Of a DNA stretch of 64,000 bases, positions 1-64,000 are shown piece by piece. The notes below the pieces were generated by a model, which was not told the origin of the DNA, searched no databases, and was given only the letters and a program-made list of their open reading frames with translations. The stretch is taken from contig CAZZLT010000046.1 in assembly GCA_964655125.1 (NCBI GenBank), positions 82,159 through 146,158 on the forward strand, in the 5' to 3' direction. The position numbers were made by a program, and so were the translations under genes. Origin of the DNA: an uncultured Desulfurococcaceae archaeon (GTDB lineage Archaea > Thermoproteota > Thermoprotei_A > Sulfolobales > NBVN01). The number at the start of each line of letters is the position of its first letter. Positions within the stretch are counted from its first letter, which is position 1.

Positions 1-1270
1 ATTTAACACCCTCCTCACCTAATCCCTTATACGCAAGTACTAATGCTGCACCCTCAGTTGGTGATCCACGTATCCTCCACTGCCCACCCTCTCGCACTAA
101 CTTAACATCAGGTGATGTATGTATTGCTAGTAGGTCTAGTAGGAAGCGGACATCAGCTTCATTACCAACACCCTCTACAAGCTTAATCTCACCCTTAGGT
201 TCGAAACCACTACCTGTTACATCATACGTCGTGTTAAGCATCTTAATAACTTTAACAGTCATTTCAGCCTTAGTTATAGTTCCAGTCTTATCACTACAGA
301 TAACGTTACAAGCTCCTAAACCCTCAACAGCAGCTAACTTCCTAACTAATGCATTCTTAGCAGCCATCCTCCTAGCACCTACAGCAAGTATTGCAGTAGC
401 AATAGCTGGTAAGCCCTCAGGAACTGCCGCAACACCTAACGCAACTGCTAACATTAATGCGTCTAGAACATCAGTATGTTCTGCGTATAAAGTCATGACG
501 AAGACGATAGCACATATCCCTAAGATTATAGTACCTATCCTCTTACCGAACTCATCTAATTCTACCTCAAGCGGTGTCTTCTCTTCCTCAGCCTCAACAA
601 CCATCTTAGTTATCTTACCAAACTCGGTGTTCATACCAGTAGCTACTACAACTGCCTTACCCTTACCCCTAACTACGTAAGTACCCATAAACACCATATT
701 CTTCCTATCACCAACTATAGCGTCTGGAGGTAGTGTTATGTTAGCTAACTTAGCTACAGGTGTTGACTCTCCAGTTAGTGGTGCCTCATCAGTTTCTAGG
801 TCTATAGACTCTACAACTCTAGCGTCTGCAGCAATCCTATCACCTTCACTAAGTAGTAATATATCACCAGGAACTACTTCAGAAGCTTCTATAACCTTCT
901 CCTCACCATCCCTTAACACCTTACATGTAGGTGCTGCTAACTTCTTAAGAGCTTCTAAAGTCCTCTCAGCCCTATACTCCTGTACAAAACCCATGATAGC
1001 CATTATCAAAACTATTATTAGAATTGCTGTAGCGTCTATCACCTCACCTAAAATGAGTGAGATCACAGTAGCTGCTAACAGTATACCTATTAAGAAGTTA
1101 GCGAACTGCTTAACAAACATCTCTAGAGGACTTTTCTTCTTAGCAACTAACTCATTACGACCGAACTTACGTAACCTCTCCTCAACTTCACTTGATGTTA
1201 AACCACTTAACCTACTACCAACTTTCTGTAGTACCTCCTCAACCGTGAGAGAATGCCATGGAATACTCAC
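1..1270 (-). CDS. P-type cation-transporting ATPase, N-terminal ~423 codons; gene runs off the left edge
   Basis: Not in the ORF track. My reverse-strand translation from GTG at 1270 reads VSIPWHSLTVEEVLQKV...RKFGRNELV. It contains the TGES motif (PLTGESTP), PEGLPA and the phosphorylation site ICSDKTGTIT. Track ORFs 231-680 and 738-1295 (+) are its antisense shadows. Confidence 0.85.
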   Translation of the reverse strand, partial: MSIPWHSLTVEEVLQKVGSRLSGLTSSEVEERLRKFGRNELVAKKKSPLEMFVKQFANFLIGILLAATVISLILGEVIDATAILIIVLIMAIMGFVQEYRAERTLEALKKLAAPTCKVLRDGEEKVIEASEVVPGDILLLSEGDRIAADARVVESIDLETDEAPLTGESTPVAKLANITLPPDAIVGDRKNMVFMGTYVVRGKGKAVVVATGMNTEFGKITKMVVEAEEEKTPLEVELDEFGKRIGTIILGICAIVFVMTLYAEHTDVLDALMLAVALGVAAVPEGLPAIATAILAVGARRMAAKNALVRKLAAVEGLGACNVICSDKTGTITKAEMTVKVIKMLNTTYDVTGSGFEPKGEIKLVEGVGNEADVRFLLDLLAIHTSPDVKLVREGGQWRIRGSPTEGAALVLAYKGLGEEGVK

Positions 1271-1432
1271 TAAGACACCCCATAAATCAAATTAAGACTG
1301 ATTTATATTTTTAAATGATTAATTAAGTACTTTCTAAGGGGTTAACGAATTATCCTCTTCAATCACCTAATAAATTAGTAGATAACTTACTTATAGTGAT
1401 AGTCTAATCCGAACTTTATGTTTAAGTACTTT

Positions 1433-4400
1433 CTAAGGCCAATACTCTGAAAGTTCTCTTATATCTATTAATGAGTTATTATCCTTGAGTAACCAAATAG
1501 CTTTAGAGAGTTCGTATGCTAGATTAGCATTCAGTATTAACGGTATATTTAAATCTACTGTTAACCTCCTAATGCTGTAGTCCTTCTCAGGGGTGTAGCC
1601 TGTCGTAATTACTAGACCTACATCACCACGTCTTAGACGTTCTAAAGATTCATCATATGATATAGTATTAGAATTATTTATTGACATACCCTCAATAGTT
1701 ACTACATCATACCCAATCTTCTTGAAAATGAATGATACCTCACTCAGTAATGGTTTATCTTCAGGGACAGCTGTGTAGATCATTATTAACTCCTCATTCT
1801 TAGGTAATCTATTAGGTGTTACTGATAACCAACTCTTAAGTAATGCGTCCTCGAATGACTTACCTAGTGATGCTACCTCACCAGTACTCCGCATTTCAGG
1901 ACCTAAGAACGGGTATGCACCCCTAACTTGAGCCCATGAGAATTGAGGTGATTTAACAGCCCATGACTTAGCAGGTAATTCAAGGTATTCACCAGACTTA
2001 CCAATCCTTAAACCATCATCAAGAATTGCTTGAGCAGTTAACTCCATAAGGTTAATACCTCTTGACTTACTTGAGAAAGGCATAGACCTACTAGCCCTTA
2101 AGTTAAGTTCTAAGATATAGACTGTATCGTCCTTAACCACAAACTGTATGTTGAATGGACCCTTAATTTCTAACTCTAGAGCAAGTCTTAAGGCAGCATC
2201 ATGAATTTCCTTAATCACATCATTACTTAACCTCCTAACAGGTGTTACCATAGTTGCATCACCACTATGAACTCCTGCAGGTTCTATATGTTCTATAGTA
2301 ACACCTACAACCTTCCTACCATCAGATACTGCATCTACTTCAACTTCTAACGCATTATCTATAAATCTAGAGATCACTACTGGGTACTCCCTAGAAATCT
2401 TAGTAGCTACCTTAAGGAAGTCTACTAACTCATTAACATTATAAGCTATCTTCATAGCAATACCGCCTAATACGTAACTCGGCCTAACTATTACTGGGAA
2501 CCCTATCTCATAGATATTCTTAAGGACTTCCTCAAGACTTGTAACTTCAATCCATGGTGGTTGTTTAAGACCTAAGTAGTCCAGGAGTTTAGAGAATTTA
2601 GCCCTATTCTCAGCCCTATCCACACTAAGACCGCTAGTACCGAGTAACTTAACACCGACGTCCTCAAGCTTCTTAGCTAAGTTATTCGATATCTGACCCC
2701 CTACAAATGCTACTACACCTACAGGTTTCTCTAAATCCACTATATCTCTAACAGTTTCTAAGGTAATCTCATCAAAATATAACTTCTCATTAACATCCCA
2801 ATCAGTTGAAACAGTCTCTGGATTATAGTTAAGTACTATGACCTCATAACCTCTCCTACCTACAGCCTTACTTAAATTAACTGTAGCCCAGTCAAACTCT
2901 ACTGAAACACCAATCCTGAACACACCAGCACCTAACACTAATACCTTCTCCTTAGACTTCCTACTGAAGTCTAAATCATCTATAGAACCACCATAGGTTA
3001 GGTAGAGGTAGTTAGTCCTTGCAGGCCATTCAGCAGCTAAAGTATCTATTTGCTTAACGTAAGGTCTAACACCCTCAGAAATCCTCAACCTCCTTAAGTA
3101 CTCAACATCCATACCTAACAACTTAGATAGTTGCTCATCACTAAATCCGTATTCCTTAGCCTTAGCTATAGTCTTAACTAGTAAGTCGTAATTTAATTTA
3201 ATTTCCTCCTTCCTACTACGTAACTCTTCAGTAAAATCAACTATATCCTTAACGACTTGGATAAAGTACTTATCTATACCGGTAATCCTGTGGAGTTCAT
3301 CAACACTAACACCGAGTTTTAATGCCTTAGCTGTATGGAGTATCCAGTAAGGCTCTCTCTTCCTAAGCTTCTCAATAACTACTGATAACGGTATATCCTC
3401 ATCATAGTAAGATCCACCAACAACTCCAGGCTCTCCAATATCTAACATCCTAATAGCCTTCTGGAAAGCCTCGTAGAGATTCCTACCTATAGCCATAACC
3501 TCCCCAATACTCTTCATCTCACTACCTAAACTTCTCTCAGCACCTACGAACTTCTCTAAATCCCATCTAGGTACCTTAACAACTACGTAATCAAGACTTG
3601 GCTCAAAGCATGAGCAGGTAATCCCAGTAACTTTATTTATTACCTCATCTAACGTGTAACCTAACGCTAACTTAGTAGCTATATACGCTAGTGGGTAGCC
3701 AGTAGCTTTACTAGCTAACGCACTACTCCTAGACATCCTAGGATTAGTCTCAATGATGTAGAACTCCTCAGAGAATGGATTTAATGCTAGCTGAACATTA
3801 CACTCACCTATCAAACCTATAGCTTCAGCAACCTTCATACTAGCATTTCTTAGTAATTGATACTCTCTATCATTTAGGGTTTGACATGGTGCTATAACTA
3901 CAGACTCACCAGTATGTACACCCATAGGATCAGCATTCTCTAAACATGCTACAGCCACTGAATTACCCCTCCTATCCCTCATAACTTCAAACTCTATCTC
4001 CTTCCAATGATGTAGGTACTTCTCTATGAGGACTAACCTTATATCACTATGAGCTAAAGCTCTTAAAATATTCTCCTTAAGATCCTCCTCATCCCAAGCT
4101 ATGAAGGAACCCCTACCACCTAAGTTAAAACTAACCCTACATATTACTGGGTAACCTACCTGATTAGCTACTTCTAAAGCCTCATTCAAACTCCTAGCAG
4201 CACCACTCATCGGTACAGGTAATGACCAAGCCTTCATAGTCTCCTTAAACAACTCTCTATTCAACGCCTTCTCAATACCATCAACAGGCGTACCGTAAAC
4301 TCTAACCCCGTACTTACGTAAAATACCTTTCCTCTCCAACATTACACCTACTGATAACGCTGACTGACCTCCAAACCCTAATAATATACCGTCAGGTCTC

Positions 4401-4633
4401 TCACGATCTATAACAGCCTCAATAAACTCTACTTTAATAGGTATTAAGTAAACTCTATCAGCTAGCTCATGACTAGTCTGTATAGTTGCTATGTTAGGAT
4501 TAACTAATACTGTCTTAATACCCTCCTCCTTAAGTGCTTTAAGTGCTTGACTACCACTATAATCGAATTCAGCTGCTTCAGCAATCTTAATAGCTCCAGA
4601 ACCTATTACTAATACCTTAGAAGGTAGTTCCAT
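1433..4633 (-). CDS. carB: Carbamoyl-phosphate synthase large subunit
   Basis: 1066 aa with duplicated ATP-grasp halves and a C-terminal MGS-like domain. Overlaps the carA stop by 17 nt. Confidence 0.95.
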
Positions 4634-5813
4634 ACCTCTCCACCAATCTCTTAAATAAGTTGAATATCCATTCAGAATCTAGGGGGCCTGGAGAACCTTC
4701 TGGGTGGAACTGAACTGTAACTACTGGTTTACTAAGGTGTTTTAACCCCTCAACAGTTTTATCATCAGCATTAATAAACCATAATTTAAACCCTGTATTA
4801 CTTAACGATTCACTACTTACTGCATATCCATGATTTTGACTTGTTACGAAGCACTTACCCCTCTCTAAATCTACACATGGTTTATTATGACCTCTATGAC
4901 CGTACTTAAGCTTATAAACATCAGCACCTGCTGCTAGAGCTAGTACTTGATGACCTAAACATATACCTAGTGTTGGTATACCGTACTCTAACACAACCCT
5001 AGCGTACTTTACAGTATGGTGGAGTAACTTAGGATTTCCAGGACCATTACTGTATAGTATCCCTGAAGCATTAAACTCTATATAGTACTTTATAGGGTCC
5101 TCAATACATGGTATCCTAATAACTCTAAATCCATTCTTAATTAACTCCCTAAGTATTCCATACTTAATACCACAATCAACAACTATTATAGTTGGTACGT
5201 TACTACTGAAGTTTAAAGGTTCATGAAATACTATATTCTTAGGCATTACATCACTTACTAAATCTCTATAATCATACCTTAAACTACTGTTTAACTTATT
5301 GATTAATTCATCAACACATACTTCCTCACCCACCTCATAAACAGCTACTAACGCATTCATAACACCCTTCTCCCTAATCCTCTTAACAAGTTCTCTAGTA
5401 TCAACATCTGAAACAGCAGGTATACCTTCATCTCTTAACCACTCATCTAAACTCTTAATACTAGCCCAATGACTAGGTATGTTATGATAAGCTACTACTA
5501 CAGCTTCTACTTGAGGTCTATCAGATTCGAAGTACTTAGGAACCCCAAACTCTAGTATCTCCTTACTCGGAATTCCGTAATTACCCATCATTGGATGGGT
5601 GAAAATCAGTATCTGACCTTTAAATGATGGGTCGGTAATAGCTTCGTGATAACCGACCATACCTGTAGTAAATACTAACTCACCGACTCGTATACCTGGA
5701 GAACCAAAACCACAACCCTCCATAACAGTTCCGTCTTCAAGGATTAAGTATGATTTAAGACCTCTACATAATTTCCTACATCTAAATATTAATTTATTAC
5801 TCATGATTAACAC
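4617..5813 (-). CDS. carA: Carbamoyl-phosphate synthase small (glutaminase) subunit
   Basis: N-terminal LILEDGT motif, GATase GICLGHQ and HRGHN. The true start may be the internal Met (MSNK, 5804). Confidence 0.93.
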
Positions 5814-7206
5814 CTAAGACTTTAACTAGATTTAGGTATCGATTATAATCTAAATCTAAGACCTCTTTCTCCTTACTTATGTACTTAAGCATTAGTTCAG
5901 GATTAGGTGATCCGTAGACCTTCCTAAGTCTTAACACTTCATTTAAGTTAATACTGCATAACCCTTCATCACTTACGTTAAACCTCCTACATAACTCCCT
6001 ACATACCCTACCTAAATTATCTCCACCTAAATCCCTTAACACAGAAGCTAACTCTCTATGAACTTCCCTATAAGGCTTACTGCATTTAATAGCTACCTGC
6101 TCAGCAATATCTGTTATAATTAGTGAGTACTTAATGACTTCATTAGATAGAGTATTAGTGTTGAATTCCACATTCTTTATGAAGTCCTCAAATATCACTA
6201 ATGCCTCTAAAGTGGAGGTGAGTAGGGTTAATAAATGTTTATTAATTTCCTGTAAATCTAAGTTATAACCTGATGGGTTAGCCTTAAGTATTGAGAACAT
6301 AGCTGTTAAATGCCCTATAACCTCACCACTTAATGCTCGTAGAACTTCCATAGTGACTAAGTTCTTCTTATGAGGCATCATACTACTAGTTGCTAAGTGT
6401 TGAGGTGGTGGTTCTACATAGTTAAACTGTGGTGTTGACCATATTATGAAGTCTTCAGCAACACGACTAAGTGAAGTTATTAATGAAGTAATTACAGATG
6501 CTGTTACAACTATGAAATCTCTAGAACTTGTAGCAAGTAATGTATTACCGACCACATCGTTAAAACCTAAAATACTTGCGAGTTCATATCTATCTAAAGG
6601 TACTGTAGTCCCAGCTACAGCACCAGCACCTAACGGTGACTTATTAACTACATTACCCAACACGTAAAAAATCATATCAGTATACTCACGTAACATCTCC
6701 TCTATATATGTTAAGTAATGAGCTACTGTAGATAACTGAGCTAATTGTAGATGAGTTGTTAGTGGGAGTGGTGTCTCTACATACTTACACGACTTATCAA
6801 GTAGTAACCCTCTAATCCTTAACAACCTATCTATATACTGTAGAAGTAACTTCCTAGTCTTCAACCTTAACGCAGTGGCTACATGATCGTTACGACTCCT
6901 CCCAAGAGCTATCCAACCAGCATCCTCACCAACTACATCCCTTAAATACTTCTCTATAGCTTCATGAACATCCTCTGCCCTTACCTTGAATAAGACCTCG
7001 TTATCCTTAAGTAAGTCACTTAATACTTTAAGGACTTTATCACCGACGTCATTAGGTATTAAACCTTTAGATATTAAGTGTTTTACATGAGCTATTAAGA
7101 CCTCAACAACCTCAACAACTATTAACTTATCCTCATCAATTGATGATATGAAACTCAATATTTCCTCAGTAGTCTTACCTAATAACGCCTCCCTATAGAG
7201 AGTCAT
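5797..7206 (-). CDS. argH: Argininosuccinate lyase
   Basis: Fumarate-lyase family signatures GRSRNDHV and SSMMPHKKN; 469 aa. Confidence 0.93.
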   Translation of the reverse strand: MTLYREALLGKTTEEILSFISSIDEDKLIVVEVVEVLIAHVKHLISKGLIPNDVGDKVLKVLSDLLKDNEVLFKVRAEDVHEAIEKYLRDVVGEDAGWIALGRSRNDHVATALRLKTRKLLLQYIDRLLRIRGLLLDKSCKYVETPLPLTTHLQLAQLSTVAHYLTYIEEMLREYTDMIFYVLGNVVNKSPLGAGAVAGTTVPLDRYELASILGFNDVVGNTLLATSSRDFIVVTASVITSLITSLSRVAEDFIIWSTPQFNYVEPPPQHLATSSMMPHKKNLVTMEVLRALSGEVIGHLTAMFSILKANPSGYNLDLQEINKHLLTLLTSTLEALVIFEDFIKNVEFNTNTLSNEVIKYSLIITDIAEQVAIKCSKPYREVHRELASVLRDLGGDNLGRVCRELCRRFNVSDEGLCSINLNEVLRLRKVYGSPNPELMLKYISKEKEVLDLDYNRYLNLVKVLGVNHE

Positions 7207-8402
7207 TGTTTAACAGCACCGTAACCACTTAGGAACTTCCTAAACGCTACAACACTCTGTAACCCCCATAACTCTATAAAACCTTTAGCATATTCCTGAG
7301 ACATTACTGTATAACTTTCATAAGTTGTTAACTTAGGGTCGTAGATAGTGTTTTCAGACCTTCTACCAACCACCATAACATTACCTTTAAATAACTTAAG
7401 TCTTACCTCACCACTAACTCTCTCCTCCACATAATTTACGAACATCTCTAAATCATTACGTAAAGGCTCAACCCATAACCCACCATAGACTAGATTAGAC
7501 CACATACTATCTACTAATTCCTTAAACATTAACTCCCACTTAGTTAAAACCATCTTCTCTAAATCCTTATGAGCTTCAATTAAGGTAATAGCTGCTGGAC
7601 ATTCATAGACTTCCCTACTCTTCAACCCAACAACTCTATCCTCTATATGATCTATCCTACCAACACCATGTCTACCAGCAACATAATTTAAAGTCTTAAT
7701 GAGTTGTACCTTATTCATCTTATCACCATTAATAGCTACTGGAACACCCTTACTGAAGGTTATAGTTAAATACTCAGGTTCGTTAGGTGCTTTCTCAGGT
7801 GGTGTAGTCCATCTAAACACCTCCTCAGGTGGTTCTACCATAGGGTCGTCTAACACACCACACTCAATACTCCTACCCCATAAATTATCATCAACACTGA
7901 AGAACTTAACCTTAAACTTAACACCTTTAGACTTAGCATACTCATACTCCCAATCCCTACTTAAACCCCAATCCCTAACAGGTGCTATCACCTTAATACT
8001 TGGGTCTAGAGCTTTAATTGTTAGGTCAAACCTTACTTGATCGTTACCCTTACCACTACATCCGTGAGCTATAGCTTCAGCACCTTCCTTCTTAGCAACC
8101 TCAACTAACTTACTAGCTATTAGAGGTCTTGATAACGCACTTGATAACGGGTACTTACCCTGATATAACGCATTAGCCTTTAACGCCGGGAATACGAAAT
8201 TATCTATGAATTCCTCCTTAGCATCTATAGTATAATGTTTTACTGAACCTAAAGCCTCAGCCTTACTAGCAACTTCATTAAGATCGTCTTCCTGACCTAC
8301 ATCTACGGTTACCGTAATTACCTCAGCATTATACCTCTCCCTAAGTAGTAAGAGTATTACTGAAGTATCCAGACCTCCTGAATACGCTAACACGACTCTC
8401 AT
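7203..8402 (-). CDS. argG: Argininosuccinate synthase
   Basis: PP-loop AYSGGLDTS, 399 aa, 4-nt overlap with argH. Confidence 0.95.
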   Translation of the reverse strand: MRVVLAYSGGLDTSVILLLLRERYNAEVITVTVDVGQEDDLNEVASKAEALGSVKHYTIDAKEEFIDNFVFPALKANALYQGKYPLSSALSRPLIASKLVEVAKKEGAEAIAHGCSGKGNDQVRFDLTIKALDPSIKVIAPVRDWGLSRDWEYEYAKSKGVKFKVKFFSVDDNLWGRSIECGVLDDPMVEPPEEVFRWTTPPEKAPNEPEYLTITFSKGVPVAINGDKMNKVQLIKTLNYVAGRHGVGRIDHIEDRVVGLKSREVYECPAAITLIEAHKDLEKMVLTKWELMFKELVDSMWSNLVYGGLWVEPLRNDLEMFVNYVEERVSGEVRLKLFKGNVMVVGRRSENTIYDPKLTTYESYTVMSQEYAKGFIELWGLQSVVAFRKFLSGYGAVKQ

Positions 8403-8496
8403 CGTAGAACCTCTAAAGTATAAGGAGTTATCCTTCCTAAATACTTAACGTAATGTTTGTTACGTACTCCACACGTGTTTGTTATATATGTAACAT

Positions 8497-9192
8497 TTAA
8501 GTCCTAACTCTCCTTAATTGAAGTATTAGTTCTTCAATTAAGCTATACGCTTTAAGAGCATCACTACGATTAAGAACTAATATAGTATCTACATAACATG
8601 AAATAATCTGAGTTATATTTACTCCATACCAGGATAGGAGGGAAGTTATATATGATATAACTCCTGGAACAGAGATTATCTCCTTAGGACTTATTAATAT
8701 TATCGCTGATTGATCGTTAACGATATCTTCTATAACATCCTTATCGAAGAGTCTTAAAACATCATTACATACATCCTCAGAAACTACTAATGTAAATGTC
8801 TTAGTACCCTGAGTTAGTTGGAAGAATCTAGCCCTCATCAATATATGCATTAACTCATTCAACTTAGTTATTAATGTTTCACGTCTTAACGTTATTAACT
8901 TTAAATCAGTCTGTAACTCTACAGTAGACCTACTAATCAACTCCTTAATAATATCCTCAATCAACTTCTTACTCTTTAAAGATTCTGAAAACCTGACTAT
9001 ACTCATCTTAACAGCATTAACACTAACCTCATTAAAATTACCTAATTCCTTAACCTCATTAACAATTACCCTAGCTAACGAACTATAATTCACTACCCCT
9101 AACTTAATACAGTCTAAAAGTGATGGATGATTATTAAGTACCCTCCTAACAACCTCAGAAATACTTAACTTCCTACGCAACGACCCCACCAA
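8497..9192 (-). CDS. Conserved archaeal protein, possibly an ACT-domain type regulator of amino-acid metabolism
   Basis: 231 aa. The N-terminal helix pattern (SISEVVRRVL..HPSLLDCIKLGVVNYSSLARVI) resembles archaeal COG2150-like proteins from memory. It sits directly upstream of, and co-oriented with, the arg/car operon. Function is inferred only. Confidence 0.35.
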   Translation of the reverse strand: MVGSLRRKLSISEVVRRVLNNHPSLLDCIKLGVVNYSSLARVIVNEVKELGNFNEVSVNAVKMSIVRFSESLKSKKLIEDIIKELISRSTVELQTDLKLITLRRETLITKLNELMHILMRARFFQLTQGTKTFTLVVSEDVCNDVLRLFDKDVIEDIVNDQSAIILISPKEIISVPGVISYITSLLSWYGVNITQIISCYVDTILVLNRSDALKAYSLIEELILQLRRVRT

Positions 9193-9338
9193 CTATAAAG
9201 TCCTAAATAACCTAATATTAAGATATTAAACTAGTAGTAAATACATCATTAACTATATTATTAAAGACCCTACCACCATATTAAACACTATGAAGGTTAA
9301 CATCAATAATTAATTAAGTGATTCCACTCCTTATACTC

Positions 9339-10079
9339 TTAACGTATGTAACTGATCAATTCATCTATAGGTTCAATAACTATCCTAGGTATAACACCAG
9401 TACTGAGTGAATACTCTATCTCACTACAGTAAGGTATTATGATATACTTCCTTACTGGAGCTACTATCCGTAACTTAGTAAGTAGTTCATAATCTATGTT
9501 AGAGTTTACTAAGTTATTCACTACTATTACTGGTATGTTAAAGCCTAAATCATTAACGAATTTAAAGTACCTTACTGAGACGTCAATAGATGTCTTAGTA
9601 GGTATTGTTACAACTATATGAGGACCCTTTAAGTACTTCATTAATGTTAATTGCTCATCACCCATACCTGGTGGTAGGTCTACTAGTAGGTAATCTAGAG
9701 AACCCCATAAAGTCATAGAGAGTAGGTACTTAAGAACCTCCTTCTTCCGTTCCCCTCTTAACGGTACTGGTCTATCACCTACAAACATTCTTAAGGACAT
9801 TACCTTAATACCGTGTATCTCTAACGGTTTAAACCCTCCCTTAACCGCCTCAACACTTACCTCACTACCCATACCTAAGATATACGGTATTGACGAACCG
9901 TGTAGGTCTGCATCAAGTATACCTATGCTAACCCCTAAATCCCTCATCCGTAGACCAAGCAATACAGTTATAGTACTCTTACCAACACCACCCTTCCCAG
10001 AACCTATAAGTACTAACTTCTTAATACCCCTCAACTTATCAAAGATCATGTACTCCCTATAGTCTTTAACTTCAGTCAT
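9339..10079 (-). CDS. Mrp/MinD-family P-loop ATPase, probable ATPase-type HypB partner of HypA
   Basis: Deviant Walker A GSGKGGVGKST, 246 aa, no CxxC Fe-S ligand motif of Mrp/NBP35. Its start overlaps the hypA stop by 1 nt. Confidence 0.7.
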   Translation of the reverse strand: MTEVKDYREYMIFDKLRGIKKLVLIGSGKGGVGKSTITVLLGLRMRDLGVSIGILDADLHGSSIPYILGMGSEVSVEAVKGGFKPLEIHGIKVMSLRMFVGDRPVPLRGERKKEVLKYLLSMTLWGSLDYLLVDLPPGMGDEQLTLMKYLKGPHIVVTIPTKTSIDVSVRYFKFVNDLGFNIPVIVVNNLVNSNIDYELLTKLRIVAPVRKYIIIPYCSEIEYSLSTGVIPRIVIEPIDELISYIR

Positions 10080-10507
10080 TACTTAACACCCTTAATACTT
10101 ACTAACCTTACATCATATCCTGTCAAGATATTATAATCTTGAGATCCACACTTCGGACACTTCATAAACACGTTTATTAGGTCTGGAATGAAGTGTACTG
10201 GATTATCACATTCTATAAAATCTCCGCATAAGTCTTTAAGTATAGAGTCCTTAACTGATGACCAACCCCAAGAGAAACCACAGTAATTACATTTAAATGT
10301 AGTTTCCTCACTAACGATTACGTACTTAACATTACCTAATCCGTACTCACTACTTAATATCTTAAGTAGTTCCAGTAGTACTTCCTTATCTATCTGAGCT
10401 AGATCACCTACGGATAACGTAACTTCTGAAACTTCACTTAATCCTTCTTCTCTCATCAAAGACTTTACACTTAGTACTACACCTTCAGCTATTGAGTATT
10501 CATGCAC
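10079..10507 (-). CDS. hypA: Hydrogenase nickel-insertion protein HypA
   Basis: Zn site CNYCG ... CPKCG. The track ORF starts at 10528 (MLYRVSIVHE). The in-frame GTG at 10507 gives the conserved N-terminus (M)HEYSIAEG. Confidence 0.85.
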   Translation of the reverse strand: MHEYSIAEGVVLSVKSLMREEGLSEVSEVTLSVGDLAQIDKEVLLELLKILSSEYGLGNVKYVIVSEETTFKCNYCGFSWGWSSVKDSILKDLCGDFIECDNPVHFIPDLINVFMKCPKCGSQDYNILTGYDVRLVSIKGVK

Positions 10508-10580
10508 TATAGATACCCTATACAACATCTAAAAATTATTTTTAAGTACTACTAAACATCTATTAATCCCTACGTATTAA

Positions 10581-11540
10581 TCAGTTATTAAGAACTAATG
10601 CCTTCTCCAACGATGAGTACTTACTCAATAACTCATTAACATTTTGATACATACCTAATACAGCTCTATAACATGAACCCTCAAGTAATTTATGAACTTC
10701 TCTATATTTGACCATATAGCTTAATTCTAAATCCCTCCTTACTAACTCCTTATACACCTCCCCAGGATCTCTAACACCATTACTTATCATATTAGCTATT
10801 AGTAAAGCCCAAGCTAATACCTTATCCCTAACCCTCTGTATGAAGATTTCTGTATCATCTTTAACGTATCCGAAGTGTGCTACTGTAATGTAATTATACT
10901 TATACTTCAATAACTTATCTATACTCTTCATATACTCAACTAGGTTGAAGGGTGGTACTGTGACTGGGTATATTCTACCATTAAAGAAGTTACCTAAAGC
11001 ATCACCGGATACTAAGATATTATACGGTTCTATAATATAGGATATATGATGGGGTGCATGTCCAGGAGTATGTATAGCTCTTACGGTAATACTACCTAAA
11101 TCTATGATTGAATTATCCTCTAATCCAACTAAGCTATTAGGATCTAAAGGTTCTAAAGGTCCGAAAATATATGCGAGATCACCTAAAACTTCTTTAGAAG
11201 CCTCCCATAAACGACTAGGATTAATTAAATGTTTAACACCTCTCGGATGGACATATACCCTAACGTTACCGAGTAACTTAACTAACTTCCCTAAACCTCC
11301 ACCATGGTCTAGATGTATATGAGTTACTGCGATATGCTTTACACGTACATCACTAAATTCAGTATTTATTAAATTTACTAATCCATTAACGTTAGTAGAA
11401 GGTCCAGGATCTATCAGTAACGCATCATTATCACCTACTACGAGATGAGTTGATAACCAATTACTTAGTCCAAGAATCTCTACATTAAGTATGTACACAT
11501 TCTCACATACCTTGATGACCCTACTCATGACCTCTACCAT
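10581..11540 (-). CDS. Metallo-beta-lactamase fold hydrolase
   Basis: HxHxDH motif THIHLDHGGG and a downstream HTPGH. Confidence 0.7.
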   Translation of the reverse strand: MVEVMSRVIKVCENVYILNVEILGLSNWLSTHLVVGDNDALLIDPGPSTNVNGLVNLINTEFSDVRVKHIAVTHIHLDHGGGLGKLVKLLGNVRVYVHPRGVKHLINPSRLWEASKEVLGDLAYIFGPLEPLDPNSLVGLEDNSIIDLGSITVRAIHTPGHAPHHISYIIEPYNILVSGDALGNFFNGRIYPVTVPPFNLVEYMKSIDKLLKYKYNYITVAHFGYVKDDTEIFIQRVRDKVLAWALLIANMISNGVRDPGEVYKELVRRDLELSYMVKYREVHKLLEGSCYRAVLGMYQNVNELLSKYSSLEKALVLNN

Positions 11541-11597
11541 AATAACTTATAGAATGGAATTATATAGTCTTCTAAACATGAGATTATTAAAATATAG

Positions 11598-13019
11598 TTA
11601 GAGTTCTAAAACCCACCTACTCCTATCCTTATAATCCATAAGCTTTATACCTAACTTCATTAACTCACTTCTAATCCAATCAGCAGTTTCGTAATCCTTA
11701 ATCTCCCTATGCTTCTGTCTAATAATTACTAACAACTCTATCAACTTATTAAGTAATTCCTCCTTAACCCCAGTATATATGTAGTTATCTAATACGCCGA
11801 GAACTTCATTAAATTCCCTCATGATTGAATATGCCTTAAGAATAGATGCTAGAGTAGGTCTTTGCTCTAAATCCCTAAATACTAATGTTGTAAGTTCATA
11901 TACGTATGCTAATGCTTTAGGAGTGTTTAAGTCATCATCCATAGCTCTATAAAAGGACTCTCTAATACTACTCAACTCTCTTAATACATTAATATCACGT
12001 TCATCTAAGTAATGTGTAGGTCCTACCTCAGTTAATAACTTCTTAAGTAGATTTACAGAACTTACTAACCTATTAAATAACTTATTAGCATTCTCTAAAT
12101 ACTCCTCTGAAAACTCTAGAGGTGTTCTATAATGTGCTGATAAGATCCATAATCTAAGAACCTCAGGTCTAACCTTATTAAGCAGGTCTTTAAGGTATAC
12201 AACATTTCCTAAGGACTTACTCATCTTCTCCTTCCTAATAGTTAGGTAACCTACGTGAAACCAGTACCTTACCCAAGGTCTTAAACCAAACCTAACCTCA
12301 CTTTGAGCCCTTTCATTCTCATGATGAGGAAATATTAGGTCTTGACCACCGCCATGAATATCGAATTGACTACCTAAGTACTTAGAACTCATAACAGAAC
12401 ACTCTATATGCCATCCAGGCCTACCCTTACCCCACGGGGATTCCCAATAAGGTTCACCAGGCTTAGCTGCTTTCCATAATGCGAAGTCATAAGGTTTCCT
12501 CTTCTCAGCTAAGAATTCCTCCTCCTGCCTCCACTCATTACGGTCTACCCTACCTGATAACTCACCATAGTAGGGGTAACTATCAACACTAAAGTATACA
12601 CTACCGGAAGGTGCTACATAAGCGTAACCTTTAGATATTAAATCCTCTATAAACTCTATAATATCCTTAATATGATCTGAAACCCTAGGATGTATATGTA
12701 TTTTAATGTTTAACTTATTAAGCATATCCATATAATCTTTAACATATCTCTCAGTTATTACCTCCCAACTCACGTTCTCATCATTAGCTTTCTTAATTAT
12801 CTTATCATCTATATCAGTAATATTCTGAATATGTAGTACGTCATACCCTTTAAGACTTAAGTACCTCTTAAGGACATCAGCAGCTACATAAGCTCTAGCA
12901 TGACCTATATGCATGTAGTCGTAAACTGTTGGACCGCAGAAATACATCTTCACTCTAAACTCATCTAACGGTTTAAACTCCTCAACCTTCTTACTTAACG
13001 TGTTATACAGCATTAACAC
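11598..13019 (-). CDS. cysS: Cysteinyl-tRNA synthetase
   Basis: Class I motifs CGPTVYDYMHIGHAR and KMSKSLGN; 473 aa. Confidence 0.95.
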   Translation of the reverse strand: MLMLYNTLSKKVEEFKPLDEFRVKMYFCGPTVYDYMHIGHARAYVAADVLKRYLSLKGYDVLHIQNITDIDDKIIKKANDENVSWEVITERYVKDYMDMLNKLNIKIHIHPRVSDHIKDIIEFIEDLISKGYAYVAPSGSVYFSVDSYPYYGELSGRVDRNEWRQEEEFLAEKRKPYDFALWKAAKPGEPYWESPWGKGRPGWHIECSVMSSKYLGSQFDIHGGGQDLIFPHHENERAQSEVRFGLRPWVRYWFHVGYLTIRKEKMSKSLGNVVYLKDLLNKVRPEVLRLWILSAHYRTPLEFSEEYLENANKLFNRLVSSVNLLKKLLTEVGPTHYLDERDINVLRELSSIRESFYRAMDDDLNTPKALAYVYELTTLVFRDLEQRPTLASILKAYSIMREFNEVLGVLDNYIYTGVKEELLNKLIELLVIIRQKHREIKDYETADWIRSELMKLGIKLMDYKDRSRWVLEL

Positions 13020-13069
13020 AAATGGGAACCACCTGAGTTATCATTACCTTAAGACTTAAAAACATTCTC

Positions 13070-13591
13070 CTAGGTACTACATCTTAATTCTCTACATACC
13101 TCAAGTACTAATTCATCAACGTTCTCTACATAAACTATTTTAGAAGTCCTCCTATCATCTATATATGGAGCTATGAATCTAACCTTATCAGTAGGTAGGC
13201 CTCTGCCACCTAAGACGAAGGTAGGTTTACCCTCATCATAAGCTGTCACTATCTCCTGGAAAGTACCTCCAGCACCACCTAAAGCTACTAATACATCACT
13301 AGTACGTACTAGTATAACACTCCTTAACCTATATGAAGTACCACTCCTAATAACTAATGAGTCTTCAGGATAGTTAATGTTTTCTAACTCTATCGGAGGT
13401 ATTATCAGTACTTTAACCCCTAACGATAATGCTTCATCAACTAATACCTTCATCAACCCCCAATACCCACCTACAACTAAGACTAACTTACCATTACAAC
13501 AACTTACTAAACCCTTAACAAATTCCTTAGTATCACTAACTAAATCAGGAGGTGCTTCACCACTATATGCTGCAACCCCTACATACCTCAT
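13070..13591 (-). CDS. LOG / TIGR00725-like Rossmann-fold protein
   Basis: GGYWGLM and ALGGAGGTFQEI (PGGxGTxxE-like) motifs; 173 aa. Confidence 0.6.
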   Translation of the reverse strand: MRYVGVAAYSGEAPPDLVSDTKEFVKGLVSCCNGKLVLVVGGYWGLMKVLVDEALSLGVKVLIIPPIELENINYPEDSLVIRSGTSYRLRSVILVRTSDVLVALGGAGGTFQEIVTAYDEGKPTFVLGGRGLPTDKVRFIAPYIDDRRTSKIVYVENVDELVLEVCRELRCST

Positions 13592-13641
13592 ACGCTGAAC
13601 CTAGCTTAGAATATAGTGTTAAGTTTAAAATCATTAATTAC

Positions 13642-13691
13642 TCAGTTGAGGATAACATCTTCATTATATCTGCTCAGCTCTTCCTCATCAC
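13642..13691 (-). ncRNA. Candidate C/D box sRNA
   Basis: The minus strand reads GUGAUGA-GGAAGAGCUGAG-CAGA-UAUA-AUGAAGA-UGUUAUCCUCAA-CUGA. That is C box, 12-nt guide, degenerate D', 4-nt spacer, degenerate C', 12-nt guide and a perfect D box. No terminal stem is visible. Confidence 0.4.
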
Positions 13692-13767
13692 TTCAATAAA
13701 TTCAACGTGTCTTAATTTATAACGTTAACTTATTAAGAGTCTAGGTTATAACTAGATTGGGACGTAT

Positions 13768-14844
13768 ATGGATGTTAAGGAGAAGTTAGAGTTGATAGGG
13801 AGGAATGCTGTTGAAGTAGTAACTCTTGAGGAGCTTAAGGAGAAGCTGGAGACAGGGGTTAAGCTTAAAGGGTATTTAGGGTTTGAACCCAGTGGTTTAT
13901 TCCATATTGGTTGGTTAATATGGGCTCTAAAGTATAGGGATTTAGTCAACGCTGGTGTTGAGATGTACTTACTTGCAGCTACTTGGCATGCATGGATAAA
14001 TGATAAGTTTGGTGGTGATATGAACCTCATTAAACTTGCTGCAAACCACGTCGTATCAGTTCTTAAGTATCTCGGTGTTGATATTAGTAAGGTTAAGGTA
14101 GTAGATGCTGAGGATTTAGTTGATGATAAGGATTACTGGGGTATACTGGTTAAGGTAGCTAAATCCGTATCGTTAGCTAGGGTTAGGAGGGCTTTAACCA
14201 TAATGGGTAGGAGGAGTGAGGAGGGGGAGACAGACTTCTCTAAACTTATATACCCCTTAATGCAGGTTACTGATATATTCTACTTAGACCTCGATATAGC
14301 TTTAGGTGGTTTAGATCAGAGGAAGGCACATATGCTTGCTAGGGATATAGCTGAGAAGTTAGGGTTTAAGAAACCTATAGCTATCCATACACCACTACTG
14401 ACAGCACTTCAAGGTGTTGGTAGGATGGATATCAAAGGTGAAATTGATGATGTGTTATCAGGTGCGAAGATGAGTAAATCACGTCCTGAATCAGCTATAT
14501 TCGTAACAGACTCTGATGAAGTTATAAGGAGTAAGGTCTTTAACGCTTACTGCCCACCACGTCAAGTGGAGTTCAACCCAGTACTAGAGTTAGCTAAGTA
14601 TATAATATTTTATGAGGAACCTAAAGAGGTAGTTATAGAACGTCCGGAGAAGTATGGTGGGTCTATAAGTATTAGTAGGTATAGAGAGCTTGAGGAGTTA
14701 TACCTTAACGGGTCTTTACACCCTGCAGATTTAAAGTCATTCGTAGTTAAACACCTTATAGACATCGTCAGACCTATACGTGAGAAAGTCCTTAACGAAT
14801 CTAAAGAGTTAGTAGAGGTACTCTTAAAACATATTAGTAGGTAG
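13768..14844 (+). CDS. tyrS: Tyrosyl-tRNA synthetase
   Basis: Collinear with the archaeal TyrRS pattern: GFEPSGLFHIGW, IYPLMQV.D, GGLDQRKAHMLARD, KMSKS, ERPEKYGG. Confidence 0.93.
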   Translation: MDVKEKLELIGRNAVEVVTLEELKEKLETGVKLKGYLGFEPSGLFHIGWLIWALKYRDLVNAGVEMYLLAATWHAWINDKFGGDMNLIKLAANHVVSVLKYLGVDISKVKVVDAEDLVDDKDYWGILVKVAKSVSLARVRRALTIMGRRSEEGETDFSKLIYPLMQVTDIFYLDLDIALGGLDQRKAHMLARDIAEKLGFKKPIAIHTPLLTALQGVGRMDIKGEIDDVLSGAKMSKSRPESAIFVTDSDEVIRSKVFNAYCPPRQVEFNPVLELAKYIIFYEEPKEVVIERPEKYGGSISISRYRELEELYLNGSLHPADLKSFVVKHLIDIVRPIREKVLNESKELVEVLLKHISR

Positions 14845-15402
14845 TTATAGTATGAAGTCGTAGAGGTCTGAAATACCTCTTATGTATAGGTATAAAGTAG
14901 CTTCCCTATAACCTAAAGAAACCCTAACTACGTGGACTGGTTTCCAATTAGGTATTTCGAAGTCAAGAGTTACTATTCGAGTACCTAACCTAGTCTCCTT
15001 ACTTAATTTAGGTTTAAGCATCTTATTAACTGAGGTTAGTAAGTACATGTACACTACTGTAGCATCACTTAATGAAATGTTGAAGAAGTCATCGTTAATG
15101 AACTGAATCTTATCACTAACACCTAACTTCCTAGCCCTCTCCTCAGCCCTAGCAATTAACTCCTTATTAATCTCAACACATACTCCCTTAGCACCTCTTA
15201 AAGCTGCCTCGATAACTACCCTACCATCACCACAGCCTAAGTCATAAACAACATCACCTGACCCTACCTTAGCTAAACCCATTATATACGGGAGTAACTC
15301 ATCCCTAGTGGGTACCCACGGAGCTAGAGAACTACCACCATTTAACGTCTGAATAAATATGCTGAGGTTCTCTAGCTCATCCTCAATCACTTCAACCCCC
15401 AA
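14845..15402 (-). CDS. Class I SAM-dependent methyltransferase
   Basis: Motif I VYDLGCGDGRVV; 185 aa. Confidence 0.7.
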   Translation of the reverse strand: MGVEVIEDELENLSIFIQTLNGGSSLAPWVPTRDELLPYIMGLAKVGSGDVVYDLGCGDGRVVIEAALRGAKGVCVEINKELIARAEERARKLGVSDKIQFINDDFFNISLSDATVVYMYLLTSVNKMLKPKLSKETRLGTRIVTLDFEIPNWKPVHVVRVSLGYREATLYLYIRGISDLYDFIL

Positions 15403-15455
15403 AATCTTTAGATATTGAAGGAGGACTTATAAATAGTTATTAAATTTGATCATCT

Positions 15456-16898
15456 TCAACTCCTAACACATGATTTAATCTTCCCTAAACCCCCCTTAAA
15501 ACTGAAGGCGTTTATCCCCTTAGCTCTTAAGGTTGAAGCCCAAATACTACTTAATTGACCACTATCACAGTAGGTAATAACTGGTCTATCCTTAGGTAGT
15601 TCTGAAATATTTAAATCGTAAATACTTACAGCATTCGGGTAATGCCATAACTCAAATTCCTTCTTATCCCTAACATCTATAACTATAGCGTTATCAGGTA
15701 TGAAGTCTAACTCTATAGTGAGTTCCTTCAATATATCGTATACGTCTGTATTAAGTAAGTCATAGATCTTAACAGAGTTTACTAACTCACTAACTACTTC
15801 AACACCTACCTTCGAAGACTCACTAATCAGTATGTTTAAATCAGCTTTAGTTGTAACCGGTCCTGAAGCGATTTTACAGAGTTCTAAAACCTTAGAAGAA
15901 TCTTCATAAGTACTTAAGTTCCTAGCTAACTTAATTATCTCGTCCTTATCCATAGATATTAACGGTCTTAGAATAGGTAATCTATACTCTACCGGTAAGC
16001 TCTCTTCAATAACTCTTAAGTTCTTAAGTGTTTGAGATGATGCTTGACCTAACGACTCACCAGTCCCTACAGCATCATAACCATACTTACGAGCTAATTC
16101 TAAAGCTATTAAGTACATAAACCTACGTAGAACTACTTGACGATAATCACTCCTCACACTCTTCAATATGTAACTTACTAAAGTGCTTAAGTCTATTAAG
16201 AATATCTTAGGGTTATAACCGTATAACCTCATAGCTAACTTCTTAATGACTTTTAAAGCGTTAAAAACATTCTCATAACTACCCATAATGTAATGGAGTA
16301 TATCAACTTCAACACCCCTCTTAGCGACTAACCACGAAGCTACTACAGAATCAAACCCACCTGAGACTAACATTAAAACCCTACCCTCAACACCTATAGG
16401 TAGTCCGTCAACACCTTGACTACACTCACGGTAGAAGTATACCTTACCACCTCTAACCTCTATGAAGACCTCTACTTGAGGATTATCTAAGTCAACACCG
16501 GTAGAGTACTTCCTCAATACATCACCAACAGCTCTCGCAACATCAACTGATGTGAAGGTATGCTGACCTACCCTCCTAACCCTAACAGCAAACTTCTTCC
16601 CGGAGACTACATCTTTGAAAAACTCCTCACTTAACCTACAAATATCACTTAACTCCTTAAACTCAAACGTAAACGCCTTACATACCCTATGAACACCGAA
16701 CACATCTTTAATTATTCCCTCAACACCTTCATCACAATCAGCATATATTATACCTTCAGATACTTTAATATCACTACATTTAAGTCCATACCTTCTTAAA
16801 GCTTCTAATATATTACTTACTAACTTATTCTCGAATTTAGGTCTAGTTCTATGAGATTTTAGAGGTATCTCACCACTAACCTTGACTATATATAACAT
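15456..16898 (-). CDS. thiI: tRNA 4-thiouridine synthase ThiI with C-terminal rhodanese domain
   Basis: THUMP-type N-terminus, PP-loop SGGFDS, and a C-terminal rhodanese-like segment with the active-site Cys in ITYCDSGQ. Confidence 0.88.
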   Translation of the reverse strand: MLYIVKVSGEIPLKSHRTRPKFENKLVSNILEALRRYGLKCSDIKVSEGIIYADCDEGVEGIIKDVFGVHRVCKAFTFEFKELSDICRLSEEFFKDVVSGKKFAVRVRRVGQHTFTSVDVARAVGDVLRKYSTGVDLDNPQVEVFIEVRGGKVYFYRECSQGVDGLPIGVEGRVLMLVSGGFDSVVASWLVAKRGVEVDILHYIMGSYENVFNALKVIKKLAMRLYGYNPKIFLIDLSTLVSYILKSVRSDYRQVVLRRFMYLIALELARKYGYDAVGTGESLGQASSQTLKNLRVIEESLPVEYRLPILRPLISMDKDEIIKLARNLSTYEDSSKVLELCKIASGPVTTKADLNILISESSKVGVEVVSELVNSVKIYDLLNTDVYDILKELTIELDFIPDNAIVIDVRDKKEFELWHYPNAVSIYDLNISELPKDRPVITYCDSGQLSSIWASTLRAKGINAFSFKGGLGKIKSCVRS

Positions 16899-16944
16899 CT
16901 TTTCTTACCGTTCCAAAATTATGAAGTTTAACTAGATTAAATCA

Positions 16945-18999
16945 CTAACTCATAAATGATAATAGTAAGTTATAGCTCGCTATATAGGTTATAAAGACTA
17001 ATGATACCACACCCATCAACTTAACTAGTATGTTTATTGAAGGTCCTGAAGCATCTTTAAGAGGATCACCTACTGTATCACCAATTACTGCTGCTTTATG
17101 AGCTTCACTACCTTTACCACCATACTTACCTTCCTCAATATGTTTCTTAGCATTATCCCAAGTATTCCCTACATTACCTTGGAATAAACCTAAGAGTAAG
17201 CCAGTAATTATTGATGCGAATAACATCCCTCCTAAGGCATACGGACCTAACGTGAAACCTACTATGAGTGGTGCTACAATCGCTACTAATCCAGGAAGTA
17301 TTAATCTCTTAATAGCTGCTGCAGTCACTATAGAGACTACTTTACCGTAGTCAGGTTTCTCCTTAAACTCCATAATCCCTGGCTTCTCCCTAAACTGCCT
17401 CCTTATCTCATCAATAAGTGTGAATGACGTATCACTAACAGCCATAATAACTAACGCTACAAACAATGCAGGTAATGTAATACCTATGAAACCACCTGAA
17501 AGGACTAGAGGGTCTATCAACGATAACTTCATTCTTAAAGTATCTAAGGACAGACCTAACTTACTTGCGTAAGCAGCTAAGAACGCTAGAGCTGTTAATG
17601 CTGCAGAACCTATAGCAAAACCCTTCGAGATAGACTTCATAGTATTACCTGCAGCATCCAACTTATCAGTTATAGCTCTAACCTCCCTACCCAGACCTGC
17701 CTGCTCAGCAATACCTGCAGCATTATCAGTTATAGGTCCGTAAGCATCTGCAGACACTACAATACCTGTAAGTACTAACATACCAACCGCAGCTAATGCA
17801 ACACCATAAATCCCGTACCAGAAACCTCCATAACTATAGAGTATGTAGTATGATACGAGCTCTGCAATAGCTATACCGACAGCTGGTACAGCTACACTTA
17901 GGAAGCCGTAGGAGAGACCTGAGAGTATAGTTAATGCAGGCCCCATCTGAGACATCTTAGCTACCTTAGCTACAGGGGGTTTATCCTTATTAGTGAAGTA
18001 GTCTGACGTTAGACCAACTATAATACCAGCTATTAAACCAGCTATAATTACTAACCAAGCCCTAATCCCTACATCAAGACCTAACATATAGGTAGATATT
18101 GGGTAGGAAATTAACGCTATAATGACTGCCCCAAAAATACTTGCTAATGTAAGTGGTCTAGAAGGATCTCCTCCCTCCCTAACCCTCACCATGAATGTAG
18201 CTAGTATTGAAGCTATGATACCAGCTGATGAAACTACTAAAGGGTATAGAACCCACGACATAACATTCTTAACAGTAAATACTGTTGCAGCTATGATCAT
18301 CGTCGAGATTATCGCACCAACATAAGACTCGAATAAGTCTGCACCCATACCAGCAACATCACCTACGTTATCACCTACGTTATCAGCTATTACTCCAGGG
18401 TTTCTAGGGTCGTCTTCAGGTATACCCTTCTCTACCTTACCTACGAGGTCAGCACCGATGTCTGCTGCCTTAGTATAGATCCCCCCACCAGCTCTAGCAA
18501 ATAAAGCTACTGTACTAGCACCGAAGCTATACCCTATAATATCATTTACTACATCAATACCACCACCATACATCACATACTGTAGAGCTATCATTAAAGT
18601 ACCTATACCTACCACGGAGAGACCCATAACCGAACCTCCTTTAAAAGCTATACTAAGAGCTTCACTTAGACCGTACTCCTTAGCAGCATTAGTAGTCCTA
18701 ACGTTAGTATTCACAGCTACGTACATTCCTAGAAATCCAGCTATAGCTGATGATATAGCCCCTAAGATATATGAAATCGCTAATCTATAAGATATAAATG
18801 ATGTAACTATAGCTATAGCTACAGCTATAATAAATATTACTGTATACTGCTTCTTAAGATATGCTGAAGCTCCTTCCTTAATAAACTCAGCAATCTCAAC
18901 CATCCTACCCTCACCAGGCGGGGTTTTAAGAATCATAATCGTAAGTATTATAGCATATAGTATTGCGATCAAACCAGCAATAATTGGTACCTCAATCAT
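16945..18999 (-). CDS. hppA: Membrane-bound proton/cation-translocating pyrophosphatase
   Basis: 684 aa polytopic protein with the signature DNVGDNVGDVAGMGADLFES. Confidence 0.93.
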   Translation of the reverse strand: MIEVPIIAGLIAILYAIILTIMILKTPPGEGRMVEIAEFIKEGASAYLKKQYTVIFIIAVAIAIVTSFISYRLAISYILGAISSAIAGFLGMYVAVNTNVRTTNAAKEYGLSEALSIAFKGGSVMGLSVVGIGTLMIALQYVMYGGGIDVVNDIIGYSFGASTVALFARAGGGIYTKAADIGADLVGKVEKGIPEDDPRNPGVIADNVGDNVGDVAGMGADLFESYVGAIISTMIIAATVFTVKNVMSWVLYPLVVSSAGIIASILATFMVRVREGGDPSRPLTLASIFGAVIIALISYPISTYMLGLDVGIRAWLVIIAGLIAGIIVGLTSDYFTNKDKPPVAKVAKMSQMGPALTILSGLSYGFLSVAVPAVGIAIAELVSYYILYSYGGFWYGIYGVALAAVGMLVLTGIVVSADAYGPITDNAAGIAEQAGLGREVRAITDKLDAAGNTMKSISKGFAIGSAALTALAFLAAYASKLGLSLDTLRMKLSLIDPLVLSGGFIGITLPALFVALVIMAVSDTSFTLIDEIRRQFREKPGIMEFKEKPDYGKVVSIVTAAAIKRLILPGLVAIVAPLIVGFTLGPYALGGMLFASIITGLLLGLFQGNVGNTWDNAKKHIEEGKYGGKGSEAHKAAVIGDTVGDPLKDASGPSINILVKLMGVVSLVFITYIASYNLLLSFMS

Positions 19000-19158
19000 T
19001 TACCAACACCTTGATAATCATTTACAAAGCCTTTATAAGTCTTAATTATAAATTTTAACATGATCAGAGTAAGCATCACTAATTAGACTTAGTTAAATAA
19101 GGTATTTACTTCTAAATTATAAATTATTCTAATTTATAATTTACTAATGATTATAATA

Positions 19159-20118
19159 TCATAAGTACTTAATAATCTCTTCAATAGCTACTCTAATTGC
19201 TTCTTTAGAGTTTAACCTAGGTTTCCAACCTAATGAACATAACTTACTCACGTCAAGTAACATAAACTTAACATCACCTACCCAACCCCTACCATCCGGT
19301 GTAGTCATTCTATGATGAAACTTAACGTTCTTTAACCCTAACTTACTTACGACTTCACTAGCTATCTCATCAACATCTACCCAATCAGTATTTCCTACAT
19401 TGAATACCTCATAACTACTCTTTAAACTCTCTAAGTTCTCCATAATAGTATTAATAGCTGTTATTAAATCACTAATGTGTAAGTAACTCTTTCTCTGCTT
19501 GCCATCACCTAAGATTTCCAACTCCTCTGGATTACTACGTAACTTCTTGATGAAGTCCACTATAACTCCATGACTTTGTCTAAAACCGATTATATTAGCT
19601 AACCTTAATATGATGCTCTTAATTCCGTATAACTTACTATAAGTTATTATTAGATTCTCAGATGCTAACTTACTAGCACCGTAAACTGATATAGGTTCTA
19701 AGGGTGAGTAGTTCTCAGGGGTAGGTATTACTTTAGCATCTCCGTAGACGGTGCTACTACTTGTGAATACTAATGATTTAACCTTATTAAACCGACATGC
19801 TTCTAAGACGTTAAAAGTTGCTAATACATTATCATTAAAATGTATTCTAGGTTCAGTTAATGAGACTCTCACCTCAGGATTTGCTGCTAGATGATATACT
19901 ACATCAACGTCTTTAAAAAGTTTGAGTAATTCATCGTTGAAGAACTTAAGGTCTGTATTGAAGAACTTAATATCACCGTTTAAGACATACCTCTCTATGT
20001 ACTCATACCTCCCAGAACTTAAGTTATCAATAACTATTACTTCAAACCCCTTCCTAAGGAGGTCTTCAACTACATGTGAACCTATAAAACCAGCCCCACC
20101 AGTTACTAATACCTTCAA
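19159..20118 (-). CDS. NAD-dependent nucleotide-sugar epimerase/dehydratase
   Basis: VTGGAGFIGSH Rossmann motif and the YGASK catalytic YxxxK. Confidence 0.85.
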   Translation of the reverse strand: MKVLVTGGAGFIGSHVVEDLLRKGFEVIVIDNLSSGRYEYIERYVLNGDIKFFNTDLKFFNDELLKLFKDVDVVYHLAANPEVRVSLTEPRIHFNDNVLATFNVLEACRFNKVKSLVFTSSSTVYGDAKVIPTPENYSPLEPISVYGASKLASENLIITYSKLYGIKSIILRLANIIGFRQSHGVIVDFIKKLRSNPEELEILGDGKQRKSYLHISDLITAINTIMENLESLKSSYEVFNVGNTDWVDVDEIASEVVSKLGLKNVKFHHRMTTPDGRGWVGDVKFMLLDVSKLCSLGWKPRLNSKEAIRVAIEEIIKYL

Positions 20119-20142
20119 AACCTACCACCACATAAAACTAAA

Positions 20143-21177
20143 TTAAAAGACTAATCTAAAACCCTTCTTCAGACCACCTAACCTTAAAAGCTTCATATAC
20201 TCTATATCAACATCACCTCTAAGAGGCCAAGGGTTTGAAGGCCTTCTAATATTATTGACCTTAATTATTAAATCAACTAACTTACTGACCTTCTCCTCCC
20301 TACTTAATGTACTCTTAATAATATCTATAGTAGGTATGCTTACGTAGTTATTTAAACACGGTGTTAAGTTACCGTTAGGTAGGACTCTAATCCTACTACA
20401 TCCAGCACAGAATATAGGGTTTGACACAGGTCTTACGACCTCCACCGTAACTCCAGTTGATAATACGTATATAGGTCTATTATGTAACTCACCCCTAACT
20501 ACTATCTTAGTAGCCTTGCCCTCCAACTCCTTAATAAACTCCTCTAAAGATGAGTGGTAATTCGTAAATACTTCCTTACCCCTACCTACAGGATGTAACT
20601 CTATTAACTGGACATGAATACCTAAGCCTTCAGCAAAACCTATAATATCCCATAATTCATCATCGTTAATACCCTTCAAAACTACAGAATTTATCTTAAC
20701 CTTATCAATACTGTATTGTATCGTCTTCTTAATGTTCGAGATAACTCTATCTAATGCTTTAACACCAGTTATTACCTCATACCTACTACTTCTTAATGTA
20801 TGTAAGCTGATGTTAACTCTATTTAATCCAGCATCAGTTAAGTCTCCAATATATTCCCCTAGGTAGAACCCGTTAGTAGTCATAGAGAGGTCTTCAGCTT
20901 TACCGTAATTCTTCAACACCCTAACAATATCAACTACATCACTTCTTAACAGTGGTTCACCACCAGTAACTTTATACTTCCTAATACCTACACTAGCTAA
21001 TGCCTCAGCCAGAACACCTATATCTTCAAAACCTAACTCATTATCTACTATATTTTGAGAACCTTCCCTATGACAGAATAAACACTTATAGTTACATCTT
21101 AAAGTGATGACAAACCTAGCATTAAATAACTGTCTTCCATACCTATCAACTAATACCGTAACGACACCAACTATAAT
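20143..21177 (-). CDS. moaA: GTP 3',8-cyclase MoaA (radical SAM), 5' end unresolved
   Basis: The track ORF (20143-20919) is only the C-terminal part. The same frame stays open up to 21219 and encodes VDRYGRQLFNARFVITLRCNYKCLFCHREG and VTGGEPLL. No ATG, GTG or TTG lies upstream of the Cys motif. Confidence 0.85.
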   Translation of the reverse strand: MIVGVVTVLVDRYGRQLFNARFVITLRCNYKCLFCHREGSQNIVDNELGFEDIGVLAEALASVGIRKYKVTGGEPLLRSDVVDIVRVLKNYGKAEDLSMTTNGFYLGEYIGDLTDAGLNRVNISLHTLRSSRYEVITGVKALDRVISNIKKTIQYSIDKVKINSVVLKGINDDELWDIIGFAEGLGIHVQLIELHPVGRGKEVFTNYHSSLEEFIKELEGKATKIVVRGELHNRPIYVLSTGVTVEVVRPVSNPIFCAGCSRIRVLPNGNLTPCLNNYVSIPTIDIIKSTLSREEKVSKLVDLIIKVNNIRRPSNPWPLRGDVDIEYMKLLRLGGLKKGFRLVF

Positions 21178-21399
21178 AGATACTAAACTAAAATATTCTT
21201 TATAGTAAACAACTATTATCTAAATTATTTCCTAAATACCAAAACTTTAGTAATAACATGTAGACATTATGAAACTATTAAATCACTTCAAAATAAACGA
21301 TTAAATTTATTAACATGAATTTACGTAATATAAGATTAGGACTACAGTAGTAGGTTCACGATAGTAAAGCTAGGAGAATCATTAAATCGGTGATGTGCG

Positions 21400-21594
21400 A
21401 TGAGAATAAATAATGGTGTATGCCCTAAATGTGGTAGTAAACTAACAGCTGTTATGGAGTCTGAAAGCAGTAGCGATGGTGTGAAGACTGTTAGATACGT
21501 GAGTAGGTGTAAGGGTTGTAATGAAGTAGATGTTATTGAGGAGATCATCATAAGACGACAAGGGAATTACTTAGAAATACTCTTAAAAAGATAG
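21400..21594 (+). CDS. Small 4-Cys zinc-ribbon protein
   Basis: CPKCG ... CKGC. Preferred over the overlapping low-complexity antisense ORF 21342-21551. Confidence 0.45.
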   Translation: MRINNGVCPKCGSKLTAVMESESSSDGVKTVRYVSRCKGCNEVDVIEEIIIRRQGNYLEILLKR

Positions 21595-21706
21595 TTTTTC
21601 AAACACCAATAAATATTATATACCCATACCTCCAGTATTTTAGGGGGATGAAATTCCATCAAATCTTTTATCATCAACTAGCATTAGACAAGGTACTAAG
21701 TACGTA

Positions 21707-21919
21707 GTGAACGTATTAGTAGAGAGATGTAAGGAGTGTGGTCTCTGTATAAATATCTGTCCTAAGGGTGTCCTAGTTAGGGGTGAGGAGTTTAACTCCC
21801 GTGGATATAGATACGCAGTTCCTAAGAATATTGATAATTGCATAGGTTGTAAGTTATGTGAGTACATATGCCCTGATATAGCCATATTCGTAGTTAGAGG
21901 TGAGGGTTATGAGGGTTGA
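21707..21919 (+). CDS. 2-oxoacid:ferredoxin oxidoreductase delta (2x[4Fe-4S] ferredoxin) subunit
   Basis: Two CxxCxxCxxxCP motifs (CKECGLCINICP, CIGCKLCEYICP); 70 aa. Confidence 0.85.
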   Translation: MNVLVERCKECGLCINICPKGVLVRGEEFNSRGYRYAVPKNIDNCIGCKLCEYICPDIAIFVVRGEGYEG

Positions 21920-23033
21920 GTATTTAACAGGTAATTACGCTGTAGCTGAGGGAGCTATAACTGCTGGGTTGAGATTCTATGCTGGGTATCCTATAACCCC
22001 ATCATCTGAGATTTTTGAGTACTTAGCTAAGGAGTTACCTAAGGTAGGAGGTATTGTAGTACAGTTTGAGGATGAGATAGCATCTATAAATGCTGTTATA
22101 GGTGCTTCATGGGCTGGTGCTAAAGCTATGACAGCTACGAGTGGTCCTGGTTTTAGTTTAATGATTGAGGGGTTAGGCCTAGCCATCATGACTGAAACAC
22201 CTCTAGTTATAGCTTATGTCATGCGTGCAGGGCCTTCAACAGGTATCGCTACTAAGTCAGGTCAATATGATGTTATGCAGGTTAGATGGGGTGCTCACGG
22301 TAATTACGAAATTGTTGTGTATACTCCTTGGTCTGTTCAGGAAGCTTACGACCTAACTATTAAGTCATTTAACGTATCTGAACTTCTTAGACTTCCTGTA
22401 ATACTACTCTCAGATGCTACCTTAGCTCATTTATGGGAGAGAGTAGTTATGAGGGGTCCTGAGGAGGTAGTTATTATGAACAGGAAGAAACCTAAAGTAC
22501 CTAGGGATAGGTACAGACCTTACGAACCAGATGAGGACTTAGTACCTCCTATGGCATGTTTTGGTGAAGGGTATAGAGTATTAGTTGAGTCTTTAACTCA
22601 TGATGAGAGAGGCTACTATAAAACAACTAATGAGGTACAGAGGAAGCTTGTATGGAGATTAGTTAATAAAGTAAGAAAGAATAAACACTTAGTAGTTGAT
22701 TCAGCATCATACTTCATAGATGATGCGGAGTACGTCGTAGTAGCTTATGGAAGTACTGCTAGGTCGGCATACGCGTTAGTTAAGGAGTTAAGGAGTAAAG
22801 GTGTTAAGATAGGTCTCTTCAGACCTAAATCCCTATGGCCTATAGATGATGATGCCCTCATTAGAGCTTGTAGTAAGGCTAAGAAGGTCTTCGTTGTCGA
22901 GAATAACGTAGGTGTTTACGTAAATGAGGTATGTAGGTTTTTAAAGGATAAAGAAGTGATATCAATACCTGTAATAGATTTAGATATACCATCACCTGAG
23001 GATATACTTGACGTTATGAGGGAATGGTTATGA
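21900..23033 (+). CDS. 2-oxoacid:ferredoxin oxidoreductase alpha subunit
   Basis: N-terminal GNYAVAEGAI..AG..FYAGYPITPSSEI pattern; 377 aa. The delta-alpha-beta-gamma order resembles KOR-type clusters. Substrate cannot be determined. Confidence 0.9.
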   Translation: MRVMRVEYLTGNYAVAEGAITAGLRFYAGYPITPSSEIFEYLAKELPKVGGIVVQFEDEIASINAVIGASWAGAKAMTATSGPGFSLMIEGLGLAIMTETPLVIAYVMRAGPSTGIATKSGQYDVMQVRWGAHGNYEIVVYTPWSVQEAYDLTIKSFNVSELLRLPVILLSDATLAHLWERVVMRGPEEVVIMNRKKPKVPRDRYRPYEPDEDLVPPMACFGEGYRVLVESLTHDERGYYKTTNEVQRKLVWRLVNKVRKNKHLVVDSASYFIDDAEYVVVAYGSTARSAYALVKELRSKGVKIGLFRPKSLWPIDDDALIRACSKAKKVFVVENNVGVYVNEVCRFLKDKEVISIPVIDLDIPSPEDILDVMREWL

Positions 23034-23848
23034 GTCACCCATTAGATCGTTACTTAAGAACTGATAGACTACCGCATGTATGGTGTCCAGGCTGTGGTAT
23101 AGGTATAGCTGTCTCAGCCATGCTTAGAGCTATAGATAAACATATAAGTGAAGGTCATTTCAGTCACGATGATGTCGCAGTAGTTTCAGGGATAGGGTGT
23201 ACTGCTAGAGCTACATTATACTTAAACTTCGATAGTGCTCATGTAATACATGGTAGAGCTATACCATTCGCTATTGGTTTGAAGTTAGTAAAGCCGAACT
23301 TAAAGGTGATAGTCGTTAGTGGTGATGGTGATATAGCTGCTATAGGAGGTAACCACCTACTCCATGCAGCTCGGAGGAATTTTGACTTAACAGTTATAAT
23401 GATTAATAACATGATTTACGGTATGACTGGAGGTCAAGTATCTCCAACAACACCACCCACTATATACACAACTACAACACCTCATGGTAACTATGAATAC
23501 CCTATAAATATTATTAAGTTACTTTCAGCATTGAATGCTAGTTACGTAGCTAGAGCTTCGGTAACCCACCCACATCTGATAGAGAAGTACGTATATAAGG
23601 CTTTAAGTATTGAGGGATTAGCCTTTATAGAGATAGTATCTACATGCCCTGAAGTCTTCGGTAGACATCTAGGTTTTAAGAGTGCTGTCGAGTTCTTCAA
23701 TAAGCTTAAAGAGATGGTTAGATTCTATGAGAAACCACCTATTGAGAAATCTGATATTGTATGGGGTAATGAGGTAATTATTGGTGAATACATCATAAAT
23801 GATAGGGAGGGATTCGTGAGGAGTATATATAAGACTTTAAGTAAGTAG
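23024..23848 (+). CDS. 2-oxoacid:ferredoxin oxidoreductase beta (TPP-binding) subunit
   Basis: WCPGCGIG and the TPP motif SGDGD...GGNH. Confidence 0.9.
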   Translation: MVMSHPLDRYLRTDRLPHVWCPGCGIGIAVSAMLRAIDKHISEGHFSHDDVAVVSGIGCTARATLYLNFDSAHVIHGRAIPFAIGLKLVKPNLKVIVVSGDGDIAAIGGNHLLHAARRNFDLTVIMINNMIYGMTGGQVSPTTPPTIYTTTTPHGNYEYPINIIKLLSALNASYVARASVTHPHLIEKYVYKALSIEGLAFIEIVSTCPEVFGRHLGFKSAVEFFNKLKEMVRFYEKPPIEKSDIVWGNEVIIGEYIINDREGFVRSIYKTLSK

Positions 23849-23865
23849 TATGAGGAGTGCGTTGA

Positions 23866-24414
23866 ATGAGGTATGAACTCTTAATAGTTGGTCGTGGTGG
23901 TCAGGGAGTCTTACTACTAGGTAAGATTCTAGGGTTAGCTGCTGCTAAGTACTGTAACTTATATGTAACTAGTTGTGAATCCTACGCAGCTGAGACTAGA
24001 GGTGGTGACTCAAGAGCTGACTTAATAATAGCGTCGTCAGAGGATGAATTAGATTATATTAAGGTTAGAGGAGCTGATATAGCGTTATTCCTACACCCAG
24101 ACCTACTAACTAAATTCTCTAACCTACTAAAAGATAGTTCTAAAGTATTTATCGATAGTTCATTCCCTATACAGTCTTTAGGGATACGTAATGTTGAGGT
24201 TATTAAAGCTCCTTATACTAAGCTTGCTGAGAAGGAATTCAGGAATGTGAGGGTTGCTAATATGGTAGCTCTAGGACATTTGATAGGTATACTAAAAATA
24301 CTAACTCAGGAATCTATTGAGAAAGCTATAGATGATTTAGTCAGTAGTGAATGGAGGGATTTGAATAAGAAAGCTTTTAAATTAGGAATTAGAATTGCTA
24401 GTGGTGAACTCTAA
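23866..24414 (+). CDS. 2-oxoacid:ferredoxin oxidoreductase gamma subunit
   Basis: GRGGQGVLLLGKILG motif; 182 aa. Confidence 0.88.
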   Translation: MRYELLIVGRGGQGVLLLGKILGLAAAKYCNLYVTSCESYAAETRGGDSRADLIIASSEDELDYIKVRGADIALFLHPDLLTKFSNLLKDSSKVFIDSSFPIQSLGIRNVEVIKAPYTKLAEKEFRNVRVANMVALGHLIGILKILTQESIEKAIDDLVSSEWRDLNKKAFKLGIRIASGEL

Positions 24415-24479
24415 CATCATAAAACTTAAAAGTTTTAGTAAAACACCTTACTCTAGGTTACGTAGGTATAGGTGAGTTA

Positions 24480-25469
24480 ATGTCAACATCCATCACTATA
24501 TACACAAATAAAAATATAGATGCTGTATTCGCTGCAGCAGCGTTAGCTACAACACTCTCTAGAAGGAATTACAGGGTGTTTATAGAATTTCCAAGCAACC
24601 CTAATTCAGAGAAGTTAAATATCATCAATTCATACGTTATAGACTTAACACATACGAACAACATCGTTATTAGGAATTCAGTAGCTATGATTCACATACC
24701 TACGAAGAAGTTAGGATTAATATATAGGTATGATAACGATGGAAGATATAACATATCGATGAAGTTAAGTAATATTAACTCAACTTTAGAAGTAGCTTTA
24801 GAGTACGTTAAAACACTTAATGATAATATTAGAGTTCCTCAAGAACTACTAAGGGATTTAGCATGTATAAAGTCTAAAGAGATTTCTAAATTAACACGTC
24901 TAGGGAGGACTATCTACTACGCGTATAGATGGGGTGCTGGTAAAGATGATACATTATTCTCAATATATAACTACGCCTACAACCTCTTCACGTCTAAGAT
25001 TACTAAAATCAGTAGTGATTTAGAAAGAGATGCTAAGAACTACGAATATGCTTTATCTCTAATTAATAAAGTTATTAATGAGGAGAAATATACGGTATTC
25101 GAAGATATAGCTACTATAGTACTCTCAAGTAGTTATATAGAGGATGAGTTCATTAAGAATAATTTACAGTATTTAAAGGTAGTAGCTAATGAATTACTTA
25201 ATAACTTATGTAGAAAACATAAAATGGCATTACTTGTTAATGAGAATACTAATGGACATGAAATAAGGTTATGCATTAATAAGAATCTTAATTTAGATCC
25301 TGATAAGATAGTTAACAACATACCGGACTTACTAAATCTAGTTAATTACTTAAGATATAAGACATACATCACAATAACATTTAAGAACCCTGAAGCATCA
25401 ACGTTAGATAACGCTATGAAGTTATGTCAGATGATAATATCCAACAGTATACAACTTATTAAGAGTTAA
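24480..25469 (+). CDS. Hypothetical protein; possibly a catalytically degenerate DHH/RecJ-like fold
   Basis: 329 aa, N/K/I-rich. The N-terminus ITIYTNKNIDAVFAAAALATTL mimics DHH motif I, but the DHH and GGGH motifs are absent or degenerate (TNGHE). Confidence 0.5.
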   Translation: MSTSITIYTNKNIDAVFAAAALATTLSRRNYRVFIEFPSNPNSEKLNIINSYVIDLTHTNNIVIRNSVAMIHIPTKKLGLIYRYDNDGRYNISMKLSNINSTLEVALEYVKTLNDNIRVPQELLRDLACIKSKEISKLTRLGRTIYYAYRWGAGKDDTLFSIYNYAYNLFTSKITKISSDLERDAKNYEYALSLINKVINEEKYTVFEDIATIVLSSSYIEDEFIKNNLQYLKVVANELLNNLCRKHKMALLVNENTNGHEIRLCINKNLNLDPDKIVNNIPDLLNLVNYLRYKTYITITFKNPEASTLDNAMKLCQMIISNSIQLIKS

Positions 25470-25568
25470 TCTTCCTAAAACAACTTTATATGTTAAAATC
25501 TGTAGGGACTACCCACATATTACCATCAATTTAAACCCTCATACTGAAATATCTATATGGTGTAGATA

Positions 25569-26009
25569 ATGGCTTATATGGTCGATATATCTAAGAAGGA
25601 GAGTGTTTATAGGGAAGCAGTAGCTGAGGGTTTTATAAGGTTAAGGAAGGAGACTGTAGAACTCATTAAGAAAGGTGCTATTGAGAAAGGTGATGTAATT
25701 ACTGTATCTAAGGTTGCTGGAGTATTAGCAGCTAAGAAGGTCTCTGAACTATTACCTCTCTGTCATACAATCCCATTAACTTACGTAGATATAGATTTAA
25801 GCTTATTAGATGATGGTATAAAAGTAACTACCGTTGTTAGAACTAATGCTCAAACAGGTGTTGAGATGGAAGCACTAACAGCTACTTCCATAGCCTTACT
25901 AAATATTTGGGATATGGTTAAAAAGTATGAAAAAGATGAGAAGGGACAGTATCCAGAAACCATAATAACTAACATAAGGGTTGTACATAAATATAAATCA
26001 ACAACCTAA
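25569..26009 (+). CDS. moaC: Cyclic pyranopterin monophosphate synthase MoaC
   Basis: MVDISKK..., KGDVI..., LPLCHTIPL pattern; 146 aa. Confidence 0.92.
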   Translation: MAYMVDISKKESVYREAVAEGFIRLRKETVELIKKGAIEKGDVITVSKVAGVLAAKKVSELLPLCHTIPLTYVDIDLSLLDDGIKVTTVVRTNAQTGVEMEALTATSIALLNIWDMVKKYEKDEKGQYPETIITNIRVVHKYKSTT

Positions 26010-26069
26010 CATTAAAGTAATCTCATACTATAATCATGAATTTATATATTTCATAAGTTTTTAATGTTG

Positions 26070-26831
26070 TCATACTGTAAATTCTGATAACTCCTCTATT
26101 AGTACTTTGAGGGTATGTGGAGGGATTAGCAGTACTATACCTAAGTTCTTTACAGAGAACATCGACCTAACCCATACCACCTTACCACCACTGCTTAAGT
26201 AACTCCCAATAAATGATTTAATGAAATCTTTGAAATCCTCAACATCAACTACATATTTATAACTAGCGAAGAACATCGTAAGTATTAAATCCCAACCGAA
26301 GAGTACTTCATTAGAAGTTACTATAGCTTGCTCAGCATCTATAACCCAAATTCCTTGATTATTTATTATAAAATTAGATGGTTTAACATCACCTAAAACA
26401 TAACCTCTTGAATGTATTTCTGCTAACGCCTTACTAAATAACTCACATGATTCTCTATCATATGATAACTTCCTACCATCAATATACTCTCTCATTATTA
26501 TTAAGTTCTTTTCATCAATTTCATAAAGTCTTGGAACTTTATAGTACTTACCATCACCTAAATTGAAAAAGTTTAACTCCCTTCTAAACCTCTCTGAGGG
26601 GTTTAGTGTGAAGGGGTAGGAGGCTTTATAGAATATAGATGGTGGTAACCACTTAAGAATACCTACTTCACTTAAGAACTTCTTCTTAACTACTTTCAAT
26701 CCGTTAATTTCTAATACATCTATCTGACCTAAAAGTACATCTAAGTCTACTGTCTGACCATGAGTAAACCTCCTCAAATACTTTAAAACCTCATTCAGTA
26801 ACTCCCTGAACTCACCACCTACCATAATCAC
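26070..26831 (-). CDS. Atypical (RIO/Bud32-like) protein kinase-fold protein
   Basis: Catalytic-loop-like LGDVKPSNFII followed by VIDAEQA. Confidence 0.55.
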   Translation of the reverse strand: MIMVGGEFRELLNEVLKYLRRFTHGQTVDLDVLLGQIDVLEINGLKVVKKKFLSEVGILKWLPPSIFYKASYPFTLNPSERFRRELNFFNLGDGKYYKVPRLYEIDEKNLIIMREYIDGRKLSYDRESCELFSKALAEIHSRGYVLGDVKPSNFIINNQGIWVIDAEQAIVTSNEVLFGWDLILTMFFASYKYVVDVEDFKDFIKSFIGSYLSSGGKVVWVRSMFSVKNLGIVLLIPPHTLKVLIEELSEFTV

Positions 26832-26929
26832 TCAACTTATATCCTAAGATCTAATTCAATCAGACATAAATAGTCTAATCAAAATAAGCTTATAATTCCT
26901 ACAGTGTAGATGTTATAAGGTTAGCAGTA

Positions 26930-29143
26930 ATGGTTAAGTACAAGTCTGTAGAATATATTCAGAAGTTAATGTCTGATTTAGAGAGGGTTAGGAATATAGG
27001 TATTATAGCACATGTTGATCATGGAAAAACAACAACTACAGACTCACTACTAGCTGCTGCTGGGATAATTTCAAGTAAGGTTGCTGGTGAGGCATTAGCT
27101 ATGGATTACTTAGATGTTGAGCAACGGAGGCAGATGACTGTAAAAGCTGCAAACATAAGCTTATATCACGAATACGGTGGTAAGGCTTACGTAATTAACC
27201 TCATAGATACTCCAGGACATGTAGACTTCACAGGTAAGGTAACTAGGTCGCTTAGAGTACTGGATGGTGCTATTGTTGTGGTTGATGCTGTTGAAGGTGT
27301 TATGACTCAGACTGAGACAGTATTACGTCAAGCACTTGAGGAGAGGGTTAGACCCTTACTATTCATTAATAAAGTTGATAGATTGATTAAGGAGTTAAGA
27401 CTCCAACCTCAAGAAATCCAACAAAGGTTTATTGAGATAATCAAAGATGTTAACATATTAATTCAGGAATATGCTGACCCAGAATTCAGGGATAAGTGGA
27501 TTTTAGACCCAGCTAAAGGTATGGTTGCCTTCGGATCTGCTAAGGATAAGATCGGTTTGACAGTTCCTGCAGCACAGAAGAAAGGTATTAAGGTATTAGA
27601 TGTTATTGAAGCTTATAGGAAGGGTAGGGAAGCTGTTGAAGAACTACAGAAGATTATACCACTACATGAGAGCTTATTAGATATGGTCGTTAAGTTCATA
27701 CCTAACCCTATTGAAGCCCAATCATATAGGATTCCTAAGATATGGAAAGGAGATATAGACTCTGAAGTAGGGAGAGCTATGTTGAAGGCTGACTCTAACG
27801 GCCCAATAGTCTACTTAATTAATGATATGAGGGTAGACCCCCACGCAGGTTTAGTAGCTACTGGTAGGGTGTTATCAGGTACTTTAAAACCTGGTGTTGA
27901 GGTCTGGTTAATTAATGCTAGGACATCACAGAGAATACTTCAGGTAGGTCTTTACATGGGTCCTTATAGAGAAGTTGTTAACTTCGTAACAGCCGGTAAT
28001 ATCGCTGCTGTCTTAGGTCTTGATAGTGCTAGAGCTGGTGAGACTGCAGTATCTATGGATGTTAAAGACGTGGTAGTACCTTTTGAAAGACTCCACTATA
28101 TTTCAGAACCTGTAGTTACTATGGCTATAGAACCTAAGAAGACTACAGATCTTATGAAGTTAGTTGATGCTTTAAGGAAGATGAGTATAGAAGACCCTAA
28201 CTTAGTTGTTAAGATCAATGAAGAAACTGGAGAGTACTTAATTTCAGGTATGGGTCACCTACACCTAGAGATAGTATTAACACTACTTAAGGAGGCTTAC
28301 GGCTTAGAGGTTGAGACCTCACCACCTACAGTAGTTTATAGGGAAAGCATAAGAACTTCCTCACAAGTTATTGAGGGTAAATCACCTAATAAACATAATA
28401 GACTATATGTTAGTGTAGAACCTCTTAATGAGGAGACTATAAAGTTAATCCAGCAAGGTATTATTGTAGAGGACATGGATGCTAGGGAAAGAGCTAAGAT
28501 ATTAAGAGATAAGGCAGGATGGGATTATGATGAGGCTAGGAGGATTTGGGCTATAGATGAGAACATTAATATATTCGTAGATAAGACTTCAGGTGTTCAG
28601 TACTTAAGAGAAGTTAAGGATACTATAATACAAGGTTTTAGACTTGCTATGAGGGAAGGTCCCTTAGCTATGGAACCAGTAAGAGGTGTTAAGGTAATAC
28701 TCCATGATGCGTTAATTCATGAAGACCCTGCACATAGAGGACCTGCACAATTATACCCAGCTATTAGAAACCCAATATATGCTGGTATGCTGCTCTCCAG
28801 ACCAACATTACTAGAACCTATCCAGAAGATAGATATTAGAACTCCTTCAGACTTTATGAGCGGTATTATATCAGTTTTAAGTAAGAGGAGGGGTAAGATA
28901 CTCAACGTTATTCAACTAAGCGGTAATTTAGTTAGGATAGTTGGTGAGATACCTGTTAGTGAGTCTGTTGACTTAGCGAACGAGTTAAGAGGAGTTACAG
29001 CTGGTAGGGCTTTCTGGGGGACAGAATTCAGTAGGTGGTCACCAGTACCTGACTCAATACTCTTAGATATTGTGAGGAGGATAAGGGAGAGGAAAGGTCT
29101 TAAGCCAGAACCTCCTAAACCTGAAGACTTCATGCCTATATAA
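26930..29143 (+). CDS. fusA: Translation elongation factor 2 (aEF-2)
   Basis: G1 [18 protein letters not shown], and the diphthamide-site context [11 protein letters not shown]; 737 aa. Confidence 0.96.
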
Positions 29144-29149
29144 CCATCG

Positions 29150-30022
29150 CTATGGTAATCTATACAGTAACTCATTAATTAACATCTTAACATATTTAAC
29201 ACCTACACGTGTTAGGATCTCCTCTCCTAAGTCGTGGATTAAGGAGTTAAATGCATGGGTTTTAGACCTACTATTACAGTACTTCCCAATAAGCCATAAT
29301 ACAGTATCTATATGTAGAGGAGGTATAGAACTTTTTAGACTTACTGTATTCCAAGCATCTCTTAAGATATTTAAGTTCTGCTTATTCTTAACAATTTTAT
29401 CGTAAGGTATGTATGCATCTGAAGCATGATTTAATCCTTCAATCTCTATGAGTCCTGAAGTATAGGAAATCTTAACCACCCTCCTATCAATAGGTATTGG
29501 AATATCAAAAGGTAGTAGAGTATCTACCCCTAAACTCTTAACCCCGTAATAGATCATCTTAATACTAAAGACTATAGTTTTATCATTGATACCGGCTCCT
29601 AAACATTTAGACACCCTATTACGTATTAAGTTAACATTACCTCCAGGTATGAGGTCGTAGATATCCATACATAATCTTAACTTATTCAAACGTTTCTCCT
29701 TCCCACTAACAGCGAATTTATGTAGCTTCTTAAGCCCTTTAATAACTACTTCTAATACTTCATCATAGTTTGAGGGACACGCATCACTAACTAACTCAGC
29801 AAATCTCATCCAGTAAGTCTCACCATCCATACTGAGCTGATATGTTATTAACGCATTCGTAAATAGTATATGAGGTGTTAACGAACCACATCTATAACTA
29901 ATTAATTTAGCAGCTCTTAACTGAGGGTCGAAGTCCTCGAAGGCTTTAGCTTTATTAAGACCTAATTCTGAGAATATATCAGATATACTTTTAAGTCTAC
30001 CATTAACTACCTTTATAAACAT
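29150..30022 (-). CDS. Archaeal 8-oxoguanine DNA glycosylase (AGOG family N-glycosylase/DNA lyase)
   Basis: Matches remembered Pyrobaculum AGOG blocks: NALITYQL, KTIVFSIKM, LPFDIPIPIDRRV, IPPLHIDTVLWL. Confidence 0.8.
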   Translation of the reverse strand: MFIKVVNGRLKSISDIFSELGLNKAKAFEDFDPQLRAAKLISYRCGSLTPHILFTNALITYQLSMDGETYWMRFAELVSDACPSNYDEVLEVVIKGLKKLHKFAVSGKEKRLNKLRLCMDIYDLIPGGNVNLIRNRVSKCLGAGINDKTIVFSIKMIYYGVKSLGVDTLLPFDIPIPIDRRVVKISYTSGLIEIEGLNHASDAYIPYDKIVKNKQNLNILRDAWNTVSLKSSIPPLHIDTVLWLIGKYCNSRSKTHAFNSLIHDLGEEILTRVGVKYVKMLINELLYRLP

Positions 30023-30051
30023 CCTAAACCCTAACTACGTATAATCAATAA

Positions 30052-30393
30052 TCAATCCTTCCTACGAGACCTCACAACCTCTGAGATTATATCTGGGGAT
30101 TCTAACTCCTCAATCCTCTCCTCAAGTTCTGAAACCTTACCTATTAAGTTTTCAATAAGTTTAGATATTTGTGTTAATCTACCCTCAATATAGACTATCT
30201 TAGAACTTAGTAAGTCTTTCGAACTATTAACATCTGTACTATTAATATTGAACTCCTTCCTTAAACCCATCACTATGTACATCTTTATCAAGTCTGTTAT
30301 CTGGATCCCTAACTCTTCAGCCCTACTCCTTAACTCTCTGTAAAGATTCTCAGGTACTGATAGATGTACTGTCGGTATATATATCACTCTCAA
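30052..30393 (-). CDS. Ribbon-helix-helix protein with C-terminal coiled coil
   Basis: VHLSVPENLYRELRSRAEELGIQITDLIKMYI (beta-alpha-alpha), followed by heptad-like LIENLIGKVSELEERIEELE. Confidence 0.5.
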   Translation of the reverse strand: MRVIYIPTVHLSVPENLYRELRSRAEELGIQITDLIKMYIVMGLRKEFNINSTDVNSSKDLLSSKIVYIEGRLTQISKLIENLIGKVSELEERIEELESPDIISEVVRSRRKD

Positions 30394-30522
30394 GAAATCT
30401 CTTGAAATCGGAGTATATAAATTTGCCTCTAATATATACTAATATTAAATGAAGAATACATTTAGGACTATACTAGTCGGTTATATTAATGAGTTAATAA
30501 GGATTTATCTTAGGTGTAAGGT

Positions 30523-30699
30523 GTGCGTATAATAACTTTTAAAGTTGATGAGGTATTACTTGAGGAAGTAGATAGGATTGCTAAGGTGTTTAAGAAGAGT
30601 AGGTCTGAAATTATAAGGAATGCACTACATACTTATCTAAAGTATTTAAAATCTGTAAAGAAAGATAATGTTAATATTAAAGAAATTACATTAACTTAA
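30523..30699 (+). CDS. Small CopG/RHH-family DNA-binding protein (58 aa, below track threshold)
   Basis: My translation from GTG 30523 reads (M)RIITFKVDEVLLEEVDRIAKVFKKSRSEIIRNALHTYLKYLKSVKKDNVNIKEITLT. AGGTG lies 7 nt upstream. Confidence 0.55.
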   Translation: MRIITFKVDEVLLEEVDRIAKVFKKSRSEIIRNALHTYLKYLKSVKKDNVNIKEITLT

Positions 30700-31339
30700 A
30701 AACTACTACAACGTTCTCAGGTATATCCATCACACTAACACTCCATGTATTACTCTCTAAGTTTATGATCTTACGTGTAGTTACTAACTTAAGGAATTCT
30801 GATAATGGTAGTAAGGGTAGATTAATACCTTCAACCCAGTAATGCATTGGGATGATAACTTTAGGTGATAACTTATCAGAAAGCTGTAAAGCTTCTTTAG
30901 CATCTATAGTGAATGTACCTCCAACAGGTGTCATTAGTATATCAACAGGTATTAAATTTTTTAACTCATCATCTGACGGTATATATCCTAGATCACCTAG
31001 ATGGACTATCCTCACCCCCTCCACATTAACTTTATATATTACTACCTCACCCCTCCTCTTACCCCTAACCTTATCATGATAGGACTTCAACCCGAGGACT
31101 TCATGTTCGAACACCATGAACTTACCAGTCTTCATACTGTAGACTACACCATCACTTCTTAAAATCCCTTGATATGCGTTATGATCGAAGTGTTCATGAG
31201 TTATCAGTACTGCATGTGCTTGAGTCTTAGGAGGTTTAATACCTATACTCCTACCATCATGCGGGTCTATAACTATTGACCTACCCTTAGAATCTATAAT
31301 CTCAAAACATGCATGACCATACCATTTAATGATTACCAA
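30686..31339 (-). CDS. UPF0173-type metallo-beta-lactamase fold hydrolase
   Basis: IKWYGHACF start and ITHEHFDHN motif; 217 aa. Confidence 0.8.
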   Translation of the reverse strand: MVIIKWYGHACFEIIDSKGRSIVIDPHDGRSIGIKPPKTQAHAVLITHEHFDHNAYQGILRSDGVVYSMKTGKFMVFEHEVLGLKSYHDKVRGKRRGEVVIYKVNVEGVRIVHLGDLGYIPSDDELKNLIPVDILMTPVGGTFTIDAKEALQLSDKLSPKVIIPMHYWVEGINLPLLPLSEFLKLVTTRKIINLESNTWSVSVMDIPENVVVVFKLM

Positions 31340-31410
31340 GACACCACCTAATAATCCTATTACGAGACTAAGTTAATAAATACATTACACATTAATATTT
31401 TGGTGGAGTC

Positions 31411-31656
31411 ATGAGTGATGTAAGGGGGAATGAAGTAGTAGCTTATATATTAGCTAGGATTAACTTAGGTAAAGAGTATGAGTTGCTAGAATATATTAAG
31501 AATTTACGGGGTGTTGATGAGGTTAGGATAGTTTACGGTGAATATGATATGGTTATTAAAGTTCGAGTGAATACTCTAGTAGAACTAGATAGGGTTGTCA
31601 CTCAGATAAGGAGATTAAATGGTGTCTTAACAACTACTACCTTAATAAGTAGTTGA
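31411..31656 (+). CDS. Stand-alone Lrp/AsnC ligand-binding (RAM) domain protein
   Basis: 81 aa with the VDEVRIVYGEYDMVIKV pattern and no HTH. Confidence 0.7.
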   Translation: MSDVRGNEVVAYILARINLGKEYELLEYIKNLRGVDEVRIVYGEYDMVIKVRVNTLVELDRVVTQIRRLNGVLTTTTLISS

Positions 31657-31704
31657 TGGTGGTATCAGCTAATCATAAATTATTTTTAATATTTTAAATA
31701 CATA

Positions 31705-32748
31705 CTAAGTCAACCTCCAATACCTACTTATGAACTTCTTAACATACTCTATTACCTCCCTACCTCGAGTATCTGTAGTCTCAACCTCATTAACGTATGG
31801 AGTCTCCCCAGCCAACGCAGCTATAGAGTTCGGTAATCCCTTAGAAAGTCCTTCAGAATAACCACCCTCTAAAACAGCTACTAACCTACCACTACAGTAC
31901 TTAACTGCTAACTCATATAGTTTCTTAAAGTAGTAATAGTACGTCATTGCAGTAACTCTTAAATCTGTTAGAGGGTCTGAGTAGTGAGTGTCGTAGCCTG
32001 CAGATACTAACACATACTCAGGTTTAAACTCATTAATTATAGGTTCTACAACTTCATTAAATACCTCCCTATACGTACTATCACTACTTCCGTGAGGTAA
32101 TGGTATGTTGACCTTAGTCCCTTCAGCATCCCCTGAACCTACCTCATACACACTACCAGTTCCTGGGTAGATACCCCTCTGATGAATATCTATATGTACT
32201 ACTCTAGGCTCACTCATGAATATCTCCTGAGTACCGTTACCGTGATGAGCATCAATATCAACTATTAAAACCTTCTTAAACCCTTCCTTCAATAAACGTT
32301 TAGCTAATACTGCAATATTATTGAAGATACAGAAACCTAATGTAGGTGCACCTAAAGCACTACCACTAATACCTGCGTGATGACCTGGAGGTCTAACTAA
32401 CGTAAATACTGGGACTCCGTAAGACTCTCTTAATTCATAACTCATAACTGAAGCTGTTAGAGCTAATGTAGCGACTTCATATGTGTAGGTGTTTACGTAT
32501 GTATCCCCATCAACATAGTTGAAACCCTTAGCTGAGAGTTCCTTTATATAGTCTACGTAAGCTCTATCATGGACTTCATAAGGTAGTTCATAGTCTATCC
32601 TATCCACAGAGACTAACTTAAACTTCTGTAGTATGTTATAGTTTTTCAAAGCATTTAACGCTGTAATTAACCTTGACGGAGATTCAGGATGTGAATACCC
32701 TTCACTATAATGTTTTAAGAACCTCTCATCATATACTATTACAACCAC
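31705..32748 (-). CDS. Histone deacetylase / acetoin-utilisation (AcuC) family deacetylase
   Basis: RPPGHHA and DIDAHHGNGTQ motifs. Confidence 0.88.
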   Translation of the reverse strand: MVVIVYDERFLKHYSEGYSHPESPSRLITALNALKNYNILQKFKLVSVDRIDYELPYEVHDRAYVDYIKELSAKGFNYVDGDTYVNTYTYEVATLALTASVMSYELRESYGVPVFTLVRPPGHHAGISGSALGAPTLGFCIFNNIAVLAKRLLKEGFKKVLIVDIDAHHGNGTQEIFMSEPRVVHIDIHQRGIYPGTGSVYEVGSGDAEGTKVNIPLPHGSSDSTYREVFNEVVEPIINEFKPEYVLVSAGYDTHYSDPLTDLRVTAMTYYYYFKKLYELAVKYCSGRLVAVLEGGYSEGLSKGLPNSIAALAGETPYVNEVETTDTRGREVIEYVKKFISRYWRLT

Positions 32749-32781
32749 GTGGAAACCCTAGATTAGAAATTCTTAGAGGTT

Positions 32782-33486
32782 TTAATTCTTAGTTGTATCA
32801 ATATATTTAGATAGGTTGGCAGTACTCTTACCTGACTTACTGTAGGGTGTAGTAAGTATCTTAACTATCTTACTAGCCTTCTCATCACTAATCCCCTCAA
32901 TAACTGCTAACTCACTCTGTGAAGCATTAAACACAGCTCTTACAGTCTTGAATCTCTCTAACAGTTTATGAGCTGTCTTAATACCTACACCAGGTAAGGA
33001 CTGAACTATATGTAATTGCCATACCTGAATATCATCACTTCTAGGCTTAAGCACCCTCCTAAAACTTCGAATTACTGTAAGGTCTTCAATACCTATCTTT
33101 TCTGCTAAATGCTTAATAAATTCAGCTGTATGTCTGTAATCCCTCGTATAGTAGAGAACTACACCGAATCTTAAGATCGCTGTTATCAAAGCCCCCTCAA
33201 TAGCTCTCCACTTAGATGTTAAGTATCTAATATCGTTTAAATCACCTTCAATCACTAGTAATGGTGTGTCACAAACATCAACTAACTTACTTAACTGGTC
33301 GAAGAATCTACCGTCAAAAACAGAATGAATTAAATCATCAACTCTCTTCCTCTCAATAACTAATGAATCATTAATTATGTAATCACCTACATCAAGCATT
33401 TTATAGATTATCGTCAACCCAAAACTCTTAAGTATTTCAGGTATTCCTGAATTCCTCTCCCTCTCATCAACGTAAACCTTAACCAT
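32782..33486 (-). CDS. Short crenarchaeal-type XPF/ERCC4 nuclease
   Basis: ERCC4 motif GDYII...VIERKRVDDL and C-terminal (HhH)2 LPGVGIKTAHKLL. I chose the start at MVKVYVDERE (33486), next to the upstream stop; the track start is 33537. Confidence 0.85.
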   Translation of the reverse strand: MVKVYVDERERNSGIPEILKSFGLTIIYKMLDVGDYIINDSLVIERKRVDDLIHSVFDGRFFDQLSKLVDVCDTPLLVIEGDLNDIRYLTSKWRAIEGALITAILRFGVVLYYTRDYRHTAEFIKHLAEKIGIEDLTVIRSFRRVLKPRSDDIQVWQLHIVQSLPGVGIKTAHKLLERFKTVRAVFNASQSELAVIEGISDEKASKIVKILTTPYSKSGKSTANLSKYIDTTKN

Positions 33487-33487
33487 A

Positions 33488-34525
33488 CTAACTACACTCC
33501 TCAATCCATCTTCCATTATCAATAATCTTAAAATCACCGGTAATAGAACTAAAGAACTTACTAAAGATACTGAATAGTTCTTTAGGTGTAACCCCCCTCA
33601 CATAAGAACCACCAGCTAGTGAATGACCACCCCCAGAACCACTTAAGTTATTAGCTATATATGAAGCTAATAACCCCCCTAAAGGCTTACCTAACTCTTT
33701 AACCACATCCTCACTAACCCTTACAGTAATCCTTAAACCATCATCTCTACAAGCTACTGCAATACCTACATCAGCACCATTATCAATTAATACCTTAAGG
33801 ACGTTACCCTCATAAGCACCAACACATGTAATAGCGATTAAGTACTTACCAGACTTATATATACCTAATCTAGACATACCTTTAAGACGTGCTACCCTCT
33901 CCGAATAATCTATTTGAGATTTTCTAATTAAGAGAGACCTAGCTCTATCGTAATTACCTCCCAACATAATTAAATCTGATAGTATCTTAAATGTAGTCCC
34001 ATCAGCTAACTGTAACAACCTACTATCATATAGGATACCACCGATTAATAACGTAAGGTACTCACTACCTAAATCACCACCTATAGTTAGGAGTAATAAT
34101 GATACTATCTCAGAAGTAGCTTTTCTACTAGGGTCGTACAACCTTATTAAAGCATTATCTACTAGGTTATTAACTACATGATGATCTATTAAGACGTAAT
34201 CACTTATATGACTATAACAACCTAATTGCTCTCTAGATGCTGAATCAATAACTATAAACGTATCGCAAGACCCCTCAAAAGAACTATCATCATATATGTT
34301 ATAGGGTATACCGAGATTAACTATAAAATTTTTAGATATTGAGTCAATACCTTCAGGTGTTATTACATATACTTCATTAAGTTTATTCAACCTAACTATA
34401 ATTTCACGAAGTACTAATGCTGATGCTAAAGCATCTATATCTGCATTTCGATGTGTAATTAAGCAGTACTTTCTAGGGTTTTTTAAGAAGTTTAAGAATT
34501 CATTAATGTTTAGATCCTGAATCAT
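33488..34525 (-). CDS. DHH-family phosphoesterase (NrnA/RecJ-like), catalytic motifs intact
   Basis: HRNADIDALAS, LIDHHV and SGGGHSLAGG motifs. Confidence 0.8.
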   Translation of the reverse strand: MIQDLNINEFLNFLKNPRKYCLITHRNADIDALASALVLREIIVRLNKLNEVYVITPEGIDSISKNFIVNLGIPYNIYDDSSFEGSCDTFIVIDSASREQLGCYSHISDYVLIDHHVVNNLVDNALIRLYDPSRKATSEIVSLLLLTIGGDLGSEYLTLLIGGILYDSRLLQLADGTTFKILSDLIMLGGNYDRARSLLIRKSQIDYSERVARLKGMSRLGIYKSGKYLIAITCVGAYEGNVLKVLIDNGADVGIAVACRDDGLRITVRVSEDVVKELGKPLGGLLASYIANNLSGSGGGHSLAGGSYVRGVTPKELFSIFSKFFSSITGDFKIIDNGRWIEECS

Positions 34526-34832
34526 TAGAACTAACCTCTAATAACATATCCTCTAATAATTTGAACGCATCATCTATAATATTATCGATGATTACCTCAT
34601 ATTCTATAGGGATAGGTTTTGACGATATCAACTCTACTAACACATCACATGTTAAGGAATTACTGAGTTCTACAGTGATTGATGTATTTACCTCTAAATC
34701 CCTCCCTAAATTAATCTTAGATACTATACTACGTCTTATAAACTCATTAACCTTAATAACTAATTCCTCAAGAAAGGTTTCAGTTAGAGAATTAAGGTTT
34801 ATCCCTAAGTTAATTACGTACTTCTTCTTCAT
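34503..34832 (-). CDS. Conserved hypothetical protein next to prefoldin beta
   Basis: 109 aa with a 4-nt overlap with pfdB. No motif recognised. Confidence 0.5.
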   Translation of the reverse strand: MKKKYVINLGINLNSLTETFLEELVIKVNEFIRRSIVSKINLGRDLEVNTSITVELSNSLTCDVLVELISSKPIPIEYEVIIDNIIDDAFKLLEDMLLEVSSNDSGSKH

Positions 34833-35206
34833 CCAGCTTTAGCCTGCCTCCCATAAATCTTAGCTAGGTATTCATTTATCTTAGACTGAAGTTCATTTAA
34901 TTGCGACCTTAATAGTTGTTCCTGCCTTTCAATACTCTTTAATCTTAACTCAAGGATCTCCTTCTTATCATTTAACTCCTTTATAGCGTCATCCCTCTGA
35001 ACTCTAACCATGACATGACCTACGTTCTTGAAGACTATACCTGCAGGATCTAAAGAATTAAGGACTTCTAAAGCTCTATTAACTTCTGATAACTCACTAA
35101 TTATCACATTCTTCTCAGTAATAACCTGACCTAATTGATTCTGAATCTGCTGATACCTAACCAACATTTGCTGTACCTCAGGAGGTATCTGCTCAGTAAC
35201 TGACAC
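34829..35206 (-). CDS. pfdB: Prefoldin beta subunit
   Basis: 125 aa: coiled coil, beta hairpin, coiled coil (QQMLVRYQQIQNQL ... VFKNVGHVMVRV ... LRSQLNELQSKI). Confidence 0.88.
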   Translation of the reverse strand: MSVTEQIPPEVQQMLVRYQQIQNQLGQVITEKNVIISELSEVNRALEVLNSLDPAGIVFKNVGHVMVRVQRDDAIKELNDKKEILELRLKSIERQEQLLRSQLNELQSKINEYLAKIYGRQAKAG

Positions 35207-35335
35207 CTCATACCACCTAACTTACAATAAACTCTAACTTTAAAATTATATAAGTTTTAGTAATAGCTTATGACTGATTAACCTAAGCATTAACAGCAAA
35301 ATAACAAAATTTATTTTACTATGGTAATATATTAG

Positions 35336-36058
35336 GTGGGCTTCACTATGTATTCAACTCCTGAAGATATAATCAAGGATGTGTTGAAGGAAGGTAGGAG
35401 TAGACTATACGATCATGAAGCATTTAAACTACTAGAACTGAGTGGATTCCCAGTACCTAAGACATTTCTGGCTAAAAACGTTGATGAGGCTGTAGAATTT
35501 GCTGAGAAAGTAGGTTATCCAGTAGTTCTTAAGGTAGTAAGTCCTCAAGTAGTTCATAAATCAGATGTAGGTGGTGTACTACTAAATATAAGGAATTCGA
35601 AGGAAGTTGTTGAAGGCTTCAACAACATCTTCAACAACGTTAGGAAACATATACCTGATGCTGAGATATATGGAGTATTAATTCAGGAGATGCTACCATC
35701 AGGTCTAGAGACAATAGTTGGATCTACTAGAGACCCTATATTCGGTCCAATACTAGTCTTCGGCTTAGGCGGTATCTTCGTAGAAGTCTTAAGAGATGTT
35801 AGTTTTAGGATAGCTCCTGTAGAATTTGAGGAAGCGTTAGAGATGATTGACGAGATAAGGAGTAGTAGGGTGCTTGCTGGGTTTAGAGGTAGTCCACCTA
35901 GGGATAAGAAAGCAATTGCTGATATCATAGTTAAGCTCTCTAAATTAGTAAGTAGTATACCTGAGATTAAGGAGGTAGACCTAAACCCAGTTATAGTGTA
36001 TGAGGAAGGGAAGGGAGCTAAAATAGCTGACGCTAGATTCATACTATCTAAGGAGTGA
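35336..36058 (+). CDS. ADP-forming acetyl-CoA synthetase beta (ATP-grasp) subunit
   Basis: Collinear with the remembered Pyrococcus ACS beta: GYPVVLKVVSPQVVHKSDVGGV, FGLGGIFVEVLRDVSFR, DLNPV. Confidence 0.85.
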   Translation: MGFTMYSTPEDIIKDVLKEGRSRLYDHEAFKLLELSGFPVPKTFLAKNVDEAVEFAEKVGYPVVLKVVSPQVVHKSDVGGVLLNIRNSKEVVEGFNNIFNNVRKHIPDAEIYGVLIQEMLPSGLETIVGSTRDPIFGPILVFGLGGIFVEVLRDVSFRIAPVEFEEALEMIDEIRSSRVLAGFRGSPPRDKKAIADIIVKLSKLVSSIPEIKEVDLNPVIVYEEGKGAKIADARFILSKE

Positions 36059-36087
36059 TGAATTAAAATCATTAAATAACTTAAACC

Positions 36088-36333
36088 TTAGATATTTTCT
36101 ATAGAGTCAATTACCAACTTACTTAATCTCAATGTAGAATTAAGTACAGCCCTAATAGAACTAATCGTTGGAGCTTCTAAAACTATAATTAACTTAGTCC
36201 CATCATAAGATTTATTAATAGTTACGTTAATTCCTTTAGCCTTAATGAATTCCTCAGGTTTTAAAGCACTATATAGAGTGTTTAGTAAATCATTACTAAC
36301 TCCATCAACGATTATCACTACCTTATACACCAT
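36088..36333 (-). CDS. pcc1: KEOPS subunit Pcc1-like protein
   Basis: 81 aa with a LKPEE...L.I.LEA..ISSIRAVLNSTLRL pattern and superoperon context. Confidence 0.6.
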   Translation of the reverse strand: MVYKVVIIVDGVSNDLLNTLYSALKPEEFIKAKGINVTINKSYDGTKLIIVLEAPTISSIRAVLNSTLRLSKLVIDSIENI

Positions 36334-36883
36334 AGTTAATTACCTTAAGGATCTTAAACTCCGGTCCACAAGGCCTCTCACTCCTTAAACACTTAAACCC
36401 TACACATACACAGTCGTCACATTTACTAAGGATTACCTTAACAACATTACCATCTTCTGAAATACTATTTACGTTAATATCAGAACTTAATTTAATATCT
36501 AAGATAGTTACTAATGCGTTAACTATATCTGATTGAATATCCCTGATATCCTTACTATCTATGAATAAGTATTTAACTTTAATAGGTTTTTGAAACCCCT
36601 TAACCTCCCTACATAACTTAATAGAACTTAATTTAATTAGTAACTTCTTCTGTAGTTTATTACCTATATTAACGTAGTATACTAGAGCTGATGGATTCCC
36701 TTTCAATTCATAAAGAATTAAAACACCATTAGAGTTGTAGGCGTACATAATATTGATTAAATCGTCTAAAGTCTTCTTCCCCCTATTTACTCTTATATAC
36801 GTAGGTACTACAGCTACTAAATCCTTAATAAAACTCCTACTCCTTCTTGAGGGGTTCCTTGAAGTCGTTATTATCAATACCAT
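36323..36883 (-). CDS. Brix-domain ribosome biogenesis protein
   Basis: N-terminus LIITTSRNPSRRSRSFIKDL is typical of archaeal Brix/Imp4 proteins. Confidence 0.75.
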   Translation of the reverse strand: MVLIITTSRNPSRRSRSFIKDLVAVVPTYIRVNRGKKTLDDLINIMYAYNSNGVLILYELKGNPSALVYYVNIGNKLQKKLLIKLSSIKLCREVKGFQKPIKVKYLFIDSKDIRDIQSDIVNALVTILDIKLSSDINVNSISEDGNVVKVILSKCDDCVCVGFKCLRSERPCGPEFKILKVINYGV

Positions 36884-36890
36884 ACTTCAA

Positions 36891-37124
36891 CTACTTTAAA
36901 CCTGATATTGGTTGGTAAGCTCCTCCAGCAAAAACCCTACCACACTTACTACAACGCCAAACACCTACTGAAACCCTCTCCATCTCTGTCTTCAAACCGC
37001 ATAGAGGACAGTAATACTTTTCATACCTCTTCAACATTACATCTCTCCATTTCTTCCTAAGGGATGATCCGTATCGTGCACCGAACCTCCCAGCTATACC
37101 GACAACTTTAGTCCTCCCCATCAC
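36891..37124 (-). CDS. rpl37ae: Ribosomal protein L37Ae (eL43)
   Basis: GRTKVVGIAGRFGARYG plus zinc ribbon CPLCG...CSKCG. Confidence 0.93.
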   Translation of the reverse strand: MMGRTKVVGIAGRFGARYGSSLRKKWRDVMLKRYEKYYCPLCGLKTEMERVSVGVWRCSKCGRVFAGGAYQPISGLK

Positions 37125-37174
37125 ACATCACATCTATACACATTACTTTGTAATATTTAAATATTTACCGTAGT

Positions 37175-38020
37175 TTAAGTAGTTAATATGTTTTTAACTG
37201 TGTTGATGATCTCCTTCCCCTTAGTAAGTGCTATATTCATTATCGCTAGGACGTCATCTTCTGAGAGGTATCCATGACCTGATTTCTGTATACCTGTTAT
37301 TAAACCATCCTCACTAACTGCTACGATAACCTTAACATCAGATAATACACTCTCCTCAAGATCTGGATCTACGATTAAGTAATTCCCTATCTTACATACA
37401 GTAACAGTAACTACTGCTTTATTTAACGGGAGTGGTTCAGTCTTAACATTCTTATCTATTACTACCTCACCACCATCTCTAACCTCTACTTTAGGTAACT
37501 TAGCAGTCATTAACGCAGCTAGAGTCCCTATAGATGATGCATCAATTAGATTACCATCATGGTCTAAAACATATATATCCACCCAAACATTCCAGACCCT
37601 CCTACCTGGTACTAGGACTAACTTAGAGAGATCTATAGCTTTAGCCTCCCTAATACTCCTATCAATAACTCTAGCTAACTCTATAGCGTTTTCATCAGGT
37701 GGTCCCGGCTCAAACACTGGTGATGCAGTCGGTACGAACTCAGCATTAACCATTAAGTTACCTTCATTTGGTGTATCTGGGAATGGAGACCCTACCTCAA
37801 ACTTTACACCGACTAGTACTTGAGTACCTCCTAGTTTAACAAATGCTGAACCATCAGCATTTGGTATGTAGTCCTTAACTATATTAATAGGTCTAAACTC
37901 ATCAACTCTCCTCCCACTAATCCTTAAACCCTTACTCAACATTGAGATCATAACTTCAGATTTTAACTTAGGAACTACGTACTCACTTGATGGTGTTACC
38001 GACATACACTCACTCCTCAA
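37175..38020 (-). CDS. rrp42: Exosome subunit Rrp42 (inactive RNase PH-like)
   Basis: [12 protein letters not shown] start of an RNase PH fold; follows rrp41. Confidence 0.9.
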
Positions 38021-38738
38021 CCTTAATACTTAAGTACTTCTTCTTAAGTACCTCCTTCTGCATGTTATATATAACCTCTATACCTTTCTTAGCTAGGTTT
38101 AATGCCTGTATAAACTCTTCATGAGTTAAAACACCGTTTAACTGTAGCATTGTTATCCAACGTAGTGTAGGAGCCATAGCTACTGGCATATCAGCCTCAC
38201 CATACATATCCTCAACTTCATCAATATCTAGGACTAAAACCCCGTCAACCTTACCTACAGCTACACTAGCCACTAAATCCCTCATCGGTATCCCAGCATC
38301 AGCTAAAGCTAATGAAGCAGCTGTTATACTAGCAGTTCTAGTACCGCCGTCAGCGTTAATAACCTCAATGAATATATCTATTGATGTCCTAGGATATAAC
38401 TCGGACATTACTACAGGTTCTAAAGCTTCTCTAATAACCTTAGATAACTCTATCTCCCTCCTACTCGGTGCTGGATTCTTACGTTCATGTGTTGAGAATG
38501 GTGCCATATGATACCTACACCTAATAACAGCTCTATTAGGTAGTAATACATGTTTAGCTGGAGGTTCTCTAGGTCCGTAAACAGCTGCGAGTACCTTAGT
38601 CCTACCGTACTCAACAATAGCTGAGCCGTTAGAGTTCTTCAACACTCCAACAGTCATCGATATACTCCTTAACTCATCAAATCTCCTACCGTCATGTCTT
38701 AAATTACCTTCTATTAGTTTAACTCCTCCCTTACCCAA
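38010..38738 (-). CDS. rrp41: Exosome catalytic subunit Rrp41 (RNase PH)
   Basis: [12 protein letters not shown] and the RNase PH core. The track start (38822) would overlap rrp4 by 92 nt. TTG at 38738 sits 8 nt after GGAGGGGG and gives a typical 242-aa protein. Confidence 0.92.
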
Positions 38739-39453
38739 CGAATAACCCCCTCCTAACCTTCTCCTTAATAATAAACTCCTTAACCCTATCTGTAAGACCT
38801 GATATATGTGCTTCCTTCTCAATCTTCTTAATAGCGAGTATCGCTATCTCCTCAAAATCCTTACTTGGACAGTTATCAATTAATATCCTACCGTTCTGTG
38901 CAACAATTATCTCACACTTACATTCATTAGTAAGTAACTGTAGCATAGACCCCTTCCTACCTATAACTCTAGGTACTTTAGCTGAGCTTATCTCAACTAA
39001 AGACCCCTTACACACCTTACCGAAGCCCTTACCCTTAACTGATAAAGTGATTGTCCTACCCCTACCTACGTTCTCAACCTTAGCTAAGACAACATCACCT
39101 ATATCTAAGTAATCTGATAAGACCTCACGTCCCGGGTTTAAAGGTCTGTTTAAGAAGTCTGAAGCGTAGAGTACTGCAGGATGTAACGCTCTTATATCAA
39201 CTTCCCAACTAGTTAGACCTACAGATGTGATTATCCCTATAACTACATCACCTACCTTAGGGTAGTAAAACCCCTCTAAAGGTATAACACCGATTTTATC
39301 ACCCTCAATATCAGCTAATCCAACAACAGCTGAATAACACTTAGAATTTATACAGTATACTGTAGTAGGTGTTGATATTGATACCTTACCCTCACATAGT
39401 AGCTGACCTGGTGTTACTAACTCCCTATTCTGTACATATAATGACATACTCAT
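38731..39453 (-). CDS. rrp4: Exosome cap subunit Rrp4 (S1 + KH)
   Basis: S1 segment ([17 protein letters not shown]) and a KH GxxG ([10 protein letters not shown]). Confidence 0.9.
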
Positions 39454-40151
39454 TAAATCACCTTAATACTTATCTCAGCAGCCCCCCTACAGAGGGAGTT
39501 TACCTTATCAATAACCTCATTTTGAAGCCCGGCTGGAATTTCCAGCTCTACTAGTAGAGAACCATCAGATAACCACTGCTGATTCTTAACATCACCTAAC
39601 TTCCTAATCTCACCCTGTACCCTCTTAGAGATCTCTGAGGGGACTTTAATAGTAATTAAAGCTTTAGAGATTTTTATTGGTAAGTATTTAGAGATTTCCT
39701 TAACTATACGAGTTGCTTGCTCTTCAACACCTTTATATAAGTCAATACTTACTTTAGCTTCCTCCATAGCCTTCTCAATACGTTGTGGAGGTATTGGAGT
39801 TTTAGTCCTCGGATCTACCGCTGACTTAGCTATGTAGTTAATGATCTGCCTCCTCTTAGCCTCTAATAACGCCCTCCTCTGCTCAGTAGTTAATTGTAAC
39901 TCACCATTCTTAACAATCTCAGCAGCTATTACTCTAATATCCTCAGTACCAAAGACCTTCTTAAGGTCTTCAGGTGATGCCTTCAAACCCTTCCTAACAT
40001 CTTTATATATGAAATCACTAACTAAAAAATCATCTATACTAATTCTCTTATCACCTTCTCTAAATCTTAAAGCTAAGTCCGGCTTAACAAGTATTTCAAA
40101 ATGTAAACCCTTAAACTCATATCGAGCGACCACATGTTCCTTACTACTCAT
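39453..40151 (-). CDS. SBDS/Sdo1 ribosome maturation protein
   Basis: FYSH-domain start [14 protein letters not shown]; 232 aa; canonical superoperon position. Confidence 0.9.
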
Positions 40152-40879
40152 TTATTTACCCCAGCATCAACTATATATTGAGTTAGTTCCTCAGGTGTTA
40201 ATTTCCTAAAGACCTTCTCATCAACAGTTATGTAACCCATCTCTACAGCTTCTGGAGTTAAAGGACCTTCACTTGCTGCTCTTAAAGCCTTTAAACCTAA
40301 GAGTACTACCTCCTTAATACTTAAGTCCTTCTTATAATTCTTCTCAAGGAACTCTAACGCTGGCTGTTCTCCTGCACCCATAGCTATTGCTAAGTAACTA
40401 AAGTAGTAGCCATTAGTTTCAGTCTTAAATAAATTCACTCCCTTCCTATCAACACCTAAGAATATTAGAGATACACCGAAAGGTCTTACACCAGCATGTT
40501 GAGTATAGAGTTGTTTAATATCACATACACCCCTAACTAACATCTCAATATCTGCTGGCTCATCATATACGAACCTATGATTAAACGCTAACCTCCTAGC
40601 GTAATCTATAAGGATCCTACCATCTGCAGCAAGTCCAGCAAAACTCGCTCCTACATGAGTATCAATCAAGAATATCTTCTCTATCGATGAGAGGTCAATC
40701 AACGGAGTTACCTTCTTCTTCTCAGCTAAGATCACACCACCACTAACAGATTTAATACCGATTGTTGTCCACCCCTTCCTAACATTCTCAGCTGCATACT
40801 CAACCTGATATAACTTACCATCAGGTGAGAATACGGTTATCGCCCTATCATACCCCATAGCCGGTGGCCCGAACGCCAT
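40148..40879 (-). CDS. psmA: Proteasome alpha subunit
   Basis: [20 protein letters not shown] signature. Confidence 0.95.
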
Positions 40880-41055
40880 CCTAACACCTACTAGAGATAC
40901 ATTAACAACAGCTATTAAATATTATCAATTATCAATACTAATACTATAAACTATTGAGAACTCATCACAAAGACATCCCATACCCCTCTCTCAAAGACTT
41001 AACATCAGTACTCTCTAAGTGAGGTTATAGTTATTATATCCGATGATATTAAAGC

Positions 41056-41062
41056 TTATAAA
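41056..41062 (+). promoter_or_regulatory. TATA box (TTATAAA, purine-rich AAAG upstream) for the tRNA transcript
   Basis: Lies about 25-40 nt upstream of the leader helix and the tRNA 5' end. The spacing would put the transcription start near 41081-41087. Confidence 0.4.
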
Positions 41063-41128
41063 GTATTAAGTGTAATAAGAGGTTGGGAGGCCAAAGCAGC
41101 GGGGTGGGGTAGCCAGGGAGCCCGCGGG

Positions 41129-41158
41129 AGGTAGGTTGCAGTAGTACCTACCCGCGAA
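41129..41158 (+). other. tRNA intron 1 (30 nt, position 30/31)
   Basis: Central helix CGCG:CGCG (41123-26 / 41153-56), bulges GGA and AAG, 7-bp inner helix 41130-36 / 41146-52, no outer helix. Confidence 0.8.
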
Positions 41159-41165
41159 GCTCATA

Positions 41166-41192
41166 TAATACAGTACTGGCTGTGTTGGAGAG
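41166..41192 (+). other. tRNA intron 2 (27 nt, canonical position 37/38)
   Basis: Anticodon stem as outer helix, CTCA:GGAG central helix (3 pairs plus 1 mismatch), bulges TAT and AGA, 6-bp inner helix 41167-72 / 41181-86. Confidence 0.85.
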
Positions 41193-41214
41193 ACCCCGAG
41201 GTCGGTGGTTCAAA

Positions 41215-41254
41215 ACGAGGTAGCCTGAGTAACTGTTGGGCTACCTCGTGAGAG
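41215..41254 (+). other. tRNA intron 3 (40 nt, T-loop position 59/60)
   Basis: T stem as outer helix, TTCA:TGAG central helix, bulges AAA and AGT, 10-bp inner hairpin 41216-25 / 41239-48. Confidence 0.88.
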
Positions 41255-41333
41255 TCCACCCCCCGCTACCAGAAGCCTCCCACCATCACCTCAGTTATAA
41301 ATTAATTAAGTTAATAATTATGAAGTAATTCAG

Positions 41334-42179
41334 GTGGGTTCATATATGATTAACGAACTTCATTTCGGGACTGCAGGAATACCTAACAGTACTATTAAGC
41401 CGTCAACCTTAAATGGTGTGATTAGAGTTCATGAGTTAGGTCTTAATGCCATGGAAATAGAATTTGTGAGGGGTGTTAGGATGAGTGTAGAGTCAGCGTT
41501 AGAGATTCGTAAAGTATCTGTAGAGTTAGGTGTTATATTGACTGTCCACGCACCATACTATATAAACTTACTCTCCTCGGAGGATTCTAAAGTTAATGCA
41601 TCTATTAAGAGAATCGTAGAATCTGCTAGGGTAGGTTCTAAAGCTGGTGCTTGGTCATTAGTATTCCACCCAGGATATTACGGGAAGTTAAAGTCTGAGG
41701 AATGTATAGAACATGTCAGGAAGATCCTGAAGAAAGTGGTTAAAGAGTTAATTGATGAGGGTATTAAGATGTGGATAAGACCTGAAGTTATGGGCGGTTT
41801 AGCTGAATTCGGATCTGTTGAGGAGGTAGTTGCAGTTACTGAGGGTTTAGACTACACATTACCATGTATAGACTTCGCTCACATATATGCTAGGAGCTTA
41901 GGTAAGGTAAATAATTATGATGCATTCAAAAACATTTTAGAATATATAGAGAGTAGATTAGGTAGTGAAGCATTAAAAAACTCACATATCCATATGTCCG
42001 GTATAGAGTATGGGGAGAGAGGAGAGGTAAAACATACTAATCTTAATGAATCTAAAATAAATTATGTAGATTTAATGAGAGTTCTTAAGGACTTTAAAGT
42101 AGTTGGTGTCCTCATTAGCGAATCACCAAATTTAGAGGATGATGCATTACTGATGATGCAGACATATAGGAGTATCTAG
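41334..42179 (+). CDS. AP-endonuclease family 2 / xylose-isomerase-like TIM-barrel protein (endonuclease IV-like)
   Basis: FGTAGIP start, VHAPYYINL, FHPG pattern; 281 aa. Confidence 0.6.
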   Translation: MGSYMINELHFGTAGIPNSTIKPSTLNGVIRVHELGLNAMEIEFVRGVRMSVESALEIRKVSVELGVILTVHAPYYINLLSSEDSKVNASIKRIVESARVGSKAGAWSLVFHPGYYGKLKSEECIEHVRKILKKVVKELIDEGIKMWIRPEVMGGLAEFGSVEEVVAVTEGLDYTLPCIDFAHIYARSLGKVNNYDAFKNILEYIESRLGSEALKNSHIHMSGIEYGERGEVKHTNLNESKINYVDLMRVLKDFKVVGVLISESPNLEDDALLMMQTYRSI

Positions 42180-42265
42180 TTTAACTACTTAGGATAGTTC
42201 ATGAAGTACCTCATCCTAAGAGTTTAAGCTTTTTACCGAGCTCAGGAATTAATAACTAACTTAAG

Positions 42266-42412
42266 TTAACTACATCTAAAGTTCTCATAACATATATTAA
42301 ATCTCTTAGCAACTTCACATAACTTATCAACAGGTATGAATGCTGAAGTACCTGATTCACTAATTATATATGCAAGCCTACCCTTAATTACAACTTTAAA
42401 CTTTTCACACAT
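42266..42412 (-). CDS. Possible 48-aa small protein (below track threshold)
   Basis: My translation reads MCEKFKVVIKGRLAYIISESGTSAFIPVDKLCEVAKRFNICYENFRCS. It starts 16 nt after the stop of the upstream co-oriented gene. No motif recognised. Confidence 0.25.
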   Translation of the reverse strand: MCEKFKVVIKGRLAYIISESGTSAFIPVDKLCEVAKRFNICYENFRCS

Positions 42413-42428
42413 TAATGAAATCCCTAAG

Positions 42429-42854
42429 TTAAGCTAAACCTACCTCTTGTTTCTTCTCCCTAGATGCCTTAAGTGCTTGAATAGCTGCAGCTATACTACC
42501 TTTACTACTTATTAAAGCTCCCCAACGAGCTTTAAACTTCGATGGTACTAACGGCCTAACCCTCTTCTTAATTCTAGATGGTATAAATGTTGATTCCATA
42601 CTCTTAAGTCCGTAACTACCATCTATCATCTCAACAACTATATCCCTCTCAATTAAACTTATTAACACCTTCCTAAGTCTATCCTCACCAGCTAGACCAC
42701 TAAGTTCCTTCCTTAACTCCTTCCAAGTGACGGGTCTACCCTTTCTCCTAATTATACTTATGATCAAGTCTTCTAATCCCTTATCATCTGGAGCCTGCAT
42801 TACTACTACATCTTCATCCTCATAGATAATTCTTAACTCACTAGAACTACCCAC
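42429..42854 (-). CDS. Hypothetical winged-helix-like protein with basic tail
   Basis: LIISIIRRKGRPVTWKELRKEL...LRKVLISLIERDIVV resembles a wHTH. The C-terminus is K/R-rich. Confidence 0.5.
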   Translation of the reverse strand: MGSSSELRIIYEDEDVVVMQAPDDKGLEDLIISIIRRKGRPVTWKELRKELSGLAGEDRLRKVLISLIERDIVVEMIDGSYGLKSMESTFIPSRIKKRVRPLVPSKFKARWGALISSKGSIAAAIQALKASREKKQEVGLA

Positions 42855-42969
42855 TACACCTCACCCATATAAAATATATTATAACACCATACATTTATAT
42901 TTTTATCACTATAAAATACTAATAATAAGATGAAATAGATTTAAATTCCCTTATTAATGACCACTTACA

Positions 42970-43266
42970 TTACTCACTATTAAATGAAGCACCAACAGCT
43001 ACGTTATCTAACGGTAATGTAAATTGACGAATACCTAATCTCTCAATTATAACATCAACAATCTTCACAACATCTATACTATCATCTAATTCTATAACAT
43101 CGTCGTTGAGGAACATGATGTTCTTACCATCATTACTTTCGGTAATTACTAAATTCAACCTCATACTTAAGTTATCTTCAAGTATCTTCTTAACCTTAAC
43201 TAACCTCCTAATCATGATCTTAGACTTACATGGAGATATACTAGCTATTATCGTAACTCCCTCCAT
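42970..43266 (-). CDS. Hypothetical small alpha/beta protein (thioredoxin-fold-like pattern without CxxC)
   Basis: 98 aa. Its pattern is similar to that of 60189-60566. Confidence 0.45.
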   Translation of the reverse strand: MEGVTIIASISPCKSKIMIRRLVKVKKILEDNLSMRLNLVITESNDGKNIMFLNDDVIELDDSIDVVKIVDVIIERLGIRQFTLPLDNVAVGASFNSE

Positions 43267-43687
43267 TATAAGACCTATATAACTATCTCTTAAGATAATA
43301 CCTTATATAGCTTTACACCCGAGACTTTAAGGACTTTTTAAATTATTTTCGAATTTGCTTACTTTATTTTATGATTTCTAAGTTATAGAAGTTTATAAAC
43401 TCTAGAAGATTAAGTACCTATCAGAGGGTAGGAACACTCTGAGTTTCTGATACCCATAGAGTGATGGACCCCTAGGTAATTAGAAGGAATATAATGCAGT
43501 GAGGGATTTAGGAGGTGGTTGAGGAGTAGATAATGAGGAGTCCTATAAAATGAGGGGTGATGAATCACCATCTACCGAGAGATGATGAGGATTTAGGTGA
43601 TGGAAAGAGATAGAACCTGTTAATTAGTATAAATACAACTACATAAACTTATAAACCATAATTATCAAAAACTATAGGTTAAACATA

Positions 43688-43855
43688 ATGGTGAAAGAAT
43701 TATTAATAAATAATAAAACTGTATATCAATGCGAAGCATGCGGTCTTTACTATCTAGATTTGGAAACTGCTAAGAGGTGTGAAGAATGGTGTAGAAAAAT
43801 GAAGAGTTGCTCTATCGAAATCACTAAGAAAGCAGTACATCCTCAAAAGCTTTAA
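43688..43855 (+). CDS. Small Cys-rich (putative metal-binding) protein, 55 aa, below track threshold
   Basis: My translation reads MVKELLINNKTVYQCEACGLYYLDLETAKRCEEWCRKMKSCSIEITKKAVHPQKL. TATA-like sequences lie 30-60 nt upstream. Confidence 0.5.
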   Translation: MVKELLINNKTVYQCEACGLYYLDLETAKRCEEWCRKMKSCSIEITKKAVHPQKL

Positions 43856-44053
43856 CATAGAATTTGATGTATGGGTATACGATAGAAGTTACCGGATTAC
43901 CTACAAACATGATCCGCATTTACCAGCTGTGGCAGACCTTGAATGTATGATACCTTCTCATAATTGAGAACTATTAAGTTATACTGGATTTATTACGAAT
44001 AAATTATATATTGCTGATGCAAAATTACTTGATGGTAGAATTGGTGGTTATTT

Positions 44054-44758
44054 ATGGTATATGATGTTAGGATACAGGCTGTAGATGCTTTAAGGATATT
44101 GAGGAGGTTATTTAAGTATAGAGAGTTGGAGGGTATTACAGGTCTCTCTATCCCTACGTTATGGAGGTATGTTAATATGAGGATATTACCAACTAGGGAG
44201 AGGTCTAAGGAGATACTTGATAAGATATTAAGTGAGGATGTCATTAAGAAGATTATAGAGAGAAATATAAAAATCATTGATAATTCAGTTGTTGGTATTG
44301 CGAATCTCATATATAATATAGATTACCTAAAACTGTTTTCATTAGTAGCCTACAGAGTCTTTAGTGATCTAGAGCCGACAGCTATAGCTACTGTAGAAGT
44401 TGATGGTATACCATTAGCAGTTATGATCTCAGAAGTCTTCGACTCTAAACTAGTTGTTGCTAAGAGGAGGTTAGATATAGGGGTATCTGACTACTATGAG
44501 GTTAGTTATATCTCAGGAGAACCACCACTAATAACTAGCCTATACATACCATCAAATGTCCTGAGCCGTAACGATAGGGTGTTAATAGTTGATGACTTAC
44601 TACGTAGTGGTAAGACTAGTCAAGCATTAATAAGACTTATAAAGAAGACTAAAGCAACACCTATAGGTATCTATGCCGTAGTTGCATTAGGTAATAGATG
44701 GTATGAAACATTAAAAGATGAAGTTGGTAAGATTTACGTGAACTACATAATAAGTTAA
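44054..44758 (+). CDS. HTH + phosphoribosyltransferase-domain protein (PyrE-like / PurR-GfcR-type regulator)
   Basis: N-terminal HTH (ELEGITGLSIPTLWRYVN) and the PRPP-binding loop VLIVDDLLRSGKT. Confidence 0.7.
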   Translation: MVYDVRIQAVDALRILRRLFKYRELEGITGLSIPTLWRYVNMRILPTRERSKEILDKILSEDVIKKIIERNIKIIDNSVVGIANLIYNIDYLKLFSLVAYRVFSDLEPTAIATVEVDGIPLAVMISEVFDSKLVVAKRRLDIGVSDYYEVSYISGEPPLITSLYIPSNVLSRNDRVLIVDDLLRSGKTSQALIRLIKKTKATPIGIYAVVALGNRWYETLKDEVGKIYVNYIIS

Positions 44759-44983
44759 AGATGAAGATTAATGAGTAGGTTTAACTTATGCTAACCGTTA
44801 AGTTCGTAGCATCAGCTCTATCCATAGCGTTACTGTTTAAGGTTCTAACACATACATCTATAGTAAGTTACTTAAAGAGTATTAAGAACTTAAGCATTCG
44901 TGAATCCTTAAGCACAACACTGAACCCTACAAATTACATACTATAGTTAAAGGAATGTGAAGGTAGGGTTAGGGTATTGAATT

Positions 44984-45655
44984 ATGAGATCAATTAACAA
45001 TATGATGAGTAATTCAAACATCCGTACTAACACATACTTAGGACAATCAACCCTGACAATACAGTTAATACATAAGTATGTTAATGACTACATAAACATG
45101 TTGTTAATCACTAGAGAACCTATCAAGTCAGTACCTTCTGAATTAGTAAATGAGGATGTTGAAGACCTCCACAACACACTACAAACTATTAATTCATCAT
45201 ATACTAACAAATACAGATATATTCATTCAATACTGAATAACTACGTAAGTAATAACATGATTCTTAAAGTCCTTAGAGAATTAAGTTACTGTGATTTAGT
45301 AGTATATGATGTAGTTAGTAATTATGAAGTAACGTTAGATGTGTGTAGATTTGTGATTAACCTATGTATTAGTGAGAGCGTAAACTTCCTAGAATACATT
45401 AGTGAGACAGGGGCATACCTACCGAGTAAGTTCTTAGGTAGTGTAGTCCTTAAAGGATCTAACCATACAATAGTGACCCTGATTAAATCTTACTCTAACA
45501 TAATACATTTATTACTTGATGGTGAGATTAAGGATTTATTAAAGAATTCACTAGATAGTTACTTAAGGATCGACATAGACGATACAGCTTTAACTGATGT
45601 ATCAGCTCTAACAACATCATCTACACTTATGATATTACCATCTACGAACATGTAG
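44984..45655 (+). CDS. Hypothetical protein
   Basis: 223 aa, N/S/T-rich N-terminus, no motif recognised. Lies 12 nt upstream of the phosphoesterase gene. Confidence 0.5.
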   Translation: MRSINNMMSNSNIRTNTYLGQSTLTIQLIHKYVNDYINMLLITREPIKSVPSELVNEDVEDLHNTLQTINSSYTNKYRYIHSILNNYVSNNMILKVLRELSYCDLVVYDVVSNYEVTLDVCRFVINLCISESVNFLEYISETGAYLPSKFLGSVVLKGSNHTIVTLIKSYSNIIHLLLDGEIKDLLKNSLDSYLRIDIDDTALTDVSALTTSSTLMILPSTNM

Positions 45656-45667
45656 GTAGTATAAGTT

Positions 45668-46309
45668 ATGAACACTAAATATAGCTTTAATAATTCATTA
45701 CATCCTAAAAAGATTATTTACTGTGTTGATATCCACGGCTCTGAACATAACTTTAGGAGGTTGTTAATAGAATCTACTAAGTTAGGAGTTGAGGTTATCA
45801 TCATAGGTGGTGATATCAATATTGATTTGAAGGATGTGATTTTGTTTAATCATTATAGACTACTATTAATACCTGGTGAATGTGATGATGTTTACATAAC
45901 TAAGTATGCTAGGGAGTTGAACATACTTTCAGATGGTGTTGTAGTAGATGTAGATGGTATTAAGATTGGGTGTGTTGGTGGGTTAACTACGCATCAATCT
46001 ATAAGGAGGTTATATAAGTATATTAACACTATAGGAGGTCTTGACCTCTTAGTAACTCACTTCCCACCTAAGGGTTGTTTAGATAGTGTTTTGAATAATC
46101 TCCACAGTGGGTTAAGAGAGGTAAGGGATTTGATATTGAGATATTCAGTAAAGTATGTATTTACAGGACATCACCACGATAATATAGGTGTATGTGTGTT
46201 AGGTAATTCCATAGTTATTAATCCAGGACCTTTAAGTCTAGGACATTATCTATTAGTAGAGTATATTCCGAGTAAACCCCTTACCTACGTATTCATGAAA
46301 CTTCCTTAA
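45668..46309 (+). CDS. Calcineurin-like metallophosphoesterase
   Basis: DIHGS, GGDIN, and GHHH near the C-terminus. Confidence 0.75.
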   Translation: MNTKYSFNNSLHPKKIIYCVDIHGSEHNFRRLLIESTKLGVEVIIIGGDINIDLKDVILFNHYRLLLIPGECDDVYITKYARELNILSDGVVVDVDGIKIGCVGGLTTHQSIRRLYKYINTIGGLDLLVTHFPPKGCLDSVLNNLHSGLREVRDLILRYSVKYVFTGHHHDNIGVCVLGNSIVINPGPLSLGHYLLVEYIPSKPLTYVFMKLP

Positions 46310-47000
46310 CCTCAAACACGTCACCACCCCATATATCCCTAATAATCGGTGATTGAATTACTTCATTATCATTTAAAATTTTAAAGTATCCATCGATAGG
46401 ACGGTCTCTAAAGACCTTTAAGAATGCTATACCATCATCACCTACTACAGTCTTATCTAACATCTTACTACTCCATACCTCCACTACACTACCTGGAGGG
46501 AGTCCTTTAACTATCACATTATCACCTCTCTTAGTATAGATGTTCTCCGTAGGTATATCCTCAACACGTCCTTCAGGTGTAACCCAACCAAGTTTTACTA
46601 AACCGAACGGCCCGATATTAAAGTATTTTATGTAGATCTCGTAAGAACCCCTACTCAAGAATATAGGTTCTGAGTAGTATAGTGTTGGTGGTTGTTCAAA
46701 CCAACCATTAATTAAGACCTCATCACCTAACCTCATAATACAACCATCATCACATTCCATGAACAGAATATAATAACCATCTTTACGTATGTCTAAGTAC
46801 CCATACCACTCAACCATAAAATCCATACTATCGAAGTTCTTAGATGGTGGTTCAAACCATATAAAATTTATACATTGATCTACTCTAACCATTAGAGGAT
46901 TACTACTGACGTTGAAAGCGTTAGTATCAGTTATAGCATAATAATACCCTAGTAAACCATGTGCTAACCCAGCCTGTAATCTAATAAATAGATACTTCAT
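46293..47000 (-). CDS. PA14-like domain protein
   Basis: GLLGYYY, MVEWYGYLDIRKDGYYILFMECDDGCIMRLGDEVLING pattern. No signal peptide or TM segment is evident. Confidence 0.55.
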   Translation of the reverse strand: MKYLFIRLQAGLAHGLLGYYYAITDTNAFNVSSNPLMVRVDQCINFIWFEPPSKNFDSMDFMVEWYGYLDIRKDGYYILFMECDDGCIMRLGDEVLINGWFEQPPTLYYSEPIFLSRGSYEIYIKYFNIGPFGLVKLGWVTPEGRVEDIPTENIYTKRGDNVIVKGLPPGSVVEVWSSKMLDKTVVGDDGIAFLKVFRDRPIDGYFKILNDNEVIQSPIIRDIWGGDVFEVKEVS

Positions 47001-47165
47001 AACTACCCAAACAAAACCTCATTTGATAGTATATTTAAGACTTTAGGGAGTTCAAACCCGTATTAACCTATACTCGTTTACGCATAATCACTATCTATAA
47101 TCCTTAAGGTATTCGTAATTCTCAATTACCAACCTAACGACCCCATCCTAGTAGATTCAATTATA

Positions 47166-47651
47166 CTAAGTAGTTATAGCCATTACGTACGCATCTTCAC
47201 CGTCTAGGTAATAATGTTTAATTACCTTCACCTTCTTAAATCCTAAAGACTCGTAGAGTTTGATTGCCGGTATATTACTAACTCTTACTTCTAGGTATAC
47301 CTCCTCAACATCGTAACACTCCTTAAGTCTCCTCATGGACTCCCTCATTAACTTAGTACCGATACCTAATCTCCTGTAGTTAGGGTGGACTGCTATACTA
47401 ACTATATGTCCTAACCTAACTATACCTCTCCTTATATGTCCTAAACCAGTCTCAACCCTACACATAACATAACCAACTACTTCGTTATCAACCTCAGCTA
47501 GTAGGAATGCCTTACCCCAAGCACGTAGATGGTCTAACCAGAAGTCTAATGGGTAGTGCTCAGGTAATGATATCATATTTATCTCAATAACTTTCTTTAA
47601 ATCCTCCTCACAAACTTCTCTAATCATAACATTTACTGACATCACATCCAC
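47166..47651 (-). CDS. GNAT N-acetyltransferase (archaeal Ard1/RimI-like N-terminal acetyltransferase)
   Basis: GHIVSIAVHPNYRRLGIGTKLM acetyl-CoA motif. Confidence 0.8.
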   Translation of the reverse strand: MDVMSVNVMIREVCEEDLKKVIEINMISLPEHYPLDFWLDHLRAWGKAFLLAEVDNEVVGYVMCRVETGLGHIRRGIVRLGHIVSIAVHPNYRRLGIGTKLMRESMRRLKECYDVEEVYLEVRVSNIPAIKLYESLGFKKVKVIKHYYLDGEDAYVMAITT

Positions 47652-47695
47652 TAACTACCACTTCATATATAATTTAAAAAATTTAATTCTAGATA

Positions 47696-48958
47696 TTGGA
47701 GGGTATGAAGTTTCATTACCATCCAAGTGATGAGATAAGGGGTATGGAGTCGGACTCCTTAAACGGTAAGAAGTTAGTATTAGGTGTAACTGGTAGTGTC
47801 GCTATTTATAAAGCTGTAGACTTAGCTAGGGAGTTAATTAAGAGGTCAGCTGATGTATATGTAGTTATGAGTAAGGATGCTACAAAGTTAGTAGATCCAC
47901 AACTCTTTGAGTGGGCTACTGGTAATAAAGTATTTACAGAGTTCTCAGGGGAGGTAGGTCATGTAGTATTAAGTCAAACCTGTGATGGTATGGTAATAGC
48001 ACCTGCTACAGCTAATACTATAGCTAAGTTAGCTATTGGTGTAGCTGATACTTCAGTAAGTCTTACAGCTCTTAACTTCATAGGTTTGAGGAAGCCTTTA
48101 GTGATTGCCCCAGCAATGCATTTAGCTATGTATAGAGCTCCTCAGATCTCTGAAGCTATAAGTAAACTCAGGAGTTATGGGGTAATGATCTTAGAACCTC
48201 AAGAAGATGATGTTAGAGCTAAGTTCCCTGAGGTAGATGATATAGCACTTGCTGTGGAGGTAGCAGTACTTAGAGGTACTGACTTAAGAGGTGTGAGAGT
48301 CTTAGTGACTGCAGGTCCTACAAGGGAGTTTTTAGACCCTGTAAGATTCCTAACAAATGCTAGCTCCGGTAGGATGGGTATAGCTATAGCTAAGGAAGCA
48401 TATTTTAGAGGTGCTGATGTGACTTTAATACATGGTCCTGTAAACAGAGCTTTAATCCCTAAATACGTGAGGTCTTTAAGTGTTACAACAACTACTGAAA
48501 TGCTTAACGCAGTAGTTAATGAGTTGAAGAATAAACATTATGATGTCGTGATCTTAGCAGGTGCTCCATCAGACTTCAAATTTAAAGATGTTAGTAAGAT
48601 GAAGGTAGACTCCAGTATAGAGTCATTAGAAGTAACTCTACAACCTACTCCGAAAATAGCTGAGGAGATTAGGAAGATTTATAACGGTTTAGTTGTAGGG
48701 TTTGCTGCTGAGACCGTAGGTGGTGATGTAAATACTCTTAGGGATAGAGCTAAGCGTAAGTTAGTTGAGAGGGGGTTTAACATTATAGTAGCTAATGATG
48801 TCTCAAGCAGTGAGGTAGGATTTAATAGTAGGTTTAACGAAGTACTTATATTAGGTAGTAACGGTTTTGAGAAGTTCATACCTAAAACTCGTAAGGAGTT
48901 AATAGCTAGGGAGATACTCGATATTATTAAAAAGTTATTAAGGGTTAACAAAACTTGA
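47696..48958 (+). CDS. coaBC: Bifunctional phosphopantothenoylcysteine synthetase/decarboxylase
   Basis: Flavoprotein N-domain GVTGSVAIYK, PAMH, and a C-terminal CoaB domain; 420 aa. Confidence 0.92.
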   Translation: MEGMKFHYHPSDEIRGMESDSLNGKKLVLGVTGSVAIYKAVDLARELIKRSADVYVVMSKDATKLVDPQLFEWATGNKVFTEFSGEVGHVVLSQTCDGMVIAPATANTIAKLAIGVADTSVSLTALNFIGLRKPLVIAPAMHLAMYRAPQISEAISKLRSYGVMILEPQEDDVRAKFPEVDDIALAVEVAVLRGTDLRGVRVLVTAGPTREFLDPVRFLTNASSGRMGIAIAKEAYFRGADVTLIHGPVNRALIPKYVRSLSVTTTTEMLNAVVNELKNKHYDVVILAGAPSDFKFKDVSKMKVDSSIESLEVTLQPTPKIAEEIRKIYNGLVVGFAAETVGGDVNTLRDRAKRKLVERGFNIIVANDVSSSEVGFNSRFNEVLILGSNGFEKFIPKTRKELIAREILDIIKKLLRVNKT

Positions 48959-49824
48959 GAGTCATAATACCACTCCATATAACTGGTTTTTGGTATGTTG
49001 TAGAGTCCTACAACCCAGTATTTACCGGGTCTTTAGGTGCTGGTATAACTTTAGACCCACCAGTAATTGCTGAAGAGAGTAGTTATGACTGTGAATTATT
49101 AATTAACGATGAATGCGTAGTAAGTCCAGTGATAGTCACAGCACGTAGGTTAGCACAAATAAGTAGTGATTCAGGGGTTAGTTTGAGTTCTAAGGTTGCA
49201 TTAGGTAACGGTTATGGTTTAAGTGCAGCATCAACTCTTGCTTACCTAATTATAAAGACCGGTAATACCAACCGTTACACTCTTAATAAAGCGGCAATAA
49301 CAGCTCATGTAGCTGAAGTACTTAATAAGACAGGCTATGGTGATGTCATTGCTGAGTTCTATGGAGGTGGTCTAGTTTTAAGGACCCAGCCAGGACCTCC
49401 AGGTATAGGTTCGGTAGATATCATACCGGTTAGTAAGTCCTTGAAAGTCGTTACAGTAGTCCTCGGTAGTTTAACAACTACTGAGATGATGTTAAGGTAT
49501 GGTTTTAAGATAAATGAGGTTGGTAAATCCGTATATAGGAAATTCTTAGAAGATACTACTATAGAGTCATTCGTAGATCTCGCCCGCGAATTCAGTTTAA
49601 GTGTAGGGATGCTGAGTAACGATTTAGACACTCTACTCAAGTCTAAATTATCTAAGTATTTAAGTAATGGGTGTGTGTTAGGTTACTTCATTAAGAAGAA
49701 ACTATTAACAGTAATAGTTGAAGATGAGTGCTTAGTAGAAGTTACTGACATCTTGAGTAGGTATGTAGGACCACCTAAAGTTTTTAATATAGCTAGACAT
49801 GGTCTCATAGTGATGCCGAAATGA
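48955..49824 (+). CDS. Pantoate kinase (archaeal GHMP-family PoK)
   Basis: IPLHITGFW start, GHMP motif GNGYGLSAAS, and position between coaBC and PPS. Confidence 0.8.
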   Translation: MRVIIPLHITGFWYVVESYNPVFTGSLGAGITLDPPVIAEESSYDCELLINDECVVSPVIVTARRLAQISSDSGVSLSSKVALGNGYGLSAASTLAYLIIKTGNTNRYTLNKAAITAHVAEVLNKTGYGDVIAEFYGGGLVLRTQPGPPGIGSVDIIPVSKSLKVVTVVLGSLTTTEMMLRYGFKINEVGKSVYRKFLEDTTIESFVDLAREFSLSVGMLSNDLDTLLKSKLSKYLSNGCVLGYFIKKKLLTVIVEDECLVEVTDILSRYVGPPKVFNIARHGLIVMPK

Positions 49825-50597
49825 TTGAAATCTCACCTAATCATCCGAGGTATTGGTCTTTAGTCATAAGGGAGAGACTTGTTAAGGGGTTTGAGGAAGG
49901 TTATGTAGTTCCTCAAGGTCTTATAGCTCATGGTAGGGGGGAGTGTTTTGATTACTTATTAGGTGAAGTCACTATACCACCAGCTCTGAAGGCTATAAGA
50001 GCTGCTGCAGCTACGTTACTCATATCTAAATACCCTGTAATATCTGTTAATGGTAATGCTGCAGCTTTAGTTCCTGGGGAGATAGTTAGGTTAGCTAAGC
50101 TAGTTGGTGCTAAGATAGAGGTTAATTTATTCCATAGAACACGTAGTAGGGAGTTAAAGATTGTGGAGGTCTTAAGATCTTACGGAGCTGATGAGGTTTT
50201 AGGTGTAGAGGGTGATGACCTAACTACTATACCTGAAATCTTCAGTGAGAGACGTAAAGTTAGTTTAAGAGGTATTTACAGAGCTGATACTGTATTAGTA
50301 CCGTTAGAGGATGGGGATAGAGCTGAAGCTCTTAGGAAGTTAGGTAAGACTGTCATAGCTATAGATTTAAACCCGTTATCAAGAACTTCAAGAGCTGCAT
50401 CAATAACTATAGTTGATAATATTGTGAGGGCTTTACCTAAATTAGTTGAGGAGGTTGAGAGTTTGAAGAAGTTTAACGTTAATGAGTTAAGACGAATAGT
50501 TACTGAATATAATAATGAGGAAGTTCTTAAGGAAGTCATTAACTACATACTTGATAGACTCTACATACTATCTAAGGAATTAAGACTTACTACTTAA
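49821..50597 (+). CDS. Phosphopantothenate synthetase (4-phosphopantoate--beta-alanine ligase, archaeal PPS)
   Basis: HPRYWSL..RE...G.......GLIAHGRGECFDYLLGE pattern. Confidence 0.82.
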   Translation: MIEISPNHPRYWSLVIRERLVKGFEEGYVVPQGLIAHGRGECFDYLLGEVTIPPALKAIRAAAATLLISKYPVISVNGNAAALVPGEIVRLAKLVGAKIEVNLFHRTRSRELKIVEVLRSYGADEVLGVEGDDLTTIPEIFSERRKVSLRGIYRADTVLVPLEDGDRAEALRKLGKTVIAIDLNPLSRTSRAASITIVDNIVRALPKLVEEVESLKKFNVNELRRIVTEYNNEEVLKEVINYILDRLYILSKELRLTT

Positions 50598-51269
50598 CAT
50601 ATCCAACCTAGCTAAAGAATCCTTACGATGATCTTCTTCACTAACGTCTAAATCGATGTTTACACCTTTAAACTTCTTAATAACTATATTTAAGTACTTA
50701 AACATTAACCTAACCTTACTATTAAAATCCTTAAAGAAATTCTCATAATTTTGAGTTTCTTTAAAGAGCTTCACAACTATAGGTATATCATTAAATAACA
50801 TCTGCTTTAACTTACTCTTATCACTAACTGATAAGGAGTTCTTAACTGAGAGTTCAGATATAAAGTTTAATATATTATCTATATCAACAACCTCTACTTG
50901 AAGTTTAAGTAGAGTTACTTCAGGGTCACTATCTAAAGAGTCTTCATACTTACCCTCATAGATATCTAAAGCTTTAGAAATAACTGAAGGGTCTGTAAAC
51001 CTCCACCACCTCTGATTAGATGACTTATAAGTAGTTTCTATAACACCGAAATCTCTCTCCATAATCCTAAGTAATTGATTAGGATTATAGTTAAACCCCT
51101 TCTCACGTAACTTACTAACTAATGATTTAAAGTCGAAATCCCCAAGAACTTTCCTACCATCGACAGTATTCACACTGTATAACTCATAAGCTGTCTTCAA
51201 CACTAAATAAGCTTTCTCCCCATACTTGTAGAGGAGGTCAAGCACTATAGACTCACTGATACCAACCAT
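50580..51269 (-). CDS. Hypothetical protein
   Basis: 229 aa with no recognised motif. Confidence 0.5.
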   Translation of the reverse strand: MVGISESIVLDLLYKYGEKAYLVLKTAYELYSVNTVDGRKVLGDFDFKSLVSKLREKGFNYNPNQLLRIMERDFGVIETTYKSSNQRWWRFTDPSVISKALDIYEGKYEDSLDSDPEVTLLKLQVEVVDIDNILNFISELSVKNSLSVSDKSKLKQMLFNDIPIVVKLFKETQNYENFFKDFNSKVRLMFKYLNIVIKKFKGVNIDLDVSEEDHRKDSLARLDMLSSKS

Positions 51270-51557
51270 AAGAACTACTTCCTAAAGGATCAAACCTACA
51301 CCTAATTTAAATACTACTCATAAGGAGTTACTAAAACATTACTTAAAAAAGTATTACTCAGGTATTACGTTAATGTCTTATTTGTAACACCTAGGAAGTT
51401 GTATGAAGTAGGTGTAAATATATCATAGACAATTATGAAAACTAAGAACATCATAAACTTCTCTGGAGTTCCCATAGATTCTTAAGTTAATTCATTCACT
51501 TATTCCTTACGTTCTAAAGAGGTCTAAATCTAAGATTTAAAACGTTAAAAACTATAG

Positions 51558-53813
51558 TTGTTGATGGTTAGTGATATGTTTAGGGGTATTAAGCAATATA
51601 AAACACTCCTAGTAGAGGTAGTATGTATATTAATACTTACCATATCGTTAGTTGTTGGGTCCTACCTTAGACTACAACCAGTTTATAACGCGTTAAGATA
51701 CGGTTACGGTCCTACACTTTATGAAATGGATCCATTCCTAAACTATTGGATAGTTAGTAGGTTATATGAGAATGGTCTTACATACTATACGTCATTAACT
51801 AGTGAGAACCCAGTAACTAAGATATTCTGGTATCCTTACGGTAGGGATATCCCTGCTACTGAGTTACCGGCACTTCCTTATATCTCATTATTCACCTACT
51901 ACATAGCACATGCTGTAAATCCATCAATAACACTTTATGAATGGCTTGTCTACCTACCAGTAGTACTCTACATAATTAGTGTTGTAGGTATATACTTAAC
52001 AGTTCGTGAGCTTTACGGTCCGCTACCAGCTGCTATAGCATCATTAACAGCATCATTAATGTTCATTGATAGGCAGGTAGCTGGTTTCACAGTTAAGTAT
52101 GTTTTAGGTCTAGCCTTCATATTCCCAGCTATATACTTCCACGTAAGAGCATTTAAGAGGGATTCTACGATCTCAGCACTACTATGCGGTATAGTGTTAG
52201 GGATCTCAGCTATTAGTTGGGCAGGGTTTAACTTAGTCTTAGCAGCTATATTCCTACAGTACGTGTTAACACCATTAATAAGAGGTAGTATGGATATGAG
52301 GTACTTTAAACTCTGGATTTATGAGATGCTACCCCTAACGTTAATTATATTACTTACACCATCATATTATAACGGGTATGAATACTTAATCAGAAATGCT
52401 GGTTTAATGATCCCGTTGGGTACTATAGTATTAGTTATAGCTCTTACTATCTTCTACCTACCGAGGTTAGGGATTGTTAGGAGGAATTCTAAACTCTATA
52501 AACCGAGGTTCATCTACTTCTCAATCCTAGCTATATTCGGGTCTTTAGGTATAATAGCATTAACTACAGGTTTTGTAGGGATAGGTGGTAAGGGGTTAGC
52601 AGCTATGGGTTTAGGTAGTATAGCAGGTGTCTTAACAGGTACTATAGCTCAGTATAGAGGTGCTACATCGTCAGAGTTCATATACTTAGGTGGGGCTCCA
52701 TTAATAATCTCCTTAATATGTATCCCCTACATGATGTATAAGGTGTTAGTACGTAAAGACCTTAACCAACTCTTCATGATTTTCTTACTGATAATCTCTA
52801 TAATATCTACTTCAAACGTAGCCTACTTCTTCTCATACAGTAACTTAGTAGTAGCTCTAGTTTCAGGATGTGTTGTTGGGGAATTACTAACACCTAAGAT
52901 ATTCACTAAAAGTAAGAGTGGGTGGTTCTCTAAGATCTTAGCCATAACTTTACTAGCTATCTACGTAAGCTCCGTCATACTTCAAGGACTGTATGTGTGG
53001 GTACCTTCCTACAAGTCAGTAGTACCGACAATTATAGAGTCTGGAGTTGGTTTAAATCTAAATATTCCATCATGGATAAATACTTTAGACTGGGTTAAGA
53101 ACAACACAGATAAAGATGCAGTAATTGTTGCTTGGTGGGATTACGGCTACTGGATCTCAGTAGTTGGTGAGAGAGCATCACTTGCTGATGGATCAACACT
53201 AAACTTCACACAAATACATCTACTAGCAAGAGCGTTAACTAGTGATGAAGATACAGCTGTAAACACGTTGTTGAAGTATTTTAATATACCGCCTAATAAG
53301 TTATACATAGCTACTTACGAGTTCTTCATAGTTGATGATACTAATAGAAGAGTATATCCAGGACCTCTAGTCCTCTCAAGACCTGATGGGACACCGATCT
53401 TCTTAGGAGCTGATGGTGCTAAAGCTATCTCTGCGATGTTTAGGATAGCTGGTGTTGATATAGATAAGGAGATAGATTTAGGTGGTGGTGATCACGTTAA
53501 GATCTATAGGTACACCGCTTCACGAGGTACTGTATACTCATTCATACTACCTAACTGGAACTCTAGTAAGGTTTCTGAAGCCCTCCTCTACAAACTATTA
53601 GTTGATACGGCACGGAGTGTGTGGGGTCCTCTAGGTTATGAGGTCTACGACCTCTTCACACAGTCTGGAACACCTACTGAGATCTACACTACCGAGATGA
53701 AGTATTTCAAACCATCCTATATAGCAATTTCAAGAATTACATCAACTATATACTTAATAACAACACTTTACAAACTTGATGAGAATTCATTAAGTAACAT
53801 TAAAGTGGGTTAG
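51558..53813 (+). CDS. aglB: Oligosaccharyltransferase AglB/STT3
   Basis: About 13 TM segments followed by the WWDYGYW motif. The start is probably ATG 51564 or 51576. Confidence 0.92.
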   Translation: MLMVSDMFRGIKQYKTLLVEVVCILILTISLVVGSYLRLQPVYNALRYGYGPTLYEMDPFLNYWIVSRLYENGLTYYTSLTSENPVTKIFWYPYGRDIPATELPALPYISLFTYYIAHAVNPSITLYEWLVYLPVVLYIISVVGIYLTVRELYGPLPAAIASLTASLMFIDRQVAGFTVKYVLGLAFIFPAIYFHVRAFKRDSTISALLCGIVLGISAISWAGFNLVLAAIFLQYVLTPLIRGSMDMRYFKLWIYEMLPLTLIILLTPSYYNGYEYLIRNAGLMIPLGTIVLVIALTIFYLPRLGIVRRNSKLYKPRFIYFSILAIFGSLGIIALTTGFVGIGGKGLAAMGLGSIAGVLTGTIAQYRGATSSEFIYLGGAPLIISLICIPYMMYKVLVRKDLNQLFMIFLLIISIISTSNVAYFFSYSNLVVALVSGCVVGELLTPKIFTKSKSGWFSKILAITLLAIYVSSVILQGLYVWVPSYKSVVPTIIESGVGLNLNIPSWINTLDWVKNNTDKDAVIVAWWDYGYWISVVGERASLADGSTLNFTQIHLLARALTSDEDTAVNTLLKYFNIPPNKLYIATYEFFIVDDTNRRVYPGPLVLSRPDGTPIFLGADGAKAISAMFRIAGVDIDKEIDLGGGDHVKIYRYTASRGTVYSFILPNWNSSKVSEALLYKLLVDTARSVWGPLGYEVYDLFTQSGTPTEIYTTEMKYFKPSYIAISRITSTIYLITTLYKLDENSLSNIKVG

Positions 53814-54190
53814 GTAGATCTACTGGAGATCTTTACAATGTTTAAAGTCGTAGATGCTTCAATAACCCAGCAAGCAATTAATCTGGAGTAGTAGATGACT
53901 GCATATTCTTCAGGTACTTCATGACCTAAGTATTTAGTTAATGCTTTAACAGCGACCTCCGGATCTATACGATGTCTTATATGGTCAGATAACTTATCTA
54001 TTAAATCAGTTAGTGATAATTTAGTCGTAGTAGTTAACTCCCTTACTTTCTCTAAGTCTGAGTTCTTAATGATTGCTTCTTCCCTAGCTTTATCCCTACC
54101 TAACTCTACAGCAGTTTTAATATAGTGAAATAACGGTGTGTAGTCCTTAACTAACTCCCCAGTAGCAAGTAATGGTCTATACTCACTCAC
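53810..54190 (-). CDS. Hypothetical protein
   Basis: 126 aa, helical, no motif recognised. Confidence 0.45.
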   Translation of the reverse strand: MSEYRPLLATGELVKDYTPLFHYIKTAVELGRDKAREEAIIKNSDLEKVRELTTTTKLSLTDLIDKLSDHIRHRIDPEVAVKALTKYLGHEVPEEYAVIYYSRLIACWVIEASTTLNIVKISSRST

Positions 54191-54262
54191 GTACTAATAC
54201 CCTAACTACTAAAGTTTACAATAGTATTATATTTAATCATTAGAAGAAAGATTTATTAGTGG

Positions 54263-55165
54263 TTGACTGTGAAGGGGGTATTATGGGATGGTTCTGTTAA
54301 GTTTGTAGATGTTATAAGACCCTACATAAGACAAGGTTATATCCTCGGTAAGACGGTATTAGCAGGCATCACACATATTGAAAGAGCTATATCATTAGGT
54401 ATAGTCCCCACTGAGGTTGGTAGGATTTTAGGGTCTTTAGGTGTTATTAGAGTAATTGATGTTAGTAGTGATTTAGATAGTAGTTTAATTGGTAAGTACT
54501 TCCTACTACTACCTAGATATGACTTTATAGGTGGGGTGGATTTCAACGGTGTACTTACTGAGTACGCAGCATTACCTCATAAGATATTAACCCCTATTAG
54601 TGAATACTATGTTCAGAATCCTGAAATACTCATTCATGCAGAACTCTCATATATTTCAAATTTAATTAAGTATGTTAAAGGTAGAGAGGTTTTAATACTA
54701 GGGTGTGGACCTACTTCCTACGTAATTACTAAGTACATTAGTAAGCTATGTAATGCTTACGTAGTATGTTATCATAGTCATAAGTTCCTACAGAAGATAG
54801 CTGAGGTAGGTGTTTACGTAGCAAATTATGAGAACATTAGTAAAGAACGTTATGACGTAGTATTAATACTAACTTTAAGTAGTTACCTCATGTCTAGAGC
54901 TTTAAAACATGTTAAAGATCGTGGGTTAGTACTCATACCCCCCACCATCCCTAAATCACTAACTAACTTACTATGTCTGAACCTAACTAATAATGTTAAG
55001 TTGAAGATATTAAATTATGGTGATTTAAGTACTAGTGTAAACCTCCTTAAGAATAACTTAGGTAGTTTAAAGAACTTAATTAGTATTGTAGATGATTTCG
55101 ATAAGGTACTTGACAGTATGTTTTACTTCTGGAGGGTAGTAGTTAATAGGTTATTGAAGACGTGA
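54263..55165 (+). CDS. MDR (alcohol dehydrogenase)-like Rossmann protein, divergent
   Basis: VLILGCGPTSY dinucleotide-fold motif. No Zn-ligand motif recognised. Confidence 0.4.
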   Translation: MTVKGVLWDGSVKFVDVIRPYIRQGYILGKTVLAGITHIERAISLGIVPTEVGRILGSLGVIRVIDVSSDLDSSLIGKYFLLLPRYDFIGGVDFNGVLTEYAALPHKILTPISEYYVQNPEILIHAELSYISNLIKYVKGREVLILGCGPTSYVITKYISKLCNAYVVCYHSHKFLQKIAEVGVYVANYENISKERYDVVLILTLSSYLMSRALKHVKDRGLVLIPPTIPKSLTNLLCLNLTNNVKLKILNYGDLSTSVNLLKNNLGSLKNLISIVDDFDKVLDSMFYFWRVVVNRLLKT

Positions 55166-56362
55166 TTTAATAACATTACTTAATATCTTAATACCCTCAA
55201 CTATCTGTTCTTCCTTTGGATAACTAAAGTTAAGCCTCATAGAGTTAACTCCACTCCCATCAACGTAGAAGGGTGCTCCCGGTACATAAGCTACTCCAGC
55301 TTCTATAGCATCAAATAACATCTTTGAAGTATCTATATCCTCTCTAGGTAGTTTAAGCATTACGAATAAACCACCAACAGGTCTAGACCACCAACACCCA
55401 GGTACCATATAATCCTCTAAAGCCTCTAACATCACATCCTTCTTACGTTTGTAGATGGTCTTAGCCTTCTCAATAACTAAGTTAACTATACCTGTTCTTA
55501 AAGCCTCTGCTGAGAGGTATTGAGTAAATGTTGGTGTGTGTAGGTCTAGAGACTGCTTACACTTCTCAAACTCCTTCACTATATCGTTATGAGCTACTAT
55601 CCAACCTATTCTAAAACCTGGGGAGAGTATCTTACTTAACGTACTCACATATATAACCCTACTACTTAAACTCTTCAAAGGTGTAGTATCTGTCGGTTCG
55701 TAAGTGAATGAACTGTAGGGGTCATCCTCAACTATTAAGAAATCATATTTCTCAGCTAGTTCTATTAAATGTTTTCTCCTGTTTAAACTCATAGTAACTC
55801 CGGCTGGATTATGAGCTATAGGTATGGTATATACTAACTTCACCTTCTTACCCTCAGCATACAACCTCCTCAACCTAACCTCAAGAACGTCAGTGTTCAT
55901 ACCGTCGTCATCTAATGGTATACCGATGAAGTTCGGCTCACTAAGTCTGAAGGCATTAATAGCTCCTAGATATGATGGGAGTTCCATAACTACGTAATCT
56001 TTAGGGTCTATCAACGTTAGAGCAATTATATGAAGTGCTTGCTGACTTCCTGTAGTCACCATCACATCATCGTCTTTAGATACCTTCACACCCCTACTAC
56101 TTAAGAAGTTAATTAGTTCATACCTAAACTCATCCACCCCCTTAGTAGGGCTGTACTGTAGAGCACTATCCCCACGCTCCATCAACACCTTACTACATAT
56201 CCTAACTAACTCCTCCTTAGGGAATGTCTGTGGGTCTGGGAGACCACCAGCAAGACTAATCACCTTCCTACTACCGACAATCTTAAGCAACTCTCTAATC
56301 TCTGAAGACTTCATCAACTCAACCCTACGGGCTATGAACTTCGATACGTTATACATCGACAA
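55151..56362 (-). CDS. PLP-dependent class I/II aminotransferase
   Basis: HNPAGVT, the PLP-lysine context STLSKILSPGFRIGW, and a C-terminal RLNF. Confidence 0.88.
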   Translation of the reverse strand: MSMYNVSKFIARRVELMKSSEIRELLKIVGSRKVISLAGGLPDPQTFPKEELVRICSKVLMERGDSALQYSPTKGVDEFRYELINFLSSRGVKVSKDDDVMVTTGSQQALHIIALTLIDPKDYVVMELPSYLGAINAFRLSEPNFIGIPLDDDGMNTDVLEVRLRRLYAEGKKVKLVYTIPIAHNPAGVTMSLNRRKHLIELAEKYDFLIVEDDPYSSFTYEPTDTTPLKSLSSRVIYVSTLSKILSPGFRIGWIVAHNDIVKEFEKCKQSLDLHTPTFTQYLSAEALRTGIVNLVIEKAKTIYKRKKDVMLEALEDYMVPGCWWSRPVGGLFVMLKLPREDIDTSKMLFDAIEAGVAYVPGAPFYVDGSGVNSMRLNFSYPKEEQIVEGIKILSNVIKSRLQ

Positions 56363-56424
56363 AGCTCACACCTTAGAAAGTGAAGTGGTATAAATATATA
56401 AACTTAACTGTAGTATATGATATC

Positions 56425-57939
56425 TCATTTAACGATATTAAAACTCCTTATATTTAAACCTAAATCTATGAATTCCCAAGGAAGTGTTTCTGAGGGATTC
56501 CTAGGTCTAAACACGTAATCAGTATCAATACTTAAAGACTTAAGTATATATTTATAATTTGAGAACTGTAACTTATCACTAACATACGCTTCACTAACAT
56601 ATCTTAATAGTACATCACTTAATTTCACATCACCTAAACTCATAGTTGCTTGTACGTACGCTAAGTTATGACTTAATGCTTCGATACTAAAGTACCTACT
56701 GGGGAGTTCTTTCCTGATAAGTCTAATCCTACGCATATATTCCTTCTTATTAATTAACCCGAAGAACTGTATAGGGGTATTTGCTTTAGGTATTAATGGA
56801 TTTATAATGACTCTAACCCTCCTCCTAAACCTACTCTTATCTAGTATTGGTATTAGATTTCTAAGGAATTTAACTAATTGGTTTATATCCTCATCATCTT
56901 CGAAGGGTATACCTACCATATAATATAACTTAACCTCCATCCCTAACTTAACACTGTAATCTACTAATTTAGAGATTAACTCATCACTAATATACTTCCT
57001 AATAACACATTTTAATTTATCACTATGTGTTTCCGGAGCTAATGTAAGTGTTTTCTGACCACCACGTCTTATTAAGTCAACTCTATACTCATTTAACGTA
57101 TCAGCTCTTACTGAAGGTATACTAAACTTTATACCTTTCTCTAGGAGTGATTCTAATATCCTATCTGCTGAGTGATGATCGAAGAATGAGAGTGAGTAGA
57201 ATATAACTCTATCAACCTTATTAACTTCTAAGCCCTTACCTATACTCCTCATTATCTTCTCATAACTCCTCACCCTATATGGGTATGAGATGAATGCCTC
57301 CATACAGAATGGGCATAAGTGCTTACATCCCCTAGAGACCTCCATGATATACCCTCTACCAAATACTGACTCAATAATTAATGACTGAATCTGATATTCT
57401 GGGTAGTAAGAACTATCTAAATCAACTATATACGACTTCCTAATCCTACTACCATCATGAATTAATGGTATGTAGAAACCTTTACTAGCTAAATCCTCTA
57501 GGAATAAGTCCTTACTATGTAGTAACCCTATAGAATTCATTAATAACTTAAGAGCTTCCTCACCCTCACCTATAACTATACCGTCAAAGAATTTAGAAAG
57601 TGGTAAGGGATTTGCAGAAAGTGCTGGACCACCAGCTATGATTATAGGTCTCCTACTACGGTCGTTAACTACTGGTATATTATTTAGTAAGAGGATTTTA
57701 ATAGCGTTGAAATAATCGAACTCGTAGCTTAAACTCATTAAAACTATATCGAATTTCCTTAAATTTAACGATGTTAAAGAACCGTTGATGGGGTTATCCA
57801 TAGAAAACCTATCAACTAATACATCACCGTATGAGTTTAAGTAGTAGTAAGCTATATGAGTGAATAAGTTAGTTATTGAGGCTTGGTAAGTACTTGGGTA
57901 GACTAAAGCTATCTTAACTGATGGGTTACCCCTAGGTAT
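56425..57939 (-). CDS. B12-binding-domain-type radical SAM protein, 5' end unresolved
   Basis: CxxxCxxC = GCKHLCPFC. The frame stays open above the track ATG (57801) up to 57981 and encodes KIALVYPSTYQASITNLFTHIAYYYLN, the conserved first strand-helix. No canonical start lies in that stretch. Confidence 0.8.
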   Translation of the reverse strand: MPRGNPSVKIALVYPSTYQASITNLFTHIAYYYLNSYGDVLVDRFSMDNPINGSLTSLNLRKFDIVLMSLSYEFDYFNAIKILLLNNIPVVNDRSRRPIIIAGGPALSANPLPLSKFFDGIVIGEGEEALKLLMNSIGLLHSKDLFLEDLASKGFYIPLIHDGSRIRKSYIVDLDSSYYPEYQIQSLIIESVFGRGYIMEVSRGCKHLCPFCMEAFISYPYRVRSYEKIMRSIGKGLEVNKVDRVIFYSLSFFDHHSADRILESLLEKGIKFSIPSVRADTLNEYRVDLIRRGGQKTLTLAPETHSDKLKCVIRKYISDELISKLVDYSVKLGMEVKLYYMVGIPFEDDEDINQLVKFLRNLIPILDKSRFRRRVRVIINPLIPKANTPIQFFGLINKKEYMRRIRLIRKELPSRYFSIEALSHNLAYVQATMSLGDVKLSDVLLRYVSEAYVSDKLQFSNYKYILKSLSIDTDYVFRPRNPSETLPWEFIDLGLNIRSFNIVK

Positions 57940-58029
57940 GAATACATTTAACTCTTTAAACAGCCCAACACCACTTATTACTTAACCCCCTATAACAGTA
58001 GCATAAAATGAGGTATTAAGTTTGCAAAT

Positions 58030-58458
58030 CTAGCCTTGAGGACTTCTAACCTTAGAAATAACTATATTAGTAATATTACGGACTATACTATTGATGTATT
58101 CCTTATGTTTTTTCCTAAGATGTGGTTCTGCATCAGAAATTCTGAGGTAAGTATTACATAACATACATACTACCCTACCACCACTCCTTAACATTACAGG
58201 TTCTATAGATGCTATATAAGGATATATGATCTCGACAACTTTAGTAGCTACTCTATAATTCCCTGCCTTATCTATAACTCTCTGAATATGTCCTCGAACC
58301 TTAAACTTACTAGTCCTATACTTAAACGCTATAACACTTGGAGACTCCCCATCAATTAAGTACTCCTTAATAGCTACTAATGCTACTACATCATTAATCA
58401 ACTTCTTAATAACTAAATACCTAACGATAGCAGTAATAGCCTCCTCCATAGCACCCAC
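58030..58458 (-). CDS. Hypothetical protein with C-terminal C2H2-type zinc finger
   Basis: CMLCNTYLRISDAEPHLRKKH (C-x2-C-x11-H-x4-H). Confidence 0.5.
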   Translation of the reverse strand: MGAMEEAITAIVRYLVIKKLINDVVALVAIKEYLIDGESPSVIAFKYRTSKFKVRGHIQRVIDKAGNYRVATKVVEIIYPYIASIEPVMLRSGGRVVCMLCNTYLRISDAEPHLRKKHKEYINSIVRNITNIVISKVRSPQG

Positions 58459-58696
58459 TTAAACCCTACGAATAAGAATACATAAAAAGGGTACTACTTA
58501 TTAAGATGAGGGTTAACAAATTTAGTAACTGTGTTAGTACTTCTAGATACTCTCTTTAATAATTAATGAGTCTTAATACCTAATTAACTCCTCCATTAAT
58601 TCACATACCCCTACCAACGAAGATAGAAATAGTTGAGCATTACGAATTATTAGAAAGTAAGAGTTATTAACTTTATTGCCACTGCTTTTTACGTAG

Positions 58697-58906
58697 GTGT
58701 GTATTGTGAATGAGAGTTTATTATTCGATAAGATTCAAGGACCCTCAAGAACTTTGTCAATAAAACTTGACTGTAATACATTAACGAAGATTGATTACTT
58801 AATAAAGTATTATAAGTTTAGGAGTAGGAGTGAATTTATTAGGAATGCAATTATGTATAAGATTAATCAGTTAAATAAAGACGGTAAGTACAGTCAAGTA
58901 CTGTAG
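58697..58906 (+). CDS. Ribbon-helix-helix (CopG-like) protein
   Basis: LSIKLDCNTLTKIDYLIKYYKFRSRSEFIRNAIMYKI. The start may be the second GTG (58706), which follows AGGTG. Confidence 0.5.
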   Translation: MCIVNESLLFDKIQGPSRTLSIKLDCNTLTKIDYLIKYYKFRSRSEFIRNAIMYKINQLNKDGKYSQVL

Positions 58907-58950
58907 TGATATATTAAATTTTTAGTTAAACCTGTATGGTGGTTATTTAA

Positions 58951-59250
58951 TTGTCTTTATTCTGGGAGCCTAGGTGGGTTAGGAAGAAGTTAATAGTTGA
59001 TGGTATTGAGGTAATTACTTGTGTAGATGAAGTTACTAAACTGATCTTATGCCCTATATGTGAGGATATCGATGAGTTCTGCCCTGAAGATAAGCAAACT
59101 TCTAAAGTGAAGGAAAACCTCCTCACATTCTTCACACCTAGGGATTTGATATACCATTTAAGAAGTCATAAACATCTTAAGAAGCTTAAATTTAAAGTGG
59201 AGAAGTACGAAGAAGCTGAGGAGGTTGAAGAGGAAGAAGAGGAAGAATGA
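58951..59250 (+). CDS. Zn-finger-like protein with poly-Glu tail
   Basis: CPIC...C...FFTPRDLIYHLRSHKH and the C-terminal EEAEEVEEEEEEE. ATGA overlap with the next gene. Confidence 0.5.
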   Translation: MSLFWEPRWVRKKLIVDGIEVITCVDEVTKLILCPICEDIDEFCPEDKQTSKVKENLLTFFTPRDLIYHLRSHKHLKKLKFKVEKYEEAEEVEEEEEEE

Positions 59251-60212
59251 TGAATGTGGTATATTTAGGTGAGAGTTTATCTACATTAGCTTCTATCTTA
59301 AAGAAGTCTATAGTTAATGAAGTAATAATAGTTGATATATGGAGTGATGGGAGTTTATTAAGCGGTATTAGAGTAAGTAATTTAGAAGTTGATAAAATCC
59401 CTATACTAGCTAGGGAGGGTATTACTACAGATAATACAGTATACTTCAAACCCGATATCGTATATGTAGGTAGTGAGACTACCTATGATAATAAAGTGTC
59501 TATGGGTGTAGAACTACAGAGGAACTGGTTCTACGAACTATCTCAAGGAGGAACTATACCTAAGAAATTCTTCTGTAGTATATACAGACATCTAAAGTCT
59601 TTAGTAAGTGTTAGGAGAAGTTATGATGTAATCAGTACTATTAAGTTAAGAGAGAAAGAATTAAGACTTACTAGGTATGGAGTCCTACATTACGATACTT
59701 TAGTGAATACGTTACCATTACCATACTTTATAAGTAAGGTAGACTTACCACCAGATATTAAAGAGGGTTTAATATCTAAGTTAGATTATGTAGGTTTACT
59801 AATTAGTATAGCGTTAACACGATGTAATATAGATAACTACACCGTAGTTTATGTAGGTAGGAAGAACTTAATCCCACATACTGTAGTCCTGATCCCGTTA
59901 AGAAACTTTATAGAGGAATTAATAGACTACACAATAATTTACTCAATAACGTCTATTAGGAGGCCCTATATTAGCTTTAAGGGTGAGTACGTAAATCGAT
60001 TATTATCAGATGTTAGTAAATTAGGGGTATTTAATATTGAGTTAATTAGTTATAAGGTAATTCATGAGAAGTACGGGTTGTTAGGGAGGGTTGATGATTT
60101 AGAAAGTTATTTAGGTAGTCTAAAGGATTCTGGTGTAGTACTTAAAGGACGTTTAGGTATTTGGAGAGAGTTAAGTATTAAGGAGTTATTATGTTGTAAC
60201 AACGTTATCTAG
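59247..60212 (+). CDS. Amine-oxidase/UDP-galactopyranose-mutase-like fold protein with degenerate dinucleotide-binding motif
   Basis: YDTLVNTLPLPYF and the C-terminal LKGRLGIWREL resemble that flavoenzyme family. The N-terminal GxGxxG is replaced by YLGESLS. Confidence 0.5.
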   Translation: MMNVVYLGESLSTLASILKKSIVNEVIIVDIWSDGSLLSGIRVSNLEVDKIPILAREGITTDNTVYFKPDIVYVGSETTYDNKVSMGVELQRNWFYELSQGGTIPKKFFCSIYRHLKSLVSVRRSYDVISTIKLREKELRLTRYGVLHYDTLVNTLPLPYFISKVDLPPDIKEGLISKLDYVGLLISIALTRCNIDNYTVVYVGRKNLIPHTVVLIPLRNFIEELIDYTIIYSITSIRRPYISFKGEYVNRLLSDVSKLGVFNIELISYKVIHEKYGLLGRVDDLESYLGSLKDSGVVLKGRLGIWRELSIKELLCCNNVI

Positions 60213-60566
60213 AGAGTCATCCCTATCAACATATATTCCTAAAGCATATGTAGGACTTACCTCACCTTCAACTGTTGAGTATGTTAGTATTAAATCAACA
60301 GCTTCATCAACAGTTACTAAACTATTAAGACTTACCTCAAAACCATTAATAATTACTGATACCCCCTTACCCTTCTCATCAGTTAGTAACGGCATAATAT
60401 AAACTTCAATACCATACTCTCTAAATACCTTTATAGCTGCATTCCAAAACCTCCTTAAGATCTCATCACCTAATACATTCCCATACCTAAAAACTATATA
60501 GACATCAACAGCCATAACCACACCATTCACTAAAGTACTACGTAAATTTAATAAAAATACTAACAC
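60189..60566 (-). CDS. Hypothetical small alpha/beta protein (possible start at MAVDVY, 60515)
   Basis: Its pattern is similar to 42970-43266. No CxxC. Confidence 0.45.
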   Translation of the reverse strand: MLVFLLNLRSTLVNGVVMAVDVYIVFRYGNVLGDEILRRFWNAAIKVFREYGIEVYIMPLLTDEKGKGVSVIINGFEVSLNSLVTVDEAVDLILTYSTVEGEVSPTYALGIYVDRDDSLDNVVTT

Positions 60567-60635
60567 TAATGGTAATCCATAATATATCCAACCACGTTTA
60601 AGAATTTTAACTACTACTTACTAACTCTATAGGGT

Positions 60636-60893
60636 TTGAGGATGTGGTTTTCACATCTTTCCACACCTTTAGGTCCTAGAGTTAGAACTCAATACTCATT
60701 CATATACGACCTCACAAAGGAATGCTATATTGATGAAAAATCTAAGACCCTACACACTATAAGTTTAGAGTGCTTAGATTTAGAACATGTAGAGAACATC
60801 ATTAAAGTATCATATGTTGACCCCGACATAATTGATACGGTAAAAACTTCAGCTAAGGGAATTAACACAATAATATTTGCATCCTACTACTGA
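60636..60893 (+). CDS. Hypothetical protein
   Basis: 85 aa with no motif recognised. Confidence 0.35.
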   Translation: MRMWFSHLSTPLGPRVRTQYSFIYDLTKECYIDEKSKTLHTISLECLDLEHVENIIKVSYVDPDIIDTVKTSAKGINTIIFASYY

Positions 60894-61168
60894 CTTTATA
60901 ATTAAGACACATTCTCATACTAGGTAATTGGAATTCATAGTTAAAAGAGACTTAATTATAGTGTAATCCTAAAAGAAGAAACCACCCTTCTAACACCATA
61001 AAATAACTTTAAGAGAACCCCTTAAATAATATTCAAATCATTTCATTATTTACGTTATAATTAACTCCATTAGTAGGTCTTCATTGTAATTCATGACCTA
61101 CTCCTCTCGGAGAGATAGGTCCTGACGTCCTTCCCATCCTTAAGGACAGAACCTTTCAGTTGTAAAAC

Positions 61169-61176
61169 TTATTAAA
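61169..61176 (+). promoter_or_regulatory. TATA-like box (TTATTAAA) for hsp20
   Basis: About 25-30 nt upstream of the TTG 61201 / ATG 61207 start, implying a near-leaderless mRNA. Confidence 0.35.
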
Positions 61177-61200
61177 TTACTACCACTACTTAATCTGGGG

Positions 61201-61710
61201 TTGTATATGAGTGAAAGAAGGAGGAGAAGGAGTATTTTTGATATATTTGATGAACTCATGAGGGAGTTTGAGGAGGAGTTTGAGGATATAATGAAGTCTT
61301 TTAGTGGTGAGTATGGACGGGTTAAACCTTACGTATATGGGTTTAGAATAACTATAGGTCCTGATGGTAAGCCTAAGATTGAGGAATTCGGTAATGTTAA
61401 GAGGGTAGGGGTTAAACCTAGGATAGTTGAGGAGATGGAACCTTTAGTTGATGTTATTGAGGAAAATGATAAAGTTAAGGTAGTAGCTGAGATGCCTGGT
61501 GTTGAGAAGGAGAAGATAAGTGTTAGAGCTACTGAGGATACCTTAATAATTAAGGGTAGTAACGCAAATAGGAAGTATTATAAGGAGGTTAAACTACCTG
61601 CTAGAGTAAAACCTGAGAGTGCTAAAGCAACTTATAGGAACGGTGTTTTAGAAGTAGTTATAGAGAAGTATGAGAAGAAAGGAGGCGGTGTTGAGGTTAA
61701 GATAGATTAG
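61201..61710 (+). CDS. hsp20: Small heat-shock protein (Hsp20/alpha-crystallin)
   Basis: Alpha-crystallin domain VDVIEENDKVKVVAEMPGVEKEKISV ... ATYRNGVLEVVI. The start is probably ATG 61207. Confidence 0.93.
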   Translation: MYMSERRRRRSIFDIFDELMREFEEEFEDIMKSFSGEYGRVKPYVYGFRITIGPDGKPKIEEFGNVKRVGVKPRIVEEMEPLVDVIEENDKVKVVAEMPGVEKEKISVRATEDTLIIKGSNANRKYYKEVKLPARVKPESAKATYRNGVLEVVIEKYEKKGGGVEVKID

Positions 61711-61763
61711 AGAAAATATATCCTCTAGAGGGTGTTAATCCTTAAAGTCTATCCATACAGAAG

Positions 61764-61769
61764 TTTTTT
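61764..61769 (+). terminator. T6 tract, possible oligo-T terminator of hsp20
   Basis: TTTTTT lies 54 nt after the hsp20 stop. Archaeal terminators are oligo-T tracts. Confidence 0.3.
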
Positions 61770-61871
61770 AATAACCTGAACATACTCTTAATTAACACCT
61801 ACCTTATTAGAGGTTAATACATAACATATCAAACTAATAAGTACCTGTAATTAATTGTATGAGGTTGTCAT

Positions 61872-62420
61872 CTATTGCGATTCTACGTATTCCTCAATAA
61901 CTACATTATTTCTACCTTCCTCATATATTACTGCACTCCTACCTAACGGGTCTTTAATTATTAATGTAAACTCTACTAATCCGTTCATAGCTTTCTTAAT
62001 GAGGTTAACCTCATCTAAGCATTCCTTCCTTAATTCACAATCTGATGGTATAACATCTAAAACCCTCTCTAAAATACCTTCTACAGTTGTTATGTAACCT
62101 GGTGCTGCAATTCCAGGATTAATCTCTATACCTAGTTCAGGGATCTCTATAGAACTACTTGAAGATTTAATAACTATTATTTTTAAGTCATCAACTGATT
62201 TAACCTTAATCTTTATAGTCTTAGGCTTCCCATAATTAATTACTGATACATCAGACCTCCTAAACTCACATAATGTACAGTAACCATGTTCTATTAATAC
62301 CTCACCAACTAACGGTGCTTCGTAAATATAAAATACTATTTTAAAACTTAACTCACCACAGTCTAAACATCTAATTAAGTCCTCACCTAAGTACTTTAAT
62401 CTAGTAATCCCTAACACCAC
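61872..62420 (-). CDS. ZPR1-type zinc-finger protein
   Basis: CLDCG ... CTLCEFRRSDV followed by the ZPR1 beta-domain; 182 aa. Confidence 0.65.
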   Translation of the reverse strand: MVLGITRLKYLGEDLIRCLDCGELSFKIVFYIYEAPLVGEVLIEHGYCTLCEFRRSDVSVINYGKPKTIKIKVKSVDDLKIIVIKSSSSSIEIPELGIEINPGIAAPGYITTVEGILERVLDVIPSDCELRKECLDEVNLIKKAMNGLVEFTLIIKDPLGRSAVIYEEGRNNVVIEEYVESQ

Positions 62421-62462
62421 TAACTTATTAACTAATTACTTAATATTGATTAAGGTGCTAAC

Positions 62463-63119
62463 GTGATTCACATACCAGATACAATCTTAAGATTGTTTGA
62501 GTGGCCTTTAAGTATTTTAGGTATTTTAATTATTAGCTTCGTAGCTAACTCAATACCTTTTGTAGCGATACCGTACTTAGCAGTGATTATGACTTACTCT
62601 CTACTAATTCAAGACTTAACTAGTAAGTTAATGATTTCATTAGCTTCAGCGTTCGGAGCAAGCTTAGGTAAGTTAGTGATATACTCTATAGGAGGAATTG
62701 TTAGACTAGGTTTTTCAGAGAAGACTTTAAAGAATTTAGAGGTTTTTAACAGGATTGCTGGTAAGAGCTTATTCCTAGCTATATTCCTCTTCGCATCATT
62801 ACCACTACCTGACGATATACTCTACATACCGGTTGGTATAACTAGATACAGTATCGTTAAATACTTTATAGCAGTACTTAGCGGTAAGGTAGTTATGACT
62901 ACATCAGTAGTTCTCTACGTACATACTATTATGGAAGTAGCACTTGAATTCACAATACTAATACCTATATACTTAGTATTAACTATAGTGTTATCATATA
63001 TAATAATTAAAGTAGATTGGTCTGAAGTTTTAGAAGCATTAACTTCTAAAGGTCTTTCAGAGGGTTTAAAAGTATTTACAAAACAGTTAGGGAGTATATT
63101 CAAGATTAAACTACCTTAA
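62463..63119 (+). CDS. Membrane protein, VTT/DedA (YqaA-like) domain
   Basis: Five to six TM segments and the LPLPDDILYIPVGITR motif. Confidence 0.55.
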   Translation: MIHIPDTILRLFEWPLSILGILIISFVANSIPFVAIPYLAVIMTYSLLIQDLTSKLMISLASAFGASLGKLVIYSIGGIVRLGFSEKTLKNLEVFNRIAGKSLFLAIFLFASLPLPDDILYIPVGITRYSIVKYFIAVLSGKVVMTTSVVLYVHTIMEVALEFTILIPIYLVLTIVLSYIIIKVDWSEVLEALTSKGLSEGLKVFTKQLGSIFKIKLP

Positions 63120-63520
63120 CCTACCGTAGGTCTGAACTTTATCCCGTAGTATATAAGTCCTGCAGGATCTTCGGATTTTAACCTCCTTAGAACTGCCTCA
63201 ACCTTCAAACCCTCTCTAACCTCAGAGATATCAACATCAACTAACTCACCAATTAATACAGGACCCTCAACCAACTTTATCAACGCTATAATTTTAGGTA
63301 TGACTTCCTCATAACCTTCTAACCTGTAGTAACTTATAGTATAGGTTAATACCTCACCAATACCTTTAGAAGGTATTACTCTAACGTTACGTGACCTACA
63401 GTAAGGACATACACTCCTCCTAGGGTAGAACCTCCTACCACAATCTAAACATTCACTAATCCTTACTGAGTAGTAATCAAACCTCTTCCTCCAAAATCTA
63501 GGTATTGAAAGCCTCAACAA
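63116..63520 (-). CDS. DUF35 Zn-ribbon/OB-fold protein (thiolase/HMG-CoA synthase scaffold)
   Basis: CLDCGRRFYPRRSVCPYCRS rubredoxin-like ribbon followed by an OB fold. Its start overlaps the thiolase stop. Confidence 0.85.
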   Translation of the reverse strand: MLRLSIPRFWRKRFDYYSVRISECLDCGRRFYPRRSVCPYCRSRNVRVIPSKGIGEVLTYTISYYRLEGYEEVIPKIIALIKLVEGPVLIGELVDVDISEVREGLKVEAVLRRLKSEDPAGLIYYGIKFRPTVG

Positions 63521-64000
63521 CTACACCTCCTTACGAGAACACCTACAGAATTATTATCTACTGCTGACATATTATGTATTAAACCCCAACAACTATCCCT
63601 CCTAATATCCCCTAACCCTGTAGTCATTATCTTAAATACTTCAGCTACTTGGTAAACCCCTGTAGCACCTATTGGATGCCCCCTAGCCTTCAACCCACCA
63701 CTTAAGTTAACATTATCTAGATCATCTATAATTGACGGTGCTCTACCCCTCTCAACTAATCCTAACTCCTCAATTATTAAATAACCCAAGATACTGTAGG
63801 AGTCGTGAACCTCGATTATTACGTCATTAAGGTCTAACTTAGACTTACTTAATAATTTATTAAATACTGTCTTAGTAGCTGGTAAGGAGAGGAGGTCTTC
63901 TCTTAAGTTAAGTGGTTGTGATGTTGCTTGAGCGATCTCAACGATCTCTAATACCTCGTTATTAACTATATCCCCCCTATTACTTAGGAGGACTGCTGAA
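63514..64000 (-). CDS. Thiolase (acetyl-CoA acetyltransferase), C-terminal part; gene runs off the right edge
   Basis: GHPIGATG and a C-terminal catalytic region. The frame stays open above the track start (its M is an internal TTG Leu: EVHDSYSILGYLIIEELG) through to the window end. Confidence 0.88.
   Translation of the reverse strand, partial: SAVLLSNRGDIVNNEVLEIVEIAQATSQPLNLREDLLSLPATKTVFNKLLSKSKLDLNDVIIEVHDSYSILGYLIIEELGLVERGRAPSIIDDLDNVNLSGGLKARGHPIGATGVYQVAEVFKIMTTGLGDIRRDSCWGLIHNMSAVDNNSVGVLVRRCSC

Follow-up and report, generated by a model that had tools for sequence, protein, structure and literature searches.

Can a gene that is interrupted by three introns, and that carries its anticodon on an exon of seven nucleotides, supply an archaeon with its initiator tRNA, and where would such introns have come from? 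The question is raised by positions 41098-41271 on the plus strand of the window, by which the whole 64-kb stretch of DNA that was analysed is meant. An initial annotation had proposed that these 174 nt are an initiator tRNA-Met gene, and the analysis described here assigns them the following parts:

41098..41128, plus strand: exon 1, 31 nt, tRNA positions 1-30 (5′ strand of the acceptor stem, D arm and C27-G30 of the anticodon stem)
41129..41158, plus strand: intron 30/31, 30 nt, relaxed HBh′ type
41159..41165, plus strand: exon 2, GCUCAUA, 7 nt, positions 31-37, holding the CAU anticodon
41166..41192, plus strand: intron 37/38, 27 nt, canonical position
41193..41214, plus strand: exon 3, 22 nt, positions 38-59
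41215..41254, plus strand: intron 59/60 (T loop), 40 nt, canonical hBHBh′ type
41255..41271, plus strand: exon 4, 17 nt, positions 60-76 with the encoded CCA

Spliced product and its identity

When 41129-41158, 41166-41192 and 41215-41254 were removed and the exons rejoined, the resulting sequence was exactly the 77-mer that had been claimed, and ARAGORN folded it, again as proposed, as a perfect tRNA-Met(CAT). The acceptor stem has 7 bp with A1:U72, the D stem 4 bp (GGGU/GCCC), the anticodon stem 5 bp (CGGGG/CCCCG) above a CAU anticodon, and the T arm (GGUGG-UUCAAAU-CCACC) a stem of 5 bp; the CCA end is encoded. Because the D-loop has one extra nucleotide, linear base 31 corresponds to Sprinzl position 30, and the introns accordingly fall at 30/31, 37/38 and 59/60 in Sprinzl numbering, in agreement with the initial annotation. 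The four exons are collinear on one strand, neither placed in separate transcripts nor in permuted order, and the gene is thus not a split or permuted tRNA gene.

The CAU anticodon is common to three archaeal tRNA species and ARAGORN reports only 'Met', which leaves room for the reading that the product serves in elongation as tRNA-Met, or is a tRNA-Ile2 with a CAU that is later modified. Archaeal and eukaryal initiators are marked by A1:U72 and by an unbroken run of three G:C pairs, 29-31:39-41, whereas archaeal elongator Met and Ile2 tRNAs normally start with G1:C72. Both marks, A1:U72 and G29-G31:C39-C41, are present in the 77-mer as had been stated, and they make an elongator or Ile2 identity hardly credible.

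The expectation that default tools would miss the locus was borne out for ARAGORN, with and without its intron mode, and for Rfam cmscan. ARAGORN gave no match to the raw locus even in intron mode, and no tRNA was found anywhere in the 64-kb window either by this program or by Rfam at the gathering threshold. With E values up to 10 allowed, Rfam returned for 40900-41500 noise alone, namely snR78 (21 bits, E = 0.93), TtnuCD22 and HgcG. If ARAGORN or Rfam/Infernal is used for annotation, genomes and MAGs from this lineage would seem to be without an initiator tRNA. The archaeal mode of tRNAscan-SE 2.0, which searches iteratively and handles up to three bulge-helix-bulge (BHB) introns (PMC8450103), might detect the gene. 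The base composition sets the locus apart as well, in line with its description as the sole strongly GC-rich island of its intergenic gap: it contains the only two stretches of the 64 kb in which a 60-nt window reaches at least 60% GC, against a mean of 36% (sd 6.5%) for the 64-kb window and 31-32% in the flanks of the locus. The 174-nt precursor also folds far better than its shuffled versions (z = -5.4, 0/200).

Orthologous loci and splice junctions

About 30 orthologous loci from uncultured Desulfurococcaceae, referred to by L numbers, were parsed by exact exon matches in which only D-loop position 20 was allowed to vary, and on this parse the exons are invariant except at that position. 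The recurrence of the same exon set in about 30 independent loci is far beyond chance. The syntenic loci L006-L012 have the same gene with fixed exon columns and an intervening sequence that varies in composition and length; in the eight closest orthologues the exons are 100% identical and the introns average about 50-60% identity. Across the whole collection, each site is independently empty, occupied by a mini-intron (12-46 nt) or occupied by a large intron (283-1552 nt). The loci in which an intron is precisely absent are the following:

Intron 30/31 absent: L013, L014, L086, L090, L099, L100, L102, L019
Intron 37/38 absent: L015, L092, L093, L019
Intron 59/60 absent: L013, L092, L093, L100, L101, L019

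The wholly intron-less gene, L019, is that of Zestosphaera tikiterensis and adjoins the same proteasome-alpha gene. Since there are natural alleles that lack exactly each intron, all six splice junctions are confirmed independently of RNA data. The intron-less orthologue of Zestosphaera, which deviates from the 77-mer only in the D-loop, where one base is substituted and one is added, also served as a proxy for the covariance-model check that had been suggested: it scores 65.1 bits with the Rfam tRNA model, whose gathering score is 29 bits, a value that belongs to the orthologue and not to the 77-mer itself.

A locus so heavily interrupted might also be a decaying pseudogene, or a redundant copy beside a normal intron-less initiator gene that does the work elsewhere in the genome; ARAGORN and Rfam find no tRNA in the 64-kb window, which leaves room for such a copy. 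The comparison makes this a very unlikely explanation. The exons remain fixed while the neighbouring proteasome-alpha protein has diverged to 69-86% amino acid identity, which implies strong purifying selection on the exons, and introns and flanks diverge freely among the same lineages. The BHB motifs are preserved through compensatory changes, as described below. Neither exon 1 nor the T-arm/acceptor part recurs elsewhere in the 64-kb window, a metagenome scan with exon 1 yielded 20 further loci of which none was intron-less, and there was one match per sample with the window-type allele (L087, L094, L098). With high confidence, the segment 41098-41271 is thus regarded as a functional gene for initiator tRNA-Met(CAU) that contains three short BHB introns and belongs to an uncultured hyperthermophile of the Desulfurococcaceae from Great Boiling Spring.

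BHB motifs of the three introns

The rule by which the motifs were checked looks for an H helix of 4 bp with helices on its flanks, and for bulges of 3 nt in which the cut follows the second nucleotide; each intron of all orthologues conformed to it. The same check upheld the earlier grading of 59/60 as textbook, 37/38 as near-canonical and 30/31 as relaxed. At 59/60 the outer helix h is the T stem (GGUGG/CCACC), the H helix is UUCA/UGAG and the bulges are AA|A and AG|U. At 37/38 the H helix is CUCA/GGAG, that is, 3 bp and an A35.G mismatch, with bulges UA|U and AG|A and an inner helix of 8 bp; its outer helix is the anticodon stem, which is formed only after removal of intron 30/31. At 30/31 the H helix is CGCG/CGCG, the bulges are GG|A and AA|G and the inner helix GGUAGGU/ACCUACC has 7 bp, and there is no contiguous outer helix; in the minimum-free-energy fold, this junction has no more than a helix of 3-4 bp, GAG(C)/(G)CUC, which is displaced relative to H. 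The full form with both flanking helices, h and h′, is therefore present at 59/60, conditional at 37/38 and reduced to HBh′ at 30/31.

The covariation counts cover the 59/60 and 30/31 motifs. Across 14 distinct sequences, 94.7% of the cells of the 59/60 motif are paired vs 37-48% in slid controls, and 9/10 inner pairs have compensatory double changes, the observed values being reached by 0/500 shuffles. For 30/31 the corresponding figures are 89.9% across 11 distinct sequences vs 23-53% in slid controls, with double changes in 4/5 inner pairs. Compensatory substitutions are thus seen to keep the two predicted BHB motifs intact.

Predicted course of splicing

After transcription, the precursor would fold in such a way that every intron-exon junction consists of two 3-nt bulges around a 4-bp helix, and the archaeal tRNA splicing endonuclease would cut past the second nucleotide of each bulge. 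In archaea, RtcB ligase joins the exons, and RNase P together with 3′ processing trims the ends; here, RtcB would seal the four exons and the two trimming activities would produce the mature tRNA ends. The crenarchaeal splicing endonuclease is a heterotetramer of broad specificity that accepts relaxed motifs (PMC4033280). Because the H helix of 37/38 is mismatched and 30/31 is without a proper outer helix, the excision of both introns would depend on an enzyme of such relaxed specificity.

The order of the reactions is probably constrained. C25-G28 are taken up by the H helix of 30/31, so that the pairs 27:43 and 28:42 are excluded and this motif competes with the anticodon stem. Since 37/38 needs the anticodon stem as its outer helix, intron 30/31 is probably excised first. 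Exon 2 has 7 nt, so that each cut would have to be ligated before the next one is made; otherwise, the anticodon exon would be lost. Splicing at 59/60 would be independent of the other two events. Constraint folding points the same way: at 80 °C the accessibility of the 37/38 motif rises about 10-fold after removal of 30/31, and 59/60 is independent. This signal of splicing order is weak in the model because none of the BHB motifs is the favoured conformer; the BHB conformers are not the minimum-free-energy folds and cost 2-8 kcal/mol in the nearest-neighbour model. If the gene is the only copy, all translation initiation in this organism rests on three ordered splicing reactions, and on four in sister species. 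One of the cuts falls within the identity-defining G:C stack of the initiator, and the 7-nt exon carries the anticodon itself.

A fourth intron in close relatives

Several close relatives, L007-L012, L088, L097 and others, have an extra intron of 12-18 nt at 39/40, which leaves an exon of 2 nt, AC. In these loci, the stretch from GCUCAUA to CCCGAGG cannot give A38-C39 contiguously, and the four-intron parse alone yields the invariant tRNA. The predicted 39/40 BHB is canonical, with an outer helix CUCGG/CCGAG and an H helix GGAC/GUCC. As the 3′ end of intron 37/38 is used to form this BHB, intron 39/40 must go first. The motif is 98% paired and nearly invariant, so that its support comes from conservation and not from covariation. 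The parse of L007-L012 with three introns, in which a single intron would extend from A37 to C40, was rejected; position 39 would then vary among U, G, A and C opposite G31. The four-intron parse gives the same mature tRNA and a canonical BHB, with the other exon positions invariant. According to reviews up to 2021, an archaeal tRNA gene has at most three introns (PMC4033280, PMC8450103), and on this parse the four-intron orthologues exceed that published maximum.

Large introns and the origin of the mini-introns

The large introns, which were found in more distant relatives, occupy the same three sites, and most of them contain an ORF:

Site 30/31 (L015, L092, L093): about 1.3-1.5 kb, ORF of about 400 aa, antisense to the tRNA
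Site 37/38 (L013, L014, L086, L090, L100, L106): about 1.2 kb, ORF of about 350 aa, sense
Site 59/60 (L020, L086, L096, L104, L106): 0.7-1.0 kb, ORF of about 210 aa, sense
Site 59/60 (L102): 283 nt, no ORF

The Pfam model LAGLIDADG_3 matches the 59/60 ORF with 41.3 bits and the 37/38 ORF with 25.7 bits (cut-off 22.5). The 30/31 ORF reaches 20.2 bits, below the 22.5 cut-off, and has two LAGLIDADG-like motifs, LGLALSDGS and LAGVIDGDG. When the three types of intron ORF were searched against PDB sequences, neither single-sequence nor profile queries gave a significant match; the highest-ranking were an entry named V-ATPase (E = 0.09) and the homing endonuclease PI-SceI, the latter in the motif only (E = 0.45). 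The family of the 59/60 ORF comprises 20 clusters among 5.8 billion proteins, none of them named, and a member of 52% identity lies again at 59/60 of this tRNA. In viral contigs, neither a match to exon 1 nor a relative of the 59/60 ORF was found. A group I nature of the large introns was considered and rejected: seven loci were compared with Rfam, and none matched a group I model.

Mini and large introns share their termini at a given site; for example, AGATGCGGGG...CCCCGATCCGCGAA ends both the 30-nt intron of L091 and the 1548-nt intron of L093. States that look like intermediates of decay occur as well, namely in L014, where the ORF is frame-broken, in L104, whose 955-nt intron retains a remnant of 96 aa, and in L102, whose 283-nt intron is without an ORF. 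In addition, loci with near-identical flanks carry different sets of introns (lengths in nt along the gene: L093, 1548/0/0/0; L096, 31/46/16/718; L101, 31/46/16/0; L104, 30/46/16/955), which indicates recent intron gain and loss, that is, mobility. The introns of the window (30, 27 and 40 nt) contain no ORF, and introns with a LAGLIDADG ORF were found only in relatives; the former are thus at most derivatives of homing-endonuclease BHB introns and not members of that class. Most likely, the three mini-introns are homologous to the large ORF-bearing introns at the same sites and would be the ORF-less survivors of mobile introns. The more specific proposal, that they are shrunken remains of mobile LAGLIDADG-bearing BHB introns whose specific target is the initiator tRNA gene, with the sites 30/31, 37/38 and 59/60, is one for which we see about an even chance.

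The mini-introns may instead have arisen independently, for instance through the intron transposition that has been proposed for Thermoproteales, with homing-endonuclease genes invading later in some lineages. Such genes invade the peripheral loops of introns that are already there; the ORFs are always located apically in the inner helix, where a mini-intron has its loop, and the 30/31 ORF is antisense to the tRNA, as expected of an independent gene. The decay states in L014, L104 and L102, on the other hand, suit a cycle of invasion, decay and shrinkage, and the whole-intron differences between near-identical flanks indicate recent mobility, so that an independent origin appears possible but rather doubtful. 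Loss of ORFs from large introns and invasion of older mini-introns by ORFs are both compatible with the data. The choice between them bears on the origin of the introns alone and leaves the identity of the window locus unchanged.

The mechanism by which tRNA introns are gained or transposed has been called unknown (PMC4090602). If the mini-introns do descend from mobile LAGLIDADG introns, they would be the first sign of archaeal tRNA introns spreading by homing at the DNA level. The same process would yield four-intron genes with a 2-nt exon, and inversion inside a large intron would also yield split tRNA genes, supporting a late origin of split genes out of introns. The literature that was searched describes LAGLIDADG genes in archaeal rRNA BHB introns and none was found there for tRNA introns; its coverage was incomplete, and an earlier description is possible.

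A probable split derivative

In relative L022 the gene is split at 30/31: exon 1 is on one strand and the remainder on the other, about 1 kb away, and the two parts converge. The two intron stubs pair at 18/19 positions and rebuild the 30/31 BHB in trans. The arrangement looks like the result of an inversion within a large intron that turned the gene into a split tRNA gene; an artefact of assembly is also possible.

Comparison with known systems

The locus belongs to the multi-intron tRNA genes of archaea and, with three introns, reaches the published maximum; it encodes the initiator and comes from a less usual lineage. That the class itself is not new had already been pointed out and is correct: multi-intron tRNA genes are documented in the Thermoproteales, for Pyrobaculum, Thermofilum and Caldivirga (Sugahara et al. 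2007, 2008; reviewed in PMC4033280, PMC8450103). As in those tRNAs, some motifs are relaxed and some are formed only after another intron has left. Unlike them, the present gene encodes the initiator, its host belongs to the Desulfurococcaceae and it has close orthologues with four introns.

Interrupted initiator genes are also known. Thermofilum pendens has a permuted tRNA-iMet gene (59/60) with an intron at 37/38, and in Nanoarchaeum equitans tRNA-iMet is split at 37/38 (PMC3218864). The locus of the window resembles both in that an initiator gene is broken at the same hot positions and would be rejoined through BHB motifs, and differs from them in that its exons are collinear within 174 nt and would be spliced in cis; the split form is that of L022.

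For the large introns, a parallel exists in the archaeal rRNA BHB introns that code for homing endonucleases of the LAGLIDADG type, among them I-DmoI and I-PorI (PMC4496867, PMC6125680). The 0.7-1.5 kb BHB introns of the relatives resemble them in having LAGLIDADG_3 ORFs and in a presence that varies between near-identical strains. The host gene, in contrast, encodes a tRNA and not an rRNA, and the introns of the window are 27-40 nt long and without an ORF. An initiator tRNA gene with an endonuclease-bearing intron has reportedly been described in cyanobacteria, where Bonocora and Shub in 2001 are said to have found a group I intron with I-Ssp6803I in the tRNA-fMet gene. This cyanobacterial tRNA-fMet group I intron is cited in PMC3218864. 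Like the introns discussed here, that of I-Ssp6803I is a mobile, endonuclease-bearing intron that targets an initiator tRNA gene near the anticodon. It is, however, a bacterial self-splicing ribozyme with a PD-(D/E)XK enzyme, whereas excision in the present case would be protein-dependent and act through BHB motifs.

The interest of the gene is increased by its relatives, among which are four-intron genes, a split derivative and, at the same sites, tRNA introns that bear LAGLIDADG ORFs. A single orthologous gene shows the intact state, states with one to four introns, and mini, ORF-bearing, decaying and split-strand forms, and it is therefore a natural system for testing the gain and loss of archaeal tRNA introns and the intron origin of split tRNA genes.

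Genomic context and flanking elements

Upstream of the locus, on the minus strand, are genes for Rrp41, Rrp4, SBDS and proteasome alpha; an AP_endonuc_2 gene follows on the plus strand. An identical proteasome-alpha protein is present on metagenome contigs from Great Boiling Spring (Nevada). Among reference genomes, the nearest are MAGs of uncultured Desulfurococcaceae/'Sulfolobales', with 97%, 84-86% and 69-75% amino acid identity in this protein, the last group including Zestosphaera tikiterensis. Because the nearest genomes are Desulfurococcaceae MAGs, the host lineage is assigned to the Desulfurococcaceae and not to the Thermoproteales. The gene itself is flanked by four further elements:

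41055..41062, plus strand: TATA-like box CTTATAAA, about 36-43 nt upstream of A1
41085..41091, plus strand: 5′ leader strand GGGAGGC, which pairs with the trailer to form an outer helix
41092-41097, plus strand: conserved spacer CAAAGC between the leader strand and exon 1
41275..41285, plus strand: 3′ trailer, with GCCTCCC at 41275-41281 followed by a conserved unpaired ACCA at 41282-41285

An A/T-rich CTTATAAA or CTTAAAA is located at the same distance in all orthologous loci. The box is a probable archaeal promoter, and transcription would begin downstream of it, near 41085. Further, the 7-bp complementarity between leader and trailer is present in 18/18 distinct orthologous sequences, with one compensatory switch from A:U to G:C that changes GGGAGGC/GCCTCCC to GGGGGGC/GCCCCCC, and [A/G]CCA follows the outer helix in all loci that have a 3′ end. 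As a BHB for end processing the outer helix was rejected; there is no 4-bp helix between 3-nt bulges, and the 3′ spacer measures 1-9 nt. No trailer motif was found downstream of the intron-less Zestosphaera gene, and the outer helix is kept in all interrupted genes. One may speculate that the outer helix and the NCCA form a clamp that holds the precursor together, or protects the ends of a long-lived precursor, and that they evolved with the heavy intron load.

Large introns at the three insertion sites

In relatives of the organism, introns of 0.7–1.5 kb containing ORFs of the LAGLIDADG (homing-endonuclease) type were found in tRNAiMet genes at exactly the three positions that are interrupted in the window (comparison loci L013, L014, L015, L020, L086, L090, L092, L093, L096, L100, L104 and L106). 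The large introns and the mini-introns have common termini, and the ORF of the 30/31 large intron runs antisense to the tRNA. Some of these ORFs are decaying: the one in L014 is frame-broken and the one in L104 is reduced to a remnant of 96 aa. L102 has a 283-nt intron without an ORF. In an unrelated organism, free-standing distant homologues of the 59/60 intron endonuclease (~41% identity) occur within a tRNA gene array whose members are ordinary and lack introns (L109 1501-2130 and L110 759-1388). LAGLIDADG-type ORFs in archaeal tRNA introns were not found described in the searchable literature.

Probable intron gain, loss and rearrangement

Four loci have near-identical leaders and trailers, yet their intron complements are very different.

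Intron lengths (nt) at 30/31, 37/38, 39/40 and 59/60; 0, absent
L093: 1548, 0, 0, 0
L096: 31, 46, 16, 718
L101: 31, 46, 16, 0
L104: 30, 46, 16, 955

This contrast between sequences suggests that introns are gained and lost at the population level. In several metagenome or MAG contigs (L016, L017, L105) the contig end coincides with the exact boundary between exon 1 and the intron, probably because the polymorphic intron breaks the assemblies.

In another comparison locus, L022, a break at 30/31 divides the initiator tRNA gene into two convergently oriented pieces located on opposite strands, approximately 1 kb apart:

from 2801 downward, minus strand, 5′ piece
1681-1754, plus strand, 3′ piece

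The intron stubs are complementary and rebuild the bulge-helix-bulge (BHB) splice motif in trans, and remnants of LAGLIDADG-like ORFs lie between the two pieces. The split probably arose by inversion within a large intron.

Orthologues with four introns

Some orthologous initiator tRNA genes require four introns (30/31, 37/38, 39/40 and 59/60), with an exon of two nucleotides, AC:

L007 1721-1919, minus strand
L008 1735-1924, minus strand
L009 2656-2832, minus strand
L010 1247-1442, minus strand
L011 1730-1924, minus strand
L012 1731-1924, minus strand

Further loci listed with this architecture are L088, L097, L096, L101 and L104. In the four-intron orthologues, the 39/40 BHB is formed from the 3′ end of intron 37/38, so the order of splicing is forced. 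Four introns exceed the published maximum of three per archaeal tRNA (PMC4033280, PMC8450103).

Surroundings of the gene

Across the whole 64 kb (1-64000), neither ARAGORN nor Rfam detected any further tRNA or member of a known RNA family, and no 60-nt window elsewhere in the 64 kb reaches 60% GC. A C/D-box snoRNA-like match at 41289-41370 on the minus strand (snR78, E = 0.93) stays below threshold, with 21 bits where the gathering score is 48. It overlaps the downstream AP-endonuclease gene at the start of that gene and most likely represents noise.

The leader and trailer form an outer helix:

41085-41091, leader strand, GGGAGGC, pairing with GCCTCCC
41275-41285, trailer strand, GCCTCCC followed by unpaired ACCA

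All 18 distinct orthologues with an interrupted gene keep this helix, in which a single compensatory switch (A:U to G:C) is seen, and the intron-less gene of the relative Zestosphaera is without its trailer half. Its interpretation as a BHB was rejected. The pairing encloses the entire tRNA and resembles a second acceptor stem.

Follow-up and report, generated by a model that had tools for sequence, protein, structure and literature searches.

The window analysed here, a 64-kb stretch of archaeal DNA with 36% G+C overall, contains a sole strong GC island (41065-41299), which takes in an initiator tRNA gene interrupted by three introns and bordered by two complementary GC-rich segments (Table 1). 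The window also carries psmA, SBDS, Rrp4 and Rrp41 (archaeal exosome/proteasome gene cluster). Contigs of Great Boiling Spring metagenomes carry identical protein and DNA, and homologues of the neighbouring genes bear the labels of Sulfolobales, Desulfurococcales, Ignisphaera or Zestosphaera MAGs.

Table 1. Features of the tRNAiMet locus in the window (upper rows) and gene architectures among its orthologs (lower rows, given by locus).
Feature	Position	Strand	Details
Predicted archaeal promoter	41051..41062	+	BRE-like AAAGC and TATA-like TTATAAA (41056-62); activity presumed
GGT	41081..41083	+	extends pairing to 10 bp; lineage-specific, probably untranscribed
Terminal helix, 5′ strand	41085..41091	+	GGGAGGC; predicted transcription start at or within 1-2 nt of 41085
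Leader spacer	41092..41097	+	CAAAGC (consensus CRRAGY), unpaired; 5′ side of internal loop
tRNAiMet(CAT) gene	41098..41271	+	CCA encoded; read by hand against the intron-less Zestosphaera tikiterensis gene
tRNAiMet exons	41098-41128, 41159-41165, 41193-41214, 41255-41271	+	nt 1-30, 31-37, 38-59, 60-76
Intron 1	41129..41158	+	30 nt, position 30/31; boundary from alignment to intron-less ortholog
Intron 2	41166..41192	+	27 nt, canonical position 37/38; boundary from alignment to intron-less ortholog
Intron 3	41215..41254	+	40 nt, position 59/60 in T loop; perfect 11-nt inverted repeat
Trailer spacer	41272..41274	+	GAA; with A73-C-C-A76 forms 3′ side of internal loop
Terminal helix, 3′ strand	41275..41281	+	GCCTCCC; from pairing in orthologs and fold
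ACCA	41282..41285	+	single-stranded RCCA tail past the helix; second "discriminator + CCA"
Intact tRNAiMet			Z. tikiterensis (L009/L010)
One intron at 59/60			L132
Two introns, 30/31 and 37/38 (with possible extra 39/40 segment)			L120
Three introns			window, L006, L015
Three introns and possible extra segment at 39/40			L007, L011, L013, L014, L017, L020
300-nt T-loop insert			L123
Two pieces 0.9-2 kb apart, promoter box before downstream piece			L018, L057, L072, L080, L103, L112, L128, L131, L144
3′ part on opposite strand			L021, L046, L107
Three pieces (0.9-2 kb, own promoter box for 3′ part)			L029

Removal of the three introns joins the exons into a 77-nt archaeal initiator tRNA that is the same, in alignment, as the intron-less Z. 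tikiterensis product apart from the D loop, and that shows the anticodon CAU, the A1:U72 pair and the G29-31:C39-41 pairs of archaeal initiators. Both ARAGORN and Rfam missed the gene in the window and Rfam returned no match on 16 related loci; the intron-less gene (L009) is called tRNA-Met(cat) by ARAGORN. Because such disrupted genes are invisible to these two programs, initiator tRNAs are likely to be listed as missing from these MAGs.

The BHB motifs of the introns were judged by hand, their helices being backed by folding and by an inverted-repeat search. For intron 1, a GGTAGG/CCTACC hairpin with CGCG/CGCG flanks, recovered by both fold and repeat search, can be drawn as a relaxed BHB. 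Intron 2 folds with an AAUACAG/CUGUGUU helix past a 3-nt bulge, and its hand-drawn central helix CUCA/GGAG holds one A-G mismatch. A canonical hBHBh′ can be drawn by hand for intron 3, with UUCA/UGAG as central helix and AA|A and AG|U as bulges. Archaeal tRNAs known to be split or permuted are likewise broken at 30/31, 37/38 and 59/60 (table in PMC3218864; also covered in PMC4033280 and PMC4090602).

Outside the acceptor stem, GGTTGGGAGGC (41081-41091) pairs with GCCTCCCACC (41275-41284) over 10 bp, 8 of them G:C, with T41084 bulged. An internal loop of 6 x 7 nt, CAAAGC (41092-97) facing ACCAGAA (41268-74), lies between this terminal helix and the acceptor stem, and the presumed RNase P site (41097/41098) falls at the end of the leader spacer. 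The inverted-repeat search recovered the same arms and the helix is present in both MFE and centroid structures, in agreement with the geometry given in a preliminary description of this DNA. The helix length given there holds in so far as 10 bp can form, but the conserved and presumably functional core is the inner 7 bp (GGGAGGC with GCCTCCC); the outer three pairs, GGT with ACC, form only in the window, L006 and L015 and are paired in 22% of cells across 24 orthologs. A reading of the precursor gave no partner (GCUUUG) for the conserved leader spacer CAAAGC.

The leader/trailer pairing is real and beyond chance. A search for a GC-rich 7-mer followed within 30-450 nt by its reverse complement and RCCA returned 2 matches in the 64-kb window, where block shuffles expect 0.05, and these two are the true acceptor stem and the terminal helix.

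How stable the helix would be was estimated from nearest-neighbour predictions extrapolated to high temperature. The base pairs of the helix in a transcript spanning 41085-41285 are predicted to form with probabilities of 0.90-0.99 at 85 °C and of 0.78-0.93 at 95 °C, exceeding those of the acceptor stem. With the trailer strand replaced, the acceptor-stem range at 85 °C drops to 0.55-0.82, having been 0.74-0.95 before. In cis, the precursor is thus predicted to be stabilised to a modest degree. For the separately encoded halves of one split ortholog (L128), association at 85 °C is predicted to have an energy of −12.8 kcal/mol if the helix is present and of −8.1 kcal/mol if it is removed.

Relatives were collected by three routes: synteny, anchored on AP_endonuc_2 downstream and psmA upstream; a scan of genomes with a 23-mer taken entirely from exon 1, which is unbiased for the flanks and returned 11 loci; and a metagenome scan with a 23-mer spanning −3 to +20, which returned 107 loci. 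The last pattern forced AGC at −3 to −1, so its loci are not independent evidence for those three bases; the leader spacer CRRAGY is kept in the loci found with the exon-only pattern and in those found by synteny. In the more distant Ignisphaera spp. and Desulfurococcaceae AG1, the synteny search turned up no tRNAiMet beside the AP-endonuclease or psmA genes and so yielded no locus for comparison.

Two groups emerged. The first comprises about 58 distinct tRNAiMet genes of other archaea, with A/T-rich leaders and zero or one intron (many have one), whose leader/trailer duplex energy averages −6.8 kcal/mol. A few of these genes carry a leader/trailer complementarity of their own, unrelated to the one described here. 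The second group consists of hot-spring and vent loci with the leader GGGRGGY-CRRAGY, and the duplex energies of its correctly parsed genes with a trailer helix run from −14.5 to −27.5 kcal/mol. Wherever the 3′ end is on the contig, the trailer in this group consists of a spacer that varies (1-10 nt), a segment exactly complementary to the leader heptamer, and RCCA; Zestosphaera sp. (L135-137) and the intron-less gene of Z. tikiterensis are the exceptions. These exceptions aside, GGGRGGY...RCCYCCC+RCCA is kept in loci from the exon-only, metagenome and synteny searches alike. Among the fetched loci no other gene bears the stem+RCCA signature, and no comparable helix was found at tRNA-Arg(CCT) in three Ignisphaera loci.

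A comparison of the flanks in relatives, proposed in the preliminary description, strengthened the case: all seven pairs form in each of 25 distinct tRNAiMet orthologs from Ignisphaera/Desulfurococcales-like genomes (100% of 175 cells), and two pairs show compensatory changes. Upstream sequence, introns, 3′ spacer and downstream sequence have diverged among the same orthologs. In a MAFFT alignment of 24 distinct flank pairs, pair 4 is G-C (16) or A-U (8) and pair 7 is C-G (22) or U-G (2). A second alignment, with the 3′ block placed by its motif, adds L144 and the Zestosphaera sp. gene and with them a third state at pair 7, A-U; in the resulting 25-ortholog set the counts are 17 G-C and 8 A-U at pair 4, and 22 C-G, 2 U-G and 1 A-U at pair 7, with two of the seven pairs changing on both sides. 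Control registers, slid along the alignment, paired in 45-69% of cells with zero double changes, and the covariation score of the 7-bp helix was unmatched by any shuffle. The sequences are related and the changes amount to few independent events, probably two substitutions and one wobble. Judged by its pattern of substitution, the terminal helix is a conserved, covarying RNA element.

These data also bear on a reading of the complementarity as accidental, or as an inverted repeat acting in DNA (mobile-element ends or an integration site) with no role in RNA. tRNA genes are common integration targets and relatives carry LAGLIDADG ORFs, but those ORFs sit at the intron sites and not at the helix. 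Pairing of the U-G variants is possible in + strand RNA only. This speaks against a repeat acting in DNA, as do the compensatory changes, the 0.05 matches expected per window by chance and the retention of the helix with its arms 2 kb apart or on opposite strands. We give this reading practically no credence.

Three other resemblances were considered and rejected. A K-turn in the internal loop lacks, on reading, the tandem G-A arrangement and has an unconserved 3′ side; the likeness of GGAGG/CCUCC to SD/anti-SD is lost in most orthologs, which have GGGGGGC/GCCCCCC; and the 16S-like ATCACCTCA past the helix belongs to a downstream motif that is not conserved.

The helix lies at a fixed spacing from the promoter. 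The TATA box reported earlier at 41056-41062 has an equivalent, AAAGCTTATAAR / CTTAAAAA, in 27 orthologs, its first T being 28-32 nt (mode 30) upstream of the G that opens the leader helix, and this G invariably follows a pyrimidine. Applied to the window, the spacing between TATA box and start that is usual in archaea predicts a start at 41085 ± 2; sequence conservation begins exactly there, GGT at 41081-83 being unconserved. The transcript thus probably starts with the helix at about 41085. The earlier caveat that part of the 5′ strand may be untranscribed was well placed, since the outer three pairs, upstream of the predicted start, are not conserved.

At the other end, CCA directly past the helix is invariant and is preceded by A or G in 25/25 orthologs. 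With this RCCA, the terminal helix resembles a second acceptor stem complete with discriminator and CCA: a 7-bp stem (GGGAGGC/GCCTCCC), a purine (A) and CCA. The preliminary description had overlooked this tail. In most GGGGGGC-type orthologs a T/pyrimidine-rich tract follows within ~10 nt of RCCA; it is less clear in the window, in whose own clade no clear oligo-T terminator was found after ACCA. Such a tract fits the CCA as a free 3′ terminus, although only suggestively. We infer both ends of the transcript from these sequence patterns.

Leader-trailer helices flank BHB sites in archaeal pre-rRNA (PMC7714728) and in permuted and split tRNAs (PMC4090602), and the terminal helix might likewise be a processing stem at which the splicing endonuclease cuts off leader and trailer, releasing or circularising the tRNA. 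The internal loop does not fit this. A BHB requires two 3-nt bulges, one on each strand, around a 4-bp helix in a geometry fixed across orthologs; no 4-bp helix is possible between CAAAGC and ACCAGAA, both sides of the loop are unpaired in the MFE and centroid folds, and the 3′ side ranges from 5 to 14 nt across orthologs, the spacer within it (1-10 nt) being conserved neither in length nor in sequence. A correct 5′ end would further need a CCGC-like trailer motif, and none is present. The earlier failure to fold a canonical BHB at this junction is therefore borne out, and as no 4-bp central helix can form and the spacer varies, we reject BHB excision as highly improbable.

The architectures of the orthologous genes range from one to three (possibly four) introns to a division into two or three pieces, the latter at the same three sites (Table 1). 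ORFs between the pieces match Pfam LAGLIDADG_3, a 343-354 aa type at 37/38 and a 204-211 aa type at 59/60. The window gene is one transcription unit; in split orthologs the two helix strands are carried by pieces that have promoter boxes of their own or face opposite ways, and would come from separate transcripts. Both strands are retained with the 3′ part on the opposite strand (L021, L046, L107) or 0.9-2 kb downstream, and the helices at the split sites are separate from the terminal one (e.g. GGGCGGCCCG/CGGGCCGCCC in L128). Every disrupted gene with a readable 3′ end has the helix, and the sole intact gene, that of Z. tikiterensis, keeps a GGGGGGU leader and has no complementary trailer; with n=1 intact gene the association between helix and disruption is only suggestive.

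Our preferred reading, to which we lean with moderate confidence on the strength of orthologous sequences and folding models, is that the helix serves as a terminal clamp and mimic of a tRNA end in a disrupted initiator pre-tRNA, to be removed later by RNase P and 3′ trimming. The three-intron pre-tRNA would start at G41085 and its first 7 nt would pair with the trailer GCCUCCC, giving a G:C-rich 7-bp helix that closes the whole precursor and leaves a 4-nt ACCA overhang resembling a second acceptor end. The clamp would tie the 5′ exon to the 3′ exon and, for as long as introns break up the D/anticodon and T arms, would strengthen the true acceptor stem at ~85 °C, and splicing endonuclease and ligase could then work on a correctly registered substrate. 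In two- or three-transcript orthologs the same helix would form between molecules and aid assembly. The 6 x 7-nt loop may keep the −1/+1 junction and the inner ACCA single-stranded, so that RNase P and a 3′ nuclease could trim leader and trailer afterwards; in yeast and human, RNase P accepts substrates with an extended acceptor stem provided that −1 is bulged or looped (PMC8457004), and the loop found here is an arrangement of that kind. We infer the order of processing and the clamping function, as well as any enzymatic recognition of the RCCA end.

Clamping and a once-split gene had both been put forward as possibilities in the preliminary description. They gain from orthologs that are divided at these very intron positions and retain the helix, and lose from Zestosphaera sp. 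(L135-137), whose gene is split at 37/38 with the complement at the end of the 5′ half (GGGGGGA / UCCCCCC + ACCA); no leader complement was found in the trailer of its 3′ half. By this predicted pairing, the helix in Zestosphaera sp. closes one transcript instead of joining 5′ and 3′ exons, which implies that exon clamping is not the whole story. The constant feature, as read across the loci, is a G-rich leader 5′ end paired to a C-rich segment with RCCA at some transcript's 3′ end. The clamp also leaves the invariance of RCCA and of the leader spacer CRRAGY unexplained, and in other archaea tRNAiMet genes with introns get by without a helix of this kind.

It is possible, though on balance rather unlikely, that mimicry of a finished tRNA end or a processing signal is the primary role, with stem and RCCA defining or protecting the termini and exon clamping secondary. 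Resistance to the exosome and 5′-3′ exonucleases, CCA repair, an anti-determinant effect on tRNase Z, or docking of RNase P on RCCA could each be a route to this, and for small model substrates, cleavage by RNase P that depends on RCCA has been documented (PMC12710915). The invariant CCA with its purine discriminator-like base in 25/25 orthologs speaks for this role, as does a signature that the pattern search finds as acceptor-like as the true acceptor stem, a stem+ACCA that closes the 5′ half alone in Zestosphaera sp., a 5′ strand that begins at the predicted transcription start and a T/pyrimidine-rich tract that in most orthologs would place RCCA at or near the transcript 3′ end. However, tRNA end-processing enzymes usually measure the 12-bp acceptor/T stack, of which a 7-bp stem alone falls short, and the intact Z. 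tikiterensis gene has no such end.

That same gene bears on a further alternative, which we consider improbable: the G-rich leader would be kept for promoter function or initiation, and the trailer would act as a decoy that blocks its invasion of the C-rich tRNA 3′ strand (CCACCCCCCGCU) or the introns, averting misfolding. The leader is indeed conserved in L009 even without a trailer complement, the tRNA 3′ strand holds a C6 run and several alternative 7-nt complementarities occur in the region. Against it, Z. tikiterensis does without sequestration of its GGGGGGU leader, pairing with C6 is already weakened in the window by the A at position 4, and RCCA is again unexplained. Neither a primary role in end mimicry nor this sequestration of the leader excludes the clamp.

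Going beyond the clamp, we speculate, as a doubtful proposal at this stage, that the outer stem and RCCA form a "second acceptor end" dedicated to the precursor: a module which enzymes of tRNA end processing or repair would take as a tRNA terminus, and which would protect the ends, enforce a "splice and assemble first, trim last" order and permit repeated fragmentation of an essential initiator tRNA gene. If true, this module would be what allows the lineage to withstand one disruption after another of its sole initiator tRNA gene, from introns to split to tri-split genes with homing-endonuclease ORFs, during growth at ~85 °C.

One clade and one gene thus offer an unusually complete series, from intact through intron-containing to split at each site and finally in three pieces, with LAGLIDADG ORFs often exactly at the three sites. 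The series is a system for studying the origin of split tRNA genes from intron-containing ones as well as the assembly of fragments at high temperature, and the helix is open to mutation and compensation experiments.

Pairing between the leader and trailer of eukaryotic pre-tRNAs and complementary flanks at the split sites of archaeal split tRNAs are already known. The terminal helix is a variant of known leader-trailer pairing; a covarying outer helix with RCCA around a disrupted archaeal initiator tRNA is undescribed in the literature searched, and an outer helix of this kind is not described in PMC3218864, PMC4033280 or PMC4090602, which treat split, permuted and intron-containing tRNAs.

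In yeast and human, the acceptor stem of nuclear pre-tRNAs is frequently extended, with −1 bulged or looped (Lee 1997 and Gogakos 2017, cited in PMC8457004), so the earlier statement that leader-trailer helices are not typical of ordinary RNase P substrates was too strong. In these pre-tRNAs and in MALAT1-mascRNA, as predicted for the window, leader and trailer pair and lengthen the acceptor stem, and a bulge or internal loop at −1/+1 leaves the RNase P site accessible; the conserved trailer of mascRNA promotes processing (PMC8457004). The pairing in the window and its orthologs (7 bp, 100% in 25 orthologs) is of this extended-acceptor type. Unlike these cases, the helix of this clade stands apart from the acceptor stem across a large loop of 6 x (5-14) nt, and it is archaeal, conserved in sequence and covarying, it starts at the predicted transcription start and ends in RCCA, and it accompanies multi-intron or split genes.

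In split tRNAs (Nanoarchaeum, Caldivirga, Desulfurococcales) and permuted tRNAs, GC-rich complementarity likewise joins separately encoded pieces. There, however, it lies at the split site and forms the BHB that the endonuclease cuts, whereas the terminal helix sits beyond the acceptor stem, contains no BHB and exists besides the helices at the split sites. Archaeal pre-rRNA processing stems are also long-range helices between the flanks of a mature RNA (PMC7714728), but they contain a BHB that EndA cuts to give circular intermediates, and the terminal helix has none. There is also a likeness in form to the tRNA acceptor end or minihelix, which has the same 7-bp G:C-rich stem, purine and CCA and is indistinguishable from the terminal helix by pattern search; the acceptor end encloses the D, anticodon and T arms, whereas the terminal helix encloses a complete tRNA.

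Among the related tRNAiMet loci from genomes and metagenomes that were compared with the window (L-numbers), the pieces of the gene are separated in L057, L029 and L103 by ORFs of the LAGLIDADG_3 type (see table below). These ORFs fall into two distinct families of ~350 aa and ~205 aa, and their insertion points are exactly the sites of window intron 2 (37/38 in mature tRNAiMet numbering) and intron 3 (59/60). Piece 2 of L029 has a promoter-like box upstream, and the outer helix formed by leader and trailer has one strand on piece 1 and the other on piece 3; judged from its sequence, this locus would be a tri-split-like gene. In L021, L046 and L107, the 5′ and 3′ parts of the tRNAiMet lie on opposite strands and can therefore be joined only by trans-splicing; GCCCCCC followed by ACCA is still present in their trailer despite the opposite-strand position of the 3′ part. 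Another arrangement is found in Zestosphaera sp. (L135-L137), in which the tRNAiMet is split at 37/38 and the 5′ half carries the leader complement and ACCA at its 3′ end, so that they do not stand past the tRNA 3′ end. Between the two halves there is a relic, GGGGGGCCGATGG, that resembles the leader.

Features of interrupted tRNAiMet loci in relatives of the window
Feature	Locus	Coordinates	Strand	Remarks
tRNAiMet region	L135-L137 (Zestosphaera sp., GCA_038727705.1 and relatives)	~4329-4661	reverse	
Three-piece tRNAiMet	L029	~2317-4375		pieces 1-37, 38-59, 60-76
LAGLIDADG_3-type ORF	L029	2490-3521	+	between tRNAiMet pieces; Pfam match under cut-off
LAGLIDADG_3-type ORF	L029	3657-4271	+	between tRNAiMet pieces
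LAGLIDADG_3-type ORF	L057	6878-7942	-	between tRNAiMet pieces
LAGLIDADG_3-type ORF	L103	1878-2513	+	between tRNAiMet pieces

An additional segment of 11-20 nt, delimited by conserved GGRGAC-AC on one side and CCCGAGG on the other, occurs between A38-C39 and C40 in ten loci (L007, L011, L013, L014, L017, L020, L120, L057, L128 and L031) and is absent from the window and L018. The base immediately 5′ of CCCG can be A, T, G or C and is therefore not exon. This pattern is suggestive of one more short intron, at 39/40; the first six of these loci would then have four interruptions in a single tRNA gene.

Within the window, introns 1 and 3 have a GAGGTAG-type sequence in common (41128-41134, 41241-41247) and intron 3 is able to pair with the D arm (41108-41114 with 41239-41245), which points to either a common intron origin or a misfolding risk. 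The tRNAiMet gene is flanked (40880-41345) on one side by psmA, which heads the exosome/proteasome cluster, and on the other by an AP_endonuc_2 gene. Many relatives retain its linkage to AP_endonuc_2, DUF1152 or psmA, but Ignisphaera spp. have lost it. Immediately 3′ of ACCA, ATCACCTCA (41286-41294) is similar to the crenarchaeal 16S rRNA 3′ end, a likeness that is probably coincidental because neither L006 nor L007 conserves the motif.

Elsewhere, a GC-rich RNA-like island with AGATGGGAGCCT..GTTGGGCTCGACAG is common to L131 (5057-5201), where C/D-box-like motifs and a closing helix are also present, and L027 (745-845); it had no match in Rfam at gathering score. Leader/trailer complementarity of 10-13 bp, different in sequence, was seen in the tRNAiMet of unrelated, sediment-type archaea (L088, L042, L055, L067 and L060), for example AAAGC with GCTTTT adjoining the terminator T-run. 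Pairing of leader and trailer in a looser form may thus have a wider distribution.
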